DNA of 63,996 nucleotides, counting the filler, from Octopus bimaculoides (taxonomy: Eukaryota), in assembly GCF_001194135.2 (NCBI RefSeq). It is 7 parts of 7 records of this genome, joined end to end, with 100 filler letters (N's around TTAATTAATTAA, not from the genome) between each part and the next. Parts side by side here need not be neighbours in the genome. Positions count along the whole stretch, not along the records: positions 15,614 to 44,231 come from NC_068988.1; 6 more parts are not named here. One strand, given 5' to 3'. The notes beneath the pieces are model-generated. The model made no database searches, was not told the origin of the DNA, and saw only the letters and a program-made list of their open reading frames with translations. The first letter of the stretch is position 1. Each line of letters begins with the position of its first letter. Shown here piece after piece: positions 1-63,996 of the stretch. Position numbers and translations under genes: made by a program.

Positions 1-302
1 TATATATGTATATGTATATATACATATACAAACAGTAGTATTTAAGCGTATAAATGTATATATACGTGTGTGTGTGTGTACAAATGTGTGTGCATACATA
101 TACACATTTAAATATACAGACATGCACATATTTATATGTGTATACACACACACACACATACACATACACATTTCTATACGAAAATATACATATGCACACA
201 TACATGTGTGTATGTGTATGTGTGCATGCGTGTATGAATGAACGTATGTGTATGTAGGCGACACACATACATTGGCAAACACTTACATACCAACAGCGAG
301 AG

Positions 303-372
<70 letters not shown>

Positions 373-991
373 AGAGACAAATTGTGATGAATAGATAAAT
401 AAATAGGGAAAGAGGGAGAGTGAGAGAGAGACGGGGTAAGGGGGTGGAAGGGGCCTAATCCCTGAAGGCCATCCATCAGCCAACGGAGGGTCAGAGGTCA
501 AGGTATAATAACTGGCTGCCGAACAATGGTAACGTTTTTTTTTTTTTTTTTACCTTTGCATGTTTGGGTAAATATATCCGTCTCGTATTGTCAGCGTGGA
601 CGGATCTGATAGCACCGTTAGGGTATTTCGGAAGAAAACTAGTTGTACCACGCAATTAAAAAATACATTATACTCTGTTAATACAATGTCAAAACACACA
701 CAAACACACACATACACACACACAGTACGCACGTATGCATGGATACGGACACAAACATATAAACATACATACACGCACTCACTTAGACATAGTCAGTCTC
801 CTGTAAAGTAATTACACACATAAGAGTATAAGAAATTTGAGAGTATACTTACATACATGTGTATGTGTGTGTGTGTGCATGGACATACATATGTATACAT
901 ATCCAAATGTAGAAGTAGATATATATGTATATAATATATATAGGTTAATACCCAAATTAAATGTATGTATGTATATGTATGTATATGCATC

Positions 992-1025
<34 letters not shown>

Positions 1026-1049
1026 TACATATATGTATACACACCTAGT

Positions 1050-1119
1050 TGTGTATACATATATATATATGCATGTATGTGTATATATATTATACTAATA
1101 CATTTGTTTGTTTTCTAAA

Positions 1120-1152
<33 letters not shown>

Positions 1153-1219
1153 GAAAAAACGTATTGTTAACAAATGCCGGGATGCGTGGCATTCATCGTT
1201 ATTTATTTAATGCATTTTT

Positions 1220-1250
<31 letters not shown>

Positions 1251-1292
1251 NNNNNNNNNNNNNNNNNNNNNNNNNNNNNNNNTAAATAACGA

Positions 1293-1328
<36 letters not shown>

Positions 1329-1391
1329 AAAAATGCATTAAATAAATAACGATGAATGCCACGCATCCCGGCATTTGTTAACAATACGTTT

Positions 1392-1426
<35 letters not shown>

Positions 1427-1495
1427 TTTAGAAAACAAACAAATGTATTAGTATAATATATATACACATACATGCATATATATATATGTATACAC
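1050..1495. repeat. Near-perfect inverted duplication centred on an N-gap (likely assembly artefact)
   Basis: 1151-1230 (atgaaaaaacgtattgttaacaaatgccgggatgcgtggc...) is the exact reverse complement of ~1322-1400; symmetry extends to ~1050/1495; gap at 1251-1282 lies in the middle. Confidence 0.85.
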
Positions 1496-1541
1496 ACACA
1501 CTTACACATACATATATATGCATGTGAATATGTATATACGC

Positions 1542-1619
<78 letters not shown>

Positions 1620-2088
1620 ATACACACGTCTATATCTATATCTATCTATATATGTATTTATATCAAGAGAGAGAGAAACAGAGAGAGACTGAGAGAGAGA
1701 GAGAGAGAGACTGACAGAGAGAGAGAGAGACTGAGAGAGAAAGAGAGAGAGAGAGAGATAGATAGATAGAGAGAGAGAGAGCCAGAGACACTAGGATTGT
1801 ATACACACACATATATACATACATGCATACATTAGCTTTGTACGCGCATGCACATAAAGTAAATTACAGACATCACTCAGCGAAGCACATCAAATCGTCT
1901 TTCCCTCTTTCGTCCCGTTTATTAAGTTCCCCGCTGAGATATTATTATTTCGGCCATCACATGGAGTTGGCCATGACCAGCTCTGACCCCGTTGGTCTAC
2001 GATATTTATATCAACATAGCGGTAGGTTTCGTCGCAGCCATGTCTCTATAAAAACACACACACACACAGACATACACAGATACATACA

Positions 2089-2203
<115 letters not shown>

Positions 2204-2261
2204 AACATGATTTTGAAGCAATCATTAACCAAAGGATGTGAAAGGTCCGTGACCTACTGCT

Positions 2262-2551
2262 TACGGTGTTCTCAAGATCGCAAAGTCCTTGTTTCAATTC
2301 TCCTTCCGGCTGTGGCGTTGTGTTCTTGAGCAAAACACTTCCTTTCGCAGTGCTCCGGTCCTCCCAGCTGTAAACGAGCAACCCTGAAACAGACTGACCT
2401 ATCACTCATTGGGAGTGTTCTGATCTTGGTCACCTAGTTGCCATGGATACCGGGTAACCGGCGCTATGAGTTCAAACCCTGCAACAGAGCGACGGGTCAC
2501 TCATTGGAAATGTTCTGATTTTGGTCACCGAGTGGCCATGGATACCGGGTA
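2262..2551 (+). mobile_element. Degenerate tRNA-derived SINE with a locally duplicated ~55-bp tail segment
   Basis: gtgttcttgagcaaaacactt core shared with the SINE at 15004; cactcattgg...ggtcacc...gccatggataccgggta occurs at 2404-2457 and 2498-2551. Confidence 0.55.
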
Positions 2552-2561
2552 CAAAGAATAA

Positions 2562-2642
2562 GTCCTGGGGCACCTTGGGCAAGTGTCTTCTACTATAGCC
2601 TTGTGAGTGTATTAGGTAGACAAAAACTGAAAGAAGCCCGTC
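2562..2642 (+). mobile_element. 3' part of an octopus OR-type (CORE-like) SINE
   Basis: caccttgggcaagtgtcttctactatagcc...gtagacaaaaactgaaagaagcccgtc followed by (TA)n; same family recurs at least 8 times in the window. Confidence 0.8.
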
Positions 2643-2709
<67 letters not shown>

Positions 2710-3954
2710 NNNNNNNNNNNNNNNNNNNNNNNNNNNNNNNNNNNNNNNNNNNNNNNNNNNNNNNNNNNNNNNNNNNNNNNNNNNNNNNNNNNNNNNNNNN
2801 NNNNNNNNNNNNNNNNNNNNNNNNNNNNNNNNNNNNNNNNNNNNNNNNNNNNNNNNNNNNNNNNNNNNNNNNNNNNNNNNNNNNNNNNNNNNNNNNNNNN
2901 NNNNNNNNNNNNNNNNNNNNNNNNNNNNNNNNNNNNNNNNNNNNNNNNNNNNNNNNNNNNNNNNNNNNNNNNNNNNNNNNNNNNNNNNNNNNNNNNNNNN
3001 NNNNNNNNNNNNNNNNNNNNNNNNNNNNNNNNNNNNNNNNNNNNNNNNNNNNNNNNNNNNNNNNNNNNNNNNNNNNNNNNNNNNNNNNNNNNNNNNNNNN
3101 NNNNNNNNNNNNNNNNNNNNNNNNNNNNNNNNNNNNNNNNNNNNNNNNNNNNNNNNNNNNNNNNNNNNNNNNNNNNNNNNNNNNNNNNNNNNNNNNNNNN
3201 NNNNNNNNNNNNNNNNNNNNNNNNNNNNNNNNNNNNNNNNNNNNNNNNNNNNNNNNNNNNNNNNNNNNNNNNNNNNNNNNNNNNNNNNNNNNNNNNNNNN
3301 NNNNNNNNNNNNNNNNNNNNNNNNNNNNNNNNNNNNNNNNNNNNNNNNNNNNNNNNNNNNNNNNNNNNNNNNNNNNNNNNNNNNNNNNNNNNNNNNNNNN
3401 NNNNNNNNNNNNNNNNNNNNNNNNNNNNNNAATAAAAAACAAGCAAAAAGGCTGTACAGCCAGACGTGAAGTGTGTATGTATTGAACGCTGTGAAGCATG
3501 AACAGGAGGGGCAAAGAAGTACGTGCGAGCTTGGGGAGTCCAAGAACGAAAAGAAATAGCAGCCGGACACACGTGACCAAGGCTGTGTGAAGAGAAAGAG
3601 TAGCAGAGGGAAAAGAAGGGGAGGAAGTAGAATAAAAGTGAGTATCGAGAGGTAGAGAGAGAGAGAGAGAGAGATAGTAGTAGTTCGGTGAGAGGCGAAG
3701 GACGAGTAACAAGAGATAGAGAGAGAGAGAGAGAGATAGTAGTGACAGGTAGAGGCGAAGAACAGTAGAGGGAAGAATGAGAGGGGGAGATAGATATAGA
3801 GAGAGTCGCGTTAGAAAAATAGTTAAAACTTACTGTATAAAGGTTAACGCGAGCGTTCTGTCGTGATACAAACAATATATGAGTAAATGCATATATATGT
3901 ACATGTATGTACATANNNNNNNNNNNNNNNNNNNNNNNNNNNNNNNNNNNNNNN

Positions 3955-3995
<41 letters not shown>

Positions 3996-4299
3996 TAATA
4001 AATCTCTGAACGAGGTATAAACAGTAGCTGCACGACAACGTGAAATATATTTGCCACTTAAATGTGGGTAACCACTAAAGGTGAATGCTACTGTAGCTTG
4101 TAGCCCCAGGAAGACACCTTCTCCAGCTGGCTATTGGCACACTTTCTGTGCCCTATTAGTATTTGCAAAGGGGAGCCATCCTTCCCATCTTTGACTTGAC
4201 GTGATACGCACGGACTCGGGTTTCTAGGTATTTAACCATCATCAGCGGACGACATCGTTGACCGGTGATTGTCTCTGGATTGCATAGAAGTAGTGATGG

Positions 4300-4473
4300 T
4301 CATGATGGTCATAGTACTGTTAGTGGTGGTGGTGGTGGTTGTTGTTTTAGTAGTAGTAGTGGTGGTGGTAGTTGTTTTAGTAGTAGTAGTAGTAATGGTG
4401 GTGGTGGTGGTGGTGGCCGTGCTGATACTGGTAGCGCCGCTGTTAGAAGTATTGACGGTGCTGGCTGCAGTTT

Positions 4474-4505
<32 letters not shown>

Positions 4506-4983
4506 TAGTGAATGAAGTATCATATTGAATGGGTTGAGAGAGTGAGTGTGGGGTGGAACTGAAGGGTGCGTGATTGGGGAGGGCAGAAAAGCATTGAGAT
4601 TGGGGCTCCGTATCAAACTGGCTTCATTGAACTGAATGGACGAGTATAAGACATGAAGGTGGTGGCGACGGTAAAGATGGAGGTGGTGGTGGTGATATTG
4701 TTAGTGGTGGTGGTAGTGGTGGTAGTGGTGGTAGTAGTGGTGGTGGTGGTAGTGGTGGTAGTGGTGGTGGTTGTGACGGTGGTAGTGGTGATGGTGGTAT
4801 TTCTGGTGGTGGTGACGGCGATATCTGAAACAATGTCAATAATAATCGTGATGGTGGGCGCCCATGAGGAGATGGAGATAGTGCGGTGGCGACGGCGGTG
4901 GTGATGGTGGTGGCGGTGGTGATGGCGGTGATGATGACAATGATGACAACAGTGATTATGATGATGATGATAATGATGATGAC

Positions 4984-5016
<33 letters not shown>

Positions 5017-5441
5017 AGTGATGATAGTGATGGCGATGATGGCGAAGATGATGATGATGATGAGGAGGAAGAGGAGGATGCCGATGATGATGATAATGAT
5101 GATGAAGATGATGATGATGATGATGATGACGATGGTGATGATGATGATGACGATGCTGATGATGATGATGACGATGGTGATGATGATGATGGTGATGCTG
5201 CTGCTACTGCTGCTGATAGTGGTGATAGTGATGATGATGATGATGATAATGATGGTGATGATGATGGCGGCGATGATGGCGATGGTGATGATGCTGTTGA
5301 TGATGATAATGGAGATGGTGATGATGAAAGGTTGAGATAAACAACGCCGATGAAAATGGCGGTGTTGATGGTGGAGATAACAATGATGACAATGAAAGTG
5401 ATAGTGGTGGATATTCGTCTATAAAATTGCTGTTGTGTCGG

Positions 5442-5473
<32 letters not shown>

Positions 5474-5480
5474 TTAGTGG
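4300..5480. repeat. Compound trinucleotide microsatellite (GTG/GTA)n grading into (GAT)n and (GTT)n
   Basis: Direct reading; gives poly-Val/Met/Asp/His pseudo-ORFs with no flanking coding context. Confidence 0.9.
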
Positions 5481-5612
5481 TGATCCTGTGACCTTTAACC
5501 CCTCCCCCCACGCCGTCCCACCGCCACTGACCTTGAGATAATATTGACATATAAGAGGTTCACACCATTCGCGTTCTATTTAACTTTATTCATTCACACA
5601 GTCTGGACACAC

Positions 5613-5648
<36 letters not shown>

Positions 5649-6439
5649 CGAAACACATGCACACATGCATATACACATGTCTATACATATATGTATGTTT
5701 ATATATATATATATATATATTTGATATGTATGTGTGTGTGTATATATATATACACACATATATATACATATGTATATACACATACATATACATATATACA
5801 CATATATATATATACACACGTATATACATATATATATATACACACACATATATATACATATATATATATATACATATACACAAACATATACATATGATAT
5901 ATACAAGTATACATATACATACACACTTATACACATACATGTATGTATATATACAACGCGTACATACACAGACGCCAAAATTCCATAGTTTTCTCAGGCA
6001 GACATTTTCCTGAAATCCTTAAATTTTCCCAGGACCCAGAACTAAAACAACTATAGTCTGGGCTCTCTCTGTTCCCACAAATTACCTCCGATAATTTATA
6101 TTGAATATTTATCATCAATTTTCACTCGGCTAATTTAGATTTCCAGTCAAAGACGGAAGCTTCGAAGTGGTCATGCAGACTGCTAGAAATCAACAGTGAA
6201 ACCTCCCTCTACAGTTGTTTCTTAAAGGGAAACATATTTGAGTTGTCCTTGCGCGTTGTACGTTAAGAGTCAGAGACACGAATTATGACATATCTAATCT
6301 GTAAATCTTGAACATTTACAAGAATCGTGTTGATTCGTTTTCCATTGTAAAATTTAAGTATCCAGGTTAGTATTAAACAAAAATCGTTTACCTGGAATGG
6401 TTGTTAGGTTCTTTGAAGAAGAGATTGCTGATTGCTTCA

Positions 6440-7015
6440 CTTATCTCGCCAGTGAGGTTCACAGTAGCATTTGCTGCGAGGCTGCGAGTTTGAAGCCCTA
6501 AAAAAACTTGAACATGCTGGAGCAGTTGTGACTAATTGGACAAGGGTGTTTGGTGCTGCCGATGTCTGCGAGAGGAGAACGTTCCTTGTCCTGCGTTCTA
6601 GTTTTGAGACTTAGACACTGTAGGGATTCTTGGGAGCCGCATGTACACCTTTGGTGCCAAGGTGCGTTACAGGATTATGCTTACCATTGGTCGGATTTCG
6701 TATTCAGCCATCGATTCTACTTAGAACTAGGCTACATCCAGTTACCTGTGTGATTCAGCTGCTCCAGTTCAGACTTTGACTACGTTGCTGGATTTTCCGA
6801 GTTACCACGTTCACGTCACTGAAGAGGCGGATGGGTTGACGGCCCGTGTTGGTCAGCCACACGCCGTATGGTCACAACAGATGAAGAGGTATCTCGCAGA
6901 GATGGGAACTATCTTGGACTCCATTTCACGGGTTGCCTGGGAGAACCTTGGAATATACCATCAAATGAAGAATTAAACAACGTGCTGCAACGCTGCATTG
7001 CCCCTACATCTAGCC
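6440..7015 (+). mobile_element. RTE-clade LINE (Rex3/Expander-like) 3' fragment, frameshifted
   Basis: Manual translation across frames gives LDKGVWCCR, ET*TL, TFGAKVRYRIM-YHWSDFV, VGQPHAVWSQQMKRYLAEMG and AATLHCPYI*, the typical RTE C-terminal layout (ETWTL / IMGYRWxDFV / GRPxxxW / AATRC). Confidence 0.7.
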
Positions 7016-7179
7016 TGATCCAAAACATGTGACGTCAAACAAAATTGCGAGTGACATCACTTAAAATCTATTTCTTCAACTGAAAATGTTAGCTGCTAAT
7101 TCCAGAGCACCATAAAAAGCTACATGATGTTTCTTTGTATTGATTGTCAAATTTACAAAAATGCCAATGATTCACAACC

Positions 7180-7790
7180 AATTTTCTGTGGTCAGAAAAT
7201 TCTTATTTAACTGGTGTGATGTACGTGACAACATTTGGCTGTAACATTTTCAAGAGAACTATTTCCAATGAATATATCTAGATATAAGATCGCTTCCATT
7301 CTTACACCCTTCAACCAAGAGCATACGTTTCCCACAATAACTGCTCTAGCAATCCTAGCATAATTTTTGAAATTAGGTACTTACTCATTGAGAGAATTTG
7401 CTCTTTAAAACTCGTGGAATATATTACTGCATTTACCCCACCAGATGCTATCCCGATCAACTATACGGAACTTACCGCCAACGACCTCAAGAGATAACCA
7501 ACTTTTAACTATTCTAGGTCTGGTACAGAGCGAACTCCGCTTTTTTGTCTAATTTCATATGGAGGCTTCGAAACCAAGAGCATGAATCCTCCACTTCATC
7601 TTGAAAGGTTGTCGATAAATCTCATCCACTCACTAACAGAGCAAGTTATTGCAGACTCTGTTTCTCTGAGAAACATTATAACCTAAAAAAAATCTCTAAA
7701 CAAGAAATCGTAGATGAATTCCAGATGCCATCATTGAAGAGTACTTCTTTTGGGTTACTTTCAGTCGTTTCGGCCAGAAAATAAAATAAA
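7180..7790 (+). mobile_element. Decayed Penelope-like element, GIY-YIG endonuclease C-terminus
   Basis: Manual translation: INYTELTANDLKR*, RYRANSAFLSNFIWRLRNQ, *KVVDKSHPLTNRASYCRLCFSEKHY, NKKS*MNSRCHH. This parallels the PLE pattern YIGLT..FK.R / S.ELS.YIW.LK / W.I.DK / C.LC..EK / LNKRSE..SKCRH. Confidence 0.6.
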
Positions 7791-8201
7791 ATAAAATCGA
7801 GAAATTAACTCCCTGGCAAATTATTGTTAAACTCAATCAAATTACATTAGCACCTTTGCATTCTAATAGGATCTAGCAATATTTTTCCTTCATTTTGCAG
7901 CAAATCTTATCACGTTATCTTGCTTGTCCAATAAGAATCAAGGTTACGAACAATCAACAACGACCCAAATTTAAAACGGATGAGGCTTAACATCTTCTTT
8001 CTCTTACGTCGGACATCTGAAAGATCAGACATATGTATTCGTGCCTATGAAGCTCTCAATAATGGCCGTTAAATCACCAATTGCGCACAACCAAAACTAT
8101 ACTCAATGAACTGAACAGTTTTTTTTTAAACACAAACAAATACATATATAGGCGTGTGTGTACATATGCATATATATATGTATGCATGTGTATATATATA
8201 T

Positions 8202-8283
<82 letters not shown>

Positions 8284-8573
8284 GGAATTGAAGGATACAA
8301 TAATAGTGTTTCACCAGTTTCATTTCAGTGGAAAATTTTAGTCAAAACAACAATTACACACACACACACACATACACACGAACGATTGCTCAAAAATATA
8401 CAAACACACACACAAATATATGTGTGTGTATGTGTGTGTGTGCGTGTGTGTGTGTGTCTGTATGTATACAAATATAGAAACCGTCGATGTGAACAGATTA
8501 CTAATAAATAAGAACTCTACAACATATATTGAGCAATGTATATATGTATATATATATACATATACATACAGGC

Positions 8574-8644
<71 letters not shown>

Positions 8645-8654
8645 NNNNNNNNNN

Positions 8655-8702
<48 letters not shown>

Positions 8703-8986
8703 CACACACACATGCACACATATACAAACATGTTTGTCGGGATGGCTGGATAGTATGTACGAGTGTGTGGTAGGGTGCGATGTATGTTATTGGCAATTTT
8801 TGTGTGCTTCTGTGGTGTTATGTTCTGTGTATGCCATCAACAATATTAGCGAAGAGGAGCTAGGAAAGTCACGTCTTTTTCCCACTGCCAAAATAAACAG
8901 CTGCTACAGGTACCCGAAGTTGTTAGGATAAACAAAGTGCCAGGGACTGCAGCCACCCGCGGCTGTCAGTATGGGCGGAGCAAGAA

Positions 8987-9021
<35 letters not shown>

Positions 9022-9986
9022 NNNNNNNNNNNNNNNNNNNNNNNNNNNNNNNNNNNNNNNNNNNNNNNNNNNNNNNNNNNNNNNNNNNNNNNNNNNNNNN
9101 NNNNNNNNNNNNNNNNNNNNNNNNNNNNNNNNNNNNNNNNNNNNNNNNNNNNNNNNNNNNNNNNNNNNNNNNNNNNNNNNNNNNNNNNNNNNNNNNNNNN
9201 NNNNNNNNNNNNNNNNNNNNNNNNNNNNNNNNNNNNNNNNNNNNNNNNNNNNNNNNNNNNNNNNNNNNNNNNNNNNNNNNNNNNNNNNNNNNNNNNNNNN
9301 NNNNNNNNNNNNNNNNNNNNNNNNNNNNNNNNNNNNNNNNNNNNNNNNNNNNNNNNNNNNNNNNNNNNNNNNNNNNNNNNNNNNNNNNNNNNNNNNNNNN
9401 NNNNNNNNNNNNNNNNNNNNNNNNNNNNNNNNNNNNNNNNNNNNNNNNNNNNNNNNNNNNNNNNNNNNNNNNNNNNNNNNNNNNNNNNNNNNNNNNNNNN
9501 NNNNNNNNNNNNNNNNNNNNNNNNNNNNNNNNNNNNNNNNNNNNNNNNNNNNNNNNNNNNNNNNNNNNNNNNNNNNNNNNNNNNNNNNNNNNNNNNNNNN
9601 NNNNNNNNNNNNNNNNNNNNNNNNNNNNNNNNNNNNNNNNNNNNNNNNNNNNNNNNNNNNNNNNNNNNNNNNNNNNNNNNNNNNNNNNNNNNNNNNNNNN
9701 NNNNNNNNNNNNNNNNNNNNNNNNNNNNNNNNNNNNNNNNNNNNNNNNNNNNNNNNNNNNNNNNNNNNNNNNNNNNNNNNNNNNNNNNNNNNNNNNNNNN
9801 NNNNNNNNNNNNNNNNNNNNNNNNNNNNNNNNNNNNNNNNNNNNNNNNNNNNNNNNNNNNNNNNNNNNNNNNNNNNNNNNNNNNNNNNNNNNNNNNNNNN
9901 NNNNNNNNNNNNNNNNNNNNNNNNNNNNNNNNNNNNNNNNNNNNNNNNNNNNNNNNNNNNNNNNNNNNNNNNNNNNNNNNNNNNNN

Positions 9987-10028
<42 letters not shown>

Positions 10029-10254
10029 CGATCATATTTGTTCGTATTCACATCTAAACATATACAGGTGCTGCTCAAGAAAGATGTTCAGCTTAACGCC
10101 CAAGAAATATACTGATGTTATAATTTAATTGTGTATATGTGTATTCAAATATACATATATATATACGTAACACTGTGTCACATATACGTAACACTACGTC
10201 ACATATACGTAATACCACGTCACATCCATAATACCATGACAGAACTATTTCAAC

Positions 10255-10410
10255 TCATCTGGGCGTGCACTCTTTAACATTTTGCCACGCCACGTAAGGG
10301 AAGAAGTCTTTCTCAAATGGTTCCAGCGTAAATTCTTCCAACAAACTCAAGATGAACCACCTGCACACGAAATGTTTCTACAAACATTAGCTCTTTGCTT
10401 GAAAGGGTTA
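10255..10410 (+). mobile_element. CR1-type LINE ORF2 C-terminal fragment
   Basis: GRALFNILPRHVREEVFLKWFQRKFFQQTQDEP resembles the CR1 tail motif GP.LFN.LP..IR...FK..LD.FL...PDEP. Confidence 0.5.
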
Positions 10411-10561
10411 TGGTAGCCACAAAGAATGACTGTAACATGAAACATCATTAAATGTCCTTTCCAGATGATGCTATTAAACTAGTCATGGCCTGGTGCAGTT
10501 CTGGTCGAAACTTATCTAAGTATGTGTGTGTGTGTATACATATGAATGTATGCATGCATGC

Positions 10562-10775
10562 ATGTATGAGTGAGAGAGTAGTGCATGCCATCAAAGTGAC
10601 ACTGGGATAAAATATACTAAGCCCAGTATACCCATCATGGCTACCCATCTGATAATGGTACACCAGGCACATGCATCACAACCATATGTGCGCAACATGG
10701 TGATCTCATATCAAGATAAACAGCGCATGACCTTGCAGGTGGGGCCCAGTTAGAATTTTCTTCAGGTCGAGTTGT
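10562..10775 (-). mobile_element. Interspersed repeat family X (5'-truncated retroposon 3' end) inside a (CATA)n-rich tract
   Basis: Reverse complement matches 13370-13560 and 13795-13998 (gaagaaaattctaactgggccccacctgcaagg...gcactactctctcactca). Confidence 0.8.
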
Positions 10776-11059
10776 CCATGTATGTATGTCTGTATGTATG
10801 CATGTATGTATGTAATTATGTATGCATGTATGTATGTAATTATGTATGCAATTATATATGTATGCGTGTATGTATGTATATATGTATTTATATATGTATT
10901 TATGTATGTATATAATCAAGTATGTATGTATGCATGTGTGTATGCATGTATGTATGCATGCATGTATGTATGTATGTATGTATGTATGTATGTATGTCCT
11001 GGGTTCAAACTGGGTTTTAGGGTTAATGCTTAGCTATACGGATTCACAGTTTGTGGTGA

Positions 11060-11175
11060 TTGAGAAGAGAATTTGTCGAGGCTATAGTAGAAGACACTTG
11101 CCCAAGGTGCCAGGCAGTGGGACTGAACCCGGAACCATGTGGTTCGTAAGCAAGTTACTTACCACACAGCCACGT
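11060..11175 (-). mobile_element. OR-type SINE
   Basis: ggctatagtagaagacacttgcccaaggtgccaggcagtgggactgaacccggaaccatgtggt...accacacagccacg; contains a tRNA B-box-like GGTTCAGTCCC on the minus strand. Confidence 0.85.
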
Positions 11176-11221
11176 CCAAAATGTTTTTCTTAATGTAAAC
11201 CCTTGTGGTTAATAAAGAAAT

Positions 11222-11298
11222 CATTATTATTATTTATCATCATCAACATCATCATCATCATTATTATTATTACTATTATTATTATCATCATCATCACA

Positions 11299-11358
<60 letters not shown>

Positions 11359-11360
11359 TC
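11222..11360. repeat. (ATT/ATC)n microsatellite
   Basis: Direct reading. Confidence 0.95.
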
Positions 11361-11943
11361 TTACTCCCATAGGACTTCGTCTGGTGGTCACGGTTAATGA
11401 GGTGCCAAATTGAAGTGTCATCCGGAAGTCAGAACATAAATGCTCCGAGCGTTTCGGTTTGATTGAAACCTAGTCGAGTGTCATGTGACATCGTTCACGT
11501 GACACCCGCTTTGTCACCCATTATTTATTTAGTTACACTTTCAGAAATTGATTACTGTTTTTCTGTAATAGAGTTAATCTCCTCTTCTGTTCGTCTCCAG
11601 TCTTTACATAGTTTCTGTCTGTGCGTCTGTGTTTAATAAATGCATAGCAATGTGTCTATTACGAACCTCACGTTTCATTGTGTTAAGAATAGGCGTGTGT
11701 GTGTGTCAATGTGCGTGTGTATCTGTGTATGTGTGTGTGTGAATGTGTGCGAGTGAGTGTGTGTATCTGTGTATGTGTGTGTGAGTGAGTGTGTGTGAGT
11801 AGGTGTTTCTCTGTGTGTGTGTGGGTTGAGTGAATGTGTGTTTCTCTGTGTGGGTATGTGAGTGTGTTTCTCTGTGTGAGTGAGTGTGTGTTTCTGTGTG
11901 TGGGTGTGTGGGTGTGAGTGTTTCTGTGTGCGTGTGTTTCTGT

Positions 11944-11974
<31 letters not shown>

Positions 11975-12204
11975 ATCTATTGGAATTGTATGTTTGCTAT
12001 AATATGTCTGCGTGTCTGTATGAGTGCATGTCTCTACGGAAACAAGTATGTATCCAGTTACTTCTTAGGAGTTTAAGGTCTTGCTTATCCTGTCTGCCTG
12101 TCTGTCAGTCTTCTTGTATCTATGCTTGTGTGTATGTGTATATGTAAGTGTGTATGTATGAATGTGTGTATGTTTGACTGTGTATATATGTATGTATGCG
12201 ATTA

Positions 12205-12997
12205 TTCAGTTTTATTTCAAGATTTCTTGCCATTAGAGAAAGAACCAGTTTCTAACCTAGATTCAAGGCTCCTTCATTGGAATTTCAACATCAACAACAG
12301 GGTATTTTTGTATGTATGTATGTATGTATGTATGTATATATGCATGTGCAGATTTGTATGTTTTATGTATGTATTCTCATGCATATAGTTGCATATCAAG
12401 ACATGCTCATATATACTTGAAGGCTAAACTTCTGGAAAATTTTACAGATTTTTACAGTTCCAGTAATGGATTGGACCTGTAGTCTTCGAATTAACTTCCT
12501 CATTTCTGGTTTTGAAAAGCCTAATTTCTCAAGATTGGTATTTAGACAATGTGTTACATATCTCAGGGCCCCAATAATTGCAAGATTTCTCAATAGTTCA
12601 GCATAGGTGTTCTCTTTTTCACTGATCTTCAGCTTTGTGTAAAACATCCACTAGGCAGCTAATTTCCACAACTGTGCACAGTTTCTCTTGTCTATCCCAA
12701 ATCATTATATCAGGTCTGTTGTGCTTATATTGTATTGAAGTCTTCACTGGGACATTACACCAGTATTTCTTTTTATTATGAGTGGTTATGATTTCTACCA
12801 TACCGTGAGTTCTTATTCCTTTGTCCTCGGGATTATCCTTCCTACGGATTTCATTATGGAGTATCTTAGCTACAACATCATGTCTCATGATGGCATTTTA
12901 ATACCGTGATGGCATTTTCGGACAGCTGCGCATGATGCAAGGGATATCTTCAGTGTGAACTCCGCAATGTCTGCATCGGTCGTCACATTTTATTGCT
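12205..12997 (-). mobile_element. R4-clade (RLE) non-LTR retrotransposon, 5'-truncated, flanked by (CATA)n
   Basis: Zinc knuckle CRHCGVHTEDIPCIMRSC, RHDVVAK, RPDIMIWD...VEISC (PD-(D/E)xK-type RLE), ITGTVKICKIFQKF*; 3' UTR ends gaaataaaactgaataat then gcatacatacat. Confidence 0.85.
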
Positions 12998-13184
12998 TGT
13001 ATGTATGTATGTATGTATGTATGTATGTATGTATGTATGCATGCGAGTATGTATATATGTATATATGTTGTATCTATGTATGTATGTACGTGTGTATGTG
13101 CATACCTTACATGCACATACATACACACACACATGCACACACAGATACACACACACAAACGGACATACATAGCCGGTTGAGCAT

Positions 13185-13560
13185 ATCCTTTGGTGGCTGA
13201 TGATATGTGCATCTCTGATCATGAGCAGGAGTAGTGGAGAAGAAACATAGCTATGTGTTGAAAAGGATACTTTAAGGTTTGAATAATTCAATCCTGGAAA
13301 CATAGTAGTTTCTGCCATCATCCTTATTCAGGGACCTTTTGAGTGGGACGGGCTGCTCGACCTCAAGAAAATTCTAACTGGTCCCCACCTGCAAGTTTAT
13401 GTGCTGTTTATATTGATATATGAGATCACTGTTTCGCGAACATATGGTTGTGATGCATGTGCTTAGGGTACCTTTATGAGACAGGTAGTCATGATGGGTA
13501 TATTGGGCTTCGTATATCTATACCCTAGTGTCATTTTGACGGCATGTACTGCTCTCTCAC
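13185..13560 (+). mobile_element. Repeat family X copy 1
   Basis: Homologous to 13660-13998 and to 10562-10775; preceded by gacatacata. Confidence 0.8.
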
Positions 13561-13998
13561 TCAAAAGGTGGGCGACAGCAAATATTCTGCTAAACGGTGG
13601 GCTACAACAAATATTCTTCTCAATACCACAAATTTGCTTGTCAGTTGTTTGGCCTTAACCAGTTGATTATGTCCCTTAGTGGCTGACAATATGTGCATCT
13701 CTGATCACGAACAGAAGTAGTGGGGGAGCATCATAGTGATATGTTGAGAGGAATTCTTTGGGGTTTAAATAATTCACCTGTGGAAACATGGGTGTTTAGA
13801 AGAAAATTCTAACAGAGCCCCACCTGCAAGGTCATGCACTGTTTATCTTGATATGAGATCACCATGTCACGCACATATGGTTGTGATGCATGTGCCTGGT
13901 TTACCCTTATCAGACGGGTAGTCATGATGGGTATACTGGGCTTCGTATATCTGTACCCCATCGTCATTTTGATGGCGTGTGCTGCTCACTCGCTCAAT
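13561..13998 (+). mobile_element. Repeat family X copy 2 (head-to-tail with copy 1), ending in an (AAT)n tract
   Basis: Tandem homologue ending ctcactcgctcaatcat(aat)n. Confidence 0.8.
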
Positions 13999-13999
13999 C

Positions 14000-14040
<41 letters not shown>

Positions 14041-14514
14041 CATCATCATCATCATCATCATCAGTATCATCGTCGTCGTCGTCATCGTCATCATCATCAT
14101 CATTATCATCTTCAATAATAAATCTTACGAAAAAGTGATTATAAAATAACAGCAGCTGTGATAATAACATCGGTGTGTGTGGGAGTGTGGAGTGGAATAT
14201 TAATTATTATTTTGTTTTTATTCAATGTCTTCGTATCTGTCAATCAAAATTCTCATTTCCTGTGACTGGTAAGACGATGAGGACAATGAAGACGACAACG
14301 ATAACGACGGCTATTACTAGCTGTGACCACTGCCGCCAATACCACCGAGACCACCATCACCCCCACCACTACCCCCACCACTACCCCCCACCACTACTAG
14401 TTCCATCACCACTACTGTTAGCATTACCGTGCTGTATATAACCCCCTGTACCACCGCGGCCACCACAATGACCATCATTAATATATACCCCATTCACTTA
14501 TATTTCTACCCAAG

Positions 14515-14944
14515 TCTTCATTGATGAGGACTATATCAGGTGAGCTCATGTATTCCCTCAGGTGAAACATGTATCTCTCAATATATAATCTGATTTTCGT
14601 TGTTCTCAAATTGGAAATCAGCTTGCGACGGTGTGAACCTTGATAAAGATATCTACGGATCTGATGGAGGTGTTAAGCTGGGCGACGTTTTGTGTCTATT
14701 CCGTTTTGTATCTATTCAACTGCTAGAATTCCTTCCTAGCACAGGTTTTTCTACACTCGACGACATTCAGGTTTTCGAGAGCATCGACAACGTCGACTTT
14801 AATGGTCACGAGGGTGGGTCCGTAAAAAAAAAAAAAAAGGACTTAGTTTCTTCCTGCAGACTAAACAGTAATTAAATAAATATAAATAAAAATAAATAAA
14901 CACCTTTCTTGTTTACAGATGTGGGTTCGCATTCCACTGGATAA
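14515..14944 (+). CDS. Candidate exons of an unidentified host gene (14515-14539; 14622 or 14740 to 14813; 14919-14944)
   Basis: tttctacccaag|...cag|GTGAGC, ttccttcctag|...gagg|GTGGGT, cctttcttgtttacag|. Only one of six frames is open over 14622-14813 (ACDGVNLDKDIYGSDGG...FSTLDDIQVFESIDNVDFNGHE) and it has G-rich first codon positions; splicing to 14919 gives EDVGSHSTG*. Confidence 0.4.
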
Positions 14945-15003
14945 CCTTCGATTTTTTAGCGTATAAATATTGGGTTTTTAACCTAATATGTACACACAGT
15001 AAA

Positions 15004-15330
15004 GGCGCATGGTTCAGTGGTTAGAGCGTCGAGCTCACAATCATGAGGTAGTGAGTTCGATTCCCGGACCGGGCTGTGTGTTGTGTTCTTGAGCAAGACA
15101 CTTTATTTCACATTGTTCCAGTTCCTTCAGCTGTAGAAATGAATTGCGACGTCACACTTGCCATGCTATATCGGCCCCTTTGCCTTTCTCTTGGGTAACA
15201 TCGGTGCTGTAGAGAGGGGAGGCTGTTATGCATGAACGACTGCTGGTACTTTCATAAACAACCTTGCCCGGACCTATGCCTTGGGGGGGGGGGACTTTCT
15301 TGGTGCAATCCCCTGGTCATTCATGACCGC
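15004..15330 (+). mobile_element. tRNA-derived SINE, near full length
   Basis: Pol III A box tggttcagtggttagagc and B box gagttcgattccc, followed by a non-tRNA body gtgttcttgagcaagacactt; no tRNA 3' acceptor stem. Confidence 0.8.
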
Positions 15331-15513
15331 CCTTTAACTTTATTTACACGCTGTTATTTATAGCTTTATCTGCTTCGAGATTCACCGTTCCTAAAATTAG
15401 AAATAAGTCAACACTTTGCCATATTTTCATCCATCTTATAAAAGTGTCAAATTTCTCAAGAATGACTCACTTCGTTGCACCAAACCACGTCGAAATATTT
15501 CACTTAAGATGTT

Positions 15514-15613
15514 NNNNNNNNNNNNNNNNNNNNNNNNNNNNNNNNNNNNNNNNNNNNTTAATTAATTAANNNNNNNNNNNNNNNNNNNNNNNNNNNNNNN
15601 NNNNNNNNNNNNN
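15514..15613. other. Assembly spacer N44-TTAATTAATTAA-N44 (same motif at ~44277, 49838, 58974, 60785, 62439)
   Basis: Identical palindromic 12-mer with stops in all six frames embedded in fixed-length N runs, six times. Confidence 0.95.
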
Positions 15614-16830
15614 TGATATTGCTGCACCTCTTATGTGTCCATAGCTTGCACTGGGTACATCTTATAGAGTTACTACCTACTCCTTTTCTACATACTGAGC
15701 AGGGCCATCTACATGAAGGGGTTTGTGTTTTATCTACCTTCCTACTTATTAGGATTTTGGTTTTAGCTAGGTTGACTCTAAGGCCCTTCGATTCTAGTCC
15801 TTGCTTCCACACCTGAAACTTCTCCTCTAGTTCTGATAGTGACTCCGCAATTAGTGCAAGGTCATCAGCATAGAGGAGCTCCCAGGGGCAACCTGTCTTG
15901 AATTCCTCTGTGATCACCTGGAGGACTATGATAAATAGGAGGGGGCTGAACACGGAACCTTGGTGGACCCCTACCTCTACCCAGAATTCTTCACTGTACT
16001 CATTTCCAACCCTCACCTTACTGACAGCATCTCTGTACATGGCTCCCATAGCTCTCACTAACCATTCTTCTATCCCAAGTTTCCTCATTGACCACCAGAT
16101 AAGGGATCGGGGGACCTTGTCAAAGGCTTTCTCCATGTCAACGAAAGCCAGGTACAGAGGCTTATCCTTGGTTAGGTATTTCTCCTGCAGCTGTCTTACT
16201 AGAAATATGGCATCAGTGGTGCTTTTACCTGGCACGAACCCAAACTGCATCTCATCTAAATTGATTCGCTCCCTAATTAGTTGGGCTATGNNNNNNNNNN
16301 NNNNNNNNNNNNNNNNNNNNNNNNNNNNNNNNNNNNNNNNNNNNNNNNNNNNNNNNNNNNNNNNNNNNNNNNNNNNNNNNNNNNNNNNNNNNNNNNNNNN
16401 NNNNNNNNNNNNNNNNNNNNNNNNNNNNNNNNNNNNNNNNNNNNNNNNNNNNNNNNNNNNNNNNNNNNNNNNNNNNNNNNNNNNNNNNNNNNNNNNNNGT
16501 ATCACCTGGTTCGTAATACGGGTGACTAGGCTATAGGCAACACTGCCAGATATTTTGAGCATCTCTGCAGTGATTCCTGATGGGCCGGGGGCTTTCCCTG
16601 TCTTCATACTCTTAATTGCTTTATCTACCCTGGTACTGTCAACTCAGATAGCTGGTCCCTCTGTTGGGTCGACATACGGCAGACTCTCTTTCTCCCATTC
16701 ATTCTCTTTATTAAGCAATCTATCGTAGTGGCATCTCCAGACCTCTTTCTTTGCAGCCTCATTTAGTGCAAGCATACCATCATCCATGCGAATACATTTC
16801 TCTCCTACGACATCACTATTCTTGTAGGAG
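15614..16830 (-). pseudogene. RTE-clade LINE ORF2 fragment (RT core plus start of PHD-like finger), 5'-truncated
   Basis: KAPGPSG, QFGFVPGKSTTDAIF, FVDMEKAFD, GVHQGSV, LYADD, NLAKTK motifs followed by CSVC...CTQC...H..C. Confidence 0.95.
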
Positions 16831-17029
16831 AGAAATGTGTTCGCATGGGATCATCTTCATATAAACAAGGTTGTTTATTCTCAGTCTTCCATGTAAAACA
16901 AGTCTAGTTATGGGAAAACATTACCTTGTTTGAAAAAAGATGAAGGGTATCTGGGCTTAGAAAATCTGCTTCAACAAATTCTGCAAGCATGGAAAAGTGA
17001 ATGTTGATGATAATGATATGTATAATCAT

Positions 17030-17215
17030 CATTTAACATCCATCCTTCATGCTGGATCAACAGGATTCAATGACTTGGAGGACTAAGTTATGCTTCAATA
17101 GTTTGCTTTAATATGGTTTCTATGACTAGATGCCCTTTTTAATGCCAGTCTCTTTACAGAATATACTGGGTGTTTTACATGGTACCAGCTCCAATGAGGT
17201 TGCCATGTTACTCAC
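17030..17215 (-). mobile_element. Diverged RTE 3'-UTR-only copy
   Basis: catcatttaacatccatccttcatgctgg...tggtttctatgactagatgccctt...ctgggtgttttacatgg resembles the RTE 3' terminus at 18218-18400. Confidence 0.55.
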
Positions 17216-18217
17216 AAAACTAAAAAGCCCTCTCCCCTAAGTGAGACATGTTAGGTGTTGAGAGGTTAAAGTATGACAGGTGGACAGGAACTGGTTTTTT
17301 GCCTCAGAAGAAGTACATGGCTATTTTGAACTATGTAAGTGTGGATAGGAGTAATCATTGAAGCTGGAAAAAGTGACAAAGACAGTGGTAAACTTTAACA
17401 AACCACATGTTTTAGCAAACTGTGATACTAATGACAAGACATTGGTGTTGCAATAAATTCTTGTCAATAAACAAGTGGCAATCTGAAAAAAAAAAAAAAC
17501 GAAAATAAAACATCAGTAATTGCGTTTTTTCTATTTATCTTTTATTTGTTTCAGTTATTGGACTGTGACCATGTTGGGGCACTGTAATTCAGTAATTATG
17601 TTTTAAGTAGAAAATATTATAACTATCATCATCAAGAATAATTTAACCTTACAATGCAGCCATTCTATAATTCTATAATATAAATTGAACAATTATTATT
17701 TCTTTCTCGAGGTTCACACCAAACAGCTGGGTGGATTTGCATGAAACATGGCACAAGTGTGGAGACGGGTGTATAGATTGGAATGCACTTTGTATTTTTT
17801 TCCTAGCCCCCATAGTTACCAAGAAAATCGATTAAAACAACCTCCGTGCATGCATGCTTATGTGAGTGTGTGTCACTGAAGCCATTCATACATATATACA
17901 TAACCACTCTCTCTCTCTTTCTCACTCACTCACTCTCTCTCGGTTTTTCTCTGTCAATCACTCACACATTCACTTACAATAAAAACTGAATGGAAAATTT
18001 CAGTTCTCTCTCTCTCTCTTTCTTTCTCTCTCATATACACACACACACCATCAACATTACTCTGTCTCACACAACCCATCAAACATACACACACACACAC
18101 ACACAGACATACGCACGCACATCAATTCTTTCGTCTCAAAAGAAGTTCAGTCATAAAACTGTCCATGTCACTTTTCATTTGATGCCCACTTCAAAAAATC
18201 CCCTCTCCCCCAAACAC

Positions 18218-19930
18218 ATCATCATCATCATCGTTTAACGTCCGCTTTCCATGCTAGCGGGAGTTGGACTATTTGACTGAGGACTGGTAAGCCAGAAGGC
18301 TGCACCAGGCTCCAATCTGATTTGGCAGAGTTTCTACAGCTGGATGCTCTTCCTAACGCCAACCACTCCGAGAGTGTAGTGGGTGCTTGTACGTGCCACC
18401 GGCATGAGGGCCTGTCACACACTACTGGCAATGGCCATGCTCAAAACGGTTTTTTTTACATGCCACCTACACTGCGCCAGTCATCGAGTATGGTTCAATT
18501 ACGATTTCACTTGCCCCAACAGGTCTTCGCAAGCAGAGTTTAGTGTCCAGTGAAGGAGAAGTTGACATGGGTGCCAATCGTCGGATTTGGTTTGATTTCG
18601 ATTTCAGATTTCAAATTCCAAATTTACTTGCCTCAACAGGTCTTCGCAAGCAGGGTTTTTAGTGTCCAATGAAGATACGAATTAGTGAGTTGGCTACACT
18701 TCTGGCAGAGATCACAGATTATGCTCTCACTTGCCTTGCCGGGTCTTCTCACGTACTGCATATTTCCAAAGGTCCGGGTCACTGGTCATTACCTCGGTGA
18801 GGCCTAAAGTTCGATGGTTGTGCTTCACCACCTCATCCCAGGTCTTCCTGGGTCTACCTCTTCCAGAGGTTCACTCAACTGCTAGGGTGTGACACTTTTT
18901 CACAGTTATCCTCATCCATTCTTGCCACATGTCCATACCAGCGCAATCGTCTCTCTTGCACACCACAACTGATGCTTCGTAAGTTCAACTTTTCTCTCAA
19001 GGTACTTACACTCTGTCGAGTATGCACACTGACATTACACATCCATCGGAGCATACTGTCTTCGTTTCTTGCAAGCTTACGCATGTCCTCAGCAGTCTCG
19101 GCCAATTGTTTCACTGCCATGTAGCATGGCTGTTCGTACACATGCATCATACAGTCTGCCTTTTACTCTGAGTGAGAGGCCCTTTGTCACCAGCAGAGGT
19201 AAGAGCTCTCTAAACTTTGCCCAGGCTATTCTTATTCTAGCAGCTACACTTTCAGTGCACCACTCCACCCACTACAAACTTGGTCACCTAGGTAGCGGAA
19301 GCTATCAACTACTTCTAGTTTTTCTCCCTGGAGTGTGGCAAAGGTTGTTTTCTGCACATTTTCAGTGTTTATTGCTCTTGAGCATCTGCCACATACAAAA
19401 ACTATCTTGCTAGTTAGCCTTCCTTCGATATTGCTGCACCTCTTATGTGTCCATAGCTTACACTGGATACATCTTATGGAGTTTCTACCTACGCCTTTTC
19501 TACAGATTGAGCAGGGCCATCTACCTGAAGGGGTTTGTGTTTTGTCTACCTTCCTACTTACTAGGACTTTGGTTTTAGCTAGGTTGACTCTAAGGCCCNN
19601 NNNNNNNNNNNNNNNNNNNNNNNNNNNNNNNNNNNNNNNNNNNNNNNNNNNNNNNNNNNNNNNNNNNNNNNNNNNNNNNNNNNNNNNNNNNNNNNNNNNN
19701 NNNNNNNNNNNNNNNNNNNNNNNNNNNNNNNNNNNNNNNNNNNNNNNNNNNNNNNNNNNNNNNNNNNNNNNNNNNNNNNNNNNNNNNNNNNNNNNNNNNN
19801 NNNNNNNNNNNNNNNNNNNNNNNNNNNNNNNNNNNNNNNNNNNNNNNNNNNNNNNNNNTAAATAGGAGGGGGCTGAGGACTGAACCTTGGTGGACCCCTA
19901 CCTCTACCCGGAATTCTTCCCTGTACTCGT
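18218..19930 (-). mobile_element. RTE-clade LINE 3' portion: RT C-terminus, intact C4HC3 finger, 3' UTR, (GAT)n tail
   Basis: VGVHQGSVLSPLLF at ~19860-19930; CSIC..CIQC..H..C..CGRC at 19382-19513; RLRWYGHVARM; GRPRKTW; ORF end near 18725; tail gcggacgttaaacgatgatgatg on the minus strand. Confidence 0.92.
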
Positions 19931-20059
19931 TGCTCGGCCACTGATCGAGAGATAAAATACAAACCACCTCCTGCTGACTGCAAAGCTCCTGCCAAATTAG
20001 CCGCAAAAAATACACACACACACACGTCCATTTCATATGTCTTTCATTTTCTCTCTGAT

Positions 20060-21350
20060 TATACACACGTCCAATACAATAGCTCTCACATACATTTTCG
20101 TCTTCAACAGGTATGTATCTATTCTATAATATAAATTGTTTTTCTATAAGCGTATAACAATTACTTATTCCATACTTCTTCACTTAGCTTTTATTTTCAC
20201 TTTTCTTAAATTGGATACGTCTGCTACTAATTCTTACATACAATTTTCCTGTTAATTCTTACAGCTTCATTTTCAGCTTCATTCCAAACGTCTATTTTTT
20301 CCTAGCCCCCATACTTACCGAAAACATCGATTAAAATTTTTTCTCATGCAATTCCCCTTTCTTTTGCCATTAACACAACCAGTTGCTCACACACCTTACA
20401 GTTTATCATTCAAACTACATAATATGCAGAATTGTTGCATTAATACAGTAGGGTGTTTTGAGGGAGACTTGGCTACTATTTCTACCAGGTCTACCTACCA
20501 TGTAGAGGTCTGAACTTATTTATCATTCACAGATTTGCATTTCAAACATTTAACATAATCTTTTCCATAAATCAACTATCGTAAAACTTTTCTACCACGA
20601 CCTCACATATTCTATATATGTGTATGTACCCTAAAAGATGTGATTAGACAGAGGTCCAATAGAATAGTTCTCATAAACAGACTACCTATGATTATACACA
20701 CATCCAATAGCTCTCACATACATTTTTGTCTTCAACAGGTATGTAGCTATTCTATAATATAAATTGTTTTCTATAAACGTATAACAATTACTTATTCCAT
20801 ACTTCTTAGCTTTTATCTTCATTTTCTTAAATTGGATACGTCTGCTATTAATTCTTACATACAATTTCCCTGTTAATTCTTATGGCTTCATTTTCTGTTA
20901 AAGCAATTCTTAACATCAACTTTTTAATGCCTCTTCTATTTTTTCCTAGCCCCCATACTTACCGAGAACATCAATTAAAATTTTTTCTCATGCAATTCCC
21001 CTTTCTTCTGCCATTAACACAACCAGTTGCTCATACACCTTACAGTTTATCATTCAAACTACATAATATGCAGAATTGTTGCATTAATACAGTAATGTGT
21101 TTTCAGGGAGATTTGGCTGCTATTTCTACCAGGTCTACCTACCATGTAGAGGGTGAACTTATTTTTCATACACAGATTTGCACTTCAAACATTTAACATA
21201 ATCTTTTCCATAAATCAACTATCGTAAAACTTTTCTACCATGACCTCACATTTTCTATGTATGTGTGTGTACCTTAAAAGACGTGATTAGACAGAGGTCC
21301 AATAGAATAGTTCTCAGAAACAGACTACCTACATATTCTTTCTTCACAAC
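20060..21350. repeat. Tandem duplication of a ~630-bp AT-rich unit, with partial further copies at 21440-21580 and 23190-23280
   Basis: ccaatagctctcacatacatt...caacaggtatgta... starts at ~20070 and ~20703; gattagacagaggtccaatagaatag at 20641, 21285 and 23193. Confidence 0.85.
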
Positions 21351-21869
21351 TCCTGAAGCGGTTTCCTGCGAAGATACTTCCGCCCTTCCCCCCACCCCAT
21401 TTTCTCACAAACTTCTTTATTTCAAAAGTTTTTTTTGACAAAAATCCCCATTTTCGGATACAAATGACTTATTCCATCGATTAAAACTTTCTTTAATGCA
21501 ATTCTCCTTTTTTCTGCCATTAACACAACCAGCTGCTTACACACCTTACAGTTTCTCATTCAAACAACATAAAACGCATAATTAAAAGGCACAGGGTCAA
21601 TCATTGCAAATGGTTGGTTTCAATCTCCCAGAGCAAGTGTTCGCCCACTGTCAACTTTACATTGGATGTTCCTGTGTTGGTGCATCAGAAGGGAAGACGA
21701 GAAACATTGCCTACAAAGAAGCGCTCCACTGAAAAGACGGCATTTCTTCACATCTTCCAAATCACCCCAGTCTCAAAAGCTTTGTACTTGCTGTGCTAGC
21801 TAACGTAAGTCAATGACACACAACTTCACTCACTCACTCTATCTCTCTTTCTCACCCTCTTTGTCTCAT

Positions 21870-21902
<33 letters not shown>

Positions 21903-23139
21903 CACATCCATTTCATATAGCTTTCAATTTCTGATCTCTACAAATAAAATTTTTACAGATACAACTGCTTACAAAAATTGGGATTAATGTATAATTTCTT
22001 TCTATGTTCATNNNNNNNNNNNNNNNNNNNNNNNNNNNNNNNNNNNNNNNNNNNNNNNNNNNNNNNNNNNNNNNNNNNNNNNNNNNNNNNNNNNNNNNNN
22101 NNNNNNNNNNNNNNNNNNNNNNNNNNNNNNNNNNNNNNNNNNNNNNNNNNNNNNNNNNNNNNNNNNNNNNNNNNNNNNNNNNNNNNNNNNNNNNNNNNNN
22201 NNNNNNNNNNNNNNNNNNNNNNNNNNNNNNNNNNNNNNNNNNNNNNNNNNNNNNNNNNNNNNNNNNNNNNNNNNNNNNNNNNNNNNNNNNNNNNNNNNNN
22301 NNNNNNNNNNNNNNNNNNNNNNNNNNNNNNNNNNNNNNNNNNNNNNNNNNNNNNNNNNNNNNNNNNNNNNNNNNNNNNNNNNNNNNNNNNNNNNNNNNNN
22401 NNNNNNNNNNNNNNNNNNNNNNNNNNNNNNNNNNNNNNNNNNNNNNNNNNNNNNNNNNNNNNNNNNNNNNNNNNNNNNNNNNNNNNNNNNNNNNNNNNNN
22501 NNNNNNNNNNNNNNNNNNNNNNNNNNNNNNNNNNNNNNNNNNNNNNNNNNNNNNNNNNNNNNNNNNNNNNNNNNNNNNNNNNNNNNNNNNNNNNNNNNNN
22601 NNNNNNNNNNNNNNNNNNNNNNNNNNNNNNNNNNNNNNNNNNNNNNNNNNNNNNNNNNNNNNNNNNNNNNNNNNNNNNNNNNNNNNNNNNNNNNNNNNNN
22701 NNNNNNNNNNNNNNNNNNNNNNNNNNNNNNNNNNNNNNNNNNNNNNNNNNNNNNNNNNNNNNNNNNNNNNNNNNNNNNNNNNNNNNNNNNNNNNNNNNNN
22801 NNNNNNNNNNNNNNNNNNNNNNNNNNNNNNNNNNNNNNNNNNNNNNNNNAGTAAATGAGACGCATCTTTGCCTCCACTGATTCACTTGCAAAGTGTTGAG
22901 TAAAATTATTTCGTTGCAGACCTCCTTTGGGTCTTTTTATTATCACTACGACACACATAGTCCCCAGTTGGTAACATTGATTTCAAGGCCCTCCTAGATG
23001 AGAGACTGGCATTCCACTTAATGTCTATGTTCCATGCTGGCATGGATTGGAGAGTTATTAATGTAGAAATATGGTATCGTAGCTACTAACAGTTGAGGGT
23101 TGCGTAGTCTAGAAGGCGTTTTTAGATTTCATTATTCTC

Positions 23140-23173
23140 TTTAACCCGGGCAAAGCCGGGTATTTCTGCTAGT
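23140..23173 (+). mobile_element. Helitron-type 3' terminus
   Basis: Hairpin CCCGG-gcaaag-CCGGG (23145-23160), then 8 nt, then CTAG followed by T (23169-23173). A degenerate second end ccaggtgaaactgg...gctagt lies at ~23430-23447. Confidence 0.75.
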
Positions 23174-23721
23174 AATTAAATAAATGCTTTAATGATTAGA
23201 CAGACGTCCAATAGAATAGCTCTCAGAAACAGACTACATACAAATTCTTTCTTTACAACTCCTGAAGCCATTTTCTGACAAGTGGAGGGGGGGGGGTTGA
23301 AATCTTCATATAGCTAGAGGCTCCAATCGAAACAGGGGACCCGAAATGATAAGGTTGAGAAACGCTGTTATAGATTATGCCTAAGTGAAAACGATCACAG
23401 CCACATCATCCAAACAGACCAGGTGAAACTGGGTTTAGCTGCTAGTTATGTATCTAAGATTTCATTGTGAACATAACATCCTAAATAACTTATAGTAGAT
23501 ATTCCTAAACATCTACACACCTTTATTACACAGATATTTATAACCAACAAGCTATACAACATAAAATCCAATAAAAACTCAATTTTTCTACATAATCAAC
23601 CTGCAACTGTTGCATCAACTAAGTCAAGATGTTCAGCTGTGTTTGTGGAAAATTCCTAACACTAAGACATTGCTTAGTCTCTCCATACAATTCTTTAATT
23701 AAATCATACATTAGATAAATG

Positions 23722-24396
23722 GGATCTATTTCAAAACGGGGGCACCAGTATTTTCTTAACGAAACACTAACGAAACACTTTGAAACTTGGGACACTGGTA
23801 GAATGTGTCATATAAAACATCTTTTACTCTTAGTCTTCTTAACAAAAAAACGTACATCGCAAGTTATTCCATGTTAAAGTTGTCGTATTTCTGTAATTTC
23901 AACCAATCACTGACGTCTATTCAGCTGAATAGAGTTACTGCTGGGCGGTCATAAAAATGTTATTCCCTGTGACATATTTCATCCGGTTTAATCGTAATTT
24001 ATACGCATATATTATTTATATAATAAATTACGCTGTGCATATCTATGTGTGTAACAATTTTAGAGTTCGGATTCTAGAGTTAGGGTTAGTTTTAGGGTTA
24101 GGGTTAGGGTTAAGGGCTAGGGTTAAGGGTTAACAGTCTAGTTAGGGTTAGGGTTAGGGGATTAATACGATATACACCGTTACAGCGCTAACTGTTTTCA
24201 ACTGAATAGACGTCAGTGATTAGTAGAAATTATCGAAATAAGACAATTTTTTACATGAAATAAATTTGAATACAAAAATTTTTTTCTGTTCTATAACACA
24301 AAATAGATAAGTATATGAAGTTTGAAAGTCTTTCAGTACCAAAAACACTACATAAAACATAAATGAAAACTGGTGCCCCCGTTTTGAAATAGATCC
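23722..24396. mobile_element. Non-autonomous DNA transposon (MITE), Merlin-like, containing telomeric-type repeats
   Basis: 28-bp perfect TIRs GGATCTATTTCAAAACGGGGGCACCAGT (23722-23749 / 24369-24396); exact 8-bp TSD GATAAATG (23714-23721 / 24397-24404); internal (TTAGGG)-like array ~24078-24160. Confidence 0.85.
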
Positions 24397-24564
24397 GATA
24401 AATGAACTTCCCAAAGATGAAAATCAAAACTTCTGTTCTTTTAGAGTGTGTTTGTGTGTCTTCCTGTATGAACAAACATAAGAAAAATGGAGTGAATAAA
24501 TAATTGCTTCTAACAGAGATCAGAAACTGAAGCAGAGTGTTAGCTGATTAAATTAAACCTAGTA

Positions 24565-24915
24565 CTTAACTGATATTTTATTTTATGAACCCAAGGAAAA
24601 TGAAAGGCAATGCTGATCTTAGCAGAATTTGAACTCAGATCTGAAATATCTGGAACAAATAAGTCAATTTAACCAATGCTTTACTGATTCTGCCACTCCA
24701 CTATCCCATAGTTGTTGATAATGTTTCTAATTTATGAACAAGGCCAGCAATTTTGAGTGGAGGAATTTGATTGACACCATCAACCCCAAGACTTTTTACT
24801 TTATTGACCCTAAAAGGATGAAAGGCAACAAAAACTCCAGTGGAATATGAACACAGAATATAAAAAATCGAAACAAATACCACAAGGCATTTTGTCCAAC
24901 ACTAATGATTCTGTC
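24565..24915 (-). mobile_element. Two adjacent degenerate copies of a second octopus tRNA-derived SINE family
   Basis: gaaaggcaa...cagaatttgaactcag and gacccta aaaggatgaaaggc motifs shared with 26255-26470 and 59.8-60.6 kb. Confidence 0.7.
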
Positions 24916-25679
24916 AATTAAAACAGTTGTTATTCAGAATTTTGTGTTATTACTTTTCAACAGGACTGAAATATTTAAATTACAAGCTTAGATAGGTGTT
25001 AAATATTTGGTCTAAATGAGGTCAGAACTCTGACACTGAACATTTTAACCACCATATTTCTGGTAGTTTATATTCTCCTCTAAAATACATTTGAACAACA
25101 CTTAGCAATGACTACAGAAAGAATGAAGAAGGAGTGAAGAGCTAGGGAAGCATTGCATTTTTGATAACTGAAGCAGAGAGAAGAAAGGAAGAGAGGAAGG
25201 ACGGGTGAAAAGGAGAGACATCTATAGAACAAGGAAAAGAGTTGATTATTGTTTCAGGAAATAAGTAAAATGTAATTGAGTATGACAGAGAAGAAATGTG
25301 CACAAGATTCAGCAGGCAGATTCTTTTACTGATATTGGGAAAAGGATGAGATGGCAGTTTAGTGATTATTTTCAGTCTTCTGTAAAATATCTTTGAACAA
25401 TATATAGCTACTAGAGAGTCTTTGACACATTTGAAAGTTATGAAAGAGAATTCTTAATAGAGTGCATATAGGATTATGAGGAGTTTCCAAAAGAAAGTTC
25501 ACCCATAAAATTGCAATGTTATCAGCTTGTAATCTGAAAAAAGTTTATAAGGTTAAACTTTCACTGATACCAAATTCTGCAGAATATGGTTTTGACAAAT
25601 TCTACCATGGACAATAGCATATTGAAATGTGTTATACTTTTGTCTTTTAGTTGTCATTTAGTGAGAATGAGGAGGTATT

Positions 25680-25715
<36 letters not shown>

Positions 25716-26254
25716 GCTATCATAAAGAGTATGCATGTTGGCTATATCTGCTTGTATATGTATGTTCTGTTGAGCCTCACTATAATGACTCACTTTGCTT
25801 TGCTAAATTCACTCCAGTAAAATATATCAACTCCTTCTTGAAATATTTGTCATCTGGTGGCCATAGTAATACTGGCCTAATTACATTGGAGTTAGTCAAA
25901 TAATAGAAAAATTGTAGTTTTTTTTCTGCTGATAGGAAAATCGAATTTTTTATGATGTTCCTAACATAGAGGTAACTAACTTTCAGGGTATTCTTGTAAA
26001 ATATTTGATGATATCTATAACCTTTTGAGAATTAATTTTGTGTTAGATTTAATAATGTTTCGATGATATTGGGTGCCACATACATGTTGTAAGGCGGACT
26101 ACATTAGACAGTGTTGCATGGTGTGACATTTTGAGGAAGTGCAAGGTTTAACTATATGGTATATATTGTACTTAATCATGAATTCTTTTCTTTCAAGGCA
26201 TTGTTATAATAGGGCACAATTTGACAAAATACTTGAAATATGTTAGTTAATATT

Positions 26255-26470
26255 CTTTTCTACTCTAGGCACAAGGCTCGAAAATTTTGGGGGAGGGGGC
26301 CAGTTGATTAGATCGATCCCAGCATGCAACTGGTACTTAATTTATCAATCCCAAAAGGATGAAAGGCAAAACTGACCTCGGCAGAATTTGAACTCAGAAT
26401 GTAAAGACAGACAAAATACTGCTAAGCATTTCGCCTGGTGTGCTAACGTTTCTGCCAGATCACCGCCTTA
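26255..26470 (-). mobile_element. tRNA-derived SINE (second family), near full length
   Basis: Minus strand begins ggcggtgatctggcagaaacgttagcac (A box) ...gagttcaaattctgccgagg (B box) and ends gcctagagtagaaaagaat. Confidence 0.85.
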
Positions 26471-26904
26471 ATATGTTGGTTAATATTATATACTAAATTA
26501 TTAACAATGGTGGTGTAACTAGAGAGCTTTACATATACCAGTTTTTCATTTAGCTTCCTAATACAGGCATGTTTACTAGAGCTAAAGTATAATGTAATAC
26601 CTAAAATACTGATTACATTGAGTTAAATTCTTTGAGTGTATTAATATCTTTCTAAGCCTATCTATAGTGGGTGATTAACAGGCCATCATTTCTATAAATA
26701 CCAAAGTCTATGAGAAAGCTTAAGATATGTACTTCGATTAGCCTACAAACCTCAACACCACTGTAAAAGACCATAGCCACATCAAATAGCTTGTCATCAT
26801 TATGTTTTGTCCAAACACAATCTTAAAAAAATAGTAAAGGTTTTCTAGGTTGCATAAGGATGCTACTTTCAAAAGCACTATGTGTGTGTATATATATCAT
26901 TATC

Positions 26905-27110
26905 ACCATTCAATGTTTGTCTTCCATTATGGCATGGGTTGGATGGTTTGACAGGATCCAGTGAGCCCAAGAACTGTATCAGGCTTCAATACCTGCTTTG
27001 GCATGGATGCCCTTCTTAATGCCAACCAATTTACAGAGTGTACTGGGTGCTGTTTTCATGACACTGGCACTAATGAAGTTGCCAAGTAACTTGCATAACA
27101 AAGAAAAAGA
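26905..27110 (-). mobile_element. Diverged RTE 3'-UTR-only copy
   Basis: ggcatgggttggatggtttgacagg...gatgcccttcttaatgccaacca...agagtgtactgggtgc homologous to 18240-18390. Confidence 0.7.
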
Positions 27111-28304
27111 CCCTCAAATGATTAGGGTTGTAGTAGAGAGGAGGATTGTTTTATGGCACGTGTTGAGAGGCTAATGTATTATAGAGGGTGACTTATAAAT
27201 ACTGCCTTGTTTTATATAAGGATAGATGTGAGTAGCTGAGAACAAGACAAAAATGATAGTGATGAGGTAAGAGTGTACTTTCAAGATTCAAGAAGGTGAA
27301 TGAATATAAGAAAGAATATGAACAGAGGTCGGAAAGAGTGGGTAAGTTCATAAAAGTGCGAGAAGAGAGTAACAGTTAAGATGCTTGCTAAGACTTATAA
27401 AATGCCACAAATAAGTTTGTAGTAGGCATGAAGGATATTCAAGACCCTGAACACCAATGAAGATCAAGCATGTATCCTGTTTCAGAGAAATTTCAAACCA
27501 GGGACTATTGACAACTCCCAGAAATCCTTGGTCTTAGCATGCTACGAGGAAGCATTGCTAATTTGGAATAATCTTAATAAGCACAGTTGTGTCATCAGTT
27601 GAACCTGTCTAGGCGGCACACAGAATGACAAATTGTTCTGCACTCATTTGTTCAGTGTCTGAACATCATTAACTTGTGGAATTATGTTGAACAGCTGTTG
27701 CCATACGAAAGACAGATCTAACTATCAGTCAAGTCCATTGTGAAGATCATACTGTCACCTGCCTCTTACTGAAAAAACCAGGCAGTTTTCCTCTGCTTGG
27801 TAGCCTTAGTGAAAAAGACTGTATAGTGAGCAAGACTGAAAGGGATGAAGACAGATATTTTTTTTTTTTGCAACTGATCCTTCAATTGCTTCTTCAAGTT
27901 TTATTTCGAAGAGAAGGTGATGGATGAGATAGAGATGCTACTCTCCAATAAGTTTATTGAAAGTTAAATGAGTGTAACTTGAATAGTTGCTTGCATAAAT
28001 GGGACTACTTTCAGCATGTGCATATTGGCCAAGGAATTCAGTTGAAAGAAGGTCCCTGTACTAGTTAGGACACTCCTGGATCTGTAGTGTTCATTATTGG
28101 GCCTAAGTAGTTATCCCAAAGTTATTGGGACTTTTTCACACTACTGTTAATTCTCTTTTAACACAATGTAAGCCCCCTGTCGTGTTGTATCTAGGCCTTC
28201 TAAGTAACTCCAGTGTTTTGGGAGCCCTTTTGGCTATTAAAGAAAAAAATCATTGTTATTGCCTTTAGTCAAACATAAATCTATGGACATCTTATTGGTA
28301 TATA

Positions 28305-29059
28305 CAAGGTAGTATCAAAAGGTTCCCAGACAATTTATGTTTAATAAAAAATAACTTATTTACCTAAGTTTTTACAAAATCTCCTTTGAAATAGTCACCT
28401 TACGCAGCAATACACCAGTCCCAGCATTCCTGCCACTTTTGGAATCTGGCCTGGAAGTCATTTTCCATAAGCAAATCAAGGACCTTCTGTGATTTGTTCC
28501 CGATTTCAACAATGATGTTAAAATAGCAACCTTTGAGCTATATTTTCATTTTGGGGAAGAGATGGAAGTCCACAGGTTATAAAATTGGCAAATACGGCAA
28601 GTGTGGAAGTGATACCATGTTTAAGCTGATGAATTTTCTCTGCATTTCCCAGGGTAATGCTTGTGGCAGATCTTCCAGATCACTCATTGTCTTCCACAGA
28701 CATTCTTTCACTTTTGGAGTGCCCATGCCACTCAAAACATTGTAAACAACCCACTGCTTTGTTGCCATAAGCTTGCTGAAACATGCTCAATGTCTCTGTA
28801 GCAGACTTCCCAAGTTTAATGCAAAATTTCAAGTTGGCTCTCTGTTCTAACTTCCTGTCCATGACGAAAATCGCAGACTAAAACATACACATGATCACAA
28901 AGACACAAATTTCACAACTTGCGAAGTAAACACAGCGATGTCACTTGGCACACTGCTTCATGAAGGTCACTGGTAGCTCTCACTGTGCATGCAACTGTGT
29001 GCTACCATCTGTTGGCATACTACAGAACTAGTCTGGGAACTTTTTTGATACCACCTTTG
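28305..29059 (-). mobile_element. Internally deleted mariner-family DNA transposon
   Basis: ~28-bp TIRs (caaggtagtatcaaaaggttcccagac / gtctgggaacttttttgataccacctttg) flanked by TA; N-terminal HTH KLEQRANLKFCIKLGKSATET; C-terminal DFHLFPKMK and FQKWQECWDWCIAA*GDYF; catalytic DDD core missing. Confidence 0.9.
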
Positions 29060-29692
29060 TATATAATCATTTAATGAAAACAATGGAAGAAAATCATGCA
29101 AATAGAAAAAAAGAGCAGACATATTAAATACGAAGTTCATTAGTCTGGATTGACATCATTAATGAATGAAACTGCACATAAAAGAGAGAAGTTAGCAGTT
29201 TTACCTCTGGTAAACAACTGTGGAACAAGTGACAGAGATAGGTGCACATAACACACACAGTCTTTGGCAGTATAGTGTTACATGGTGTTATAGGACAGTG
29301 ACTTATGAGACGGCAATAATGATGATGTCACAAATACACTATAGATATGATGAAAAGACAGTGAAATTAATTGCATTATTAAATATACTGAGAGAGAGAG
29401 AGCGGTGAGAGACAGAGATGGAGGGAGGAAGGGAGAGAGAGAAAGAGACGCCAATCTATCAATACATATTAACATTAATTTGGGTAACTATGTAGTGAAA
29501 AGGGAAAATATCCGAAGGTTATCAGAAAAGTAGGCAAACCAAAAGTTATTCCCCAGAATAAATTCACAAATGGTTTATAATAAAAAGAATTGGTCCATTA
29601 TGGGGTGATGGTCAAAGGAAGTAAATGACTGGTAGATTACTGGTACCTCTCATTCACCAACCATCTTAAAATATACACACACACACATACAG

Positions 29693-29747
<55 letters not shown>

Positions 29748-30693
29748 GAAATATATATATATATATATAAGTGAACAGACAAACGAAAGAAGAGCACTCA
29801 ACACATTTTTTGAAGTTACATGTATAGATTAAAAAAGTTGGATTCAGAATCCTTGGTGCACTGAGTTTCAAGCATGTGGCTAGTCTTTGGCCATTGGAGT
29901 GTGAATGAGAGTTTGACTGAAGAGAGTCAATGTTTATTACAGGACGTTATCCTGTGATTGGTCGAGAAAGGTCACGTGGTATTGGTATCAGTAATTCAGT
30001 GACAGTAGTTAGATAGAAAATATTACATGGTAAACGGGAAATCGGCCACATGGTGTGCAGGAAATCGAATGTGTGGTGATCAGGAAATCAACCATGTGGT
30101 GGGCAAGATATTGGTCATGTGGTTAGGGGGAAGTAGGAAGGGGAGGTAGATGTGGGGGGTATATATGTAGATGTATATGCCCATATATCTGCATGTATGC
30201 ATCAGTACTTATATGAGTGTGTATGTACGCTAAGATATACATTCACACATCTGTGCACACGCTCACACACACACACGCACACACACACACACACACAAAC
30301 ACAGACACACACCCAAAGCCCCACACACATGCACATGTATACACACACAAGGACACACAAACATGCACTCACACACGTGTGTACATCTTTATCTCCATTT
30401 TACATATGCACATACACATGAGCGTGCATGTGTACAAACATGCACATGCATGGGTGCACCTGTGCACACATCTGTGTGCATGCATATGGTAAACAGATGC
30501 ACATGTGCACTCGCACACTCATACTTGTGTAGTTCTGCACAAGAAGTGATAGTATGCAGGTAGACAGGCATAGAGAAGTGTTGGGGATTGGTGATTTGCA
30601 GTGCTGTTCATGGGGTTAATTTGTAATGGTGACCTTGGTGCAGGTGGTGCTAGAGGTGGCTGGTACTAAGGAGGTATATCCAGGGTGTCTGTA

Positions 30694-31279
30694 GCCAGTG
30701 ACTTGAAATTTACCAGAAAGGTCTACCTCTGGTGACAGCAATACAATACCTCATATTTCTTGTTGATGGATACTGTGGGTTGGTAGATGATATGCAGTTT
30801 TTTGCAGAGGTACACCTGGCAATTAGGGGTGCCAGGTGAATATGGTGGCACCCTGTTGATAATAGTCCACTTGATGCTGGGTGTTTCATCTCAGAGGTCA
30901 CAAAGTCTCTAGAGGAAGCGCAACAAGGAAGTGGAGTTCTCTCTGTCTCTGGATCTAAATGAATGTAAGTGCTGGGACAAAAGCAATGTTGTCAAGACCA
31001 CTGACTTATATACATCAACTTTCACCTTCAATGATATGTTATGACTGTTCCAAAGCCTGTGATAAAGCTTACCGAAAACGGAGCTAGCCTTCCCAATTCT
31101 GGACTCAATTTCTTTATCCATCTTAGCATCACTGGACACAATGAAACTAAGATAAGTGAAGGAGGAAACAGTTTTTAATGCTTTCCCATCAATGTATATA
31201 GTAGGGGCAACAGTGGGAAGATGGTCACAAATGGGCTGATGGACAAGCTCAGTTTTCTTGATGCTGATGATCAGACCAA
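30694..31279. repeat. Identical duplicate of 31475-32060 across an N-gap (probable unmerged overlap)
   Basis: 586-nt block appears identical at offset 781; the first copy ends exactly at the gap and the second starts exactly after it. Confidence 0.9.
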
Positions 31280-31699
31280 NNNNNNNNNNNNNNNNNNNNN
31301 NNNNNNNNNNNNNNNNNNNNNNNNNNNNNNNNNNNNNNNNNNNNNNNNNNNNNNNNNNNNNNNNNNNNNNNNNNNNNNNNNNNNNNNNNNNNNNNNNNNN
31401 NNNNNNNNNNNNNNNNNNNNNNNNNNNNNNNNNNNNNNNNNNNNNNNNNNNNNNNNNNNNNNNNNNNNNNNNNNGCCAGTGACTTGAAATTTACCAGAAA
31501 GGTCTACCTCTGGTGACAGCAATACAATACCTCATATTTCTTGTTGATGGATACTGTGGGTTGGTAGATGATATGCAGTTTTTTGCAGAGGTACACCTGG
31601 CAATTAGGGGTGCCAGGTGAATATGGTGGCACCCTGTTGATAATAGTCCACTTGATGCTGGGTGTTTCATCTCAGAGGTCACAAAGTCTCTAGAGGAAG

Positions 31700-32625
31700 C
31701 GCAACAAGGAAGTGGAGTTCTCTCTGTCTCTGGATCTAAATGAATGTAAGTGCTGGGACAAAAGCAATGTTGTCAAGACCACTGACTTATATACATCAAC
31801 TTTCACCTTCAATGATATGTTATGACTGTTCCAAAGCCTGTGATAAAGCTTACCGAAAACGGAGCTAGCCTTCCCAATTCTGGACTCAATTTCTTTATCC
31901 ATCTTAGCATCACTGGACACAATGAAACTAAGATAAGTGAAGGAGGAAACAGTTTTTAATGCTTTCCCATCAATGTATATAGTAGGGGCAACAGTGGGAA
32001 GATGGTCACAAATGGGCTGATGGACAAGCTCAGTTTTCTTGATGCTGATGATCAGACCAAAAGCCTTTGATGCATGTGGCAAATTATTTAGAACCCATTG
32101 CATGTCCTCAAGAGTGTATGCTACAAGTGCACAATCATCTGCAAAGAGCAAATCTTGAACTGTTTGCACCAAAATCTTAGTTTTTGCATTGAAGTGCTGT
32201 TGGTTGAACAAGCCACCACCAGTTCTGTACTCAAACTTTACTCCTTCTTTAACACCCTCAAATGCTGTTTCCAACATGACAGAGAAATACAAAACAAATA
32301 AGAGCAGTGCAAGAACGCTACCTTGTTTTGTCTCATTTGCAACTGCGAATGAATCAGACACTTCCCTGCTAGATCTGACAGAAGCAATCATCCTTTGATG
32401 GAAAGAAATGATGACATTGAGCATCTTTTCGGGAACACCTAGCTTTCCAAGGACAACCCAAGATATGGTGTCAAAAGATTTAGTTAGATCTAGAAAAGTG
32501 ACAAAAAGGTCTCGGTTGTGCTCACAAACCTTTTCCAGCAGCTGCCTTATGCTAAAAATCATATCCACTGAGCCTCTACCAATCTGAAATTCATACTGAG
32601 ATTCAGGCAACACTAAGCTGGCAGG
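31700..32625 (-). pseudogene. BovB-like RTE LINE reverse transcriptase fragment
   Basis: LPESQ..F..GRGSVDMIFSIRQLLEK, FLDLTKSFDT, KQGSVLA, LLFADDCAL, GLIISIKKTE, FTYLS, RIGKASSVFGKL; thumb follows directly with no zinc finger. Confidence 0.92.
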
Positions 32626-33054
32626 GGCATCATTTAGTCTGTTTCAGATAATAACATCATATATGTATGTGTGTGTGTGTGTGTGTGTGTGTATACACAT
32701 ATATATATAACAGGTTTCTTTCCGTTTCCGTCTAACAAGTCGACTGAACCGGAGACCATATGATTGGGAAACAAAAATTCCTACTACACAGTCATGTTTA
32801 CGCCTCTACATGAAGCGTGCGCGTGTGTTATACATGTATAGCCTAAGCATATATATTTGATTAATGAGAGACGGAATATGGAAGATATGAGAATCTTTAT
32901 GGATCACTACAATTGTTTCGAGCCATCTAGCATCGATCCTTCGCGGGTGGGATTCTGGACATATTCTGTCTCAATAATTAAATACCCGACAAACACTGAG
33001 ACAGTGAACATGCTTTACTGGCAAACTACCAGGTGTATATTATACGATTTGTTA

Positions 33055-33106
<52 letters not shown>

Positions 33107-33164
33107 TATATATACGTTTCACTGTCCAATTTTTCCTGTCTTGGTTTGTGTTTGCCACCTTGGA

Positions 33165-33370
33165 ATCCTCTGTTTAGTGGGTTGATCCACTACTCAGGAA
33201 GAGACTATTCTAGAGTACGTTCTGCCTTATCTTCGAAACGTCGAGTTAGAATAGAGGCAGCTGACGAAGGATTTATTCCAAGTGGCTATCTGTTTTCCTA
33301 TGTGTTTGTTCCGTTGTCTGTAGTTCATTGTTCTAACGTCCTGTACCCTGATATGCATCTATATACACAT
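33165..33370 (+). mobile_element. Penelope-type terminal repeat with a degenerate hammerhead-like motif
   Basis: CTACTC-AGGAAGA...TC-GAAA-CGTC-GAGTTAG at 33190-33249; downstream part homologous to 45240-45380. Confidence 0.45.
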
Positions 33371-33454
33371 GTAGATGTAAGTATGTACATATATGTGTGC
33401 ATACATGCATATATATTCTTTGTATATATATATATATATATATAAACACACAAG

Positions 33455-33600
33455 TGGGGTTTCTTTCAGTTTCCGTCTACCAAATCCACTCAGAAGGCTG
33501 GGCTATTGTAGGTGACAATTGCGCAAGGTGCCATGCAGTGTGACTGAACCCGCAAACATATGGCTGGGAAATAAACTTCTTATCACAGTCACGCCTGCAC
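33455..33600 (-). mobile_element. OR-type SINE (further copies at ~32705-32800, 40290-40625, 49580-49705 (+), 50260-50570, 53420-53582, 54520-54820)
   Basis: Recurrent tttcagtttccgtctaccaaatccactca...gctatagtagaagac...cccaaggtgccacgcagtgggactgaacc consensus. Confidence 0.85.
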
Positions 33601-33628
33601 CAACAAGAATACATATGCATGCACACAA

Positions 33629-33660
<32 letters not shown>

Positions 33661-33674
33661 CCATACATACATAC

Positions 33675-33792
33675 GAGTAATATGATGTCTGATGACGTTA
33701 GATAAGAAGTATATACAATTAGTGACCAGGTCGAATTCGTACCCAAACTCCAACTTTAAATACCCGTTAGCTATTAAACAGGGATGTGGTAG
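33675..33792 (-). CDS. Candidate exon (phase 0 to 1) of an unidentified minus-strand gene
   Basis: ttcttattttggcag|CTA...ACT C|gtatgt; 118 nt; LPHPCLIANGYLKLEFGYEFDLVTNCIYFLSNVIRHHIT. Confidence 0.5.
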
Positions 33793-33952
33793 CTGCCAAA
33801 ATAAGAACTGGCTATAGTCAATGTATCGATCAAGATGGTTCATATATAATAGAGTTAATAGAATAGACAGGTGTGTGTATATGTATGCATAGAGACATAG
33901 CCTGGGCCAATTCTGGCCGAAGCATACCTAAATTTTGAAGAGCGTGTATGTG

Positions 33953-34012
<60 letters not shown>

Positions 34013-34547
34013 GTATATATANNNNNNNNNNNNNNNNNNNNNNNNNNNNNNNNNNNNNNNNNNNNNNNNNNNNNNNNNNNNNNNNNNNNNNNNNNNNNNN
34101 NNNNNNNNNNNNNNNNNNNNNNNNNNNNNNNNNNNNNNNNNNNNNNNNNNNNNNNNNNNNNNNNNNNNNNNNNNNNNNNNNNNNNNNNNNNNNNNNNNNN
34201 NNNNNNNNNNNNNNNNNNNNNNNNNNNNNNNNNNNNNNNNNNNNNNNNNNNNNNNNNNNNNNNNNNNNNNNNNNNNNNNNNNNNNNNNNNNNNNNNNNNN
34301 NNNNNNNNNNNNNNNNNNNNNNNNNNNNNNNNNNNNNNNNNNNNNNNNNNNNNNNNNNNNNNNNNNNNNNNNNNNNNNNNNNNNNNNNNNNNNNNNNNNN
34401 NNNNNNNNNNNNNNNNNNNNNNNNNNNNNNNNNNNNNNNNNNNNNNNNNNNNNNNNNNNNNNNNNNNNNNNNNNNNNNNNNNNNNNNNNNNNNNNNNNNN
34501 NNNNNNNNNNNNTATATATAAGCGCAAAATCCAGGACGTAAATACAC

Positions 34548-34654
34548 CTCGAGATATTGAATGATTGGGTGGTTTTGGACAGTTAGGAAATATTTTGTGA
34601 TCGATCGAGTAACATATAGAGAAATACTAAGTTCAGAAACACACTTTGGCAGAT
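34548..34654 (-). CDS. Candidate exon (phase 1 to 0), same gene
   Basis: gtatgtttag|AT...GAG|gtgtat; 107 nt; only one minus frame is open: (D)LPKCVSELSISLYVTRSITKYFLTVQNHPIIQYLE. Confidence 0.5.
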
Positions 34655-34680
34655 CTAAACATACACACATATGTGAGTCG

Positions 34681-34743
<63 letters not shown>

Positions 34744-35238
34744 TACGCTATTATATAATATTAAAGACAAATAACTTGTTTCAAATATCAACAAGCATCA
34801 AATACGGCAGTATATTTAATATTTTTCATGTAAACAACCCTATCCATTTAATGAAACGCACGCTAATTGTACATTTGATTAAACTGTGTTTTTAATTAAA
34901 TGCACATTTAAACTATATTAATTACACAATGGTTATTATGTAGCAAAAATCAATAATACTGATCGTTATTTATATTCGTTTTAATTTCGATTTTTATTTT
35001 CATAATCATATAATTACCCCAACCATTAATTAATTTACGACTATTTGTCATTTGTCTTTATAAATTGCGTCCAACAACGACTGATAGATCCATAATTATC
35101 ATTCGGTCACATATCAACAGTTTGACAAACTTTGAGCAAATTCTCTAACTCCTCTAACAATTTATTTTCAGTTAAATTAATTAATTCGTTAAATTTCAGA
35201 AAACACTTATAAAAATTTGGCTAATATTATTTTCTTAC

Positions 35239-35309
35239 CTTCACAAGTTTTACGACAGAAAAATATGAAGTACATTGAACTACCACAAAAGACGACACCT
35301 AAACTTCCT
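35239..35309 (-). CDS. Candidate exon (phase 2 to 1), same gene
   Basis: cacatag|A...GAA G|gtaaga; 71 nt; only one frame open: GSLGVVFCGSSMYFIFFCRKTCE. Confidence 0.45.
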
Positions 35310-35406
35310 CTATGTGCGCGCGCGTGTATGTAAGTGTGTATTATATACACATACATATAACTTTTTTTTTCCGTTATGATGGTATTTAGTGAAAAAATAT
35401 TATGGC

Positions 35407-35440
<34 letters not shown>

Positions 35441-35488
35441 AACTTATACGTGTGTGTGAAGTGTATAATTGTAACGTCTAAAACTTAC

Positions 35489-35644
35489 GTTCTTCTCAGT
35501 GTTACATCCATCAATCGTACTGATATCATTGTGAAGCTCCTTACTGCTCCGGGTAGACATAATAGAGTGTAAAATACCGTTGGCAAACAGAGAAATTTGG
35601 AGAGTAAATAATAGAAGCGATTCCCACCATCGTACAACAAACGA
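35489..35644 (-). CDS. Candidate exon (156 nt), same gene
   Basis: ctcgccctttgcag|...gaagaac|gtaagt; the phase-2 frame RLLYDGGNRFYYLLSKFLCLPTVFYTLLCLPGAVRSFTMISVRLMDVTLRR links to the next exon. Confidence 0.45.
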
Positions 35645-35783
35645 CTGCAAAGGGCGAGAGTTGCCCCGAGATGACACACGACCCAACGTCACCGTCGCTC
35701 TCTGCAACGTGCATGTAGTATCATTGTACCATTGATCAGTATACATATATGTGTGAGTGTGACTGTGTACACGCGCGCGCACG

Positions 35784-35814
<31 letters not shown>

Positions 35815-36026
35815 GCACATATATTTTGAAGAGGTCTTAGGCCAACAGGTTTTAGGGTCTGATGATACGTCATAAAGCTGAACTCATTATGAACTGGAAA
35901 CCCAGGGTAATCCCATAAACCGGTCGTCCCTTTAAAATATACACTACTCTACAAAACGATCCTATACATCCACTTTTGTTATTTACACCACCTGTCCTCG
36001 TCTGTTGTTATTATTTGTATATTCTC

Positions 36027-36069
<43 letters not shown>

Positions 36070-36786
36070 NNNNNNNNNNNNNNNNNNNNNNNNNNNNNNN
36101 NNNNNNNNNNNNNNNNNNNNNNNNNNNNNNNNNNNNNNNNNNNNNNNNNNNNNNNNNNNNNNNNNNNNNNNNNNNNNNNNNNNNNNNNNNNNNNNNNNNN
36201 NNNNNNNNNNNNNNNNNNNNNNNNNNNNNNNNNNNNNNNNNNNNNNNNNNNNNNNNNNNNNNNNNNNNNNNNNNNNNNNNNNNNNNNNNNNNNNNNNNNN
36301 NNNNNNNNNNNNNNNNNNNNNNNNNNNNNNNNNNNNNNNNNNNNNNNNNNNNNNNNNNNNNNNNNNNNNNNNNNNNNNNNNNNNNNNNNNNNNNNNNNNN
36401 NNNNNNNNNNNNNNNNNNNNNNNNNNNNNNNNNNNNNNNNNNNNNNNNNNNNNNNNNNNNNNNNNNNNNNNNNNNNNNNNNNNNNNNNNNNNNNNNNNNN
36501 NNNNNNNNNNNNNNNNNNNNNNNNNNNNNNNNNNNNNNNNNNNNNNNNNNNNNNNNNNNNNNNNNNNNNNNNNNNNNNNNNNNNNNNNNNNNNNNNNNNN
36601 NNNNNNNNNNNNNNNNNNNNNNNNNNNNNNNNNNNNNNNNNNNNNNNNNNNNNNNNNNNNNNNNNNNNNNNNNNNNNNNNNNNNNNNNNNNNNNNNNNNN
36701 NNNNNNNNNNNNNNNNNNNNNNNNNNNNNNNNNNNNNNNNNNNNNNNNNNNNNNNNNNNNNNNNNNNNNNNNNNNNNNNNNNNNNA

Positions 36787-39770
36787 GTGCTGTTAGAGCT
36801 CCACTGGTGCAGGTGCCAGTCATCAAGTATGGTTCAATTACGATTTCGATTCCAATTTTACTTGCCCCAACAGGTCTTCGCAAGCAGAGTTTAGTGTTCA
36901 ATGAAGGAGAAGTTGACATGGGTGCCAATCGTCGGATTTGGTTTGATTTCGATTTCAGATTTCAAATTCCAAATTTACTTGCCTCAACAGGTCTTCGCAA
37001 GCAGGGTTTTTAGTGTCCAATGAAGATACTTCTGGCAGAGGTCACAGATTATGCTCTCACTTGCCTTGCCAGGTCTTCTCACGTACTGCATATTGCCAAA
37101 GGTCCCGTTCACTGGTCATTGCCTCGGTGAGGCCTAATGTTCGAAGGTCGTGCTTCACCACCTCATCCCACGTCTTCCTGGGTCTACCTCTCCCACAGAT
37201 TCCATCAGCTGCTAGGCTGTGGCACTTTTTCACACACCTATCCTCAACCATTCTTGCCACATGTCCATACCAGCGCAATCGACTCTCTTGCACGCCACAA
37301 CTGATGCTTCTATGGTCCAACTTTTCTCTCAAGGTACTTACACTCTGTCGAGTATGCACACTGGCATTACACATTCATCAGAGCATACTGTCTTCGTTTC
37401 TTGCGAGCTTACGCATGTCCTGAGCAGTCACGGCCCATGTTTCACTGCCATGTAGCATGGCTGTTCGTACACATGCATCATACAGTCTGCATTTTACTCT
37501 GAGTGAGAGGCCCTTTGTCACCAGCAGAAGTAAGAGCTCTCTAAACTTTGCCCAGGCTATTCTTATTCTAGCAGCTACACTTTCAGTGCACCCTCCCCCA
37601 CTACAAACTTGGTCACCTAGGTAGCGGAAGCTATCAACTACTTCTAGTTTTTCTCCCTGGAATGTGGCAAAGGTTGTTTTCTGCATATTTTCAGTGTTTA
37701 TTGCCCCTGAGCATCTGCCACATACAAAAACTATCTTGCTAGTTAGCCTTCCTTTGATACTGCTGCACCTCTCATGTGTCCATAGCTTACACTGGGTACA
37801 TCTTATGGAGTTTTTACCTTCGCCTTTTCTACAGATCGAGTGGGTCCATGTACCTGAAGGGGTTTGTGTTTTGTCTACCTTCCTACTTATTAGGACTTTG
37901 GTTTTAGCTAGGTTGACTCTAAGGCCCTTCGATTCTATTCCTTGCTTCCACACCTGAAACTTCTCCTCTAGTTCTGATAGTGACTCAGGAATTAGGGCAA
38001 GGTCATCAGCGTAGAGGAGCTCCCAGGGTCATCCTGTCTTGAATTCCTGTGTTATTGCTTGAAGGACTATGATAAATAGGAAGGGACTGAGGACTGAACC
38101 TTGGTGGACCCCTACTTCTACCCGGAATTCTTCACTACACTCGTTGCCAACCCTCACCTTACTAACGGCGTCTCTGTACATGGCTTGCACAGCTCTCACT
38201 AACCACTCCTCTATCCCTAGTTTCTTCATTGTCCACCAGATAAGGGATCGGGGGACCCTGTCACAGGCTTTCTCCATGTCAACGAAAGCCAGGTACAGAG
38301 GTTTATCTTTGGCTAGGTATTTCTCCTGCAGCTGTCTTACCAGAAATATAGCATCAGTGGTGCTTTTCCCTGGAACAAACCCAAACTGCATCTCATCTAA
38401 ACTGACTCTCTCCCTAATTTGTTGGGCTATGACCCTCTCGGTGACCTTCATTACCTGGTCCAACATCTTGATACCTCTGTAATTGTTTGTGTCTAAATCG
38501 TCACCTTTACCTTTGTAGCAGCTGACTATGGTGCTGCTACACCAGCTATTGGATATGACTCCTTCGTGTATCACCTGATTAACTATATGGGTGACTAGGC
38601 TATAGCTGACATTGCCAGATATTTTGTGCATCTCTGCAGTGATTCCTGATGGGGCAGGGGCTTTCCCTGTCTTCATACTCTTGATCGATCTATCTACCAA
38701 GGTACTATCAATTAGGATAGCTTGTCCCTCTGTTGGGTCGACATGCGGCAGACTCTCTTCCTCCCATTCATTCTCTTTATTAAGCAGCCTCATTTAGTAC
38801 ACATTTCTCTCCTACGACATCACGATTCTCTCTCACACACTGTCTTGCAACATGAAATACATCAAGTCTTTGCTCTTCACGGCGCAGAACATTGGCAAAT
38901 TTTTCTTATCTGCTTCCCCTCTGGCTAAGTAAACCTGTCTCCTAGCTTCCCTTCTGGCAGTCTGATACAATAGCCTGCTGCTTCCGTTCTTCCAGTCCTT
39001 CCAAGCCTGTTTCTTTTGTCTAATAGCCCTGTCAGTCACATTGTTCCACCACCACGATACTTTGGGTCGAGAGGGGACTTTGCACCAGCCACAGATGTGG
39101 TCAATGGCTCTCAGCAGGTTGTCCTGTAGGAACCTCCAATTGTCTTCCACATTGTGTGATGCTATATCCCCTTTTATTTCATCAAATGCTTCGAGTAAGA
39201 CATTTCTAACTCTTTGTCCATTTGTAGGACCTTTAAGCTTCCAGACTCCAAGCTGGTCTACTTCTGGGCATCCATTTAGCCTTGATCCCAAAGTCGCTAA
39301 CTACTAATCTGTGTTGAGGGGTACAATTCTTCGCCTGGGAAGCATTTGCCATTTATAAGCCATCCTCTTTCCCTATTTCTGGCGAGGATGTAGTCAATTT
39401 GGCTAGTGTGTCTGTCGGAACGGTAGGTGAATAGGTGACAGGCAGGCTTCTTGAAGTTGGTATTGCAAACCATAAAATCGTTTCCATCACAGAACTCCAG
39501 CAGTCAGGTTCCCTCCTCATTGTGGGAACCGAAGCCATAGCCTCCATGTATGCCATGGAAGCCCCCTGCTTGTTGTCCAACATGACCATTGAAATCACCA
39601 GCCACAAAGAGACGGTCCCTGTCATTCGTCAATGCGGTAGTTTGCAAGAGGGTGTCATAGAATTGGTCTTATTGGTCTTTCTGCCCATCCGGTAGCCCCG
39701 GTTGAGGGGCATAGACCAAGATGACGGTAGCTAACCTATGGTGAAGCACTAGTCTAATCTTAAGTACTCT
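36787..39770 (-). mobile_element. Longest RTE-clade LINE copy: APE endonuclease C-half, linker, RT, PHD-like insert, thumb, part of 3' UTR; stops and frameshifts
   Basis: VYAPQ, VAGDFNGHVG, NTNFKK, QIDYILA (APE); NYRGIKML, QFGFVPGKS, FVDMEKA, HQGSVLSP, LYADD; SIC..CTQC..H..C..CGRC; FRYLG; RLRWYGHVARM. Confidence 0.95.
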
Positions 39771-39807
39771 GTCACATACTCTGACTACTTATACATACAT
39801 ACATTAT

Positions 39808-39838
<31 letters not shown>

Positions 39839-39947
39839 TATATATATNNNNNNNNNNNNNNNNNNNNNNNNNNNNNNNNNNNNNNNNNNNNNNNNNNNNN
39901 NNNNNNNNNNNNNNNNNNNNNNNNNNNNNNNNNNNNNNNNNNNNNNN

Positions 39948-40100
39948 NATATATATATAAAACTGAGAATGTGTGTCTGTCTGTGTTTGTGTTTGTGTGC
40001 ATCACTAAAACTCGAGAACTACCCAACCGATTTCATTCAGATCTTATACATGCCTTACATACGGTCCATGGAGTGTCATGGGCAAGCGTGCAGTAATGTC
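39948..40100 (+). mobile_element. Non-autonomous Helitron-like 5' end
   Basis: tatatatataaaactgagaatgtgtgtctgtctg...aactcgagaactacccaaccgatttcattca, homologous to 58674-58790. Confidence 0.55.
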
Positions 40101-41499
40101 TTATCCCTTACACTGTTTCAGTATAACGGGTCAAAAGTGGAACAATAGCATATCTGTTGTAATGTGATATTATATTTTGACTATTATATGGTTTCAATTT
40201 CAATTACTTTCACTATATATATATATATTTGTTTCATTTCTATTAGTTTCACCATGTATTTATATATGTTTATATATACTCTTTTACTCTTTTACTTGTT
40301 TCAGTAATTTGATTACGGCCATGCTGGAGAACCGCCTGCAGTCGAGCAAATTGACCCCAGGACTTATTCCTTGGAAGCCTAAGTTACGGGGACGTAAACA
40401 CACCAGCATCGGTTGTCAAGCGATGTTGGGGGGGACGAACACAGACACACAAACACACACACACACTCACAGACACACACACACACACATATATATATAT
40501 GGACATATATACGAAGGGCTTCTATCAGTTTCCGTCTACCAAATCCACTCACAAGGCTTTGGTCGTCCCGAGGCTATAGTAGAAGACACTTACCACACAG
40601 CCACTCCTGTGCCTATAGCTACTTACCGCATAGCCACTCATATATATATATATATATATATANNNNNNNNNNNNNNNNNNNNNNNNNNNNNNNNNNNNNN
40701 NNNNNNNNNNNNNNNNNNNNNNNNNNNNNNNNNNNNNNNNNNNNNNNNNNNNNNNNNNNNNNNNNNNNNNNNNNNNNNNNNNNNNNNNNNNNNNNNNNNN
40801 NNNNNNNNNNNNNNNNNNNNNNNNNNNNNNNNNNNNNNNNNNNNNNNNNNNNNNNNNNNNNNNNNNNNNNNNNNNNNNNNNNNNNNNNNNNNNNNNNNNN
40901 NNNNNNNNNNNNNNNNNNNNNNNNNNNNNNNNNNNNNNNNNNNNNNNNNNNNNNNNNNNNNNNNNNNNNNNNNNNNNNNNNNNNNNNNNNNNNNNNNNNN
41001 NNNNNNNNNNNNNNNNNNNNNNNNNNNNNNNNNNNNNNNNNNNNNNNNNNNNNNNNNNNNNNNNNNNNNNNNNNNNNNNNNNNNNNNNNNNNNNNNNNNN
41101 NNNNNNNNNNNNNNNNNNNNNNNNNNNNNNNNNNNNNNNNNNNNNNNNNNNNNNNNNNNNNNNNNNNNNNNNNNNNNNNNNNNNNNNNNNNNNNNNNNNN
41201 NNNNNNNNNNNNNNNNNNNNNNNNNNNNNNNNNNNNNNNNNNNNNNNNNNNNNNNNNNNNNNNNNNNNNNNNNNNNNNNNNNNNNNNNNNNNNNNNNNNN
41301 NNNNNNNNNNNNNNNNNNNNNNNNNNNNNNNNNNNNNNNNNNNNNNNNNNNNNNNNNNNNNNNNNNNNNNNNNNNNNNNNNNNNNNNNNNNNNNNNNNNN
41401 NNNNNNNNNNNNNNNNNNNNNNNNNNNNNNNNNNNNNNNNNNNNNNNNNNNNNNNNNNNNNNNNNNNNNNNNNNNNNNNNNNNNNNNNNNNNNNNNNNN

Positions 41500-42497
41500 A
41501 ACGGAGCATACTGGCTTCATTCCTTGCGAGCTTACGTATGTCATCAGCAGTTACAGCCCATGTTTCACTGCCATGTAGCATGGCTGTTCGTACACATGCG
41601 TCATACAGTCTGCCTTTTACTCTGAGTGAGAGTCCCTTTGTCGCCAGGAGGGGTAAGAGCTCTCTAAACTTTGCCCAGGCTATTCCTATTCTAGCAGCTA
41701 CACTTTCAGCGCACCCACCCCCACTACTAACTTGGTCGCCCAGATAGCGGAAGCTATCGACTACCTCTAGTTTTTCACCCTGGAATGAGATAGAAGTTGT
41801 TTCCTGTTTGTTTACAGTCTTTATTGCACCTGAACATCTGCCACAAACAAAAACTAACTTGCTAGTATATATATATACATATAATATATATGTGTATATA
41901 TTTATATCTTTCAGTATTTATATATGTATGTATGTATATATATGTATATATGTATTCATAGATGTGTGTATGTATATATATATATCTATATATCATCCCA
42001 GGTTTTCCTGGGTCTACCTCTTCCACAGGTACCCTCAACTGCTAGGCTGTGGCACTTTTACACACAGCTATCCTCATCCATTCTCACCAAGTGACCATAC
42101 CAGCGCAATCGTCTCTCTTGCACACCACAACTGATGCTTCTATGGGCCAACTTTTCTATCAAGGTACTTACACTCTGTCGAGTATGCACACTGACATTAC
42201 ACATCCATCGGAGCCTACTGGCTTCATTCTTTGCAAGCCTATGCATATCCTCAGCAGTCATGGCCTATGTTTCACTGCCATGTAGCATAGCTGTTTGTAC
42301 ACATGCGTCATAAAGTCTGCCTTTTACTCTGAGCGAAAGGCCCTTTGTCACCAGCAGAGGTAATTGCTCTCTGAACTTTCCCCTGACTATTCTTATTCTA
42401 GCAGCTACACTTTCAGTGCACCCTCCCCCGCTAGGTAACGGAAGCTATCAACTACTACTAGTTTTTCTCCTTGGAATGTGGCAGAAGTTGTTCTCTG
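41500..42497 (-). mobile_element. Two overlapping RTE LINE thumb-region fragments separated by (TA)-rich simple sequence
   Basis: LHGSETWAVTA, KLVFVCGRCSG, EVVDSFRYLG, RLRWYGHLVRM; the same segment is present twice from different copies. Confidence 0.85.
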
Positions 42498-42502
42498 CAT
42501 AT

Positions 42503-42536
<34 letters not shown>

Positions 42537-43125
42537 NNNNNNNNNNNNNNNNNNNNNNNNNNNNNNNNNNNNNNNNNNNNNNNNNNNNNNNNNNNNNNNN
42601 NNNNNNNNNNNNNNNNNNNNNNNNNNNNNNNNNNNNNNNNNNNNNNNNNNNNNNNNNNNNNNNNNNNNNNNNNNNNNNNNNNNNNNNNNNNNNNNNNNNN
42701 NNNNNNNNNNNNNNNNNNNNNNNNNNNNNNNNNNNNNNNNNNNNNNNNNNNNNNNNNNNNNNNNNNNNNNNNNNNNNNNNNNNNNNNNNNNNNNNNNNNN
42801 NNNNNNNNNNNNNNNNNNNNNNNNNNNNNNNNNNNNNNNNNNNNNNNNNNNNNNNNNNNNNNNNNNNNNNNNNNNNNNNNNNNNNNNNNNNNNNNNNNNN
42901 NNNNNNNNNNNNNNNNNNNNNNNNNNNNNNNNNNNNNNNNNNNNNNNNNNNNNNNNNNNNNNATATATATATATATATATATTTATGTACGAATATTTAT
43001 GTGTGTATATATGTGAGTGTGCGTGTGTGTGTATGTATATATATATATGTATATATATGTATATATATGTATATGTATATATATGTATATATGTATATGT
43101 ATGTATATATATGTATATATAAATA

Positions 43126-43880
43126 CAGGCATTAGACAAAATAATGGGAACACCCAGCATCATTATTCTAATTTTGAAATATCTATAAAACTGTCAAAAG
43201 CTTGTTTATTTTTAAGTTTTTGATTTATTATTAGTGTTGCTTAATATGTTTTGCTAAAATTGCTGTTATCATCAGATATAATCAGAAAAATATAATTAAA
43301 ATTCCTTAAAATAACAGATCTATCGGACTTTTAAAGAGGTCAAACTGTTGGTGCTCGTATGGCAGGTGCTAGCGTAATGAAAACATCTGAAATGTTTGGT
43401 GTATCAATAAGTACTGTTTCGAAAGTAATGACAGCCTTTGAAAAAGAGGGAAAAACCTCCTCGTCGAAACAAAACTCCAGAAGAAAACCAAAGCTTTCAG
43501 ATAGGGACCATTGGACTCATGCGAATTGTTAGAAGGGATCACAAATGTACAGCTCCCAAAATTACTACAGAGCTTAATAATCATCTCGAGAACCCAGTTT
43601 CCACAAAAACTGTTCGCCAAGAGCTGCACAAAGCTGGATTTCAGGTGAGGGCTGTAATCAGAAAACCACCAATTTCAAAAACAAATGTTCCAAAGCATGT
43701 AGAGTGGAGTAAAATCTTACAGAATTGGTCCCTAGAGCAGAGGAAGAATGTTATTTTCTCGGACAAGTCATACTTTACCTTATTTCTGACCACCGGCCAA
43801 GTATACATGTAGAGGCAGCCAAAAGAAGCATTTGACCCAGACTGCCTTCTTCCAACTGTTAAAAATGGAGGAAGATCTGT
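43126..43880 (+). mobile_element. Tc1-like transposon, 5' TIR plus N-terminal transposase, 3'-truncated
   Basis: TA|CAGGCATTAGACAAAATAATGGGAACACC start; (T)DLSDFKRGQ, HTH region, KITTELN, VSTKTVRQEL, NVIFSDKS, LLPTVKNGGRSV; frameshifted. Confidence 0.9.
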
Positions 43881-43897
43881 GTATATATATATGTATG

Positions 43898-43940
<43 letters not shown>

Positions 43941-44100
43941 CATCATCATCATCATCATCGTTTAACGTCCGCTTTCCATGCTAGCATGGGTTGGACGATT
44001 TGACTGAGGACTGGTGAAACCGGATGGCAACACCAGGCTCCAGTCTAATTTGGCAGAGTTTCTACAGCTGGATGCCCTTCCTAACGCCAACCACTCAGAG
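43941..44100 (-). mobile_element. RTE 3'-UTR-only copy with (GAT)n tail
   Basis: catcatcatcgtttaacgtccgctttccatgctagcatgggttggacg...gccaaccactcagagag, near-identical to 18218-18375. Confidence 0.88.
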
Positions 44101-44101
44101 A

Positions 44102-44142
<41 letters not shown>

Positions 44143-45029
44143 TAGACATTGGGAGAGGCATTATGCCAGTAATAAACACACGCACTGGTTCAGTCCTTTA
44201 TTAATTTAATTTATATAGTTTTTTGTTAAATNNNNNNNNNNNNNNNNNNNNNNNNNNNNNNNNNNNNNNNNNNNNTTAATTAATTAANNNNNNNNNNNNN
44301 NNNNNNNNNNNNNNNNNNNNNNNNNNNNNNNTATATTAAAAAAAAGAAAAAAAATGTATTTCCAATAATTTGGTTGCCAAGACACGTATGTCGCAATAGC
44401 TGATTTCATCTAACTGTAAAAGAGGTATCATAAACTAGGTTATATTATAAATAAAAATTTAGCTTAGTTTTTTTTTTTTAATAACAAAAATATGAGCCAA
44501 AATGTCTGACTATTTTCTAAAAATGCGTCTACATTAACATGGCCGACAAACTACTTAAATCTCGTTGGCCCAGTCTGCATGGTTGTAAAAGGGTATGATG
44601 AAGTAGGTTAGCGAAGTAAAACAGTATTTTAGAATAAAAACGTCAATAACTACCGAGACTAAAAGTAAATAAAAAGAAAAAAAGAAACGTATTTAGAAGG
44701 AAGACTACATACATTTGTTTGCATTGTAAAAAATATTCCTTAAACTCTATTCTGTAACCTAAGGATATATTAAAAGGGCGCATTGTTACAGGGAAGATAA
44801 CCGCCCCCTGCACACCGAACTAGATCACTATACTAGTATAGTTTCGCTTAAAATTTAAGCTCATTACTAATGACCATTCCATCGCTGGATGGTTTGGCTA
44901 AATCCCGACTGTCAATATATAGTATGAATTATCGTCATATATGGTATGAATTATATTTGACTGTATATATATATACTGTTTGTATATTGGCGTATATGAA
45001 TATATATATATATATATATGGGAGAATTT

Positions 45030-45160
45030 ACGAAAAAACAACAGACGAAAACAGGTGGTGTAAACAACAAATGGATGTATTAGTTTAACGCTCGGGAATA
45101 GAGAGAGTCTTTGACGTTTCGAGCCTACGCTCTTCAACTGAAAGGAACACAGAAAGAAAC
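45030..45160 (-). mobile_element. Penelope-type terminal repeat carrying a degenerate minimal hammerhead motif
   Basis: Minus strand CTTT-CAGTTGAA-GAGC(gtag)GCTC-GAAA-CGTC-AAAG at 45144-45109. Confidence 0.5.
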
Positions 45161-45184
45161 AAGGAGAGAAACACGGAGAACAAA

Positions 45185-45225
<41 letters not shown>

Positions 45226-45446
45226 AATAGATATATAACGCTTAGTGTAGAATAGGGGCAGCTGATGAAGGAGATATTCTCTATGTAGCCTAGTTGTTTT
45301 CTGTGCTCTGTTTACGTTCTGTTTTTCATTTTGTCTACGTTTTTTTTGTGACGTCCTGTACCCAGATATGCATCTATATATACATGTAGATGTAGGTATG
45401 TACATACATGTACGTATATATGCATATACTCACATATTATTTGTAT

Positions 45447-45507
<61 letters not shown>

Positions 45508-46619
45508 AGATACATATGTGTGTGTGCGTGCGTGCAGTTCTGTATCTGTGTGTGTGTGTGTGTAATTTTAGCAAGGAAACGTTAGGCAGTGACTTCGAAA
45601 TTTTGTTTCAGTTGCCCAAATATGGCAAATCCAAGCAGCTTGGCAGAAGGATACTGCAGTAGGATGGCGTCACATATTTGGTGGCTGAAGGGGTTCAATC
45701 AATTGAACCGATCGCAGTACTCGATTCGCTCCTTATTTTACAAACAGAACTCACCACGGGGAAGAATTCCCTCTAAACTCAATCTCGGTAGAATTTCAAC
45801 TTCGACTGCGAAGCGAAACAATCAAATTGCATCACGAAATGCTTATTTAGTTTGACAGTTTACAGCTTGTAGTAATACAGTATCCCATAATGCAACTGAA
45901 TGTTGTGGAGAAATAACTGCAGTGGATACCCAAATATTTGTCTTTTACTGGAAACGGTTGTTTTTCCTGTTTTTTTTTGTTTTTTTTTTTTGCTGTTGTT
46001 GGTATTGATAATTGTTGGAATATTATTTGAGCAATGAGAGATAGAATTGTGAGGGAGAAAAAGAGAAAGAGGATGACGACAGGGCAAAGAGTAAGAAGAA
46101 GGGGATAAGGAGGAGGAGATGCAAGGAAGACAGAGTGTAGAAGTATTAGTAGTAATAGTTGATGTTGGGGAAGAGGAAGGGGAGGAGTAAAAGAAAAAGA
46201 AGAAGAATGAAATAAAGAGGAGATTGAAGATGAGTAATAGAAGAAAGAGGATTAGGAGTAGAAAAAGAGTAATAGTCATAGCGGTGGTAGGAGGAGGAGT
46301 GGGAATAGGGAAGAGAGAGAGAGAGAGAGGAAGAAAAGAATGACCATTTCAAAAACAAAAATAAAAATTTCACTTCAACAGCACCAACAACAATCGCAAC
46401 AAGAACTTTACCAACCACAAGAAACAAACAAAGAGCTTCCCCTATAAAAAATAACTTGGAGACGAAATAAAAAACAAAAACAAAATTACAATAAAAAAAG
46501 GAGTAAAAAATTAATAAAACGAGAATCGCTGTTTTAGGATGGACGCCATATTAGTGATGTCTAATTTCTTGAAATAAACGTGAAATAAGGAGTTTAGTCG
46601 TGGAACAAGACATAAGTAT

Positions 46620-46673
46620 TTCTAGTTGACAGCTGCCATGGAAGAAAGAAGAGAGACACAGAGAGAGAGACAG

Positions 46674-46724
<51 letters not shown>

Positions 46725-48054
46725 CAGAGAGAGAAAGAGAGAGTTTGTGTTTCTGTGAGAAGGAACGAGATATATGTCTTGTTGTCACTGTTAAAATGTA
46801 ACGAATTTGCTATTCCTTCAGAAGGAGGAAGGCGTAGAGAATGAAAGGTGTGTGTGGGGGGGGATAAGAGAGAGATTATGATGATGAAAGAGATGAGGNN
46901 NNNNNNNNNNNNNNNNNNNNNNNNNNNNNNNNNNNNNNNNNNNNNNNNNNNNNNNNNNNNNNNNNNNNNNNNNNNNNNNNNNNNNNNNNNNNNNNNNNNN
47001 NNNNNNNNNNNNNNNNNNNNNNNNNNNNNNNNNNNNNNNNNNNNNNNNNNNNNNNNNNNNNNNNNNNNNNNNNNNNNNNNNNNNNNNNNNNNNNNNNNNN
47101 NNNNNNNNNNNNNNNNNNNNNNNNNNNNNNNNNNNNNNNNNNNNNNNNNNNNNNNNNNNNNNNNNNNNNNNNNNNNNNNNNNNNNNNNNNNNNNNNNNNN
47201 NNNNNNNNNNNNNNNNNNNNNNNNNNNNNNNNNNNNNNNNNNNNNNNNNNNNNNNNNNNNNNNNNNNNNNNNNNNNNNNNNNNNNNNNNNNNNNNNNNNN
47301 NNNNNNNNNNNNNNNNNNNNNNNNNNNNNNNNNNNNNNNNNNNNNNNNNNNNNNNNNNNNNNNNNNNNNNNNNNNNNNNNNNNNNNNNNNNNNNNNNNNN
47401 NNNNNNNNNNNNNNNNNNNNNNNNNNNNNNNNNNNNNNNNNNNNNNNNNNNNNNNNNNNNNNNNNNNNNNNNNNNNNNNNNNNNNNNNNNNNNNNNNNNN
47501 NNNNNNNNNNNNNNNNNNNNNNNNNNNNNNNNNNNNNNNNNNAGAGAGAGAGAGAGAGAGAGGCAGAGAGAGAGAGAGACAGGCAGAGAGAGACAGACAG
47601 GCAGACAGACAGAGACAGACAGACAGACAGACAGACAGAATCATAGATAAGAAAAAGAGAAGAGAGTGACAGTAATAGAGGCTTATAGATAGAGACAATA
47701 AAAAATGGAGGACTGAGAAAGATATGAAGAGATGAGACAGACACAAAGAGATAAGGAAAGAGAGAGAAAGAGAGAGAGAGCGATCATACAGGTGGACAGA
47801 GAGACACTGATAAAGAGAGGTGGGGTGAGAAGCAAATAGGAAAGTAGTGAGAGAGAATTATAATCGTAGAAAGAGTAAGAGAGAGGGAGTGGGAAAGAGA
47901 GGAACAAGCAAGCAGATTGAGAGAAAAAAGAGACAGTTAGAGACAAAGAGAGAGAGAGAGGATAGAAGCATGCAGATAAAGAGAGATAGTAAGAGAGACA
48001 GAGAGAGTGAGTGTGTGTGTGTCGTATACGCACACAGACAGTTAAGAAAGGCGT

Positions 48055-48095
<41 letters not shown>

Positions 48096-48300
48096 GAAGA
48101 GAGAGAGAGGAAGGAGAGAGATAGAGGAAGGAGAGAGAGAGAGAGGAAGAAGAGAAAAGAGGAAGGAGAGAGAGAGAGAGAGTACATCATACATTGAGAT
48201 AGATATTTAGAGAAAGGCACAGAGAGAGAGAGGGGGGAGGGAGCGTGAGTGAACGAAGAGAAATAGAAAGAGAGAGAATGATTGAAAGTGAAAGAAGGTN
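46620..48300. repeat. Long polypurine (GA/GACA)n tracts interrupted by gaps
   Basis: Direct reading. Confidence 0.9.
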
Positions 48301-48706
48301 NNNNNNNNNNNNNNNNNNNNNNNNNNNNNNNNNNNNNNNNNNNNNNNNNNNNNNNNNNNNNNNNNNNNNNNNNNNNNNNNNNNNNNNNNNNNNNNNNNNN
48401 NNNNNNNNNNNNNNNNNNNNNNNNNNNNNNNNNNNNNNNNNNNNNNNNNNNNNNNNNNNNNNNNNNNNNNNNNNNNNNNNNNNNNNNNNNNNNNNNNNNN
48501 NNNNNNNNNNNNNNNNNNNNNNNNNNNNNNNNNNNNNNNNNNNNNNNNNNNNNNNNNNNNNNNNNNNNNNNNNNNNNNNNNNNNNNNNNNNNNNNNNNNN
48601 NNNNNNNNNNNNNNNNNNNNNNNNNNNNNNNNNNNNNNNNNNNNNNNNNNNNNNNNNNNNNNNNNNNNNNNNNNNNNNNNNNNNNNNNNNNNNNNNNNNN
48701 NGTCAC

Positions 48707-48846
48707 CTTTAAAATGTCACTTATTCGGCAATTCTCGCGTTTCTGTAGGGAGTAGGTCCCCGTCAGTACTCTAATGTCTCCATGGTGATGGATCAGTTGA
48801 ACGTTGCCCTTCGGTGCTGATTCATCAAACATACGGAATGAAGAAT
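48707..48846 (-). CDS. Candidate exon (phase 1 to 0) of an unidentified minus-strand gene
   Basis: tatctgctctag|AT...AAG|gtgac; 140 nt; only one minus frame open: (D)SSFRMFDESAPKGNVQLIHHHGDIRVLTGTYSLQKRENCRISDILK. Confidence 0.55.
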
Positions 48847-48990
48847 CTAGAGCAGATATCTGTCTGCATGCTTGAGGATTATAGGTCTGTATGTGTGTGT
48901 GTGTGTGTGTGCGCATATTCTTTGATTCTCATACACACACACATATATACATACACATACAACTCGCCCCATACACACATATATATGTAT

Positions 48991-49028
<38 letters not shown>

Positions 49029-49136
49029 TATGCATGCATATTTCTACATACATATATAGAAACATATAGATATCTGTATACTTATATATACATAAATATC
49101 TTTATATATGTGTGCGTATACTTATATATGTGTGCG

Positions 49137-49167
<31 letters not shown>

Positions 49168-61613: not shown

Positions 61614-62394
61614 AAAGCTTGTTTATTTTTAAATCTTTTGATATATTATTAGTGTTGCTTAATATGTTTTGCTAAAATTGCTGTCTCTTTTCAGATATCA
61701 TCAGAGAAAGGTAATTAAAATTCATTAAAATGACACATCTATCGGACTTTCACAGAGGTCAAATTGTTGATGCTCGTATGGCAGGCGCTAGCGTAACGAA
61801 AACAGCTGAAATGTTTGGTGTATCAAGAAGTACTGTCTCGAAAGTAATGACAGCCTTTGAGAAAGAAGGAAAAACTTCATCGTCAAGATAAAACTCCAGA
61901 AGAAAACCAAAACTTTCAGATAGGGACAGTCAGACGCTTACACAAATTGCTAGAAAGGATTACAAAAGTACAGCTCCCAAAATTACTGCAGAGTTTAATG
62001 ACTACCTCGAGAACCCAGTTTCCACAAAAACTGTTCGCCAGGAGTTGCACAAAGCCAGATTTCACAGGAGGGTTGCAATCAGAAAACCACTACTTTCAAA
62101 AACAAATGCTGCAAAGCATTTAGAGTGGAGTAAAAACCTACAGAATTGGTCCCTAGAGCAGTGGAAGAATGTTATTTTCTCAGACGAGTCATCCTTTACC
62201 TTATTTCCAACCACTGGCTGAGTATACATGTGGAGACAGCCAAAAGAAGCATTTGACCCAGATTGCCTTCTTCCAACTGTTAAACATGGAGGGCGATCTG
62301 TGATGATCTGGTGGGGGAGGGGGTCTGTATCTTGGAAATAACCAGCCCAATGGTTTTCCTTCATGGCAAAATTAATAGTCAAGACTATTTAAGC
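61612..62394 (+). pseudogene. Tc1-like transposase, second copy of the 43.1-kb family
   Basis: ATG at 61730: MTHLSDFHRGQIVDARMAGASVTKTAEMFGVSRSTVSKV...VIFSDESSF...LLPTVKHGGRSVMIW; premature stops; runs into a gap. Confidence 0.92.
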
Positions 62395-62494
62395 NNNNNN
62401 NNNNNNNNNNNNNNNNNNNNNNNNNNNNNNNNNNNNNNTTAATTAATTAANNNNNNNNNNNNNNNNNNNNNNNNNNNNNNNNNNNNNNNNNNNN

Positions 62495-62542
<48 letters not shown>

Positions 62543-63179
62543 CTCACATGCTAATCCAACATCAAGCTCACCTTTTAGCAATATCACAGCATTAGTTGAA
62601 ATACCACCGTAAAAAAATACTTGTGATCGGTCATTAATGCTAAGTCCACAATACCGAAAAGTGAGACAAATGTTTCGCCTAATGATCCTGGATTTAGATG
62701 CAGGCAATTAACAGCCCCAGCCCACTTTGTCGAGATCTCTCTCTTCTTCTTACTCATTATATTTAGAACTAGAAGTAATCATGTGTAAACTAATGCATGC
62801 CATGAACATACACACACAGATATTGATTTAAATATATTACTGTATAACATGAGAAAATGATCCTATTTACAAGATTGCCTAAGTTGTCTAAGCAATGTAT
62901 CAAAATGAGATGAAAAACTAAAAGGAAAAAGAAAGGGCGTAACACATAATAAATTCTTAGGCAATATGTTAAGAGACATGTCCACAATAAATCAATGCTG
63001 TAATAAAAGAGTTTAACGCCATGTGTAGTAAGATAATCAAAGCCACATTATTGACATAACGTAATATTTACCTAAGCACAATGCAGAAATAATGATAACA
63101 GTCATAATTTTGAAACTAATCCTTACTTCTATAGGCACAAGGTCTGAAATTTTTTTTTGGGNNNNNNNNNNAGTATCTT

Positions 63180-63330
63180 TCACATAAAGCAAAACATACA
63201 AATTTAAACATATGCATACATGCATACAAACAAAAATACCCTATTGTTGATGTTGAACTTCCAATGAAGTGGCTTGCAAGTGGGTTAGAAATCTTGAAAT
63301 AAAACTGAACAATGACAAACATACATATAT
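63180..63330 (+). mobile_element. 3' UTR-only copy of the R4-type element at 12.2 kb
   Basis: aaaacatacaaat...caaaaataccct[a/g]ttgttgatgttgaa.ttccaatgaag...aaatcttgaaataaaactgaa matches the reverse complement of 12205-12370; followed by acatacatatatac. Confidence 0.8.
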
Positions 63331-63419
63331 ACATTCACACAGATACACAAATACATACTTACTTTCACCACTCAGAGCAACTCATTTTTTCAATCTGAGC
63401 GGAATGAGGACACATAAAA

Positions 63420-63505
63420 TAATGTGCATTGCTCAGACACAAAGCACCACCCTGAATCGAACTCATGGCCTTACGATTGTGAATCCGATATTCTAACCAC
63501 AAAAG
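63420..63505 (-). mobile_element. tRNA-derived SINE head (family of 15004)
   Basis: Minus strand gtggttagaatatcggattcacaatcgtaaggccatgagttcgattc...gtgtctgagcaa. Confidence 0.65.
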
Positions 63506-63996
63506 CATGAAACATAAGAAGAAGAAATCAGAGTGAAATAAATTAGGATATATATTTCTATTTGTGAAACCATTCACCAACTGACAAACGTTCCAGTAGT
63601 TGTTGATGGGAAGCAATATAATATGGAGATTCACATCCATGTGACAACATGTGTTTCTATATGCATATATACATGTCTGTGCATCTATATATGTATATAT
63701 ATGTATGCATGTATGCATGCATGTATGTATGTATATATGGAGGTATCTGTGGAGATGTGTATGTCTATGCAATTGTTTATATAGAAGTGTACGGAGTTTT
63801 GTGTGTGTCTGTATGTATGTAATTTATATTTATGTATACATATACACACTATATCTGTATGTATGTATGTATGTATGTATGTATGTATGTATGTATGTAT
63901 GTATGTATGTATGTTTGACATACAACATACCGTATGTCTATTAGTGCCTAACATCAATATCTTACATCCTCTGTCTTTCTCTCAGTCTCTCTTTCT

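What the first reader, a model, noticed from the sequence alone, without database searches (positions are those of the whole stretch)
19382..19513. PHD-type C4HC3 zinc finger inserted inside the reverse transcriptase of an RTE LINE
Between RT domain 7 (NLAKTKVL) and the thumb (GEKLEVVDSFRYLG), copies carry C-x2-C-x10-C-x2-C-x4-H-x2-C-x14-C-x2-C (here CSICRKGVGRNSIRCIQCKLWTHKRCSNIEGRLTSKIVFVCGRC). It is seen in three independent copies (15614-15720, 19382-19513, ~37715-37850) and its tail in a fourth (~41830). The BovB-like RTs in the same window go from the KKTE motif to FTYL with only a short spacer. PHD fingers are established histone-tail readers and are usually found in ORF1 of CR1/L2 elements, not within an RTE RT. 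A chromatin reader inside the polymerase could steer insertion or link retrotransposition to chromatin state (inference). This is relevant because RTE LINE expression has been reported in octopus brain. I cannot exclude that the insertion is already annotated in Repbase.
Basis: partly seen in the sequence, partly recalled or inferred. Interest (0 to 1): 0.75.

Follow-up and report, generated by a model that had tools for sequence, protein, structure and literature searches.

The report
PHD zinc finger inside LINE polymerase
A family of jumping genes (RTE-like LINEs) found from corals to fish and octopus carries a conserved PHD-type zinc finger spliced into the middle of its reverse transcriptase, at a spot that in a related element touches the target DNA, so it probably helps the element engage its insertion site.

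Summary
The minus strand of 19382-19513 encodes CSICRKGVGRNSIRCIQCKLWTHKRCSNIEGRLTSKIVFVCGRC. It scores above Pfam's PHD cut-off, and its AlphaFold model matches almost only solved PHD fingers. The same finger, or part of it, is in three other copies in the piece.

It is not a local oddity. All 120 best homologues carry it, and all eight zinc ligands are invariant. They come from Cnidaria, bivalves, amphioxus and a catfish, at 45-72% identity. A second RTE-like family in the same window, with 113 relatives, never has it: the spacer is 29 aa against 90.

The finger lies between RT motif 6 (NLAKTK) and motif 7 (FRYLG), not between motif 7 and the thumb. This is where R2's "motif 6a" should lie by its name (not checked by alignment); that loop wedges into target DNA.

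The histone-reader idea is only half supported. The hydrophobic pocket residues of Pygopus-type H3K4me readers are kept. The acidic residues that hold the H3 N-terminus are missing, and the finger is strongly basic, about +6.

I favour a target-DNA or nucleic-acid engagement role during target-primed reverse transcription. No description of this architecture was found in the searchable literature.

The parts
19382..19513 (-). PHD-type C4HC3 zinc finger of copy B (the finding). All eight ligands are intact.
   Evidence: Translation. Pfam PHD 27.9 bits, E=2.4e-6. In the AF2 model of 19271-19597 the finger has pLDDT 86-95. Foldseek top hits are PHD fingers.
19568..19585 (-). RT motif 6/D (NLAKTK) of copy B, immediately upstream of the insert.
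   Evidence: In homologue P0093 this stretch aligns with KINVQKS of human L1 ORF2p. N, K and K are invariant in 81 sequences.
19289..19306 (-). RT motif 7/E (DSFRYL of DSFRYLG, the primer-grip strand) of copy B, downstream of the insert.
   Evidence: F, Y, L, G and D are invariant in A1 and A3.
18223..19930 (-). Copy B of the PHD-bearing LINE. It is 5'-truncated in RT motif 4 and interrupted by the N gap 19599-19858. The frame shifts after motif 7. The 3' end is GGACGTTAAAC followed by (GAT)n.
15614..16790 (-). Copy A: the RT plus the first 29 codons of the finger (15614-15701). It is cut by the piece edge and holds the N gap 16291-16498.
   Evidence: (RVT_1 92.5 bits; PHD 18.6 bits on the truncated finger).
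36786..39770 (-). Copy C, the most complete copy: C-terminal part of the APE endonuclease, RT, finger (37711-37842, first Cys lost), thumb, RTE-type C-terminal tail and 3' UTR. It has several stops and frameshifts and both ends are cut by N gaps.
   Evidence: (PHD 25 bits, RVT_1 71 bits).
41500..41857 (-). Copy D, 5'-truncated inside the finger (LVFVCGRC). It is in frame through motif 7 and the thumb up to the N gap.
41990..42536 (-). Copy E. After the N gap and a TA repeat it starts just downstream of the finger. It runs to GRGRPRKTWD and is then replaced by a TA microsatellite.
43950..44231 (-). 3' end of a sixth copy (GGACGTTAAAC then (GAT)n), cut by the piece edge.
   Evidence: an exact 21-nt match to the 3' end of copy B, with 0 matches expected by chance.

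Best explanation
The finger is a genuine, ancient, lineage-defining PHD-fold zinc module. It is inserted through two variable linkers between RT motifs 6 and 7 of a compact single-ORF RTE-like LINE of about 3.5 kb (APE endonuclease, RT, RTE-type tail).

Shown: it is kept under selection as strong as on the thumb and stronger than on the endonuclease. The element therefore needs it to propagate.

Inferred: it works at the integration step, target-primed reverse transcription. It sits where R2's 'motif 6a' should lie by its name, the RT loop that in R2 elements wedges into upstream target DNA. With its strongly basic surface it most likely grips target or primer DNA, or the RNA:DNA duplex, next to the primer grip. 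Its conserved aromatic groove (aromatic-Pro before C1; Trp two residues before the His) supplies a specific contact.

Canonical reading of the histone H3 tail is possible but less likely.
For: Real PHD:
- Pfam PF00628 is above the gathering score in copies B and C and in homologues, and 44 of 44 family fingers match PHD.
- The family profile hits only PHD fingers among PDB sequences, with Pygopus best at E=1.5e-7.
- The AF2 model is confident. Foldseek's top 50 hits are nearly all PHD fingers, with probability up to 0.99 and rmsd 2.2-3.0 A over about 50 columns.

Lineage-wide and selected:
- 120 of 120 best homologues have the C4HC3 finger between K[TS]K and xYLG, and 108 of 120 have identical spacing.
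- All eight ligands are invariant in 54 and in 81 sequences.
- Mean column entropy is 1.38 bits for the finger, 1.36 for motif 7 plus thumb, 1.53 for the endonuclease, and 2.30 and 2.73 for the two flanking linkers.
- 373 clusters at 50% identity match at E<=1e-10.
- Named hosts are Hydractinia, Mercenaria, Branchiostoma and Neoarius.

Insertion:
- The motif 6 to motif 7 spacer has a median of 90 aa here. It is 29 aa in the second RTE-like family, where 0 of 113 proteins have a finger.

Position:
- Motif 6 is assigned by alignment to L1 ORF2p.
- R2 motif 6a contacts and wedges into target DNA (PMC11204384, PMC12180492).

Basic character:
- Net charge has a mean of +6 and a range of +1 to +11. 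It is +9 in copy B.

Architecture:
- Exo_endo_phos plus RVT_1 plus PHD in proteins of about 1000 aa. The full-length AF2 model matches L1 ORF2p and R2 TPRT complexes.
Against: - No coordinates or PAE were available, so I could not see whether the finger faces the nucleic-acid cleft. The linkers have lower pLDDT (63-75), so its orientation is uncertain.
- The equivalence with R2 motif 6a rests on motif numbering and naming, not on a residue-level superposition.
- The closest solved relatives are histone-tail readers, not DNA binders, and the pocket residues of those readers are the best conserved non-ligand positions. That could mean a peptide ligand.
- Conservation of that face could also reflect packing against the RT body.
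- There are no biochemical data for any member.
Confidence: 0.45

Rival explanations
1. Chromatin reader. The finger binds a methylated histone tail, of H3K4me2/3 type, on the nucleosome at the target. It thereby steers or licenses integration according to chromatin state.
For: - The best sequence matches are the H3K4me-reader subclass: Pygo1/2, PHF13, PHF23, ALFIN, KDM5B PHD3, PHF2, BPTF, TAF3, MLL1 PHD3 and DIDO.
- The precomputed Pfam table lists PF27108 PHD_Pygo as a weak hit.
- Mapped on hPygo1 (Fiedler 2008, PMC2726290), the pocket residues are kept: Y341 corresponds to Y/F/W (96/108), V350 to V (98/108), A356 to S/A (106/108), I357 to I (105/108) and W366 to W (107/108).
- W366 is essential for H3K4me binding in Pygo.
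Against: - The residue after C3 is S/T/N/G/Q in the counts and is not acidic. It corresponds to Pygo E360, whose mutation abolishes binding. From my own knowledge, the Asp at this position in BPTF and ING2 serves the same role.
- The D352 lip loop is deleted.
- Net charge is +6 on average, against about -6 for the Pygo1 PHD counted from the sequence printed. A basic finger is a poor partner for the very basic H3 tail.
- No insertion-site data are available.
Confidence: 0.25
2. Structural or docking module. The zinc finger only stabilises the palm, or it recruits a host protein such as a replication or repair factor. It touches neither nucleic acid nor histones.
For: - PHD-fold and treble-clef fingers often mediate protein-protein contacts; for example, the back face of the Pygo PHD binds BCL9 HD1.
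- High conservation of non-ligand surface residues fits a fixed protein interface as well as it fits a ligand pocket.
Against: - The flanking linkers are long and highly variable (2.3-2.7 bits) and have lower pLDDT. This looks like a tethered independent domain rather than an integral brace.
- Other LINE RTs fold without such a module.
- A mean charge of +6 is not explained.
Confidence: 0.2
3. Non-functional passenger or artefact: a host exon captured by a few copies, or a chimeric gene model or assembly artefact.
For: - Some database proteins are chimeric gene models. For example, P0016 is annotated as slc22a21 isoform X2.
- The window is a gap-ridden scaffold.
Against: - The finger is present in frame at the same RT position in 120 of 120 homologues from at least four animal phyla, with invariant ligands.
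- It is present in four separate copies in the window.
Confidence: 0.02

Closest known systems
PHD fingers of CR1/L2 (Jockey superfamily) LINEs (Kapitonov & Jurka 2003; Metcalfe & Casane 2014, PMC4120745)
   Same: A PHD-type C4HC3 finger encoded by a non-LTR retrotransposon, of unknown function, thought to have been gained by domain shuffling.
   Different: In those elements the finger is in ORF1, or at the very 5' end of ORF2 or of the single ORF. Here it is embedded in the catalytic palm of the RT, between motifs 6 and 7, in a different superfamily (RTE-like).
Pygopus PHD finger (H3K4me2/3 reader; PDB 2vpe, 2vp7; Pfam PHD_Pygo)
   Same: It is the best solved sequence relative (E=1.5e-7). The two share the motif aromatic-P-C-G-(V/I)-C ... 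(S/A)-I-x-C ... C-x-K-W-(V/F)-H-(K/R)-x-C-(S/T)-G and the hydrophobic K4me pocket residues.
   Different: The LINE finger lacks the acidic Pygo loop (D352) and E360. It is basic (+6 against about -6). It has no BCL9-type partner known, and it is an internal domain of a polymerase.
RT motif 6a of R2 retrotransposons (BoMo, TaGu and PlaMe cryo-EM structures)
   Same: An RT-internal insertion after motif 6. In R2 it protrudes into and distorts upstream target-site DNA during TPRT. The finger should occupy the same place in the RT, judged by the motif's name.
   Different: R2's motif 6a is a short loop, not a zinc-binding domain. R2 uses a restriction-like endonuclease and N-terminal ZnF/Myb domains, whereas this element has an APE endonuclease and no other DNA-binding domain. 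The equivalence was not checked by superposition.
BovB/RTE-type LINEs, including the second RT family in this window (31690-32613)
   Same: RT core 30% identical (E=3e-21). Same RTE-type C-terminal tail (LRW-GH--RM ... GRP ... W).
   Different: The motif 6 to motif 7 spacer is 25-43 aa (median 29) with no cysteine finger in 0 of 113 relatives, against 87-95 aa with the finger in 120 of 120.
Chromodomain of chromoviral (Ty3/gypsy) integrases (established knowledge, not tested here)
   Same: The precedent for a chromatin-reader domain built into a retroelement's integration enzyme.
   Different: A different element class, a different enzyme (integrase C-terminus) and a different fold.

Membership tests
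PHD finger (Pfam PF00628) | C4HC3 ligand pattern with canonical spacing: C-x2-C-x(9-21)-C-x(2-4)-C-x(4-5)-H-x2-C-x(12-46)-C-x2-C | tested here: met
   Copy B has spacing 2-10-2-4-2-14-2. 120 of 120 homologues have the pattern and 108 of 120 have identical spacing. The ligands are invariant.
PHD finger (Pfam PF00628) | Score above the curated Pfam gathering threshold (24 bits) | tested here: met
   Copy B scores 26.5-27.9 bits and copy C 25.0. P0093 scores 27.0, P0016 30.1 and P0064 24.7. P0010 (21.0) and P0007 (21.9) fall just below. 44 of 44 fingers match at E<=0.01, the best at 6e-9.
PHD finger (Pfam PF00628) | Cross-brace treble-clef fold with a conserved aromatic two residues before C7 | tested here: met
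   F or Y at C7-2 in 108 of 108. The AF2 model (pLDDT 86-95 in the finger) aligns to solved PHD fingers with target-normalised TM 0.5-0.66 and rmsd 2.2-3.0 A. This is a prediction only. Zinc geometry could not be inspected because no coordinates were returned.
H3K4me-reader subclass of PHD fingers | Aromatic or hydrophobic cage: Trp two residues before the His, plus a second aromatic next to C1 | tested here: met
   W in 107 of 108 and Y/F/W in 96 of 108. These align with W366 and Y341 of hPygo1.
H3K4me-reader subclass of PHD fingers | Acidic residue(s) that anchor H3 A1/R2 (the residue after C3; an acidic lip) | tested here: not met
   The position after C3 is S/T/N/G/Q. The D352 loop is absent from the alignment. 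Net charge averages +6.
H3K4me-reader subclass of PHD fingers | Measured binding to a methylated H3 tail | not testable with these tools
   This needs recombinant protein and peptide binding assays.
RTE-group LINE | A single ORF of about 1000 aa with an N-terminal APE endonuclease and an RT, in a unit of about 3.2-3.6 kb with no sizeable ORF1 | tested here: met
   Exo_endo_phos plus RVT_1 in P0010 and P0093. L001 is a 3644-bp contig with one ORF (542-3547), no other ORF of note, and a 3' UTR of under 100 nt. ORFs of 960-1010 aa sit on contigs of 3.0-4.0 kb. The window copies themselves lack 5' ends.
RTE-group LINE | 3' end made of a short tandem repeat rather than poly(A) | tested here: met
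   Copy B and a sixth copy end in GGACGTTAAAC followed by (GAT)n. L001 ends in GACGTTAAATCGAA followed by (TA)n.
RTE-group LINE | RT phylogeny placing it with RTE reference elements, and assignment to a named subclade (RTE-RTE, BovB, RTE-X, Proto2) | not tested
   No Repbase or Dfam reference set was available. Indirect evidence only: 30% identity to the other RTE-like RT in the window, about 17% to L1 ORF2p, and a shared RTE-type C-terminal tail.
R2-type RT 'motif 6a' target-DNA contact | An insertion located between RT motifs 6 and 7 | tested here: met
   Motif 6 was assigned by alignment to L1 ORF2p. The finger lies between it and FxYLG.
R2-type RT 'motif 6a' target-DNA contact | Physical contact with target-site DNA during TPRT | not testable with these tools
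   Known for R2 from cryo-EM. For this element it needs a structure or cross-linking.

The most novel reading that the evidence does not exclude
The finger is a working methyl-lysine (H3K4me-type) reader built into the RT palm, at the place R2's motif 6a should occupy by its name. This whole metazoan LINE lineage would then couple the first step of reverse transcription to the chromatin state of the target nucleosome. It would be the first LINE with a chromatin reader inside its polymerase, possibly captured from a Pygopus-like host gene in an early animal.
Probability: 0.2. Interest if true: 0.8.

Novelty: new variant of a known kind. Interest (0 to 1): 0.55.

Why it matters
How APE-type LINEs choose and hold their target beyond the short endonuclease nick site is poorly understood, and RTE-type elements have no solved structure. 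A conserved accessory domain spliced into the palm next to the primer grip gives a concrete, mutable handle on that step. It sits where R2's DNA-contacting motif 6a is expected from its name.

If it reads chromatin, it would link LINE integration to epigenetic state in a lineage that spans Cnidaria to vertebrates. If it grips DNA, it shows that the 6a site is a general platform that different LINE groups have elaborated independently. That is relevant to current efforts to engineer retrotransposon proteins for gene insertion.

It also gives a simple diagnostic for this RTE lineage: a 90-aa spacer against a 29-aa spacer between motifs 6 and 7.

Tried and rejected
- dN/dS on the window copies. 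There are only three or four decayed, frameshifted copies, and changes include loss of ligand C1 in copy C. This says nothing about selection on the active lineage, so I used cross-family conservation instead.
- Looking up the window's own ORF in public assemblies. It is not on record.
- Retrieving the octopus RTE-2_OV sequence to see whether its 'C2H2 zinc finger' is this finger. The transcript is not in the stored part of the supplement, so this stays unresolved.
- Naming the subclade (RTE-X, Proto2 or RTE-RTE) from the literature. Those papers give no domain descriptions, and no reference library was available.
- Nine literature searches for PHD within an RTE or RT. They found only the ORF1 PHDs of CR1/L2. 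Kapitonov & Jurka 2003 is not held.
- Cluster member names. No TE names appear. Many members are metagenome contigs, or MAG proteins wrongly assigned to bacteria.
- P0295 and P0297 in the representative search. These are repetitive proteins that scored by summed weak repeats and are not relatives.
- C1-domain and RING readings. Their Pfam hits are all below threshold and the ligand pattern does not fit.
- Inspecting where the finger sits in the full-length AF2 model. The tool returns no coordinates or PAE.
Full report
**What is there**

The piece (15614-44231) is a gap-ridden, microsatellite-rich eukaryotic scaffold with nine N runs. On the minus strand, 19382-19513 reads CSICRKGVGRNSIRCIQCKLWTHKRCSNIEGRLTSKIVFVCGRC.

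Motif scans and alignments show six copies of one LINE family, all on the minus strand:
- A (15614 to about 16790): the finger is cut by the piece edge.
- B (18223 to about 19930): the finding.
- C (36786-39770): the most complete copy, with its first zinc ligand mutated.
- D (41500-41857): it starts inside the finger.
- E (about 41990-42536): it starts just after the finger.
- A 3' end at 43950-44231.

The copies are 88-97% identical and have different 5' truncation points. They are separate, fairly young and already decaying insertions.

**Is it a PHD finger?**

Pfam's PHD model (PF00628) scores 26.5-27.9 bits on copy B and 25.0 on copy C, against a curated cut-off of 24. All 44 family fingers tested match PHD, the best at E=6e-9. 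C1 and RING models stay below threshold.

A profile of the family finger, searched against all PDB sequences, returns only PHD fingers. Pygopus 1/2 lead (E=1.5e-7), followed by PHF13, PHF23, ALFIN-like, KDM5B, PHF2, BPTF, TAF3, MLL1 and DIDO.

AlphaFold2 on the window's own 109-residue segment, with 80 homologues, gives mean pLDDT 83.6 and 86-95 in the finger. Foldseek against the PDB returns almost only PHD fingers: ARID5, BPTF, ING5, TAF3, BHC80 and BAZ2B. Probabilities reach 0.99, with rmsd 2.2-3.0 A over about 50 columns. The E-values are weak (0.06-0.3), as expected for a 45-residue domain.

**How general is it?**

A search with the stitched RT-finger-tail of copy C found 1701 proteins at E<=1e-10. 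The 120 listed are 45-72% identical to the query. The named ones come from a hydrozoan (Hydractinia), a clam (Mercenaria), amphioxus (two Branchiostoma species) and a catfish (Neoarius). There are also many marine metagenome contigs, and 'bacterial' MAG proteins that are evidently host contamination.

Every one of the 120 has the C4HC3 finger between K[TS]K and xYLG, and 108 have identical spacing. In alignments of 54 and 81 sequences all eight ligands are invariant, like the catalytic Asp residues of the RT.

Column entropy is 1.38 bits in the finger, 1.36 in motif 7 plus thumb, 1.53 in the endonuclease and 1.92 in the C-terminal tail. The two linkers that tether the finger are the most variable parts of the protein, at 2.30 and 2.73 bits. 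This is the signature of an independently folding domain under strong purifying selection.

An exhaustive search of 1.84 billion cluster representatives with the 109-residue segment gives 373 clusters at E<=1e-10.

**Where exactly is it?**

In the alignment of homologue P0093 to human L1 ORF2p, KVNIAKTKVM pairs with KINVQKSQAF, which is RT motif 6/D. FxYLG is motif 7/E, the primer-grip strand.

The second RTE-like RT in the window (31690-32613) goes from KKTE to FTYLS in 29 residues. Among its 113 database relatives none has a C4HC3 finger or a PHD Pfam hit, and the spacer is 25-43 aa (median 29). The PHD lineage has 87-95 aa, median 90. The finger is thus an insertion of about 60 residues specific to one lineage.

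**What kind of element?**

Full-length homologues are single proteins of 960-1010 aa with Exo_endo_phos, RVT_1 and PHD. They sit on contigs of 3.0-4.0 kb. One such contig, L001, has a 541-nt leader, one ORF and a very short 3' UTR ending in GACGTTAAATCGAA followed by (TA)n. The window copies end in GGACGTTAAAC followed by (GAT)n.

The C-terminal tail (RLRWYGHVxRM ... GRGRPRKTW ... DR..W) is shared with the finger-less family. From my own knowledge, it is also shared with BovB. The full-length AF2 model (pLDDT 85, pTM 0.68) matches L1 ORF2p and R2 TPRT complexes.

All this fits an RTE-group LINE. I could not place it in a named subclade because no Repbase or Dfam reference set was available.

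**What does it do?**

There are two lines of evidence, and they point in different directions.

*(a) Reader-like pocket.* I mapped the finger on human Pygo1, whose H3K4me2 complex is described in PMC2726290. The hydrophobic pocket is preserved:

| hPygo1 residue | Residue in the LINE finger | Count (of 108) |
|---|---|---|
| Y341 | Y/F/W | 96 |
| V350 | V | 98 |
| A356 | S/A | 106 |
| I357 | I | 105 |
| W366 | W | 107 |

Apart from the ligands, these are the most conserved positions of the finger.

*(b) Unlike a histone reader.*
- The acidic lip loop (D352) is deleted.
- The residue after C3 is S/T/N/G/Q in the counts and is not acidic. It corresponds to Pygo E360, whose mutation abolishes binding.
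- The finger is strongly basic, with mean net charge +6 and +9 in copy B. The Pygo1 PHD is about -6 by my count.

The position itself is informative. In R2 elements the RT loop called motif 6a protrudes into and distorts upstream target DNA during target-primed reverse transcription (PMC11204384, PMC12180492). By its name that loop follows motif 6, which is where the finger is inserted.

I therefore favour a role in gripping target or primer DNA, or the hybrid, next to the primer grip (confidence 0.45). Canonical histone-tail reading is a serious rival (0.25). A purely structural or host-protein docking role is a third option (0.2). What is shown is the domain's identity, its position, its generality and the selection on it. 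The mechanism is inferred.

**Known or new?**

PHD fingers in LINEs are established for ORF1 and the 5' end of ORF2 of CR1/L2 elements (PMC4120745). Nine full-text searches found no paper describing a PHD finger inside an RTE or any LINE RT.

The octopus-brain LINE paper reports a 'C2H2 zinc finger ... relatively rare in RTE elements' for RTE-2_OV (PMC9115989). Whether that is this finger could not be checked.

The architecture is, however, visible in precomputed Pfam annotation of public proteins: RVT_1 with PHD, and even a weak PHD_Pygo hit. Repbase notes could not be consulted. I rate it a new variant of a known kind, of moderate-to-good interest. It is a solid, testable observation rather than a surprise that overturns anything.

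Noticed in passing
window 18223-18243 and 43950-43970 (minus strand); L001 3547-3570: The 3' terminus GGACGTTAAAC followed by a microsatellite, (GAT)n in the window, is nearly the same in a homologue whose protein is only about 46% identical (GACGTTAAATCGAA followed by (TA)n). This looks like a conserved 3'-end recognition motif of a 'stringent' LINE, and it may be shared with partner SINEs.
   Followed up: partly
window 15614-44231: Six copies of the same LINE family lie in 28.6 kb, all on the minus strand. Copy D (5'-truncated) lies directly downstream of copy E, across a TA microsatellite. This could reflect an insertion preference, for example for microsatellites or for the element itself, or it could be an assembly effect.
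   Followed up: no
window 30694-30993 and 31475-31774: Two stretches are 100% identical over 300 nt (starts 781 nt apart); the second begins right after N gap 31280-31474, the first lies about 290 nt before it. This is probably an assembly duplication at a scaffold gap. It duplicates the 3' part of the finger-less RT copy.
   Followed up: no
window 20291-20688 and 20935-21331: A local direct repeat, 94-96% identical, with a spacing of 644 nt and unknown content.
   Followed up: no
window 18500-18700 and 36845-37050 (minus strand): The 3' UTR of the PHD-bearing LINE contains an internal direct repeat of about 110 nt (CATTGGACACTAAA..CTGCTTGCGAAGACCTGTTG.GGCAAGT..). It is present in both copy B and copy C.
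   Followed up: no
This fits a cephalopod origin for the window. Most of its relatives are gene calls of about 500 aa with an RT only, so its own class was not verified.
   Followed up: partly
proteins P0016, P0109, P0117 and P0150 (database hits): Public annotations of this LINE are misleading. A catfish model fuses it to slc22a21. Several copies are deposited as proteins of bacterial MAGs (Thiodiazotropha from a lucinid clam, Herbaspirillum, Burkholderiales), which is almost certainly host DNA contamination.
   Followed up: no
L001 542-3547; several hits: The precomputed Pfam table lists PF27108 (PHD_Pygo) as a weak hit on these LINE proteins. Together with Pygopus being the top PDB match, this suggests the finger may descend from a Pygopus-like host PHD.
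   Followed up: partly
window 37840-37842 (minus strand): Copy C has lost zinc ligand C1 by two substitutions (TGC to CAC). It also carries stop codons, so it is a dead copy.
   Followed up: yes
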